Source: Bispira polyomma
Lineage: Eukaryota
DNA: 64,000 bases
Direction: 5' to 3'
NCBI GenBank assembly: GCA_965649765.1
Contig: OZ287749.1
Span: 21,266,001-21,330,000, forward strand
Below the pieces are notes generated by a model, which was not told where the DNA came from, did not search any database, and worked only from the letters and a program-made list of their open reading frames with translations. The translations under genes were made by a program, and so were the position numbers. Positions 1 to 64,000 of the stretch are shown here, one piece after another (position 1 is the stretch's first letter; every line of letters starts with the position of its first letter).

Positions 1-3000
1 TTCGCATATTATGCAGAAGTAAATATGTGGACGTTAGCACAAAACCATTTATGTAGTACTTTACAATGTATTACAAAAAAATTAGAGGTAATTTTTTAGG
101 GCACTACGAAAAATAAATGCCCTTAAATTGTACTTTTATTTTCTATATTCCCCTCTACTTTGAGAGGACTATCCATTAAAATAGAGCAAGTCATGTGACC
201 ACATCTAAGCCAATGAAATATTAGGATTTTATGTTGACGTATAATATAACTACTACAGAAAACACATCATAAATGAAATACACTACAGCTGCACTAGAAT
301 ATTCCATTGGAATCAATAAAACATATTGTATTCGGAGTAAACGGCTTTGGGTCGAAGTTTTTTGCTTTAACATACCCACACACAGAACTAAATGATACTT
401 AATGTCTTGGACACGTGATATATAAACCCAAACCAATTTGTGAGTGACTTAAGTTACCCTTGCACAGTTGCAAAACCAGTTGAAAAACTGCTTCTGTAAC
501 AGAATCCGCTACTGGCTTCCATAAGTCTTAATTAGTTCCTCGTCTCTGAATCATTCATCTCTATTACATTCACTTATAAAGCCATTTATCTACAATACCT
601 GTAGCCGACCAAAGCTACCTGCACAACTGTCTGCAACTAAATTCCCATGGAATTCATATATTTTCTCTAAAAAATATCAAGCCTGTTAAAAATTGTACAT
701 GGAAGAAAACTACAATATACTTGCTCTAAAAAAGTTACTTGCATTGAAAACCAAGTTTAGGCATAACTAGAAAAATGTATTATTTTCACAGGGGACTGTA
801 AGATTTTGGTAATTGAATCAATCAAACCATTATTACTTACAATTGAACCAATTTGCATTAAAACCTGCTGCAAGACATGTTTCATTATCTTGAGCTATCT
901 CATAAACTACACTACTTTCCTTTTCTAGTCACCCAAGTTCACAGAATTGGTTATGTATCTGAAGGGTGTCATAAAAGACCTAGTTTTACTGATTTATGAT
1001 TCTGACTGAACAAGAGGCAGTAATCTGTTGATTCATCATCGAGTGTTGTTTTTGTATGTACAGCTATATAGGAGAAGCTCAATAAAAGGTAATGTCTACC
1101 AAGAGACACTAACTGTTGCCGTCTGAAAAAAACTTTGTTACCTCTCCTTAAACCCCCTTGCTTTTTTAGTTCCAACAGCAGAAATATAGAAGAGATCAAC
1201 ATGTAGTATAAGCCAGTCTTTGTAGATTACAGACATTGTGGGACGGTCCAAATTAGTGTGAGACCTAGGGTTTTTAATAAGTAGTTGTACCCACTTCCTT
1301 CTTCATAAAATGTTGTTGCTCTCTAACTGCCCCTGGCTTAGTTCCAACACAGGACAGCCTTTGTAGATTACAGGTCGGACCAAATTGTTTGCTACAGGAT
1401 TATCAATTAGTTCTTCCACTTAATTCTCAACAAAACTTTTGTTACCACATATAATACTCTTAGCGTAGGTGTAGATTGGTTGAAATAAACAAGTCATAGA
1501 CAGGTTACATTAGACAGTGTTTGTGGATTTGAACTAGAGAATGTTATTGTTTGGTAATGTTTTTTCTTTACACCTACAAAAACAAGCTGGAAATGCAGAT
1601 TCATGGCTATCACTCAAATGGAATGGAACAAGTTACCGATCAATGTTAGATCCCAATCTGAATCCTGTCTCTTTGGACTAGCTTGTCATCCTCTGTAAGA
1701 TATTCACAATGTTGGATGCCTATCTCGGTGATGACCCATATTCATGCTCAGGTCGATAACGGTATTTAAAACAGTTGAAAACTTTCATGATGGAGCTATG
1801 AATCTTCACTTATCCAAATGTTTCTGAAACATTTTTAGACTTATCGGCCAGTAGCGACTAACCAACACGGATAAATCACTGATCTGTAATCAGATTGTAA
1901 AGGCAATTGTAAATAATAAAGCTATAAGGATGATCCAAAGTATGAGACTGTTGTTTGTTATGGCCCGGTCACATATCTATTTTTAGCAGCTATATTAGAA
2001 CTACCTTTTGAAAAAAAATTTCAAAGTGAAAATTCCCTTCGATTTTGTTGCCAAAAGTCTGCACTTGTTCTGCTTTCCAAAACATTTGAGAAGTCAACAC
2101 AGAAGCTTTGTTTTGAAAATCCTCTTTCGCGATGTGTGCCTATTTGTGACGTAATTACCCCATTCTCTCTACGAATGTTATAACCTAATTACTACTTTAG
2201 TGTGCGATTTCAGAAACTTAGGTTCACATTTTGATACGTTACTTTAATTTATACCAAGAGTTTGAATAAATTATGATGTTTAAATCCGTATGTGTATGTG
2301 AAGTTGCATTTTGACTAAGCATGACGAATTTGGAATGAGTGAACGGATCCTTAATGAGGCCAACGGCAGAAAATGATGTCATAATCACTATTTCAACATG
2401 TTCTACCTACGATACGTTTTAGTACTACACAGTAATGTATATACACATTTCTTGGGACTGAAGTATAGATAGATATTTATTGCATTTAGACTAAATTCAA
2501 GTCAGTAGGTACTACTCTAATAGATACCAAAAATATAATCACAGCAATAACAACCCAATTTCTGATCACTTAATGTTGATTGAATTATTCATCAGAGGCA
2601 AACAAAAGCCTTAAAGCAATAAGAATATTTTATAATAATAAAAAAAAAACTTGATTATCAATAACTTCAATAAGTTGTGTTCACTGTTTCATTCATTTCT
2701 AGTTAGTTCCACTTCTGGAGTTGTTTACCCACATTATTTCTGGTTAGTTTTATTTTTTTGGTTATTTATCTCTGTTACTTGTAGCAATGAAAAGCTATCT
2801 GGTAGCATTACATCACTCACTATCCAGTAAGACATATGGAATGGATGAAAAAAATAGACTGGGCGGCTTAGTAATTTTTAGAATAAAATTTAATAAATGC
2901 AAATATATGAAAAACAAATCATATTAAGCATATTTACAGAACCAATCAATATTTTTAGTAAAAATGTCAGTTATCAATAATTATATTTTCTCACTGATAT

Positions 3001-4809
3001 GATTTATTTGATCATATTTTTACAGATACATTTATTACCGAAATATTTGCCTCAGTAATGTTCCTTGATGTTTGATGATTGTGAAATTGTTTTTGTATTC
3101 AGGACAGCTCCATGTCCATAGTCTTTTAAAATGATACTCCTTTATTCAATCAATATGAATATCTCATAAATAACTATATTTAGAAAAGAATGGGCATAAA
3201 TATGAAATTATAGAAGCAGAAGTATTACTACATTTTTACATTCATTCTGATTGATTCAGGTGTTAGGGCAAAATCATGAGCGCATAAAATCAACCTCTTT
3301 TCTGAATACTGTGATGCCATGTAACCACCAAAAGCTTGAAATGCATATTTTATGTTGATCAAATTTCAAAGAAAGCACTAAATTCATTTTCATCAGAAAA
3401 TTTTTCAAAAGTCACTTTCTTTTCTTAATTTTCTGATAAATGTGACGTTTTCTTTAATTAAACCCCTCTTTAAAACTTCATACCAGTGGCTTTTTATAAT
3501 CACGGGTCATTCATTTCTCTGGTGACTACTTTTTAGAAAAAAATAGACATATAAAGTCCACCACTTCCCGAGGAGGTCAGAGACAATTGAATGTAAAGCA
3601 AATTTTGAACTACTTTTTTCCTATGTTATCTCTCAGCAATCTCATCAGAGAAAATAGTTTTTCAGTAATTCTAGTAGATTAGAGAAATCTCACTAAGGTA
3701 CTATTTTAGTTAGTATATGTCTACAAAATTGTCCCTGTTTTGTATTCTAAACCTCACCAGTTATTACAGTCACAATAAATTATGCCTCTTAATATGTAAC
3801 ACAACAGTGGCATAAATCTCCACAATTAGGCAGGAATGGAGGTAATTGTGAGAGAAATGTATTGTGGGAAAAGAACTGATTACTGCATTTATCCTGTTTA
3901 ATTGGGGTCACTAGGATTGAGTTAATAACTTGTCCTTCTCCCCTCTTTTTCCATGTGTCAACTTAAATACCTCCAGTGTTATGCAGAGAAAGTATCCACA
4001 TAAGATATTTATTTTATCAAAACAAAATTATGGAACATAAATGCAGGATTTCAATAATAATTACACCAAATATCATATCTCTAAAATACTTTATATTTTA
4101 GACCATTGTATACGCATTGTCACGTTACATCACATATTATTATATAAATGACTATATAAGAACAAGACAATTAGTTGCTTCATCAACTGTTTTGTCCATC
4201 TTTTATACAATATATCACAAAAGCCCATGGCTCAAACCATCACAATAAAGAAAGCAAATGCCTGGCTTCCTGAAGCAAAGACCAATTATTGTCAAATAAA
4301 TGAAGAGCCAGACAGCTCAAAGAATGGGTTAACAAGGCCAAATAAGACAGCCTTGATATGTCTAGTAGGCAAGCAAAAAGTGGCTTCGTACTGTCAAGTG
4401 TAGATTTCCTAACTTAGGTCAATCTGATTTGAAGACTATGATGGGTGCTGCTTTATGTCAAATTATTTCAAATTTATTTACTGGGGTGCCACTGAAGTCC
4501 AGTAAGTCATACATGTTGGCCGGTTTCATCAAAGGAGAAAGCACACCACATGGGGCAGATGCTTTTAGTTGCCATTGTTTTGGCTTTAAAAGTATATATT
4601 TTCATTTTTCCTAGACTTTTAATAACTCTACTTTAAAGGTTTCCAAAAACAATAACTCATAACTGTAGAGGTGTGAGGTAAGAGTGTTACCTAGGACAAA
4701 CTCTGAATATTTTAAGTATTGATCTTCCATACTGCTATACTAATACCCAATCCTTCTTTGAAAAATGTTGTTAGGGTTTTCTGTAAGGATAATCTGGGAT
4801 TTATTAAGC

Positions 4810-4986
4810 ATCACACTACTTGCATATGCTTCACCAATGTGAGTTTGAATCCTGTAGTTCCTTCATGTGGAAAAGTTTGTTAGGTACTGGCTGTAGGTCG
4901 TTGGTTTAAAGTGCTTCCACCATTGTATCTGCCTATCGTGATATGATCTAAGCTGTTCAAACTGACATAAAACCCAATTCAATTCG
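4810..4986 (+). mobile_element. Degenerate tRNA-derived SINE (V-SINE-like family)
   Basis: B-box-like gtttgaatcct, then catgtggaaaag...ggtcgttggttt...ccaccattgtatctgcctatcgtgatatga...taaaacccaa. The same order of blocks recurs at 38430-38650 and, inverted, at 5160-5365 and 48278-48465. Confidence 0.6.
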
Positions 4987-5159
4987 AACTCCAATGATAT
5001 TTTACAGTTAACTGTTAAAGTCTAATGTATAAAAGCTAATATTGCATATATACACATGTGCTAAATGTGCTTTATAGTCAGGTACTTCCCTGGTAGAAGC
5101 AATCAGAACAAGGAAATGGTCATGAGTTTCCGCCTCTGTAAACCACCAGGTGCAAAAAT

Positions 5160-5365
5160 ATAGTTCAACGTCACTTTCAACACATTTTGTGTCATATCAC
5201 GATGTGGCAGTTAGTTCACTGGTAGAGGAATTCAATTGGTCAAGACTTTTTGCTCTGCAAACTACCGGCCTTTGGCAAGTCTACTGCCAGCTTCTCCACA
5301 TGCATGCTAGGGCCATGATTTGAACCCAATACTACGGAGGTGTTCCCACTGCACCACTCAGGCAA
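5160..5365 (-). mobile_element. Degenerate tRNA-derived SINE
   Basis: Minus strand: A-box tggtgcagtgg, B-box ggttcaaatc, catgtggagaag core, and tail atcgtgatatgac...gttgaaagtgacgttgaac shared with the other copies. Confidence 0.6.
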
Positions 5366-7865
5366 CAGTATAGTCACTAAGTTTAATTATGCAGACACAA
5401 TCCCTTTACACTGAAGAACACACATACCAAATATTGCACTCCACTGCACACATCCAGGTCTACTTATAACAACCCCTTTTATGTATTGCTACCATATTTA
5501 CAGCTGTCAAGTGGATAAAGAAAACTATTGGGAAATGTCACCTTTCTTCTACTAAATAGGAAAAGACCGGTTGGGGAAAAGATTAACAAGGTTAGGAGGA
5601 TAGCCTTGATATGTCTCTCAGAGAAAGGAGGGGGAGTGGGGCCAAGAGACTCTGATATGGCTATCAGAAAATTGGCTAGAACCAAGTCAGAACAACAAGA
5701 AGGGCTTATTAATGACTTCATTATTTTTGAGGAAGAGGGGGTGAACAAGGGTATATGTGTTTATATTCAGTGTATTATATTGAAAGGGTCACAATAGCGG
5801 GTTATTTCCAGCCATGTCACAATGGCAAGAAGAGCTTGTTGATGATTTTTTTGGTGAACCAGGGTATATATATTTATACTAAAGCTATTCTATTTATGAA
5901 GCTTTTCTATTAGACAGGTCATAATAGCAGGGTATTGTGGATTAGAGTTGAATATCCTAATATTTATAGTAATTAATTTAAAATCTCTTGAATTCGAAAC
6001 TTACAAGTCTAATTTAGCAGCAAAATATATTGACATCAACTTCTGCAAGTATAATACCATAGCTCAGAAAGTATTGTACTATTACTTAGCCTTATAGAAA
6101 AATGACTAACAATTTGACACAAAAAATGACTTGCAAAACAACAGAAAAATAGGTACACAGGATAGAAAGGTGAGTTCAAGTTTATAAATAGAACATGTAA
6201 TGTGCAGACATACATCATTTAACTCTGACATCAGTGTATCAAGTGTATCATTTGTCAAAAAAGACTTTCTAACTTCAAAGTTCAGCTAATGCCTTTACTA
6301 TATTAGTCTCAGTTTGATGCAATTCTAGATAAAACTCCCCCTCTCCCTCTGTCTTGAGATTGATTCGACTGTGAACTTATAACTTAGATATTCATATTTA
6401 TACAATCACTAAGGTAGCAGTAAGATGACGAAAATACATATTACTACTTGATAAATGTTTAGTGCAACTTATTCTTCAGATAAGTAAAGTTAAGGCTAAG
6501 ACAGCCCTGTATTAAGCAATGGTAACCCAGGGAAATGATGATGGCTGGAAACTAGTTAACTGGTGTAGGTAGACTGGGTTAATAAGGGTAAATACATAAA
6601 CCTTGGAAACAATTATGTCACAAGTGAAACAATTAGGACTGATGCGACACAATGAATTACCCTTGATATTATTCTGCAGAGAATCTATTTTTTTGCCAAA
6701 TGATTATATCTTACTTCTCTCTAATTTGTCTACACAAAATATTTTATAATGACAATCCATGTTCATTGCCCAACGATTATATACAAACTAAATTGTATGA
6801 TGAAATGTAAAACTGAAATTGTTACATTTCATGTTATAATATCTATTACAAAAGAAGTAGTCTGTAAGGTTTAACATTACTTTTAGCACATTTGTATCAT
6901 GCCATGACAGGTTGTTTATTGCTGGATCAGAACACGGCTTTTGTTTAAGATTTCTAATCTGCAAACCAACAGCATTCAGTGAGTCTACTGCTAAGTTTCC
7001 CACATACATGCCAGGGTCATGATAATTCAAACCCATGATTCATCCGTGGGACAACGCATTTGTATGACCAAACAACCAACAAGTTAAAGTAGCTTTAAGG
7101 CAATACTTATGGCAATATAATTATAAATAATAGAACTGAGATTATCAACCAAACATTGTATATTAATTGAAAAACTCTTTATACCTTAAAATCTCAAACG
7201 CAATAGATAACAAGGAAAGACTCTATCCAAATTAAATTTAAACACAATTACAAGTAATATTAACCACAATAATGTTTGTTTCCATTTGCAAAACAGGAGT
7301 CATTAAAAGCGATACACAGGGCCCCAGTAAGTTAATACTGGATAAAGTGATACTTTACCATAGAGAGTTACTTGCAACAACAGAAGTGCGATTGCTAGAA
7401 GTATCACTTAAACTCTGGGTATAAAACATTTGATTTTACAACAGACATTTATGAACCCTTCATCTTAAGTTCTTATGGTTACTATTTTGTTTATTATAAA
7501 TCTGCAACACTAGTATCAGTTAAAACTAAATGCCTTGATTAATCAATAGTTAACAGTAATAGAACAACATTATCAATGTAACCTTTAATAAAGTCATCCT
7601 CCACTCTGTGAATTGTAGGTGTCAATTCAGCCTAAATCAGCTGCAAAATTTCATGGTATAGAGAGCTGGATAAATCCATCATCACACACAAACAGGGTAC
7701 ATATCAATTCTAAGAGCTCTCAACTCCACTAAGCATTGATGGCTTACCTTGAGAGATTTTAGACTGTGTTTTCTGTCAACAACCCACAATTTCAGGGTAA
7801 ATACCATTATCTCCGTTTGGGATTTCTGATGTATTGTGCTCAGTTACCGAGGCATTTGTGTTGTT

Positions 7866-8209
7866 TAAACAACACTGTGTCATTACTATGTTTAAAAACT
7901 TGGTCTTTTGGATTTTCATTTGTTTTTTATAGCTGTGTTTGATATGTGTGAAGAAAAAGTTATTGTTATTCAAGAAAAAGTGGCACTGTTCCAGAAGCCA
8001 CTGATAGATCCTTCTGTTCATCATATCGATTGGGTAGAATACAGATATACTGGACAGGTTAATGATAGTAATGTTAGCGAAATAAATATACCGGGATATG
8101 GTGCAGATTACATAGATCTAAACAACACTGGGTCATTACTATGTTTAAAAACTTGGTCTTTTGCATTTTCATTTGTTTTTTTCATAGCTGTGTTTGATAT
8201 GTGTGAAGA
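7866..8209. repeat. ~90-bp direct repeat pair (7866-7954 and 8119-8209) flanking a 164-bp unique insert
   Basis: taaacaacactg(t/g)gtcattactatgtttaaaaacttggtcttttg...gatatgtgtgaaga occurs twice with only a few differences. Confidence 0.9.
7971..8120 (+). pseudogene. N-terminal fragment resembling a Maverick/Polinton (adintovirus-like) major capsid protein
   Basis: QEKVALFQKPLIDPSVHHIDWVEYRYTGQVNDSNVSEINIPGYGADYIDL fits the pattern L.LF..P.....I....WVEY.P.........EF.I.G.G..YIDL that I recall for this capsid family (F54H12.2-like). Recognised by eye. Confidence 0.6.
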
Positions 8210-8662
8210 CTGAGCTCTTTTAATAGTTATTTTTGTTATGACATATTTGATGCCTACAACATAGCAGTAGTTGTCATCAGAAGTCAATGTGTTCACATCT
8301 TTCCCAAGAATTTTTTTTATCCTCAAATGTAGCTTACTGGTAGTTGACCTAGGAACCTGCATTCACATGACCAATCCCTAAAACTACCACGTGAATCTTT
8401 TTTGAGAATCCAGTCAGAATTCCAAATAAAAATAGAGCTGAATAACAACAAAGGTTCCAAAAATAAATGGAATTCAGACATATGGTGAATTCAAACATAA
8501 ATTACTTTATTTGAGGTTCGATAAATCTTTGTTTGATTAACACTTAAACAACTATATTGTTGGTGTTTTAATCTACATTTGTGGAATTACCTTCACAAAA
8601 GATCAAATATGATACAAACATAATAGAGCAATACACATGTTAAGCTACTTTGCATTCCTTGT

Positions 8663-8815
8663 GCTGTCCCTAGTCTAGTGGTTAGAGTGATAGTAATGTA
8701 ATCACGAGATCCCTGGTCCGACACTCAGCTTGAGAGTTGGTATGGTGACCAGAAAGTCCCCAGTTCAACTCCTGGTAACACCATCATTAGATAACATCCT
8801 TGGACAAGATATAAA
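8663..8815 (+). mobile_element. tRNA-derived SINE head remnant
   Basis: A-box tagtctagtggttagag, B-box-like gttcaactcct, and a CORE-like tccttggacaaga block. Confidence 0.4.
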
Positions 8816-10464
8816 CATGCCATTGCCTACTGAACAAGACCAATTGGCTATGTATAAGGATTATGATTAATGGTTTATTCATTCTGATGTTGCGATAAAG
8901 ATGATGCCTGTCATCAATAAAGCACCTTTACAAAGTACAATACAGTTGTAAGACATAATGTAACATAACAATTTCCTGCCCAAGCTATAACGTGGGCAAA
9001 GTAATTAATCAGCCATCACTTTCTTAAGGAAGTAAGTTCACCCCAGTCTCTTTGCCTCCATTGTGTCACTGGAAATAAAAGGCATTGTATCCTTTTAAAA
9101 AGAAACTTCCTTCTGAAACATCTTTAATGGCCATTTATTTCTGGAGTGACTACTTTCAACTGTTGTAAAAATACACATGCAAAGCCCCCATAAGATGAAG
9201 TGGTCATTCAAATGATTTGATGACTACCCATCTCCCACGCCCCTCACTAATTCCCTGGTACAGGACAAACAGGAGTTCCACTATCCAATCAACCCGATCA
9301 TTTGTTTAAGGTCAATATACTGAACTAGTTTTTAAAGGTGAGAAACTTTGCTAAATGTCGTCTGCAGAAAGTGAAAATAAGGCTCAAAACTCTTTTTGTC
9401 ATTCCAGTCCCCTTTAGATTGACTGATGTGTATCTGATGGATTGTTATTCATTTACTGTATAGGCCACAAAAAGCCACGTTTCCACTGAAACTTCGGATT
9501 CTCTGGTATTTGAGATTCAATAAGAACTTTCAAGGATGACACAATATCCATTTAGCACCAGATTTTTTGTAATGTTGGGCAAAGTTTTTCTAGCATAGTT
9601 TAAAGTTTAAAAAAATACAACTAAAATTTAAAAAAAATAGATGACAAATTGGGGTAATACTGTTTAAGTAGACATTGTAGCTTGTAGAAAATTTCACTAA
9701 TTTGTAAAAAATTCACTGGAATTCTTTTTCACTATTGGCCATTTTTGGAGTTTAAACATAAATAGATAGAAATTTTCTCACTGGGAATTAATTCAACTGT
9801 CCAAGATGATTAAAACAACTAAAATTGATTCCTAGTACTTTAGGGAGTTGGCCATACTTAGAGATAATCATAGCCCCTCAGTAAAGTAATGAACCGTGTT
9901 GGTGTGTCTTGTGTTTACACGCTGTCTGAGTTGTAATCTATCTTAATCTATCAGGTACTATATAAGCTTTCTTTTTAAAAATGTCCCTTGACTAAAGACG
10001 TCAGTGTATGTCCAAATGTTTTAAAATAAATATAACACACTTTGTTTGACACTGAGTCCTAAGGTTTGACGGAGAATACAACATCGAACACATTTCAAAT
10101 TGTTTAGACTTTTCTCTTGGCTATTTCATTGTTACTTATATTCTAAAATTGGTTTTGTGTGTCCTTAACTAATAATAAAACTCAGTTCTCACATACCAAC
10201 ATGGTTACAGTTATATTGAACTTGTGTTGTCCTGAACTTTATTGATAAAGCCTATTTCTTCTGTTTGCATCCATAATGCAATTGAAGGATTGACTCATTT
10301 ACTATGTATCCATAACAACCCTGATTACTGACCTCTGTTTATAATCTGGATAAACTGAACCAAACCAATGTACCCCAAATTAAATTGGATATGACTATCA
10401 CATCTAATGACTGATTATCAAGGAAAGCTAGGTAAAACCTAACTAAAAATGTTTATATCATTAC

Positions 10465-10694
10465 CTGAAAGTGAGTACTGTCAGAGGCCTGTATGACTTG
10501 TGGGAGTCTTTAGACCACATAGATTTCCCCCAGTAATCATGTGTCCACAGCTCCCACAGTGAACTCTGTAGTCTGAGGTCTGCATTCTTTACTATAGCTG
10601 GGATATCGTCATGTACTAAGTCACCCCCGAGGGAGTTTACATAACACAGTACTGCCACACAACAGGGAACAAGACACAGATTCATATGGTGCAT
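10465..10694 (-). CDS. TMTC1: First coding exon of a TMTC-family protein O-mannosyltransferase (most like TMTC1)
   Basis: Translation CYVNSLGGDLVHDDIPAIVKNADL...WTHDYWGKSMWSKDSHKSYRPLTVLTFR carries the TMTC N-terminal signature (TM helix, DD motif, D(F/Y)WG, SHKSYRPL). VHDD and WGK favour TMTC1 over TMTC2-4. It ends at a phase-2 splice donor AG|GTAATG (GT at 10464-10463). No downstream exon was identified in the window. Confidence 0.9.
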
Positions 10695-11012
10695 CTTGAT
10701 GTACTTTATTTTAGGTTTGTCCTTTGCTCTGCAACTTTATCCTTGATTATACTACAAAGGTGCATTTTGACTTAATTTTATGGTTTACTTTTTGGGGGTT
10801 TGACCCTACCCTCCATAAAGGTATACACAATGCATTTGGACCTGTTTTAGAGACGAGTAATAATTTGCAATAACTTTCAAAATATACCACTAATTCTTTA
10901 CAGAATAATTGACATATTTAATTCCAGTGCATTCATAAAAATCCTCTCATGTTTTGTCATATCAAGTTCAAAACAAGTACATTGTTTTTTCTATAGTATA
11001 TTAATCACTCCT

Positions 11013-11035
11013 CTAGAAAAAGAAACAAAAGAGTG
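11013..11035 (-). promoter_or_regulatory. Candidate splice acceptor upstream of the TMTC ATG (would imply an upstream non-coding exon)
   Basis: Minus strand reads ctcttttgtttctttttctag|agg, a long polypyrimidine tract plus AG, about 320 nt upstream of the ATG. Confidence 0.35.
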
Positions 11036-11254
11036 TGTGTCCTTTTACTGTGGAAACTTTAACAATTCACAAAAGTCAGCTTTTTTAGTGAGTGAGGGTA
11101 AATCAGTAAAGTTTACTCCCAGACTTCACTGTCCTTTCTGTAGTATATAAACCCTCCTCCTCATTATACTCAGTGAGTAAAGTGTCATCTCACAAACATC
11201 TCTAGACTATCTCTCTCTGAAATCAACCCTAAAAATACAGCCCACACACTAACA

Positions 11255-11440
11255 CAAATATATATAAGCAGCAAGATGCCCTTTAAACAAATATTGGGGC
11301 AGCACAGCTTGAGAGAGTTTTTAAAAAAGTAACTCATGAATGTCAATATAGGTTTTGTGGCCCAAATTACCCAGCCCTTAGCTGTGTAAGCTGAGTTTTG
11401 TAATATCAGAACAGAAGCCGCCTGTTTCCATTGGATTGTA
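11255..11440 (-). promoter_or_regulatory. Alternative candidate TMTC core promoter (CCAAT and TATA-like elements)
   Basis: Minus-strand CCAAT at 11430-11434 and TATATAT around 11258-11266. Motif evidence only. Confidence 0.2.
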
Positions 11441-12214
11441 AACCACCAGCTGACTGAATAGTTTAAGTATGTATTGTCTGTTATATATACACATACAGCA
11501 GATTTCTGAGGACCTTTTTTCTCCTTTTACTGCAGCCTCTGGGCTTAGAGTTGAGCAGCTTGGTAGTGTTAGTATAACTATTGTAATTGGATGACTGTTT
11601 GCAGAGAGGATGAGGGAAGGGGGGAATCACAGACTCACACACACGACAGCCAACACAACTATGTGTATGTCTTGGAGTTTTCTCTAAATGTGTGCTCTTG
11701 TTGGTAGTTGCTTTACCAGCATCCCGGCAGATGACTTTTGATCTACTCATGGTGTACTGTTGTGACAGATCCCTTTAAATGATGCAGAAAGGGCTGACCC
11801 GAGGCAAAGTTTAAGCTTTTTAAAGCTTCTTTTTAGGTTTTAACATATTATTTGGCTATTAAGTTTTACCAAGAGAGCACTATATTTTTATTTGGCCATT
11901 GGCTGTTTGTACCAATATTATTTGAATCTAAGAAAGGTATATCTTTTGTATTTAACATTCTGTATTTATTTCTATTATAGTTTACTCTTGCAACTGACAA
12001 ATGAACAGAATAATAGTCACAAACCAGCATGACCAAATCACCTTGCGCCACTTCCCAGAGGATATAACTGCTGTATACATGCAGTCTTGTACAGGTGTAT
12101 AAATGAAAAATACACAAGTAAATTTATTATTATAAAAATATCCATGACACCAGAATCATTGTATACTTAAACCGTGGTCACACATTGCTGACAAAAATCT
12201 GGAAAAGCAAAATA

Positions 12215-12730
12215 AAAGGGGCCTTCAAACGAGACAGTATGATGACACCCAGGAGACACAGATGTGACAGCCATGAGACCACAGTGAGACAGCATTGAGA
12301 CAAGGATACAACAGTGTCACAACAAATGGGAATTTGTTGTCGCACAACAGTTAAAAGACCATTGTCAGATATTAAAGTGATTTTTGTCACCTTATTGTCT
12401 CTTTCATGTCCTCTGCTTGTGGCTTACAGTCACCTACTTTAATTTTTTTGGTGACAATAATAACAATGACACAACATTAAAGGTACCAGACAAAGATGAG
12501 ACAATAGGTTATTATCTCCTTATTGTTGACTCAAATTTTTGTCGTTGCACTGAATTTGAACATTTTAAAATTTCACGATAATCGGATGGAGGCGATTATT
12601 GGAGACAACAAAGAGACACAAAAGGAATTGAGGAGACATCAAGGAGACAATGGGGAGAACCTCTTGTGATAAAACCACATTTTATGCCGCCGTTTGTCGC
12701 CGAGCCAGTTTGCCTATATGGGAAGGGTCA
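12215..12730. repeat. GAGACA/GACA-rich degenerate element, probably a non-autonomous DNA transposon (Harbinger-like subterminal repeats)
   Basis: GC-richer island with many gagaca/tgtc motifs in both orientations. No clean TIR pair could be established. Confidence 0.35.
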
Positions 12731-14369
12731 TTTACTAGGTAAAATGATTTGATGTTTTAAAACCTTATTTTCAAACATTTTGTGAATTTTACATAAAAAA
12801 TTCATCAAAACCTCATTATTTGTAATTTAAGCCAGTCAGAAAAGTATCACCTTTAATTTGTTTCCCTTTATTCTGCTTTTGATTTAGAAGATGATGCCTG
12901 TTGTCAGACCAGAAGTGCCCACTCGGGTTTTCTGATTATTACTATATATATGTTACTCAATAGCTACAACATTATCAAAGAGTACCATCTGAACTCAGAG
13001 TAAGTGTAACCAAATCTAGTCATATGAACTTTTATTCCTTTAGGTGCTCTTTGATAGAAGTACTTCATTTCTGGTATTCACAGATATCTTATTCCTAAAT
13101 GTTTGTCTGAACCTCTTTGATTGGCTAAAATAATTTTTTTAAGAATGTTTGATGCCTAAATCTATAATTTAAGTACATATTGATATTTTTTAAGAGTGTC
13201 CAAATCCTTGTTTAACCACATTAATGGACCAGTTGGATTAAACTTCTTTAAGCTAACATAAAAATTAATAAACAAATGATTTGGGACACTGTATTGAATT
13301 GTTTTATATTCAAATTGTTTTCTATTAATTTATTTTCTTCCCTTAATAAAAAAATCATTAATATAATTTTTTTTCAGGTTGGCATCATAAAAGTCCAACA
13401 GACTAGAACTACATTTTGGACAATTTAATTTATCATTTTACATATTCTGCAAAAATAAATGTCGTAGAAAAGTTTCACATCATTATAAAATTGTTATTAA
13501 GAAATACAAATAAGACTATATCAACCAAAAGAGTACCCCTAAAAATTGTAGCAAATAGAAACTTAGTAGTCGCAATAAAGTTTTAAAAAGCATCTCCTTT
13601 TAATCCTTTCCCTCTTAAGGACATTCTCCTTGATGTTAACCCGTAATAATGACAGAAAACTGGAAATTAAAACATAAAACCCACTTAAAACTGGAAACAA
13701 TAATCTCCTTAGTTCCTGATATTAGCTTTATTTATGTGTCAAAGCCTTTTGTGGTTCCAACTCTGAAAAGCCCCCATTAAACTTTGCAATAAACTAGCTA
13801 AATCAGATAATTAGTGGTTACTACAAAAACATAAATAGTCAAAGCTTTGAGTCATTTTAAAGTTAACCTTGACAGGAAAAAACACATTTCACATTAAACC
13901 AACATTATTTTTTATGGCATTTTATTGTGCTAGAAGGCTCGAATAAAACATCACTTTTAAATAAAAAATTATACTTTGATGTAAAGAGTTTCTTTCTTAT
14001 GATGCAAAGTGGAGAGAAGATAATGATATTTTACTGGCTAATCTTTATGTGAGCCACTTTGTTAAAAAAAATAACGTTTGTAACATTGGCAATAGATATA
14101 AAATTAAAGTTTAAAAGGGCTCCCAAACCGGACGTGATCTGAAATTTCTATCAAGCTTGTAGAAAGGCTTAACTAAAAAGTTGTATTATATTTCAGACTT
14201 TAACCACTTTAATAAATGTGAAGCATCCTCCAAAAGCATGGAATAGAAAAACAATTTATTAGGATCCTATTATATATCCAACTGACCGTCACCATCAGTC
14301 GTCCCCAATGACAATTATGGTGTACCAGATGCTCATCTGTTTTCCGTGACAGTGACTTATGGAAAAACT

Positions 14370-15365
14370 ATACAAAATAAACTACAACATTATGCACAAT
14401 AAAGGTGCAGTATATATTAAAAATGTATTATTTGCCATCAGTAAAAAAATCTACTGATTATTTTTCTTTACAAAGCATCTTTTGTTTTTAGATTTGCCCG
14501 AGTCTTTTCATCTTTGACTCTAATCAGTAAGTTATCACTGCTTGCCATTCCCCATAAAATATGACAATTGGGCTCTTGTGGATTTTTGAACCCCCGAACA
14601 TGGTGCAATTATGTTTTATTTTCTCAAATAATTTGCATAATGCATTTACCACATGGTTAAAATATTCTTAATGATGGTGATAAAGGAACTCTATTTCAAC
14701 CTTAAAAAGTATGGCATCCTGTTAATGCCTGATCTAATACAAAAATTAGCAACACACATTTAGTTGGTGTAAGCTAGATCCACATTAGGTGCTACCCCCC
14801 CCCCCCCCCCTCCACACACACACACCCTCCCCCCTCCCTAACTGTGATTCTAAAATGCTTGATTTTGAGTATAAAAATGTAATGCTTTAACATCAGAAAC
14901 TCTTTGGGAGGACATGTAAAAAACATTGTTGTATAATGATTCATTTGACCATTGTCAACAACATATTATATTACAAATATGCAACATTTCAGTTCATTCA
15001 CAGATTAACATTAAAACACCTTATATACATACAAGTATAACAACGCAAGCACATTTTCAATTGTAAATTCATAGATATATTCCACGCCTGTAAGAGCCCA
15101 TTAAAACAGGGGATATATTTATTGACAGCAAGATTAAGTCAGTCCCCCAATCGTCATTAATCTAAGTCATAAAACAAAAAAAGATGAAGTGGTAAATGTA
15201 TCGGCCAGTCAGTTGCCTGCTAGTTGTGTGTATAATATATTGGGTGAAGTAACTGGGAGAGGGTGAGTGAGTGTTAAGAGTGAAGATGAATGAATGGGTA
15301 GATAAACCAACTTCAAGGCAAGAAGGTTTTACTATCAGGGGATAGGCATTGAAAGTCTTTGACTA
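14370..15365. repeat. Non-coding duplicated block A (paralogues at 21612-22371 + 24824-25297, and 26531-26735)
   Basis: Collinear shared blocks: gcttgccattcc...aaaatatgac; ataaaggaact; aaaaatgtaatgc.ttaacatcagaa; tattacaaatatgcaacatttca; ctagttg.gtgt.taata.attgggtga. Confidence 0.8.
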
Positions 15366-15825
15366 GGGTTTGAATATAATTTTATTTGTGATGGGCAGAT
15401 TTATTATTTTGCTGGAAGTTTATGGCAAGTACCCACAAGAAACTTTCCCACATAAACGATAACAAAGCAAACACGTGTAAACACTAGGCAACTGCTGCCC
15501 CTTGACACAAGTTTAACTTTAGTTAGGCTTAATATTGCTTTCAAAATTTTTATTTTATATCACAATGGGTGGTTTACTAGTGGATTTATTTTATTTTGAT
15601 TGTAATGTCGCTGTAAACAATTTTGTGTTATATTGCAAAAGGCAGTGTATTGGTAAAGGAAACTGGTGAAGACTAATGCACTAGTCTCAACATGTACATG
15701 TACTCACCGTTGCCTAAATAATAATATTGTACCTCATCAGATATCATCTATGTGCTGATGATTCGCAACTTTACAACCCTCTTTTTTACCAAGAAAGACA
15801 AACAGGTTGACATTTTGACCAACTT

Positions 15826-18225
15826 AGGGAAGGGGACTCTAAGGCGCACCATCACCGAGTCAGTGAACAAATTTCGATATCCAGGGACAGAAAAAAGGTG
15901 AAGCACCACAGAGAATGAGGGGATGATTAAGGCTAAAGTGGGTATGCATTGGTGTACAGGTAGGTTTTAAGTTGCTTTCTAAAAGAGGCTAGAGAGGGGG
16001 ATGCACAAATCACAGCAGGAAGAGCATTCCAAACAGTGGGAGCATCAAAAGCAAAGCTATAACCAAACTGTTTGACAGACTTTTGATTAGTCGGGTAGAA
16101 CTTTGGAACAACAAGGCAATTACCACCACTCTGACTGCACCTGGTATTGTAAGAACTACTGTATGAGGAAAGATATGGGGCAAAATACTTGGGAAAACCA
16201 GTGTGAAGATACTTATAAACAAGTGTGGCTGAGCGATGTTCAACGGGAAGCCAATGCATTTTGTTAAGAACAGGAAGAACTGGTGTATTGACTGGTGTTT
16301 GGAACAATTCTAGCTACACTTTTTTGAATACATTGTAATTTGCGTAGATCGAACTCGGAGGTACTCCTAAAAAGTGAATTACAGTAATCCATCGACTACT
16401 GACAAGAGCATTGGTCACAAGTATAGAAGCAACATGAATAAGAAACAGCCTGACACGTGAACATATGAAAATTATTTACAAAAAAGTGCTTATAATATGA
16501 GTTATAATCTGTGTGAAGTTGGTAGAAAAAATTGGGTTTTCATTTTAAAAGATTTATTATTTCGATATGGCTTTGGTATTGTATTTATAAACCAAGGTAT
16601 TTGTGATACCAAACAATTTATATTTGTTTTTAAGCAAAGGCCTAAAAATAATTACGTACAAGGATGGCATGGCAGTAATAACAATTGTAACTAACTATAT
16701 CATTATTGTAAATTTAAATGTCTGTTTGAAATTGAAAAATACCTATCTGCTGTTAATATAAGAAAGTATAGAGTTGCCCTAACAAAATTCCTTTATTCTA
16801 ATCAAAGGCTGAATATTGAAATAGGAATACATAAAAATGTTCCTGAGTCAGAAATAATGTTTATTTTGTGAACAACAAAGTTTGAAGTATGTAGAGGATG
16901 AATTTCATATGAGCAGTATGTGCTCTTTACATAAATCACTAAGAAATAAATATCTCCCTTATGCCTCAAATTGTAACTATTTGAATTTTATAAATATAAT
17001 GTCATCTCAGAACCCATCCAGAATATCTAACTTGTCGTGTTTTTTATATCATAGTTTTAAAATAAAAGAATTGTATATGCAAGATTAGTAATCAGTGTTA
17101 TATAAAAAATGTAAAGTTTGTTAAGATGTAAACATTATTAAACGCCTCATCATAATGTATGTACACATTATCCCAAATTAATAGGATTTTTTCAATAATT
17201 AATGTTACTGTAAAGGTATTATAGACCTGAGGCCTTAAAGTACAATCAAAGTTCTTGTACTTGTTCTTGAACCATTTAGGAACAGAGCCTCTGACTTCCA
17301 ACCAAGTCTGAAGACAACTGAGAAGAGTGAAATGATCAATGGTGTCAAATGCAGCAGAGAGGTCGAGCAACACCAAGGCAGTAGGTTCGCCTCTTGACAA
17401 GGATAAGTGAACTTCATTTTTTATAGACAGAAGAGCTATCCTAGTCGAATGACCTGTTTGATATGCAGACTGGTATGGGTTGTCTAAGTCATAGGTTTGT
17501 TTCAAGAGTTGCTTAGCAACCACTCGTTCAACCAGTTTTGATATGAAACTAACACCAGATACAGGGCGATAGTTCTTTAGATCATCAGCCGGAAGAGAAG
17601 CCTTTTTAATAAAAGGAGTGACCAGAGCAGTTTTGAAACCATCAGGTACATATCCCTCGATGAGTGAGCGGTTAACTAACTTTGTAATTGATGGGAGTAG
17701 TATATCATTACATTCCTTAATGCGAAATGTTGGCCATGAATCCAACAGGCAGGATTTTGTAGGTGAGTTTCTAATTATTTTATTTTATTAACAGCACCTC
17801 AGAGACTTTGGTATAAGCAGTAATTTTTGAGGATCAGAAAGAGGATGAACATCATTTTCGGTGCCAGAAGGAAGAAAACTATCTCTAATTTTCCTAATTT
17901 TGCAGAAAAAAAGGAAGCAAACTGGTCTGCTAATGACTTATCAAATTCGTTGGATAGAAGTGTAACTTCAGAAACCCTATTCAGGGTCTTATGCAGCTCA
18001 TGCCATATGTTGCAGGAAGCAATTTGGCGACGAAGCCGACTTCTATTCAATGGATTCTTGGACCTTTGCCAAGTTCTTTCAAATTAGCACGTAAGGGACT
18101 TTGCACGTCGATAAGAATCAGACAACCAATCCGCAGAATCTTTCTTTATCAGTCTAGACACAAGTGGTGCATGCCTATCAAGAACATCACCCAAATTATG
18201 TATGTATTGTTCGTAAAGATCGACT
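15826..18225 (-). mobile_element. 5'-truncated, decayed L2-clade LINE, interrupted by a nested insertion
   Basis: ORF2 pieces: linker (DRHAPL..., RSRLRRQIA), RT N-terminal part (KNYRPVSGVSFISKLVERVV, LVLLDLSAAFDTIDH), and C-terminus (NALVSSR.DYC, HWLPVEHR, FAFDAPTVWNALP, FRKQLKTYLY). Confidence 0.9.
16458..17269 (+). mobile_element. 3' fragment of an RTE-X-like non-LTR retrotransposon nested in the L2
   Basis: Decayed ORF2 C-terminus (NW...LKDLLFRYGFG, FKQR, EKYL, RVALTKF..SN..LNIEIG, VEDEFH...C...LRNKYLP), then a 3' UTR ending in (TTCTTG/ACTTG) microsatellite repeats. Confidence 0.7.
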
Positions 18226-18789
18226 AGAAAAGAGAAATGTAAGTGGTTGGGTAATAATATTTAAATCAAATTTATTATAATTACAAAACCAGTTCATAGA
18301 AACCAAATAACAAAAGCATGATTACGGCATGATTAGTATCAAACTAAAAAAATATCATATTACTTTGGCTGCCAGTAAGGTACAGGAAAATAAATGGATA
18401 TTGAATCATCCTACTTGTGTTTATTCATTAAAGGAACTAGAGGCACTATATTAAAAAAAACATGCTAAACTCCTTACTCAATTAGTTATCCACTAAGATG
18501 AACTTACAATTGCTGGCCATACCAAAAAACTGACTTGTAGTGATCAAGCCTCATGCCTGATGTGAAAAGCAATATGAATGCCACACATTTATTGCATTGC
18601 TTATGCCTACTAGACGTATCTCTGCATGTTCTTATCTCTATGCCTATCGGTGGGGTTTCAGGAGGCAATCCTGACACCTTAAATAGGAGATTACGGATAA
18701 TAAATCTGGAGGGGTCACTATATAGGACAAAAAATGTTGTCCTCCCAATTATTTTGTTCATCTCCTTTGTTGGAGACACAATAAATGCT

Positions 18790-19416
18790 ATGGAGTCTAT
18801 GAAGATTATGAAGAGGATAGAATTTCTAAGTATTGTCATAAATCTACAGGTCAACAGAACTCGACGAAACTATGCTGTCCCTGAGTGATATGCTCAAAAC
18901 CAGAGGAGACGGCTTTGGAGGGGTGTTAGGGTTAAGACCTGGCTCTTGGGAAGGCCCAATTTGGTTAATATGAGTTGTAATCAGACGACCAGACAGCCTT
19001 CAAACAATTTGTGTGGCTTGATCGGGCCATGTTTCACAAGCTTCTGCATCACTTTGAGTATCAGATTGAGAGATCAAACACTTTCTTCTGCTGGTCAAAC
19101 AAACTGGGCTGTAGACTGGGCTGTAGACTGGCTGTACACTGGCCATCAACTTGAGATATCTGGTGTACCTCAGACCTAGGCCAAATTAAAATCCATCTCA
19201 GCCGATTTTGCCTCTCTGTTGATTTTTTCCCATATCCTTGGCTCAATTGATGCCAAATACATAGCTAAAAGGTGCCCTAAGAATGGTGGATTATTGTTTT
19301 ACAATTAAAACGAATTCCCCTTGATTGTGCTGATTGCACTGGTAGATGCCGACTACAAATTTCTTTGGGTTTATGTTGGCACAAATGGAAGCTGCTCTGA
19401 AGCCCAGATTTTCAAT
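18790..19416 (+). pseudogene. PIF/Harbinger (HARBI1-like) DDE transposase relic
   Basis: Frameshifted translation gives RRR...VKTWLLGRP, DQTAFKQFVWLDRAMFHKLL, LAINLRYL, LGSIDAKYIA.RCPKNGG.LFYN, IVLIALVDADYKFLWVYVGTNGSCSEAQIFN. A TATA-like ctatata lies at about 18718. Confidence 0.85.
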
Positions 19417-20139
19417 GGTTGCCATTTTCATGTTAAATAGTCAGGGTTTTAATTCACTGTAAAATTGTAATCATAGAAGCATAAAGAGTATACATCTCTG
19501 TGAAAATACAATAACATGCATAAACACACATTATTGCAGAAAATATGTTTAATTTCAATAAATTAATTAACACTAAGATAACTGTAAGATAAGATAACTT
19601 TTAAATGGTATTTACCATGAGAAGAAAAAACTGCATATCTAAAATATAGATATATGACAAGGTGACAATGTCTGTGAAATATAACTTTTCCAGTTGAGAC
19701 ATTAGCTGGCAAACACCAGTTTTTTCAGTGTTGTAAAATTTAAAAGGGGTTCTTAAACATATCCATGTCTGAATCTCTTACCGTGAAAATTACACAGGGA
19801 CTGATTACGCATCAAATCATACTTCCTTTATGTGTAGTGTGAACTCATGTTTCCACATAGCACACTACATTCATATACTGGGTAACACTGCTATTTGCCA
19901 CTACGATACATTGAAAGTATGTTTATTTTTGCAGATATTTCTTCATTTGCTGAATGGTATTTGTTGTGATGCATACTCAACAAATCCATGACATGTAACC
20001 AGACCATAAGTCAAGAAAGTAAATGACTGAATTGTGTAACTGCTGGATGTTTTACTCATCAAAACATTGGCTGTGTGTGGAAACATGCTTGCATGAGAAT
20101 GTCAATCTGTGTGTCACAACACCTTATCTAATAATAGGT

Positions 20140-21560
20140 AATGTAAAAACCAACTAAACATCACCCTGTCATGTCATGTCTATTTTTTTTAGAAAGAAAT
20201 ATATATCAGGGTTAATTTGGCTCAGCAGAAAATATCTTTAAATCTTTTTTTAAAGCATGAACAAAAGAATATAAATATAAAGTCTATATGAAAACTCTTA
20301 CACTTTTTCCTTGTTATATAAAATCTCTAAGCTTAATTTCAGGAAGGGCTTTTGTAATATTTTCAAATTAGTGGAATGGAAGCAGGCTGAATGTAACGGT
20401 GTGATAGCTTGGGATAGTAATTGATATTATTAGATGTCCAGTTAAGTCAGTTTTTATCAACAAAGAACTTTATACAGATGGGGGGTGAATGAGGCTGATC
20501 AATGGAAAGTTGGCCTTGAAATCTGGACAGAAACATTGACTTGTAAACTAAAATTGATCATTTAAATGATAAATCCTTTAACAAAATACAGTTAGCATGC
20601 TATTTAATCATACTCTGAATTCGTAAAGCAGGATTTAAGTTAGGCAATAAGAAGAGTAGAAATAAAAAACACCTTTAACAAAAACAGAATTAATTTATAT
20701 GGCTATGAAAGTAAGCAGCAGGCCTTTTCTGCTTATTTGAGTTTATTCAGAGGGACATTGGGATATAGCATTCGTTTTTTTCCTTAGAGCTTTAATTCTG
20801 TTTCTAATTTAAAATACCTAATTACAAAAACAGACACTAAAAAAATAATTAATTTTATTTCATGCTAATCTAAAAATATAAAGATTTAATCCATGAATTA
20901 ACATATTATTTTTGTTTACATTTAAAAGAAAAATATTTTCCAGAGCTATGTATTATTTTATTGTATTAGAATGTGTGCTTTAGTGCTTTAAAATACTGAC
21001 TTTAAATATGTTAAAGTTTAAGAATTAGATTATATATTTAGTCTGCACTATTTTTCTCTTTTACTTTCCTGCAAAAAACCTGTAGTAAAAATATGTAGTA
21101 TTTTTTAGGTTACCGAACAAAACATCTAGGAGACTTTTTGTGAACACTCTCATTGTGAGGGCCTCCCTCCTATTTTTGGAAAGACTTATTACTTGATGCA
21201 GCTTTTATGAACGACTTCACTTCTTGGCTACCTATTACAAAATAAATTGTAGTCTCGATTTATAGTCTCTTGGGAACAATAAAATAAAGTGTTACAGACA
21301 GAACAAGGGATAATTAACATGAGATGCTTTGCAATTCCTGGCAAAGTATGCAATTGTAATTCCAATATATTGCTGAACTGATACCAAAACAACCACTTTT
21401 TAAAGTGCTTTTAGTACACATGGTTAAATAGTAAATAAACTAGTAGCCACCCTTAATTTGCAATATTTTAGTTGTCTTTTTCATTTAAAATAAAGGATAT
21501 ACAACTACAACTTAAAAGATTGTCTAAGAAAACTAGATTACAATATTAGGAATAGTTTAA
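20140..21560. repeat. Non-coding duplicated block B (paralogue at 26843-27520)
   Basis: Near-identical cores: tttcaggaagggcttttgta, gtggaatggaagcaggct, ttggaaagacttattacttgatgcagcttttatgaacgact, gtctcttgggaacaataaaa, gataattaacatgagatg. Confidence 0.85.
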
Positions 21561-22371
21561 TAAATCTTCTGTGTGTTACCAAATGATAACAAATACATCG
21601 CTGTATATATGTCATACAAAAGGTCATATTCCACAACTTAGGTGCATTATATGACCTTGTTATTTACAATTCTTCACACAACTTTACGTTCAGTACAAAA
21701 TCTACTTTTTTTTCTTTTGAAGAACGAAAATACGAATTTTTTTTTTGTTTTTAGATCTATGCTAGTCTTTTCCTCTTTGACTGGAATGAAATGAGCAAGT
21801 TATTACAGCTTGCCATTCCTCTTAAAATATGACTTAAGGCTATTGTGGATTTTTACGTTAGTATGTTGTATGTTCTCAGATCCATACCAGTTATGTACCC
21901 ATATTATGTTTTTAACTGACAGATAGGTGCCCTGCAATAACTGGACCTCAAGGTCTATAGCTTGTATTTAAATCCCTGTCTTACAAAGCCACAGTAGATA
22001 CTTAGTAGGCCACCATAATCCAGTGACTCTACTATCTGTAAAATTAAGTAGGTCCTTACCCATTAGGAGGTGCTTTGTGAAACAGTGTGTAACTCATTTC
22101 TATAGTTTTACTGTTACTAATCTTATGAGGGTTCTGTAAAACTTAGGCTACTATAAATTACTACATAGCCTCATCAAAATGTATTTATTGATGGCCTGAA
22201 GTGGTCACCTTCGTATTATCTAGAAATGTGTTCATGAACTTGAAACATTAACATACCATTTAAATATTCTCAAATGGAGATAAAGGAACTGTAATTTAAC
22301 CACATAAAGCATGACAATTTCTGCAGAGAAAAATGTAATGCCTTAACATCAGAACTGATTTAGAGGCTATA

Positions 22372-24810
22372 TCTCTACTTCAACCCACATCCACAATCAC
22401 ATACTCGACCTGGTAATCGCAAGACCAAATTCAAATCTTATCAGAGAATCATGGGTAACTGATGGGATTTCAGATCACCTAGCAACCTTCGCCTATTTAA
22501 ATTTACCAATACCTGCCTCACATAGACCTCGTGTCATAAAATACAGAAAAATCAGAAAAATCAATATAAACAAATTTAGAGACGATATCCTGGAAACTAA
22601 TCTCATCAAAAATCCATGCAAAAATGCTGAAAGCCTTAGCCTACAATACAATCACTGCCTTTCTACTGTCCTCGATAAACATGCGCCATGGGTATCAAAA
22701 ACCCTTCCCCCAACTAACACCCATGAATGGACCAATGCCGCCATTACAGAGGCCAAAAGACGCAAACGCCAACTTGAGCGTCAATGGCGACGCACAAAAT
22801 CCTCCTTAGACAGAAGCCGTTACCGTATCGCCACAAATAATTACAACAGGTTAATAACTGATGCCAAAAAGCAACACTACGACTCCATCATCACTGAAAA
22901 TCAGGATAACCCCAAAAGGTTATGGGCCTCCATAAACAAAATTCTACATCGAACATCAGAGAAAGTTCTCCCCATAAACCACTGCCTTACTTTTTTAGCA
23001 GGAAAATTTTTTATTGAAAAAATCAGCAAAATTCGTGACGCCTTCCCAACGATACATCACTTCAACCCTTCAGCCCCAGGATATAAGGTTTGTAACCTGT
23101 TTCATTTTAGTTCACTGTCAGAGCCTGAAGTTCTGAAACTCATCAAATCCTCTACCATTAAATCTTGTGACTTAGATCCCATCCCAGCAGTTATACTGAG
23201 TCAATGTCTTGACATCCTTGTCACACCCATAACAAATACATTAAATTTTTCTCTTCGGGATGGTGTTTTTCCCACCTGTTTCAAGACGGCAAACGTAACT
23301 CCCTTGATTAAAAAACAAGGGCTTGATAAAAACCAGCTCAAAAACTACAGACTGGTGTCAAACCTCAGCTTCGTCTCAAAAGTCATCGAGAAAGCTGTAG
23401 CTAAACAAATTTCTGACCACCTTAATAGACAAAACATTCAAAATCGCCATCAGTCTGCTTATAGAAAATTTCACTCTACAGAAAGTGCCCTTTTTTCAAT
23501 TAGCAATGATATCAATCTTGCACTGGACCGCAACGACACAGTGGCCCTCACCCTTCTAGATCTCTCAGCTGCTTTCGATACTATTGATCATGTCCTGCTC
23601 TGCGACACTCTCAAGCAGTGGTTCGGTATAAATGGCAGTGTCCTTAAATGGATCAGATCCTACCTTACTCTTAGAGCACAAAGAATTAAACTAGATGATC
23701 ACCTATCATCTTCCATAAAACATATGGAGTACCCCAGGGATCCGTCCTTGGTCCTCTACTTTTCACCCTTTATACACATCCTCTCAGCACTGTCATCAAT
23801 AAACACAATATAAAGCACCACATGTATGCAGATGACACTCAAGTCTATCTCTCCCTCAATCCACAAAATGCAGATACTAACATAGACCTACTTGCAGACT
23901 GTCTGTCTGATGTCCAGGCGTGGATGAACTACTCCAAACTAAAGCTTAACCCAGACAAAACAGAATTCATCCTCATAGGAAACAAGAAAAACAGTGAACT
24001 CCTAAAATCTTTGTTTCCCATCTCCCTGCTGGGAAAAGACATACTACCTTCCGAAAATGCTAAAAACCTGAGTGTCACTTTTGATTCAGCTTTTTCGTTC
24101 GATACGCATGTTGCCAACATCTGTCGCTCCTGCTATTACCACATACGTGACATCAAAAGAATCAGAAACCACTTGTCCATGGACACAGCGATAACTGTGG
24201 CAAATGCCCTTGTGAGTAGCCGCCTCGACTACTGCAATTCTCTCTTGTACGAAGCAAACAAGTCAAACATTAAAAAGCTCCAGTCCATCCAAAACTACCT
24301 ATGTAGGGTCATTTTTCGCCTGGGTTGTCGCACAGATGTCACTCCTTACCTCAAAAAATTACACTGGTTGCCCATTGAATCTCGAATTTTGTTTAAGATT
24401 CACGTTACCACTTTTAAGGCTGTAGTCACTCAACAGCCACCATACCTTGCCTCCCTTCTTTCCTTCAGTAACCGTAAGAGAGGAAACAGACTCTCTGTCA
24501 CTTCGGTCAGACCAATCAGAAAGGCGGGTTTCAGAGCATTCTCCACTGCAGCTCCACGGTTATGGAACAGTCTCCCAGTCGACCTCAGATCAGTTGATAC
24601 GCTTATCGATTTTAGGAAAAAGCTTAAAACCTATCTTTTTAATCTTGCCTACCCACCTTAGCTTTCCTCGTGCACGCTCCCACTTCCTTCCTTACGACTT
24701 TGCAATTTCCACGGACTTAATGATTGGACTAATGATTCTGCTGTTGCGCTTTAGAAGATGCCTAGCATCAATAAAGCGCGTTAAAAATCCATAATAACAA
24801 TAATAATAAT
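22372..24810 (+). mobile_element. 5'-truncated L2-clade LINE, relatively young, with (TAA)n tail
   Basis: Starts in the APE endonuclease C-terminus (THIHNHILDLVI...GISDH). RT has [23 protein letters not shown] (after a frameshift near 23720) and YADD. C-terminus has LHWLP and LWNSLP. Stop at 24661; tail ataataacaataataataat. Confidence 0.95.
24746..24779 (+). other. L2 3'-end stem-loop (RT recognition element)
   Basis: GCGCTTTA-gaa-GATGC-cta-GCATC-aa-TAAAGCGC forms perfect 8-bp and 5-bp stems just before the tail. Confidence 0.75.
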
Positions 24811-25349
24811 ATATGGAACATATGAGGCTATACTTATTCACTGAACCATTGTTGCATATGAAATTACTTATTATATTACAAATATGCAACATTTCAGTTG
24901 CATTAAAAAATTAACATAAAACTCCATATGCATGCACAAATATTATGATACAAATATATTTTTTAAAGTGTAAATTCATAGATTTAGATCACCTAAAATA
25001 GCCAAAAGAAACAGGGTGTTTATTTATTGACAGGAAGATTAACTCAGTAATCCACGAGATGGAGACGTTATCAGCATTCTAATCCTCATTAATCTACGTC
25101 ATCAAATAAGAAAGATCAACTGGTAAATGTATAGGGCCGTCAGTTCCCCGCTAGTTGCGTGTGTAATAAATTGGGTGATGTGACAAAGAGAATTTGGGGT
25201 GTTTGAGGAGCTAGTATGAAGGAATGAGTGGATCAACCAATTTCAAGGCAAAGACATCTTAGGAAATATTATTAGAGGATAGGCAATTGAAGTCTTTGGA
25301 ATCTATGAATTTGCATTGTTTTCTTTGATAAGAGCTCAACTTTTAGTTA

Positions 25350-26410
25350 TGTTTCTGTTCCACTATCACGAATGGTCGGGGAGAGGTCCTGATTAGGCGA
25401 TCATGAGCAATCCTTGGCGTTTCCCCACAATGTTTTAAGGAAAGGGCGGGAAAAAATGTATCACCACGACCTGTAAGATAAGTCGTACAACCACCACGAT
25501 AATTTGTTAACATTATGATCAATCAGCCCGATTTGTATATACAATCACATTTTGTAGGCTCATTGGGATCCCCTGGCCTCCCCGATATGTTGTTATAATT
25601 ATGATCAGGATTGCATTTCTGGGCTCCTAACCTCCCCGATTGCTAAAGATAAGTTGTTGGAACTGCTTACGATCCAAAACATAGGTCGTAAGGGTATTAC
25701 AATCCAGTCGTTTGACACTAAGATAAGTCGGCCGATGAAACAGCTGATCCAGATCGAAATCTTGTTAATAACAATCAGCGGGTACTATTTTCATCAAACG
25801 CTATATAAACAAGGGTTCAAACTTGAATCCAGACAGTTTTAATTCAATATTCAACTGATCAGCATGATTCTACAAAGAATAATAAATCTAGCAAAAGGAC
25901 TTAGGGCTGTATTGCCTACATGCAAGCACAACTGATGGACATCGAAGGTACGTTAAGACGATTAAGAAGGCAAAGAGAAGTACTGAATGTACAGCTTCAG
26001 GCTCAGGTGGCAAGAAGACAAAGGGCAAGGCCAAGGTTCTGGATCAAGCCATGGCTCAGGGAAAGGGCAGGGAAAGAGACACACCATCTGGTACAGGAAG
26101 GCACTGGCCCCTGGACTCAAGATAGCTATCACGTTGAGGCATTTAGCTACTAGGGAGTCCTGCATATCGCTGCAGTACTTGTTCGTAGTGGGCAGGTCAA
26201 CCATAACCACAATTTTGCGAGGCAATCATCGACGAGTATCCGGAAAAATGTCTCGCATGCCTCACCAGCCTTGACGACTGGCTGAAGGTGGAATTTGTGT
26301 TCCGGAACATGTGGAACGTTCCCAATGCCCTGGGGGCAAAAAACGGCAGACACATTGTTATGAGATGCCCGAGGAGAGGTGGGAGCTAGTTCTTTAACTA
26401 CAAGGGTACC
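25350..26410 (+). mobile_element. Left part of a PIF/Harbinger element with a decayed transposase (25920-26407)
   Basis: RRQRARPRFWIKPWLRER, WYRKALAPGLKIAITLRHLAT.ES..SLQYLF.VGRSTI, WNVPNALGA..GRHIVMRCP..GGS.FFNYKG. TATA ctatataaa at 25801 and a cgat/atcg-rich subterminal region upstream. Confidence 0.85.
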
Positions 26411-27866
26411 AGGACACCTCAGGGTCAAAGGGTGACAAATATTCACGCAGGAGCATTGCTAATTTACAGTAAGTTCCCCATACAGTACTTACCCTAAATC
26501 GTAGATTCTGAGTAAAAATATTTAATGGCTTTACATCAGAATCTCATTCAGGAGCCATCTAAAGTACACTGTTGTAAAAATTAACTGTACATTAATAAAC
26601 ATCATTGTATATTAAATAACTTATTTTACAAATATGCAACATTTCACACCATTCACACTGACTTCAAATACGTTATCTCCACACAAGTATCCGAACACAA
26701 GTACGTTTTTAAAAAGTGTAATTTTATAGATTAAAATTAAATTTAGGTGGCTTTAACAAGATTAGACGTTGGAGTAAATGTGAATAAACCAATGCAGTGT
26801 GCTAGCAAAAGGGTGATTATAAAAACCTTCTCAAAACACTGAAGTAACCAACCACACATCACCCTCTCCTGTCATGTCTATTTTTTTAGGATGAAATCTA
26901 TATCAGGTTTAATTTGGAACAGAATAAAACAATCTTTAATTAAAAAAATCATCCACAAAGAATATAAAATATTTTTTTTAAAGAAAAACATGCTTATATG
27001 AAATCTCTACATTGTTGTATTTTAAAATAAAACTTTTAAGCTACATTTCAGGAAGGGCTTTTGTATTATTTTAAATTAAGTGGAATGGAAGCAGGCTAAA
27101 TGTGATGGTGTGAAAGCTTGGGGTTAGTGATTGCAAAATGTGTGTTTTTTTACGTAAAGATTTTAGAGACCTTTACGTGGGCAATCTCATTGTCGGTGCT
27201 ACCCACCGATTTTATTGGAAAGACTTATTACTTGATGCAGCTTTTATGAACGACTTTATTCCTTGGCAACTTCTTACAAAATAACTTGTTTTTAGTCTCT
27301 TGGGAACAATAAAACAAAGTGCGCACAGACAGAACAACAGATAATTAACATGAGATGATCTGCATTGCAATTCCAGGTAAAAGGTTCCACTTTAAACTAT
27401 AAAGACAAATACTAGTCAATGGTGAAACATGGAAAATGGTTAAAATAGTAGGAGTAATTATTTAAAGCATTTTATGGAATGCAGTTACAATTTAAATGAT
27501 AGTCTCAGAAAACTAATTCTATATTACTTTATTGAAAATCCGGATCCAGATCCGTCCTTAAATTGGCCCATGCACCTTCCCTTCACAAGTTTTATGTATA
27601 TCAGTTTTGTTGTCAGTTAAATAGCATCAATTGGTTGTACAAAAAAAACTAACTTCGAAATGTCAGCATGAAAAAAAAGAGTAGAATGTGTAGTTGGTAT
27701 TGAACGATACTGACTATAATGTCTGGATTCTGACTATAATGGTGTTTGTGTTTGCTATTATCTTTGTCAGAATAAAACTGTATTACCCCAAAACATAGTG
27801 ATAAAATTATCTGACACAAAGACACAGCTAGTGGTATTTGCATTTTAATTACATCTTACTTTTGGT

Positions 27867-27990
27867 GGGCTGACGCCTCGGTGACAGCCCCCTTAGTTCT
27901 GGCACCAGGCCACTGGGGGGCCAATTAGGCCACCTGATGTCAAGGGGACAAGTATAAAAGGGTTTGGCGCCAACCAAGCACCATCATTAA
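27867..27990 (+). promoter_or_regulatory. Ngaro-like element promoter block: GC-rich hairpins, CCAAT (27921), TATAAAA (27953)
   Basis: GGGCTG...CAGCCC and GCCCCC...GGGGGC inverted repeats, then CCAAT and TATAAAAG about 130 bp before the ORF1 ATG. Confidence 0.6.
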
Positions 27991-28083
27991 ATTTTATACA
28001 TTCTCAAAGAAAGAGTGTTTTTTTTACAAGTGGGGCTTTACTACCCTACTTTTGGTTTAACCTGTTTTAAAATATAATTAAAT

Positions 28084-28640
28084 ATGACCAAAAAAGAGTA
28101 CCAGTGTAATGGATGTTTGGGCAAACATGAACAGCCTGTGGAAAGGCGTTGTCGGCTTAACTTGGAGCACAGCGACGCCGAGGAAGTGTCTGCAGTCGGT
28201 CCTGCTACTTCAGATGCTTTGTCGGATTTTGTGTCTGGACAGATTCTATTACAGCTCCAGGCCCTGAATAAGAAAATGGAGAGCATGGAATAATGTGAAC
28301 AGGTCACTGAGGTGTGGGTGAAAGGCATGTATAAATCTTACTTTACCTTGTACTAGTTTTGCTAATGTATCCGAAACTGTAGTTGAAGCCGTGGTCCCTT
28401 CCCTAGACTTCCTACGTAGTAATGATGATATACAGTACAGGCCCAGGTTGATCAGCGATTAGTCCAGCTGCAGCAACTCAATGAATTTACTGTACTGGAG
28501 GTAAATTAAAGTTACAGCGAGGTGTGGCTGAGGCCCCCATTAAGAAAAGTGTTGACTGGCCTCAAAATTTTGTATTGTCTGGGATCAAGAAGACTCGGCC
28601 CACGAACGATGAATTGTCTCTGGTTCAACTCATGGCCAAA
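28084..28640 (+). pseudogene. Ngaro-like gag/ORF1 remnant
   Basis: N-terminal CxxC...H.....C knuckle (CNGCLGKHEQPVERRC), a coiled coil, then VVPSLDFLRSNDDIQAQVDQRL..LQQLN..GKLKLQRG...VDWPQNFVL after removing two 5-bp duplications. Confidence 0.7.
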
Positions 28641-29329
28641 GTACAAAATGGTCCTACAAGGACATGGTGGTAGACAGGAAACGTGGTATTTCCCGGGTGT
28701 TCACTAGCAATCCTGTTGTGGGCGACATTGGGAGAAGTAGTAATTGTAAACAAAAGTTTGTCAACAAGTTAACGGGTTCCAAAGTTAGGGAACACATTTC
28801 TAAAAGGTGTAAAAAATGTACAGGGGTGCGTGTCAAGAATAATTCAACTAGTATTGTCCCTCGTTCTGCTTGTGTGAACAAAAAGGTGTGAACTCCAGAA
28901 AGGGGAACAATAGGGTGGGGATGGTGGTTTTAATTTACCTCTCCATTACAAGTTTGCGTCATTAAGCCAATGTGTGGATGACGTGGGTGCTGGGGACTGT
29001 ATCCAAAGTGTCACTTCTGTAGATCCTCCAACCTTAAGCAAAACAATGAACCATGTTGATACTGTGACCAAAATTGTGGGGGGTGGGGTGGCGGTGTGTG
29101 TTCAAGCAATAAAAAGGTGTCAAACCGCTGTGGTAAAACAAACAAAACAGACTTAACTGACTGTGATGATAAGTATGTGTTGGACATGCTTAAACGCCCT
29201 GACAAGAGATGACAATTAGAAAAGGCTAAAAAATGTGACACGTACAAGTTGTGGAATGTACAGAACCAGGAGAAATTTGGATTTATGCCATTAACGCATT
29301 GGGGTACCCCGATCAGTGACAACTCAGGT

Positions 29330-30858
29330 TACAAGTTACCTCAACATACTTTGACCCTACATCTGCGCCTTGCACTGGATGGGCACCCTAATTACAGGGG
29401 CCTCCAGCTGCCTGTTATAACCAATTGAATGCCACTGTATAGGCGGATTGCTTGCAAGAATATTGGGACTGGGAACTTTCCTTGCTAATTAAGTTTCGGT
29501 TTCCTCTTGACTGTGACAATGGACATGAGTTTAAATCGGAACTTAAAAATTATTCATCTGTTGTGCAGTACCCGGACCATGTGTACCATTATTTGCGGGA
29601 AGAATGCCAACTGGGTGCTCTGTATGGCCCTTTTGTTACACCTCCTTTTAGTCACTTGCATAACTCCCTATTCATGACTAGGGACAAGTCGAGTTTAGGT
29701 AACCTTAGTTATAATAGACCTCAGCTGGCTGGAAGGGCATTTAGTTAATGCGGCTGTGTGTCCCACCTCTTACCTAAACAAAGAGTTTCTACTCACTTAT
29801 CCATCCATTGACACCATAACCAGTCAAGTCATAGCCAAAGGCAGGGGTTCTCTGATTTTCAAAGCTGATATAAGCTGCGCCTTTAGACATGTAACCATGG
29901 ATCCTAAAGATATCAATTTATTGGGGCTATAAACATGGTTCAGCAATATTTCAGCAAATATCGGATGGCATAAGGTTTATAATAAAAGGTGAAGGTCACT
30001 ATATCATGTATTATATCAACAATCTTCTATTTTGTTCTACTGCCACAAAAATTTATGAAACCTATTATCGCTTGCAGAGCCTTATAATAGAACTAGGTCA
30101 GAAAAAGTTATGTCCTCCAGCGACTCGGGTCACTTGCTTAGGCATTGATACTGCGGAATTTACAACCTCAATACCATGTGAAAAACTCAAAAATTCAGGT
30201 TATGTGTGACGATTAGGTAGGATAGAAGTATTGTACAAAAGAGAACTCCAGTGTTTGCTGGGTTCACTACTGTATGTGTTTAAATGTGTGTAATACTCCA
30301 GATTTTTCCTTAACCATATGCTTCAGCTCCTTATAAGTAATCACAAAAGCAAGTCAATAAAAAATTCTCCTGAATTTTGCCAAGATCTGCAATGGTTCAG
30401 GTCATTTATCAAAAAGTATAATGGGGTGTCCTTTTTCCACCGTAAACCCACAACTGCTGTCATAGAGTCAGATGCTTGTCTCACAGGTATGGGAGGGGTT
30501 TATGATACACAGGTTTACACACTTCCTTTGCCTGCCAAAATGCATCACCATAATATAACTTTCCTCAAAATGTTCAACATTCTGGTTACCTTAAGGTTGT
30601 GGGCTCATCTCTGGAGAGGACATAAAATCCTCTTAAAATGTGACAACCAGGCGGTTGTGAGTGTTCTCACTCATGGTAGAACCCGTGATTCTGAATTGGT
30701 CTTATGCTATGGTAGCTAGCCATTTTGATATTGAATTGAAAGTTATTCATATTTTAGGTGAGAACAACACAACTGCTGACTTGTTGTCCAGGTCGACCAA
30801 CTCTGTCCACGACATGAACCGACTGCAAGAACCCCTGTTACTTAATGTAGACATATAA
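29330..30858 (+). pseudogene. Ngaro-like reverse transcriptase and RNase H
   Basis: YWDWELSLLIKFRFPLD, GALYGPF, LTYPSID, FKADISCAFRHV, YINN (decayed YIDD); RNase H motifs ESDACLTGMGG, LKCDNQAVV, NTTADLLSR. Confidence 0.9.
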
Positions 30859-30902
30859 TATCTAGTGTTACACAATGCTCCTTGTAGTGCTTTGTTTTTT
30901 AG

Positions 30903-31817
30903 ACATAAACCCAGTTCAACAACTGTTATACAAAAAGGCAACTGAGAAACTGCACCTGGCTTTCTGCAAGTCCACTAGAGCCTATAATGAGATGTCTTTC
31001 TGGCTTATTGTGCCTTTATGGACCTCCCAACAAGTCAGGTGAGTTCTTGCAATTTATCAGCGTCAAACCAGCGCATATGGCTAATTATCTATCTGCCATT
31101 AAGGCCAAGTCAATAGCCTATAATGTTCAAATTAATGCATTTAGTGATCCTGGTGTTGCATATTACCAGAAAGCAGTGCAAATGGCTGCCCCTCTCCATG
31201 TTAAACTGAAAAAAAATCAATGACATTCCTGCAACTTTGACATTCGTGCTACTTTGGCAAGCATTATACAAATGTGCAATACCGCATATATGGGCCTTGT
31301 CTTTAAAAGTCTTCATTTGCTCAGTTATTTTTCCTTCCTTAAATTATCCAACCTGGTTCCCAATACAGATGCTCAATTTTTTGCTCTAAAACACTTCGCA
31401 AAAGCTGATGTCATAATTCACCATCATAAAGCTGTGCTGCTTGTAAAATGGTCAAAAACCATGCAAAACAATAAACAATTAAACTCATTACTGTACCCTG
31501 TACGTACACTAAAAGGACATTTTGGCACTAACCCCTTCTGGGAAAAACTTACCTTTGTTCCAATTTAAAGTTAACAAACAGTGGATTCCCTTGACAGATT
31601 CTAGGGTTTATCTACATTTTAAGAACATTCTTACCAGGTTGCATTGGAAGATTCTGGACTCACCTTCCACGCTTTTCGTCATTCAGGTGCAACTTTTTTC
31701 AACCACAACGTTAGTGTTCAAAATATTCAAAAACATGGCACCTGGATGTTGGACTGCATGTGGACGTACGTCACTGATACTGTCGATGCTGGATATCAGG
31801 TGGCCGACTCGTTTTGA
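30903..31817 (+). pseudogene. Tyrosine recombinase (YR) of the Ngaro-like element
   Basis: NYLSAIK, FSFLKLSNLVP (catalytic R changed to K), VKWSKTMQ, HAFRHSGAT (31668), KHGTW..DCMWTY. Several frameshifts. Confidence 0.9.
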
Positions 31818-34373
31818 CAACAATTATCATCTCCCTCAACTACCTAGCCCTACTGTATTGGGGTTTGGCCGTTTCTAGACATTTTCTAGGCTTTCATATA
31901 CCTTTAAAACTTATTTCTCTGTAGCAGTAATTTCACATTTCTATTTTCACTTGCTCTTGCAACTTAGCGTGTGCTTAAATGTTAAATAGTAATTAAAAAA
32001 CTATTAGTGTTATATAAACATTACTTAAACGTCTAGAAGTATTGCTTCAACTGTTAATTAGTAATGCAAGGGTTATTTAATTGTTTCCTTAATGCATATA
32101 CAATAATTTTTATAAGGTACAGTTGTGTTCATAGTAATACAATTATCTATCTAAATTAAACTCAACCTTTGGACTTTAAGGTCACCTTTGTCATAGTAAT
32201 TTAAATTGGACAATAAATGTTCTTCATGTAAGGTGACCTTACCCAATCATTAAGCAACGCTAAAACATTTATGTTAAAGTGGCCTTAAGTCACCAAAAAA
32301 TTTCCAGTAGATAATTCTTTATATTTCTGGTGACCTTAAGTCGCCCTGTAGATAGTTTTTTAGTCTAACCTGTAGCCTAACAATGTCTCTGTTTCTGGCC
32401 CTAAAGGAATTTCAAATGTCATCCACTTTAGTCACCCATCTGAATGAATGGATAATTAAAAGAAAAATTATGTTTTCAGTGTGTGATAAGAAATTCAGTA
32501 ACCTGGGAAATGAGGGGCTTGTCAAGTGAGATTGTACCCTTGTAAATTTACTTGTTACACCCTGAAAAAAACACTATCACTTTCACTAATTCCCTTGCAC
32601 AGAAAAATATTTGTAATTCATTAGAGTACATCAAATTCATGACCAGAATAAAGTGCCACCTCTGAACAAAAGGTGCAGTGCTTTGAATGTCTAAAAGTCC
32701 TTTACCTCGTAGCTCTGAATTTGTAGAAGGTGTATTATTTCTTTCCTTTGTTGTCATCTGAATAAGTTGAAGTACAGTAATACCAGTAAATTATGGTCAC
32801 CTTACTATAGGTTAATCACATCCAGAGTTATAGTTGACTTAAAATAAAACCCTTAATTTAAGATAGCCTTAACAATTTAGTAACCACAAAATATGATAAT
32901 TAATAAACCCAATAGCTTTAATAATAATTTTTAAAGTTTAACACTCTAAGCTAATGACCAAAGACAGTTTTTGGCTTTGAAGTTATGTGAATAGGGATAC
33001 AGATTAACAACATGTTTGATCACCCTTTTACACAAAGTGTTAATAATAAGAGAGACATTATAAAAAGACCATAGTGCAGTGGCGAAAAAAACCTGACCTA
33101 AAAGCAAATAAGAGCCCTTTCTAAGGGACATTTTATATCACCAGGAATATCTGTCAAAGAAATTGGTAAGCTATTTAAGCGCTATTCTTAAAAATCTAAC
33201 TATGCCACATGTCACCCACATATCATATGTGCTTTTATGGAGTCTTCACCAAACACCTCGCATGTTGCATTGTATTAAGAGACTCTTACATTAGTACTAC
33301 AGGTCTAATAGACTGATACCTACATTACCTCAATTCATAAGATCAATACCCACCTTAACAATGGCTTTTAAAGATGATACCCCCAAATTATGGACCGATC
33401 TGCCTAAGAATCTTCACTTTCTTTTCATTGGGCACAGCAAATTGAGTAACTAAATTGCTTCTATTCTAAGTCTTTGGAAAATTGTCTTATTATATTTTGC
33501 AAGTCAAATTTGTCAGATATAGGTGAAGTACTACAATATTCTGTCTATATAGATCTCATTATCTTTTACAACTCTCAATCTTCTTTTCAAACAAATAATT
33601 AGCAGTTTTATGTGGATGATGCAGTGATTGTCAGGCAAATGTAGATTCCTGTTCAAAACATTCCCCAAATGTTGTCACAATATTACCAATATATGTACAT
33701 GCTTATTTATTTTACACAGTAAATACTATCTAAGCTTACTTGATTGTTTGACATTTTACACTATCTATACACAAATATGGAAAGTTTAATGTAGCAATAG
33801 TTACAATGATTTCCTATGGTTGTCTGGCATAAAAAAACTAATGGAGTTCATACTTACGTTTGCTATTTCTCCAAAAATATTTCCTCTAAATCTTGTAACC
33901 ATTGTTAGCATTGTTTTTTTCTTCTGTTAACTGACCTTCTTTGGTAAATTAAACAACTTGCAATTGTTTTCTAATTATATGCAAAAATATTGATTTAAAC
34001 TTTATTGTAGTCTAGATAGCTATAAAACTTTTGGCTTTCTTGGTAGTAAGCTATAGATCCTTAAAGTTTAGCATAAATTGACAGCATACAAAGAACAAGG
34101 CATATATTTTTGTCAGGTATTTCCCTCTCTGAGAAATTTATCGGACTTACTATCTGACATTTCTGTGACTGTATCAAATATATATTCTCATACTTTAAAG
34201 GGAAATTTCAAAGGTTATCATGAACCTTTATACAGTTTTATGTGTAACTTTACATTTATAACTGAGGTGTACTTACTTCAAACTAAGGACAAAAAGAATA
34301 AACAGAAATTTGCTGTCTTTGTAAGCTGTCTCTGTGTATAGGACAATTTAATAAAAGTGTTTTACCAAGTGAA

Positions 34374-34446
34374 ACAATACTATTCAACTAATTTAGGTTT
34401 GGGGTTCAGTACAATACTATTCAACTAATTTAGGTTTGGGGTTCAG
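34374..34446. repeat. Perfect tandem duplication, 36 bp x2 (period 37)
   Basis: acaatactattcaactaatttaggtttggggttcag repeated exactly. Confidence 0.95.
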
Positions 34447-37400
34447 ACGTTGGATAAATGCACAAGTATGGCCCTGAACAACATCAATTATACTATGATA
34501 TATCACTCAGCTTCAAAGTAAAACTTCACTGGCTATAGTGGCAATAATATCGAAGTTCTAGTAAAATCAGCTAATGTAAAAGAGAATATATATTATATAA
34601 ATATGACATAACACTACATCTGATAATATCGTGTATGCTAAAAAAAGATTAAGGTCAATTTTACAATTTTTTTTTTTTTAACAATTTTACAATTTTAACC
34701 CTAACCAGGACATTTTATGACTAAAAAAATATGTTGGTGAAATTATTCTGGTTAATATTAAGGTACAGTTACATAAATACAATATGAAGTTACACATCTA
34801 TAAACTATTTTACTCAACAAAAACTAGTGGTCCTTGCTACCTTAGAAAGTTGGATTTTTCACAGAAAAAGAACTAGATACTAATAGTTCCTAGCATGCAA
34901 AGTAAAGTGGTTTCTTTAACAGAATGGCACTTGATGATAAATAACACTTTATTTGTTCTTTTCTTTAACTCAGCAACAACATCAAACATACCAAATAACA
35001 AACGGAAACACAAGCTCTGTAAGTATAAAGAAAACATAGATTCCCATACAGCTCTTAGACGATTTTTATCCTACCATAAGCCATAAATAAACCTTTTCTG
35101 TGGCCCTGATGATGGTTTTTCATTGTAATCTGTCATTTTAGTCTTTTTACATGCCTAACAACTTTTAATTAGTACATGCAAAGGGTAGTGTAGAATTCCA
35201 GAAAACATTATGCTGATGATATAGCAAAATGAAACAGTAAATGTTTATGTATTGTACAGGCAATTTAAAACATACAGATGTCTTTATATCAACATATCAG
35301 TGCCCCTAGGGTATAAAATTAATAATAATAAAACAATAATAAAAAAGTGTATTTCACACTGTGCATATATCTTTTTAAAAGTTAGCTCTTGTTCAGTATT
35401 ATTTCTGGCAATTTTATTATAGTGTGTGATTTATAATGGTTGATTTTACCCTAACTAATTTGGTCTAAGGGAAAAATAGATATTCTCTAATCTACATATT
35501 TAAACACATGTTCTGTCTTAATAATAAATAATCAAGTACTGACTTAGCAAGTGCAGACTAGTAGAAAGTGAAAAAACAATTGGTTACCTGATTAAAAACC
35601 ACATTTTGAGGTGATGCACAAGGTCATTTCAGATTATAAAAGTTAAGTTCTAAAGTCAGTGTAGCATTACTAATCAAACTCGGCCTTCATGAGATGTTTA
35701 TAGCCCAATCACACCTACACGTGCTAAACCTACATGTGTGTGACGTTTTGAACTGTCTTGAAACGTGGTAGAAGGTAATGCAAAAGTAAGTATCCCTGGT
35801 GAGTTTGTTCCTTGACATTGCCTAGTGGATTATATCGTTCCAGAAACATCTCCGTTTGGTCCCCTGCAACGATTATTTCAAACTGTTTGAAATAATCATG
35901 ACAGAGCTGTCTGTTTCTCAAGAATGTCTCTACTCATCTGTATAAGTAGCATTAAGTAGCAGTAAGTAATAAAATCATCTCCAGTCGTCTATATTCAAAT
36001 TTACACAATAAATAATATTTAATAAAAAATACATGAAGTAATTTTTCATAGGACAATTGTGCCATTAAAGTCACTGGACAACCTTTAACGTGTTACAGGT
36101 TTATTTAAATTTACATTGTGAAAAGTAAATGCCATGTCTTGCTAGTCCTATTTGACCATGGTAATCAATGATTTAATGTTGCATAGCTGATAGAATCAGC
36201 ATTTTTTCCAGCAGAAAAACCTTGATTAAAATGGGATTGAAATGTGATCACTTTAAATGAGTTGAGACATTCCTTCAGTTCCAGAACACTTTTGTTTTAC
36301 ACTTATGCAGATTTTTACATTTTGGACATTGTGTAAGTTTATGTTGAATGGCTTAGTTAGTGCTTTTGAAATTCATATACTTTTTACAAAGATATTTTTT
36401 TTTTCTTATTTTTTTAAAAATATTTTGAACGGATGAAAATTTAAATACATTATAATACTTCTGTCAAAAATTTATCAGTACATACCTGGCATTGTTGTAT
36501 TTAATTAGCAAACACAGACGAAAGCCATGTTAACCTTTTGAGTGATTAATCAACAAACTCATGAAAGCTAGATTTCTCTAAACTTCTTTTAAATTATTAA
36601 ACTTTAACATTTAATATTGTGTGAAACTTCAACTTTGATAAAAATGTCACACTACTTCTGTGATCACTTCTTGGATTTTTAAAATACAAGAGTACTTTCA
36701 GTTCAAAAGTATTGTTTATAATTAATTACTGCCCTATCTACCTAAAAGCATAAAAATATCCCACCTCAATGCTAAAATAACTGTTACACCTTAGCATAAT
36801 TAATATATAAAAGTTAAGGCATTTTGACGTTTAATAACATTGTAAGTATCATAAATTGTCAAAAAACTTACAACACTGCCACTGAAAGCAGTTCATTAAA
36901 TGACTTATATAAAAAAACTCCTTCAAGTCTTCTCCAATATATCTTGGATATACTGTACAAGCCTTGTAGTAAATCAAAAGAGAACAAAGAATTTTACCTA
37001 CTGTTTTTCCCATGGAGAGAGCCACAGCTGACTGAAATGCCAAGGTACAATATTGCAATTACTCATTTAATATAAGTTCAGGGAAGACTAAAGTTGCTCA
37101 AATATCTTCTCAAGTTTGGAAGTAGACACTTCTAGTCAGAATTTTTGTCAATGCTCCCAACAATGGAAAAAACAACTGATTTATCTACTTGGTAAAATGT
37201 TTATCTTCCCAAAGTTGTAACTGTCTTTAATTTTGGCACAAAAGAATCTCTATCATAAATTTTTCAAAGTTAATCAGAACTAAACAGCTACTCAGCTTTT
37301 GCTACAGCATATTACAAGAGAAAACTAGTAAAATAAAAAAAGGGTAGTTTACACATTACTTTTTTTATCAAATCTGTTGTCTAGAATTCCTGACCAAATA

Positions 37401-37489
37401 TACCTATTATAGTCTCGTGGTCAAGGAGTCTTTATAACAACATTAATGTGATTTTGAACTTGTTTTTACAGTTCTTTGATACTGAGAAC

Positions 37490-38092
37490 AATTCAAGTTT
37501 TTTGTGAAATCTAGGCGATCAAATTCTGTGAACTCTAGGGATTCTAAAGCGACCTAAAATTTGCACTGGATGTACACTGGTCGGACTTGATTTAGGGAAA
37601 ACTTTAGCGATCGCCCCATATGCAAATTACATTCTCCACTCCCTCCTAAATCGCCTACAACTAGTTCCTTCTGCTACTCTTGCATTATTTTTACAATTGC
37701 TGCATATGTGATGGACAACACAGTAGCTTGTTGTTTGAGTTGAAAACAAATCACATTTGCTAAAGAATCAATGGCAAATCTTATAAGGCGAAGACAGGGC
37801 GAATGTTGCACACAGCCGACACCACTAGGGCGATCATTAGTCAACTGTGTGAAGCTTGCAATGGAATGTGTGGTCAACTCCACTCTGGCGATTCTACCAC
37901 TCCCCTGCTGTGACCTATTGCAGAAATTTAGTCTAAAACTAATTTGTTGCCCCTGTTTGCCCTGGCAACACACAGCATGGGCACAATAAGGGTACTCAAC
38001 AGGCATTATGAACTCTGTCAAAAATCAGTCATGTTGCGATCACCAGAGATCTACATCGTACTGAGATCTGAATTGGCAAAATTTAGGCTTAT
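37490..38092. mobile_element. Degenerate GC-richer island, probably a non-autonomous DNA transposon
   Basis: Repeated gcga(t/c)/tcgc motifs, as in Harbinger-type subterminal regions. No coding homology recognised and TIRs unclear. Confidence 0.3.
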
Positions 38093-38429
38093 TACTTTGA
38101 CATTTTACTTATGTAAAACGTCAACCGTTGTAACTTCTTATGATGAAAATGCATCTCTGTGAATTTCCTTTACCGCTTTATGAAAAGTTCATATGGTGCA
38201 TTTCTAACTAATAAATCTTTTCTATGACACTATTCAGGTTGCCATTCAGTATATATCTTGCTATATATATAATCATAATTACTTTTGTAAAGGTCGTGAT
38301 TTATGCATAATTTATGAATGTCATGAAACAAAAAGTTTTATTATATTGTGCTAATGAAAGACAGCTTTAAATGATACGAAAACAGTAAATTTCCAGAAAA
38401 TAGTGGCACTGCTTGTTTAATGAAATTAA

Positions 38430-38650
38430 AGGGGTGTCGATGGCCTAGTGGTTAAAAGAAGCTGCTTGACAATCACCGACCCCTCACCAAGGTAGGTTTT
38501 AATCCTGTTTGTTTTTTCATGTGGTAAAGTAAGTCAGCTACGTGCTATAGGTCCGTGGTTTATGATGCTTCAGGACTGTTTTTTTTCACCATTGAATCTG
38601 ACTATCGTGATATGACCTAGGCTCTTATAAAACCCAACTAAATTCAAATA
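38430..38650 (+). mobile_element. tRNA-derived SINE (same family as 4810-4986)
   Basis: A-box tggcctagtggtt, B-box-like ggttttaatcct, catgtggtaaag core, and tail ctatcgtgatatgacct...taaaacccaac. Confidence 0.7.
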
Positions 38651-41143
38651 AATTAAATTAGCCAAATAACAAACAAAGGTTATGACATGAGCCACAATCA
38701 AACACCACAAAACAGGTAACATTCTTGCTAAAGTGACATTAACAAGCACCAATTAGATTATGACTGATTTAATGTAAAGATCACTTTATATAAGATTTAA
38801 TAAAACATTAAATAAATATAAGGAATATGTCTCATATACACTTACTTACTGTTTTTGTTTCGTATTTAAGAAAGCTTTAAAGTTACTCGTTAATTTCAGA
38901 CCTATCCCGGTGTCACATGGGGATACAAAACACTCCATTGACTACACAAGGGGCCAATTTTCAGCCATTTCTTAATTAAAATAGCACACTACTTCATCGT
39001 TCAGTTAATATTTTCTAAGCTGAACATTTTTTCAAGCATTCTAGATTTCAGGGTTTTTAAACTTTCCAGGACACACAGATATTTACCTCTGTCAAGGAGG
39101 TTATGATTCTATCTGGTGGTGGTGCCATTGGATTCTTTGTTCTTTGTCACCATGATGAGACACAAACTACTGATGATTTATAGGACATTATGTGGAGGGA
39201 TGGCGTATGGGCCAAAAAATCCTACAAATTTTGGAGTGGATCTCATCAGAAGGGAAGATTCAAAAACATTTAGCACTCTTTGGCATTGGCACTGCACATG
39301 GTGCTTTGGAAAAGTTAAGAGTGCCTTTTTAGTCTAACATTGTTACCAAGCACAGCACAGAATAATAATGTTTTCATTCTAAAAAGGATGCTGCCATCTT
39401 AGAAAATATGTAAGGCCTTCATGAATAGGTTAGAAGCAATCGACCTGGCCAAACTCAGGGATATCAGATTTATTGTTATCAGGCGCATCCTGGGGCATGA
39501 GTATATATAAAGTGGCCATATAAACATTGGCGTATTTCATGTGCACACTGTGCGCCTGTATTTTTTAAGAGACACCTCTTGTTTTCTAACTATTTTCAGT
39601 GTTCCAACATGAGATCTTTTCAGGTGGTTTTATTAATCTAACATGACAAAACAAGTATTGAAGATAGACATATCACATTCTTCATTAAGATATTTACATA
39701 CAAAAATACATTTCTTTGAGTTTATACAAAACTAAGTAATCACCTATGTAAAATGCAAGTTCTGAATATTAGAATTACAGAAGCAAAGGCAGAGATGAAA
39801 ATAGAGTTTATCCTTGTTTAGAATGTCATGTGTGTAAAGTGACAGTCACAACTCATTTTTATTGGACCGGTTACTTAGTTAATATCATCTGTGTGGCATT
39901 GTATTGTTGAGTAGTATTAAAGAGAGTCACATACATCACAAGCAGGGGATATTGCTACATATTTATTTGTACCTGATATCATTGGATAAAATCACAAAGG
40001 AAATGTGCGCATGAAAACCTTCTTGCAATAGAAAGATTTGCTGATTACTTTTGAGCTATCTAAGAAATACGATCATTTTGAAATTAGTATGAAATTTAAA
40101 GTTTTACAGGTTTTTCCCAAGATGGTGTATATATATTTGTGATACAGTCAACTCATTTCTGCCAGAAATCATTTCGTATTTCAAAAGTTTGTTCATTATA
40201 TTATTATTACTATTCAAGTCCTATTTAGTATATTGTAATGTGTAACATATATGTGTTTATTTATATGTAAATGGGTCTGTGTGCATTTGAATATTACAAA
40301 AACAAGAAATGAATATCTTTAACAGCTGTAGTGGCAGCCTTCTACTCAGGGATGAAAAAATTAAATATACAAATCAAGTCTTTATGAATTATCACATAAG
40401 TATGGTTAAATTCTGTGAAATAATTGATATAACCATGTTTGACCTTCCCCTTGAATACCATGGTCTTGATTTCCCATATGAAATATTTAAACAAGTAGCA
40501 CGAGTGAAGAAACTAATCTAAAGAAAATCTGAAACTGTGCTATTCTTAGGTTCTACTTATGTTGCTGGCAGTTAAAAAGAATTTTTCAAAATGTTCTTCT
40601 TAAAAATGTCACAAAACATAAGAAATTGACCTTTATAGACCTACTTTGACCTTGACCAAGATCAAATCTGACCAGTCGCTTAGGTTTCCTTGTTCAGATT
40701 TTATTAATACTCATAAGACATTCCAAAGTTTCTGAGACCTTGGCCCTGGAGAAGATTGCCAAAGAAAGGCTATGTACTGTTTGTACAGGAATGATAAGAA
40801 ACGTGTTTTTTCAATTTGTAGACTGATATAATATTCAGATCCTGAAGCCTTGAACAAATAATATTGTCATGGCATAGAGGTAAGTCATAAAAAAAAGGAA
40901 CTGTTGTTTCGGAAAAGCTATTGATGCGGATGCAAAAACAGACATAATGCCAGTAATTCTGAATTAACATTAAAAAATTTAATGAATGTTAAAAGTAATT
41001 TTTAATGTATAAAAAATTCACTGAGGAACTAAAATTTGGGAATTCTAGTAAGCATCCTACTAGATCATAACATAGTTTAATGGTAAAAAGCTTCCTGATG
41101 AAGTATAGAAGCCAACATACCTTTTCTAAGGGTACAATCTCCA

Positions 41144-41217
41144 GGCCAGCAGAGAGGATCAAACCTGAGACCCTCTGATCCAAAGTCAAACACTCTAATC
41201 AGTAGGCCACAGAGACC
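41144..41217 (-). pseudogene. tRNA-like sequence (Gln-TTG-like), SINE head or tRNA pseudogene; paralogue at 44712-44785
   Basis: GGTC...TGGC(C/A)TA.TG.TTA.AGTG.TTGACTTTGGATCAG...GGTT(C/T)GAT...GGCC. A and B boxes are present but the stems are decayed. Confidence 0.6.
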
Positions 41218-41776
41218 ACAGTATGGAAACACGGCTTTAGTGTCTTTCTTGTTATGCAGTGAGTTGTGTCGGGAAAGGTACTATAAGACTTAAAGGCAGG
41301 AAACCATTGTCACTTGAGTGTGTTTAGTCAGTTATCTGCTCTGTGGATGGCAGCCTCCCCCTGAATACTAAACATGGGGGAGTGCAGGACCTAATGACAC
41401 ACTGTCACATCACACAATGGCAGATTGCATGGCTTAAATGGGTACCAGTCTAAATTAAACCTTGTAGAAAGATCTCCCTAAGTAAGGGAGTCAATTATTT
41501 TTGTCACTTTTAGATTACCACATACATGCATATATATTTCTTTTGGCTTCTTCTCTGTCTTATACAATGTACATGTTGAAAGCGATGTTAAAACCATATA
41601 CAATCAAATTCTTCTCTCTACTGGATGAAAGGACTAGGTGCTAATAGTTAATAAATACAATAGAACCCTATTATCCAAACTTATATTATACATATATTAA
41701 ATTTTATTAATTTTAATAAAACTTTCCACTCTCCTAGTGTTTTATATTAAAATGCTTTTTCTATTTTAAGAACTTA

Positions 41777-41845
41777 CAGTAGAACCTCTATTATCTAAAC
41801 AAATTTGTGTTCTCCCAGCAGATTCAGATAATAGAGATTCTACTG
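41777..41845. mobile_element. 69-bp MITE, Tc1/mariner-pogo type
   Basis: TA|CAGTAGAACCTCTATTATCT...AGATAATAGAGATTCTACTG|TA: ~20-bp TIR with one mismatch and a TA target duplication. Solo ends of the family lie near 41656, 42775, 45340, 49425 and 50897. Confidence 0.85.
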
Positions 41846-56065: not shown

Positions 56066-57100
56066 CGTAAACAAATTTTTAATAAGAAATTTTCCTGATC
56101 AGTACCGATCAATCCCACACCAAAGCCTAATAGAAGCATGCAACTGCCATAGCAACTTTTACATCTGTACAGTTTTTCAAAACTTTTTTTAAATTTTACT
56201 ATACATTTCGTGAAACAAGAAAATAACGCACTCAAAGATTCTGTTCTCAAATTTAAATTTAATAAACTGAAGGAGATTTTGAAAAAAGGAAAAACTTGAC
56301 TAATAAAATACAACAAACAAAAATTATAGACATATATGCATGTGTATAATGAAAGATACACGAGCGAAAGACACATTGGTTCTAGTTAAGTGTCATGGAA
56401 AAAGGAGAGAATATATTAAATTTTGATAAGTATAAGTATCCTTATAATATTTAGAAACAGAGGAAATTCATTTATATTAGATTTGGAGATTTTGTGCATC
56501 AGTACTGTACACACCTATTAATATATACAGTGTTAATGTTAAAACTACTATAATACAATAGGTACTATTCACCTTCTTACCAAAAAACTCTCTAATATTG
56601 AGATTTTAATGTCAACATTAATTTAAAAATATTGGGATAAGGGCTTTGATTACAGTATAATTTTAGTACTTTAGGTCCTAGTCAAAAATAAGAAGCTATG
56701 CACTCTAATATTATTTTGATTCAATCATAACTTAATTATAGTCCTCACATTCAATGCTACTGGCACGGTCAAAAGACCCAAAAAATTCTATAATATTTAT
56801 AAATTTTATGTCAACTTTTATTTGCACAAAGAAAAAAAAAAAAAAAAAAATTTATAAAAATAATTGACAGTTCTTTCAAAAAGGGTGTGAGCATTTATTA
56901 CTGAATATGAGGAATTTAATATCAAAGTACTAAAGATTCTAGACAAAGTAAATAACTGTATATTCAATTATTTAAAATATATGGTTATAAATCAACATTA
57001 CACTTGTTACATCATATTGTCTATCAAACTTAGTAACAACTTAAATTCTATCAGCAGTTTTGTTTCATAACTAATGATAACACATTATATATTAGCATGA

Positions 57101-57561
57101 TTAAATGTCAATCCGATAGTGTCTAACTCTTACCAAGATGTTACCTGCCATATTCTTGCCTCTCCAACTTTCGCATGTAAATACAGCATCATTTCGAATT
57201 GACAGTCCTACACCCCATGTAGTGTCTGTTGGATTAGCTTCTACCAATTCAGTTTTGCCTGTACTGGCAAGAAAAGTCCCTCATTTTGGTGGAATTTTTC
57301 GTACATTGCATTGTACATATGATCACTGGCTGTTTTGTTCCAGATATTGACCTTAAAACCCTTGATCTGTCTTCCAAGCTGCTTAGCTGTTACCAGGCAT
57401 TTTGTTTCCATAATTTTTTCGGCAGTCGAGATATCATTAAATTCCATTGCTTTTTTGTACATAATACACTGTTCTGCGCTGTGAAACACTATTCCATCTT
57501 GTGTGAACTGGCTTGGATAGTGATTACTCAATGGAGAAAATTTACTGAAGAAAGCAGTCAT
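57101..57561 (-). other. NADAR (YbiA/DUF1768-like N-glycosidase) domain
   Basis: FFSKFSPLSNHYPSQFTQDGIVFHSAEQCIMYKKAMEFND...AKQLGRQIKGF...W...MYNAMYEKFHQN; frameshift near 57275; FLASTGKTELVEANPTDTTWGVGL...WRGKNMAGNILVRVR. The family motifs SN, sE, KA, K.LGR, KF.Q, LVE...D..WG.G and G.N..G..L..VR are all present. Confidence 0.92.
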
Positions 57562-58306
57562 ACCTCCATTAGTACGTGTGAACACATTTTTAGGCAACAG
57601 TCCCTCCACTGGTACAGTATGTATATTTTCTGTGTTGTATACTTTCCCATTCAAAATCATTGAGTCTACTGAGAGTTTAGGGTTAAGCTCTGGACACAAC
57701 TTTAAGGCTGTGAAAAATGTTGGTACCATTAGTTTTCTTCGTTGTTGTATCTCGTTTGGAAAATCTTCAGTGACGGATATCCCCTTCTTCTTTATTTCAC
57801 CTCTAATTGACTGCTGATCTATCCTTTTGGTGCCAAAATCTTATTACTACTGACCGTAGACGATCTTTTAGGTAAGGCCCAACGAAGTGAATGCTTTCAA
57901 TGTCTCTAGGTGTTAAACTAATCCCTATTCCAGAAAAGAATTTCAGCATACGTTCCTCCAGGTTTTCTCGAGTTAAGTCATTAAAACTATAGAATTTCAA
58001 ATTTTTTTTCCTGCTATACGTTTCTTGTTTCAAAATATAGTCTTTTAATTTTGTGTTTTCAAGCTTCAGTATATTGCATTCATCAGTTAGTTTTGCAATT
58101 TCTTTTCCAGTCTCCTTGATTTGGGGTTCAAGTTCTACCACTCTTTTTATTTCCTCCAGAGCATATTCCACTGATTGTTCAATACTTTCTAATTTAGAAA
58201 GTTTTTTCAAAATAGGGTCCAGTTTTTTATCCAAGAGTTCTGTAAGAGTTTCTATAATTTCCATTTTTTTAGTATTCGCTCTTGTTTGTTTAGATCCTGT
58301 TGACAT
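57101..58306 (-). pseudogene. LINE ORF1p (coiled coil + RRM + CTD) fused to a C-terminal NADAR domain, ~400 aa after correcting two frameshifts
   Basis: Coiled coil, then QETYSRKKNLKFY...DIESIHFVG...RSVVIRF; frameshift near 57806; GISVTEDFPNEIQQRRKLMVP...KLSVDSMILNGKVY; then NADAR in the same frame. Confidence 0.88.
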
Positions 58307-58357
58307 ATTGATACTAGTCTTTATTGTTTTTTCCTACACAATATTTTGTCAAAAGAT

Positions 58358-58440
58358 CACAACAGTATAGTTTTCAAATAATCTGTCTTCTTTGTTAAAT
58401 GAACCCCACAGTATAGTTTTCAAATCATCTGTCCTCTTTC
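58358..58440. repeat. Tandem repeat in the LINE 5' UTR
   Basis: acagtatagttttcaaat(a/c)atctgtc(t/c)tcttt occurs twice, about 46 bp apart. Confidence 0.8.
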
Positions 58441-61400
58441 ACATTTAGAGTTCAGTGTACTGTCAACACATAATGCATCATAGAATAGACCCACAAGTAA
58501 AGAGTGCTGGTAAAACAAGTTCACATTCTGTCCCATATAGAGAAACCCAATTTCATTATAAAGAATGACACAATTTAACACTTTGTTGAATAGAGATACT
58601 AGTCACACCACCAATATTTAAAACTATATTACATTCATTCTTCCCACATGTATTTCAAATTTAAAACATCAATTTTAACATAATCTTTACTTTAAATGTA
58701 ATTAATAGACATATCACACGATTCCTTGTTACTTTAAACGTCTGTTCACCTATACTTCCATTCTAAAATATTGTTTTATCCTTTACATTTTTTAGATTGA
58801 AAAGTGATTGAAAAGTGAAAGCCTAACAGATCAGAAGAATTCTTTCAATTTCAAGCTTCCAATTAAGAGGGCATATTTGTAAAGAAAACAATTCACCAGG
58901 AGTATAGATATTGTTTAATGTAAAGTGGTAATCAATTTAACAGACATCTACTGGAGGGGTTTTACTGTATTTACAAGCGGAAAACTTTAATATTATTTTT
59001 CAGTAATATTGGAATGTCCAGGTTGTAAGAATGACTAAGCAATTTTACCCATGACAAAGACACTACTTGCTTATGTCTGTGGCCACACATTATCAAAATA
59101 AACTAAAGTTCAAACTAAAACATTGGATTCAGTTAATATGGGGATCCTATATGTCTGGTGACAGTAAAACGTTTGTAAAAACAGGCTGTTGAACCCTTTA
59201 AGTGGAAACTTGAGGCACCAAGAAAAATGACTAAACTTAAGCAGAATTTTCAGTTGAAAAGGCTTTTGTGAGACTGTTTTTTCTACATAACAGGGTAAAT
59301 TGAGAGTTAAATACTCTTCACGGGTGGTCACAATAGTTTACGGGTCTGTTGCATTTTTAAAGAACTTATCGACGGAAAATAATATTAAAAACACATACTA
59401 CTTCATGCCTAGAAATTAAAGTACAGAATACAATATTTTATTTTTAAGAAATCTACAATTTATACATTGAAATGTGTGTTAAACAGTATTGTGACCTGGA
59501 TACTATTGTGACTGCCCATGTACTAAAGGGAATTGGAAAGGGGTATTGCTTATTACAACACACAAGCACTATCACTAACCTTCTAAGTTTAAGCTTGAGT
59601 TTATACCTACTTTTGTTTCTCTTTTTCTCTTTTTTTAAAAAGTCATTACCTTTCAAATGTGGACATGTTAGAGTGTATATTTGCTACCAAATCATTACGT
59701 GAAGCCACAAAAAAATTTACATCTTTGAAAAACAACATTTTATTTACACAGTTTATTTTTAAATATTTAGTTAAACATTATTCAAAGCTGCTGTTACCAG
59801 TTGAATACCAACACACAGTTCATAAGATAAAGCAAAATACAAAATACTATTGACATAAAGGCAGAAAAGAAATTTATGATGTTTAAAAATCCACATTGAC
59901 AGAGTTGCTAACAGAACAAACTCCAAGATGCTTGCATAAGCACTCCATCTAGCACTAAATCAGGCCCCCCTGATTCACCAACACGATCCATACATTAAAG
60001 TGTTTGCATTACCACTCGTTTTTGTTCTAAATTACATTATCATCTTTAAAGGATGGGGATGTATGACGTTAGTGTCTGTAGTATTGACAATGTTAATGAT
60101 GATCAAGATGCAGTATTTTTCACTGCCAGGACAAATTATAAGTATATATATGCCACTGCAAATATAGGCAGGGTAAAGTTAGTGTAGCTTTTTGTATATT
60201 GTTAATGCTGGAGTTTTCCCAATGGGGGCTGTATGACAGTTCACTTAAAGGTGGACAGGCTTCTATATTTCATATGAAAGCAGACAATTTTCCCTGGTAC
60301 AGGGTCATGTTAGAGAAATATGTATCAGTATTCAACGCTGAAGAGTTGTCAGTCATATTGGTTGTAGAACCTCAAGCGGCACACCTGCGCAGCAGTATGC
60401 ACACACAGTTACATTTAGTTTGAGACGCCAAGTGGGATATGACTTCACTTTGGGCGGCAGTTTTCCCACTGCTGCAGTTTGGGCAGGTTCGGATCACAAA
60501 ATTAACCTTTGGCACATAGCAAAATCTCAATCGGAGTGGTCTCTGGAAAGGGAAATCCTGACACCAACTTTTGCCAGCCGAATCTGACAAAACAGACTGT
60601 TATGTGTAGCTTTCGGGTGCGTGTCAAAGGTACTTGCGTAGGGATATCTTCCAAATACCAACAGAACACTATATGTAAAGCACTCATGTGCCGTTTTGTT
60701 TTGACCACTCTTGTTAACACCAAAGCTTGCAAGGTCAGGTTTTCTCCCTTATTTGGCATTTCCTATAAATCATAATTGGTTGTTATTTCGCTAGGAATTA
60801 CACCAGGTCTCCTAAAAAAACTGTTGCAACAGAGTATTTGTCTGGTTATTGTGTTTTATTTGACAGTGTGTCATAAAAATAAATGTCTGACTCGTGTACA
60901 GGATGTGTTTATTTTGTGTCAGATGTTTGACAGCTACTTCTGTATTACACTTCCTTGTTGTAATATAGTTTGCAATGGTGACAGTACAGTCACGGGTACT
61001 TCACTTCCTCATGCTAACACTGGTTACTGGTATTGGCACATATTATGTCCCTCACAACGTTTATGTAAATAGATAATGTATATACAAGTCACTTGTGTGA
61101 TGTAATCAAATTTTAAAGATCTTGTATGCTTGGTTTAATTTCTACATCCTGTGTTTTTATCTTAGTTTATAAATTGTTTAATGATTAAAGGTGCTTTGCA
61201 TAGCACTTAGTTATATGTATGTATACTTACTGCTTGTGTCAGTTGTGGGCTCAGTTTGTTTTGACACAAAGGTTAAACATGGTTCTACCAGACTTAATAC
61301 AGTCATACCTAGGGTTGGTAATTCAGTTTCCCCTTTACTTTATGTTAGTACACAAGAACTTGTTAGCAGGGTCCAAGCTCTCTGCTCTATTATTACTGAG

Positions 61401-61679
61401 TTGTTAAATTTACATATCCTGATGGGATTCTGGTTAATGTATAGTTGTGTTACATGCTGTGTCACCTCTGTGTATTGTAAGGAGGGCAAAACCTGCTGTG
61501 GGTTGGTAACAAAGGCTGTGTATACTTGTTAATTTCTCTCAGTTATGTTTTCTATATGGTGGTTTTATATTCTGCTTATGACCCTCAGAGACTTGTATTA
61601 CAATTACAGTCAGTGTTTTCAGTGTGTGTAAGGTCATTCAGGAATCAAATCAGTCACACCAGTAGTGACATAGTGCACA

Positions 61680-63040
61680 ACATCAGTTTGCCTAGTTATT
61701 ATAATGGACATTATGTTACCTGTCAATATAACCACCCTTCAGCAGTTGAGTACCCTGACCACATTACACATTATATCACAACTGAATGTAATTATAATGC
61801 TATTGAAGGTCCTTATGGGGAGGTTCCCTTTCCCAATTTACATATTTTTCCTATGCTGACTAGGCATAAGCCTAATTCACAAAATAGAAGAGTTATTATA
61901 GATTTGTCATGGCCCAGGGAGCATTCAGTTGATGCTAGTGTTGCTAAAGATGTGATTTTACATATACACTTTGTACTTACATATCTGGCCATAGATTATA
62001 TGATGGACTATATTAAGCAGTGTGGTTCCAATTGTTATCTGTTCAAGGTAGACCTTCAGCACGCATTTCGTAAATTGAGAGTAGACCCTTATGATTTCCA
62101 CTTGTTAGGTTCATATTGGCGAATGCTTACTATATTGATACAGCGGTACCCTTTGGCTTTAGGCATGGAAGCCATTATTGCTAGCGAATGACAGACAGTA
62201 TTAGGTATATAATGGCTTAGCTAGGTCATGTGGTTTACAACTATATTGATGACATAATTGGTATTCACAGCTCGTTAGAAGCTGCCACTTCAGCCTTTAA
62301 TTTCCTACTCAAATTGCGCAAGGAGCTTGGTCTTCCAGACAATCCGTCCAAATTGGAATCTCCAGGTAAAGCTATAACATGTTTGGGCTTTCAAATTGAT
62401 GTAACAGCAGGTACTCTTAGTCTTCCTCCGGATAAACTTACATAAATTACTAACCTTTGTATAGAATGGAGTGTTAAGATGTATGACACCAAGAACAAAG
62501 TATTGTAGGAAAACTATTGTACATTAGTAAATGTATTAAACCAGCTAGACTTTTTGTTAACCGCATTTTGCAAGTACTGGTTTAAGCTACCTAAATCATT
62601 CATTGCGGACATAAAGTGGTTCATGACATTTCTTAGCCAGTTTAATAGTGTAGTCTTATATGACAAACCTGTTATCCACAATGAAGTTGTCTATGTAGAG
62701 GCCAGCTTACCTGGTCTAGGGGCAGTTTATAAACAGGTTGGGTATCATTTAGAGTTAGACCAGTTAGCTGATCACCCTGCTATTATTGTTCATCTTGAAA
62801 TGCTTAATGTATACACTGCTTTCACCAGATGGTTGCCTGCATTTATTAACTCTAATGTAATCCTGTATTGTGATAACAACATGGTGGTAAATATTTTAAA
62901 TTTCCATAGGGGGAAAGACCCCTATCTTCTTCAAGTTGCTAGACACATATGGATCCTTACGGCCACTCATAATATCACACTGCAGGTCAGACTTGTGCTG
63001 GTAATGTTGGGGCAGACCTCTTATCTCGGTATTCAGACTT
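61680..63040 (+). pseudogene. Ngaro-like reverse transcriptase and RNase H
   Basis: NHPSAVEYPDHI, RRVIIDLSWP, LFKVDLQHAFRKLRVDP, PFG.RHGS, YNYIDD; RNase H motifs VEASLPGLGA, HLEMLN, YCDN. Confidence 0.9.
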
Positions 63041-63172
63041 AAGGAAAAAGACTAAGTTTCATGAGTTGTTTCCACATGTACAGTTCAGTCAGGTTTCTTG
63101 TCATGCAACCGCCCTTAATTGGGACATTTAAGGTTCTATATTAGTTATGTATATTTTCTCTTTGTGTTGTAG

Positions 63173-64000
63173 GTTCACATAGATTACGACAACTTTTGTT
63201 GTCAGCTCAAGTTAGAGCCAAATCCGCCTTCCAGCCCAGGACCAGGCCCCTTTATAGTGGTACATTGTCTCATTTTCTTTAATTTTGTGTCACTAACTCA
63301 ATACCTCACCCACACTACTCACTTGGTGTCATTTTGGCCTACATTGAGACCTTAGTGCTCTCTTATACTGCAATTCAAAATATTATTTGTCGGCTCTTGA
63401 AAATCATTTCAGGTGGTTTGGCTTAAGCTTGGACATATTTGACAATGTTCAGGTAGTTATGTTACTCAGGTCTATTAATAATAACATTCATAGATACATC
63501 AAGGCAAGACATTTTTGGGGTTGATGACCTCAAAAACATTTGTGTATAGTGTGGTGCCATACATTTTGGTAGTGTATATAAGGCAATATTTTTGATAGCC
63601 TTCTTTGGCTTATTTTGTATCAGCAATGTAGTGTCACACACTGTGTATATGTATAATAGCGGGCGGTTGCTCCTAAGGCATGATGTTAGGTTCCAGGATA
63701 CTGGACTAATTATAAGTGTTATATGGACTAAGACCATGCAAAGTCAACAAACCAATGTCCAGTTGCAACTTCCAGTAGTACATGGTTCACCTCTAAGTCC
63801 AGTTCAGGCTGTGGCTGACATGTATTGTGATTTTTCCACACCACTGTCCTTCCCTTTGTTTTTAGTTCCTTTTGGCAACCAAGATCAGGTCTTAACAGAT
63901 GTAAAAGTTGGACATGTATTGAAGAACATTTTGGCCATTCTTGGTCTCAACTATTCCACACTTGGGTTCCATACATTCAGACATCAGGAGCCTCAGTCCT
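63173..64000 (+). pseudogene. Tyrosine recombinase of the second Ngaro-like element (cut by the window end)
   Basis: AFQPRT..LY, FLIAFFGLFCISNV (catalytic R changed to C), WTKTMQ, SPLSPV.AV, GFHTFR near 63964. Confidence 0.85.

What the first reader, a model, noticed from the sequence alone, without database searches (positions are those of the whole stretch)
57101..58306. LINE ORF1p fused to a NADAR (ADP-ribose N-glycosidase) domain: candidate retrotransposon anti-ADP-ribosylation module
Seen in sequence: an L1-type ORF1p (coiled coil, RRM, CTD) runs in frame, with no stop or intron between the CTD and NADAR, into a complete NADAR domain. The family's conserved residues are all retained. The fusion lies inside a TSD-bounded L1/Tx1 element, so NADAR is cargo of the mobile unit. 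Established knowledge: NADAR proteins include YbiA-type N-glycosidases and the antitoxins that remove ADP-ribose from guanine modified by DarT1. Some bivalves encode pierisin-like guanine DNA ADP-ribosyltransferases (CARP-1), and PARP-family proteins act on L1 retrotransposition. Inference: ORF1p coats the element RNA in many copies, so a tethered NADAR could strip ADP-ribose from the RNA or the nascent cDNA, or remove damaged nucleotide metabolites in the RNP. That would be a eukaryotic transposon parallel to phage anti-DarT counter-defence. The ORF1 accessory domains I know of are esterase, PHD and zinc knuckles. I know of no functional study of a NADAR fusion, but novelty needs a literature and Repbase check.
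Basis: partly seen in the sequence, partly recalled or inferred. Interest (0 to 1): 0.92.

Follow-up and report, generated by a model that had tools for sequence, protein, structure and literature searches.

The report
Dead LINE copy with NADAR-tailed ORF1
This is a broken copy of a jumping gene (an L1-type LINE) whose RNA-coating ORF1 protein ends in a conserved NADAR enzyme domain, a kind that cuts ADP-ribose off DNA and RNA bases. The design is real, very abundant and under selection, but it was already noted once for oyster LINEs and its role is untested.

Summary
On the minus strand, 58306-57101 encodes a coiled coil, RRM and CTD homologous to L1 ORF1p, abutting a full-length NADAR domain (Pfam PF08719; open sister copy E 7.8e-42).

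- **This copy is dead.** It has short frame-breaking deletions in ORF1, a broken ORF2 and a 44-nt 5' truncation. It keeps a 10-bp target-site duplication and a poly(A) tail.
- **The fusion is not a one-off.** Sister copies carry an open 388-404 aa ORF1-NADAR frame. The genome holds over 2,000 candidate NADAR loci, and 29 of the 30 best sit directly behind an ORF1 N-terminus. More than 100 diverged protein clusters in public data share the architecture.
- **NADAR is under selection.** Lineage-shared substitutions give omega about 0.32, against about 0.9 for private ones. Catalytic Glu/Glu/Asp are near-invariant.
- **Fold.** An AlphaFold model (pLDDT 95) matches NADAR 8bau (Z 23) and the human L1 ORF1p trimer (Z 10).

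The anti-ADP-ribosylation role is plausible but untested. No DarT or pierisin/Scabin-like writer was found, though neither search had a positive control.

Novelty is limited. PMC12477816 (2025) already notes NADAR in ORF1 of oyster Tx1 LINEs. This scan had already flagged the same fusion on other pieces of this genome: 13 notes, three of the eight shown followed up, all with the same verdict.

The parts
58814..58823 (-). 5' target-site duplication GGCTTTCACT
   Evidence: Identical 10-mer at both ends of the element.
58799..58813 (-). 15-nt filler at the 5' junction; it repeats the adjacent 11-mer
   Evidence: Lies between the TSD and the first base shared with sister copies.
58307..58798 (-). 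5' UTR, truncated by about 44 nt; contains a 46-nt tandem duplication at 58345-58439
   Evidence: Homology to 13 sister copies starts at 58798, and those copies extend about 44 nt further upstream. Tandem repeat.
57101..58306 (-). ORF1 (coiled coil-RRM-CTD-NADAR), broken by short deletions in this copy
   Evidence: Open 388-404 aa versions exist in sister copies.
58013..58276 (-). ORF1 coiled coil (residues about 11-98)
   Evidence: Single long helix 11-98 in the AF2 model. The end of the coil aligns to the L1 ORF1p trimer.
57766..58009 (-). ORF1 RRM (residues about 100-182), with a 5-nt deletion near 57811/57812
   Evidence: Profile hits 2w7a and 2ykp. VIA match to 2w7a: Z 9.9 over model residues 98-183. 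Deletion.
57577..57756 (-). ORF1 CTD (residues about 186-246), abutting NADAR
   Evidence: 2ldy RRM-CTD E 7e-11. 2yko_A aligns to model residues 55-246.
57104..57561 (-). NADAR domain (residues about 251-403), with a 7-nt deletion near 57276/57277 and a 4-nt deletion near 57124/57125
   Evidence: PF08719 in two pieces. TIGR02464 scores 141 bits on the open copy. 8bau Z 23.1 and YbiA Z 17.1. Deletions.
56075..57100 (-). Inter-ORF spacer, about 1.0 kb, AT-rich, varies by indels between copies
   Evidence: GC 0.26-0.30. Alignment breaks between copies. No Pfam hit for the only ORF there.
52358..56074 (-). ORF2 (AP-endonuclease, reverse transcriptase, C-terminal zinc-binding region), in at least five frame pieces
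   Evidence: ORF list. RVT_1 E 8e-27, zf-RVT and a weak Exo_endo_phos hit. Human L1 ORF2p 8uw3 E 3.4e-43 over 705 residues.
51991..52357 (-). 3' UTR
   Evidence: Shared with over 35 sister 3' ends.
51961..51990 (-). Poly(A) tail, 30 nt
51951..51960 (-). 3' target-site duplication GGCTTTCACT

Best explanation
Shown: 51961-58798 (minus strand) is a dead, slightly 5'-truncated insertion of an L1-superfamily LINE. Its first gene encodes an L1-type ORF1p (coiled coil, RRM, CTD) whose CTD runs directly into a YbiA-type NADAR domain. The fusion is the normal state of this family and of many diverged LINE families. It is inherited as one unit and kept by purifying selection, with the catalytic Glu/Glu/Asp intact. 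Inferred (about 45% likely): ORF1p trimerises through the coiled coil and coats the element's RNA, so the particle carries many NADAR active sites next to the RNA and the nascent cDNA. There the domain works as an N-glycosidase that removes ADP-ribose from guanine or cytosine bases. Such adducts would otherwise block reverse transcription or translation. The writer is unknown. It could be a host ADP-ribosyltransferase or a pierisin-type toxin from environmental or symbiotic bacteria.
For: Anatomy: Pfam NADAR; TIGR02464 above its cut-off; family profile hits NADAR 8bau at 2.9e-38, YbiA at 2.7e-27 and human L1 ORF1p at 3.7e-16. AF2 with 112 sequences gives pLDDT 95.1 and pTM 0.83. VIA gives 8bau Z 23.1 with rmsd 1.8 over 163 residues, and 2yko Z 10.1 over 185 residues; the two domains abut at residues 239-246. 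ORF2 is L1 ORF2p-like. TSD and poly(A) are present.

Family-wide: at least 15 copies at 89-96% identity. Open 404, 390 and 388 aa frames exist. There are 2147 candidate NADAR loci; all 150 scored exceed 136 bits, many in open frames of 400-460 aa. 29 of the 30 best loci have an ORF1 N-terminus directly upstream. Families at 33-54% identity share the architecture. Nearly all of the best 150 representatives at 50% clustering are full-length matches of about 400-480 aa. NADAR-ORF1 is followed by an RT ORF in every place looked up elsewhere.

Selection: shared substitutions give omega 0.32 in NADAR (p 0.006) and 0.34 in the N-terminal part, against 0.89 and 0.98 for singletons. Pairwise omega between open copies is 0.38-0.42. 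NADAR is the most conserved ORF1 segment. E280 is kept in 112/112, E360 in 111/112, D365 in 106/112 and W324 in 111/112. These map to E43, E125, D130 and W89 of the P. nicotianae enzyme.

One unit: the spacing from CTD D216 to NADAR S262 is 45 residues in 93/112. Nearest neighbours of the two halves agree in 33/112, against about 1 by chance.

Biochemistry from papers: NADARs of all tested families, including YbiA types and an animal one, remove guanosine- and cytidine-linked ADP-ribose from DNA and RNA (PMC11543638, PMC11125620, PMC11833690, PMC12945103).
Against: No activity, substrate or expression data exist for any LINE NADAR. No DarT or Scabin/pierisin-like gene was detected in this genome, though neither search had a positive control. 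So there is no known writer for the proposed substrate. By sequence the domain sits best in TIGR02464, whose one physiologically characterised member (E. coli YbiA) acts on small-molecule riboflavin intermediates (PMC11543638). R93 of the P. nicotianae enzyme, an ADP-ribose contact, is mostly Ala or Cys in the LINE family. Trimerisation and RNA coating are inferred from L1 ORF1p homology only.
Confidence: 0.45

Rival explanations
1. The NADAR domain is a small-molecule N-glycosidase, as YbiA is on riboflavin intermediates. It clears reactive or damaged ribosyl compounds or nucleotides near the particle and does not act on nucleic-acid adducts.
For: The best curated family match is TIGR02464, 'riboflavin biosynthesis intermediates N-glycosidase', at 141 bits against a cut-off of 73.7. 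The domain has the YbiA-type last-strand Glu. The ADP-ribose contact R93 is not conserved. No writer was found.
Against: There is no evident benefit to a retrotransposon from a riboflavin-pathway side activity. The domain is tethered with fixed spacing to an RNA-binding module in hundreds of lineages, which points to a polymer-bound substrate. YbiA-type enzymes also de-ADP-ribosylate G and C in DNA and RNA in vitro (PMC11125620, PMC12945103).
Confidence: 0.2
2. The domain processes some other NAD- or ADP-ribose-derived group on the element's RNA, for example an unusual 5' cap or a by-product of RNA repair or ligation. It would be an RNA-maturation enzyme rather than a counter-defence.
For: PMC12477816 relays the hypothesis that NADAR domains in RNA viruses work in RNA processing, and suggests the same for the oyster and Ectocarpus elements. 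The domain is fused to the RNA-binding protein of the element.
Against: No such NADAR activity has been shown. [quoted passage not shown]
Confidence: 0.15
3. The domain has lost catalysis. It serves as an extra nucleic-acid-binding or packing module of ORF1p.
For: High pTM for the whole chain suggests a fixed packing against the CTD. Linker length is fixed.
Against: The residues that matter only for catalysis are the best conserved: E280 in 112/112, E360 in 111/112, D365 in 106/112.
Confidence: 0.05
4. NADAR is next to ORF1 by accident in this copy, through a chance insertion, a host exon or an assembly error.
For: None found. The window copy itself is frameshifted.
Against: The same junction is found in at least 15 sister copies, in many diverged families and in other assemblies. 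Omega is below 1.
Confidence: 0.01

Closest known systems
Tx1 LINE families of Crassostrea gigas with a NADAR domain in ORF1 (Repbase entries, noted in PMC12477816, Genome Biol 2025)
   Same: LINE ORF1 protein carrying a YbiA-family NADAR domain, in a marine invertebrate. No function has been tested.
   Different: The window belongs to a different family in an unnamed 1.04-Gb genome. I could not compare it directly with the Repbase sequences or place its RT in the Tx1 clade. The paper gives only a few sentences, with no selection, structure or copy-number analysis.
Human and mouse L1 ORF1p (PDB 2ykp, 2yko, 2ldy, 2w7a)
   Same: Coiled coil, RRM and CTD in the same order, upstream of an APE-RT ORF2. 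Profile E 3.7e-16 and Z 10.1 over 185 residues.
   Different: Mammalian ORF1p ends after the CTD, whereas here a 155-residue enzyme domain follows directly. Identity is only about 19%. There is no Pfam Transposase_22 hit. The inter-ORF spacer is about 1 kb.
Phytophthora nicotianae NADAR (8bau) and E. coli YbiA (2b3w)
   Same: Same fold (Z 23.1 and 17.1) and the same catalytic Glu/Glu/Asp.
   Different: Those are free-standing proteins. The 8bau loop insertion is absent. The contact residue R93 is not kept.
Orphan NADAR antitoxin-like enzymes of T4-like phages that neutralise DarTG1 (PMC11825919)
   Same: A mobile genetic parasite carrying a NADAR without its toxin partner.
   Different: Phage NADARs have His at the last-strand position (PMC11125620), whereas the LINE domain has Glu. 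The phage's opponent DarT1 is known, but none is known here.
Ectocarpus Gypsy LTR elements with NADAR at the N-terminus of Pol (PMC12477816)
   Same: A retrotransposon-borne YbiA-family NADAR.
   Different: A different element class, a different host protein (Pol, not ORF1) and bacterial-like closest relatives. The authors read these as acquisitions of NADAR by diverse retrotransposons.
Other ORF1 accessory domains (esterase, PHD, CCHC knuckles); from my own knowledge of ORF1 classifications, not tested here
   Same: An enzyme or reader domain appended to a LINE ORF1.
   Different: A different fold and chemistry.

Membership tests
NADAR superfamily (PF08719) | Profile match above the curated cut-off over the full domain | tested here: met
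   143.7 bits against a cut-off of 35.1, profile 9-162 of 163, on the open copy. The window copy gives 69.6 and 50 bits in two frames.
NADAR superfamily (PF08719) | YbiA fold | tested here: met
   AF2 pLDDT 95. 8bau Z 23.1 with rmsd 1.8 over 163 residues, and 2b3w Z 17.1.
NADAR superfamily (PF08719) | Catalytic residues (P. nicotianae E43, E125, D130) present | tested here: met
   E280 in 112/112, E360 in 111/112, D365 in 106/112. All are present in the window copy.
NADAR superfamily (PF08719) | N-glycosidase or ADP-ribosylhydrolase activity | not testable with these tools
   Needs a biochemical assay.
YbiA family of NADARs (as against BC4488/DarG1 and phage types) | Glu at the conserved last-strand position (Asp in BC4488, His in phage NADARs; PMC11125620) | tested here: met
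   E360 in 111/112. TIGR02464 scores 141 bits against a cut-off of 73.7.
DarT1-NADAR (DarTG1) toxin-antitoxin pair | NADAR encoded next to a DarT ADP-ribosyltransferase | tested here: not met
   The neighbours are LINE ORF2 and spacer. PF14487 gave no hit in the whole genome, but without a positive control.
DarT1-NADAR (DarTG1) toxin-antitoxin pair | Asp at the last-strand catalytic position | tested here: not met
   Glu.
L1-type ORF1p (coiled coil-RRM-CTD) | Sequence homology to solved L1 ORF1p | tested here: met
   Family profile against 2ykp 3.7e-16, 2ldy 7e-11 and 2w7a 4.3e-7.
L1-type ORF1p (coiled coil-RRM-CTD) | Pfam L1 ORF1 (Transposase_22) models match | tested here: not met
   No such hit at E up to 1. 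The family is too diverged for these models, and the profile and fold evidence above outweighs this.
L1-type ORF1p (coiled coil-RRM-CTD) | Domain order and fold: long N-terminal coil, then RRM, then CTD | tested here: met
   Helix 11-98, RRM 100-182, CTD 186-246. 2yko_A Z 10.1 over model residues 55-246.
L1-type ORF1p (coiled coil-RRM-CTD) | Homotrimer, RNA binding in cis | not tested
   Inferred from homology only.
L1-superfamily LINE (L1/Tx1) | APE plus RT ORF2 related to L1 ORF2p, poly(A) tail and TSD | tested here: met
   (8uw3 3.4e-43 over 705 residues). Intact 1241-1260 aa APE-RT ORF2 follows related ORF1-NADAR genes elsewhere.
Tx1 clade specifically | RT groups with Tx1 reference elements in a phylogeny (RTclass1/Repbase) | not testable with these tools
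   No reference LINE set was on hand. The Tx1 label rests on PMC12477816 for the oyster families. Flanks of 13 copies are unrelated, so there is no sign of site-specific insertion.

The most novel reading that the evidence does not exclude
LINE-borne NADAR is a true counter-defence. It erases base-linked ADP-ribose placed on retroelement RNA or cDNA by a still unknown ADP-ribosyltransferase, either of the animal host or a pierisin-type toxin from associated bacteria. This would reveal nucleic-acid ADP-ribosylation as a restriction system for retroelements in animals. A corollary is that many 'animal NADAR genes' counted in surveys may really be LINE ORF1 genes.
Probability: 0.2. Interest if true: 0.85.

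Novelty: new member of a known kind. Interest (0 to 1): 0.5.

Why it matters
NADARs are the only hydrolases so far shown to reverse guanosine base ADP-ribosylation on RNA (PMC11833690), and their role in animals is open (PMC11125620). Here thousands of LINE copies, and over 100 diverged lineages in public data, tether this enzyme to the protein that coats retrotransposon RNA and keep its active site under selection. That gives a concrete, testable setting for nucleic-acid ADP-ribosylation in animals. It also warns that animal NADAR counts may largely reflect transposons. The window copy itself is an ordinary dead insertion.

Tried and rejected
- Single-sequence AF2 gave pLDDT 40 and was useless. 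It was replaced by a run on a 112-sequence alignment.
- Pfam gave no L1 ORF1 hit. A profile search against PDB sequences was needed.
- Word-indexed searches with the NADAR part alone and with the N-terminal part alone returned only 9 and 4 proteins. They said nothing about unfused relatives or the donor of the domain.
- The listing of cluster members gave no names or taxa, so taxonomic range rests only on Atlas labels (Annelida) and the oyster paper.
- A Mantel correlation between the two halves was uninformative because divergence is saturated (r 0.08). It was replaced by nearest-neighbour concordance.
- Searches for DarT and Scabin-like families found nothing. Their controls rang nowhere, so absence is not shown.
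All protein work used naturally open copies.
- Complex prediction was not used, because trimerisation would not change the verdict.
Full report
**1. What is at the coordinates**

The feature is on the minus strand. An ATG at 58306 opens a frame that runs to a stop at 57803. A second frame carries 57837-57244, and the first frame resumes at 57280-57104 with a stop at 57103-57101.

Pfam finds NADAR (PF08719) in the second and third pieces, at E 4.8e-19 (profile 9-107) and E 5.1e-13 (profile 110-160). The domain is therefore complete at the sequence level but split by a frameshift.

Compared with a naturally open sister copy, the window copy has three short deletions:
- 5 nt near 57811/12, at codon 166 in the RRM.
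- 7 nt near 57276/77, at codon 346 in NADAR.
- 4 nt near 57124/25, at codon 399. The altered C-terminal tail it produces is also seen in another copy.

**2. The element**

- Homology to 13 sister copies begins at 58798. Those copies extend about 44 nt further upstream to a common start, so this copy is slightly 5'-truncated.
- The 3' end is a 30-nt poly(A) at 51961-51990.
- The 10-mer GGCTTTCACT flanks both ends, at 58823-58814 and 51960-51951, with 15 nt of filler at the 5' junction.
- ORF2 (56074-52358) is in at least five frame pieces. It carries RVT_1 (E 8e-27), zf-RVT and a weak endonuclease hit.
- Its 752-aa piece matches human L1 ORF2p over 705 residues, at E 3.4e-43.
- About 1.0 kb of AT-rich spacer separates the two ORFs.

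This is a dead insertion of an L1-superfamily LINE. I could not test whether it belongs to the Tx1 clade, because no reference LINE set was available. The flanks of the copies are unrelated to each other, so there is no sign of site-specific insertion.

**3. The fusion is the family's normal state**

- The genome (1.04 Gb, 75 contigs) holds at least 15 copies of the ORF1 region at 89-96% identity.
- Three copies have an open ORF1-NADAR frame of 404, 390 and 388 aa. The 404-aa protein gives NADAR at E 7.8e-42 over profile 9-162 of 163, and TIGR02464 at 141 bits against a cut-off of 73.7.
- A whole-genome scan with PF08719 gave 2147 first-look candidates. All 150 scored exceeded 136 bits, and many lay in open frames of 400-460 aa.
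- Of the 30 best loci, 29 have ORF1 N-terminal homology directly upstream on the same strand. The one exception is a 5'-truncated copy.
- These loci belong to several families only 33-54% identical to the window family, with the same architecture end to end.

Outside this genome:
- 401-406 aa proteins at 45-69% identity cover the whole query.
- An exhaustive profile search of 1.84 billion representatives listed 150 best hits (E of 3e-83 or better). Nearly all were full-length matches of about 400-480 aa.
- In every other assembly place looked up, the NADAR-ORF1 gene is followed on the same strand by an RT ORF, with an endonuclease domain in two of them.
- Atlas look-alikes are 415-489 aa NADAR clusters labelled Eukaryota/Annelida.

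**4. The N-terminal part is an L1-type ORF1p**

Pfam's L1 ORF1 models did not hit. A profile of 112 diverged family members (A2) gave these PDB sequence matches:

| Target | PDB | E-value |
|---|---|---|
| NADAR, P. nicotianae | 8bau | 2.9e-38 |
| E. coli YbiA | 2b3w | 2.7e-27 |
| Human L1 ORF1p | 2ykp | 3.7e-16 |
| L1 ORF1p RRM-CTD | 2ldy | 7e-11 |
| L1 ORF1p RRM | 2w7a | 4.3e-7 |

AlphaFold2 with that alignment gave pLDDT 95.1 and pTM 0.83. The model has a single helix at 11-98, an RRM at 100-182, a CTD at 186-246, and then NADAR.

Structural alignment gave:
- 8bau: Z 23.1, rmsd 1.8 Å over 163 residues, model residues 239-404.
- YbiA: Z 17.1.
- Human L1 ORF1p trimer chain 2yko_A: Z 10.1 over 185 residues, model residues 55-246.

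Foldseek agrees. The two modules abut without a long linker.

**5. Catalytic competence and selection**

Residues that bind ADP-ribose or act in catalysis in the P. nicotianae enzyme are E43, K50, K75, R79, W89, E125, D130 and W133 (PMC11543638). Through the alignment they map to E280, K287, K310, R314, W324, E360, D365 and W368.

Conservation across the 112 sequences:

| Residue | Kept in |
|---|---|
| E280 | 112/112 |
| E360 | 111/112 |
| D365 | 106/112 |
| W324 | 111/112 |
| K287 | 103/112 |

- The last-strand residue is Glu. This is the mark of the YbiA family, as against Asp in DarT1-linked NADARs and His in phage NADARs (PMC11125620).
- One contact residue, R93, is not kept.
- NADAR is the most conserved segment of ORF1, with mean pairwise identity 0.38, against 0.31-0.33 for the RRM and CTD and 0.20 for the coil.

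Within the window family I split substitutions in 15 copies into two classes:

| Class | Interpretation | Omega, N-terminal part | Omega, NADAR |
|---|---|---|---|
| Singletons | Decay after insertion | 0.98 | 0.89 |
| Shared by two or more copies | Change in the replicating lineage | 0.34 (p 9e-4) | 0.32 (p 6e-3) |

Pairwise omega between open copies is 0.38-0.42 in this family. In a younger 416-aa family it is about 0.1-0.3 in the deeper comparisons. The enzyme domain is therefore under the same purifying selection as the RNA-binding part.

**6. One unit, one origin**

- The distance from the CTD's D216 to NADAR's S262 is 45 residues in 93 of 112 sequences, with a range of 43-50.
- The nearest neighbour by the RRM-CTD part is also the nearest by NADAR in 33 of 112 cases, against about 1 expected by chance. 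It is within the top five in 61 cases.
- This fits a single old fusion inherited vertically within LINE lineages, not repeated capture.

**7. How it most likely works**

Shown: the architecture, its spread, the intact active site and the selection.

Inferred from L1 ORF1p homology: trimerisation and coating of the element's RNA, which would put many NADAR sites beside the RNA and nascent cDNA.

From published work:
- NADARs from all tested families, including YbiA types and a sponge enzyme, remove ADP-ribose from guanosine and cytidine in DNA and RNA.
- They are the only hydrolases shown to reverse guanosine base ADP-ribosylation on RNA.
- They are inactive on phosphate-linked RNA ADP-ribosylation (PMC11543638, PMC11125620, PMC11833690, PMC12945103).

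My best reading, at about 45%, is therefore a tethered base de-ADP-ribosylase protecting the template or cDNA.

The weak point is the writer:
- DarT (PF14487) and Scabin/pierisin-like (PF22596) models found nothing in this genome, though the controls rang nowhere either.
- PMC12945103 proposes that NADARs of marine invertebrates guard against G/C-ADP-ribosylating toxins of associated Actinomycetes. That would supply a non-host writer.

Rivals are a small-molecule N-glycosidase role as for YbiA (20%), another RNA-processing role (15%), and a non-catalytic module (5%). A chance juxtaposition is excluded.

**8. Novelty**

- Full-text searches for NADAR, YbiA or DUF1768 with retrotransposon, ORF1 or LINE found one relevant paper.
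- That paper is PMC12477816 (Genome Biol 2025). It states that ORF1 proteins of several Tx1 LINE families of Crassostrea gigas in Repbase appear to carry YbiA-family NADAR domains, as do some Ectocarpus Gypsy Pol proteins, and that their role is unclear.
- The fusion as such is therefore already on record. No functional, structural or selection study was found.
- This scan had also flagged the same fusion on other pieces of this genome: 13 notes. Three of the eight shown were followed up, all with the same verdict. I re-derived each point independently here.
- The window adds one more dead copy of one more family, so I class it as a new member of a known kind.

**9. Limits**

- No further genome DNA could be fetched, so ORF2 integrity in sister copies is unknown.
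- The donor of the NADAR domain was not traced.

Noticed in passing
window 56075-57100 (-); L032 9207-10893; place of P0100: The spacer between ORF1-NADAR and ORF2 is unusually long: about 1.0 kb here (AT-rich, with indel differences between copies) and 1.7 kb in L032. In the place holding P0100, a 519-aa ORF without Pfam hits lies between the two genes. How ORF2 is translated is open.
   Followed up: partly
window 61526-63042 (+): Three consecutive ORFs (221, 71 and 162 aa) show reverse-transcriptase-like motifs by eye (a YIDDI box). They gave no Pfam hit at E up to 0.01. This may be a degenerate retroelement of another class.
   Followed up: partly
window 58345-58439 (-): A 46-nt unit is duplicated in tandem (2.1 copies, 85% match) in the 5' UTR just upstream of the ORF1 start.
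   Followed up: no
window 58799-58813 (-): 15 nt of filler between the 5' TSD and the truncated element end. It repeats the adjacent 11-mer CACTTTTCAAT, a typical untidy 5' junction of a truncated LINE insertion.
   Followed up: no
L036-L047, L054 (own genome): A different ORF1-NADAR family has ten copies with open ORF1 frames (nine of 416 aa, one of 402 aa) that are at least 97.6% identical in protein. Omega is about 0.1-0.3 in its deeper comparisons. This points to very recent activity of NADAR-bearing LINEs in this genome.
   Followed up: partly
P0009: A 4240-aa predicted protein has seven separate matches to the ORF1-NADAR profile. It is probably a gene model run through tandem or nested LINE copies.
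   Followed up: no
(Atlas, features): Beyond NADAR clusters, the nearest look-alikes (score 0.79, lead only) are arthropod clusters with Baculo_FP_2nd (PF25298) and a large chordate cluster without a family. This may reflect kinship of the ORF1 N-terminal half with FP25K-like proteins.
   Followed up: no
L006 and L011, upstream flanks: Two sister copies share the same about 100 nt upstream of the element start. Either both sit in another repeat or they belong to a segmental duplication.
   Followed up: no
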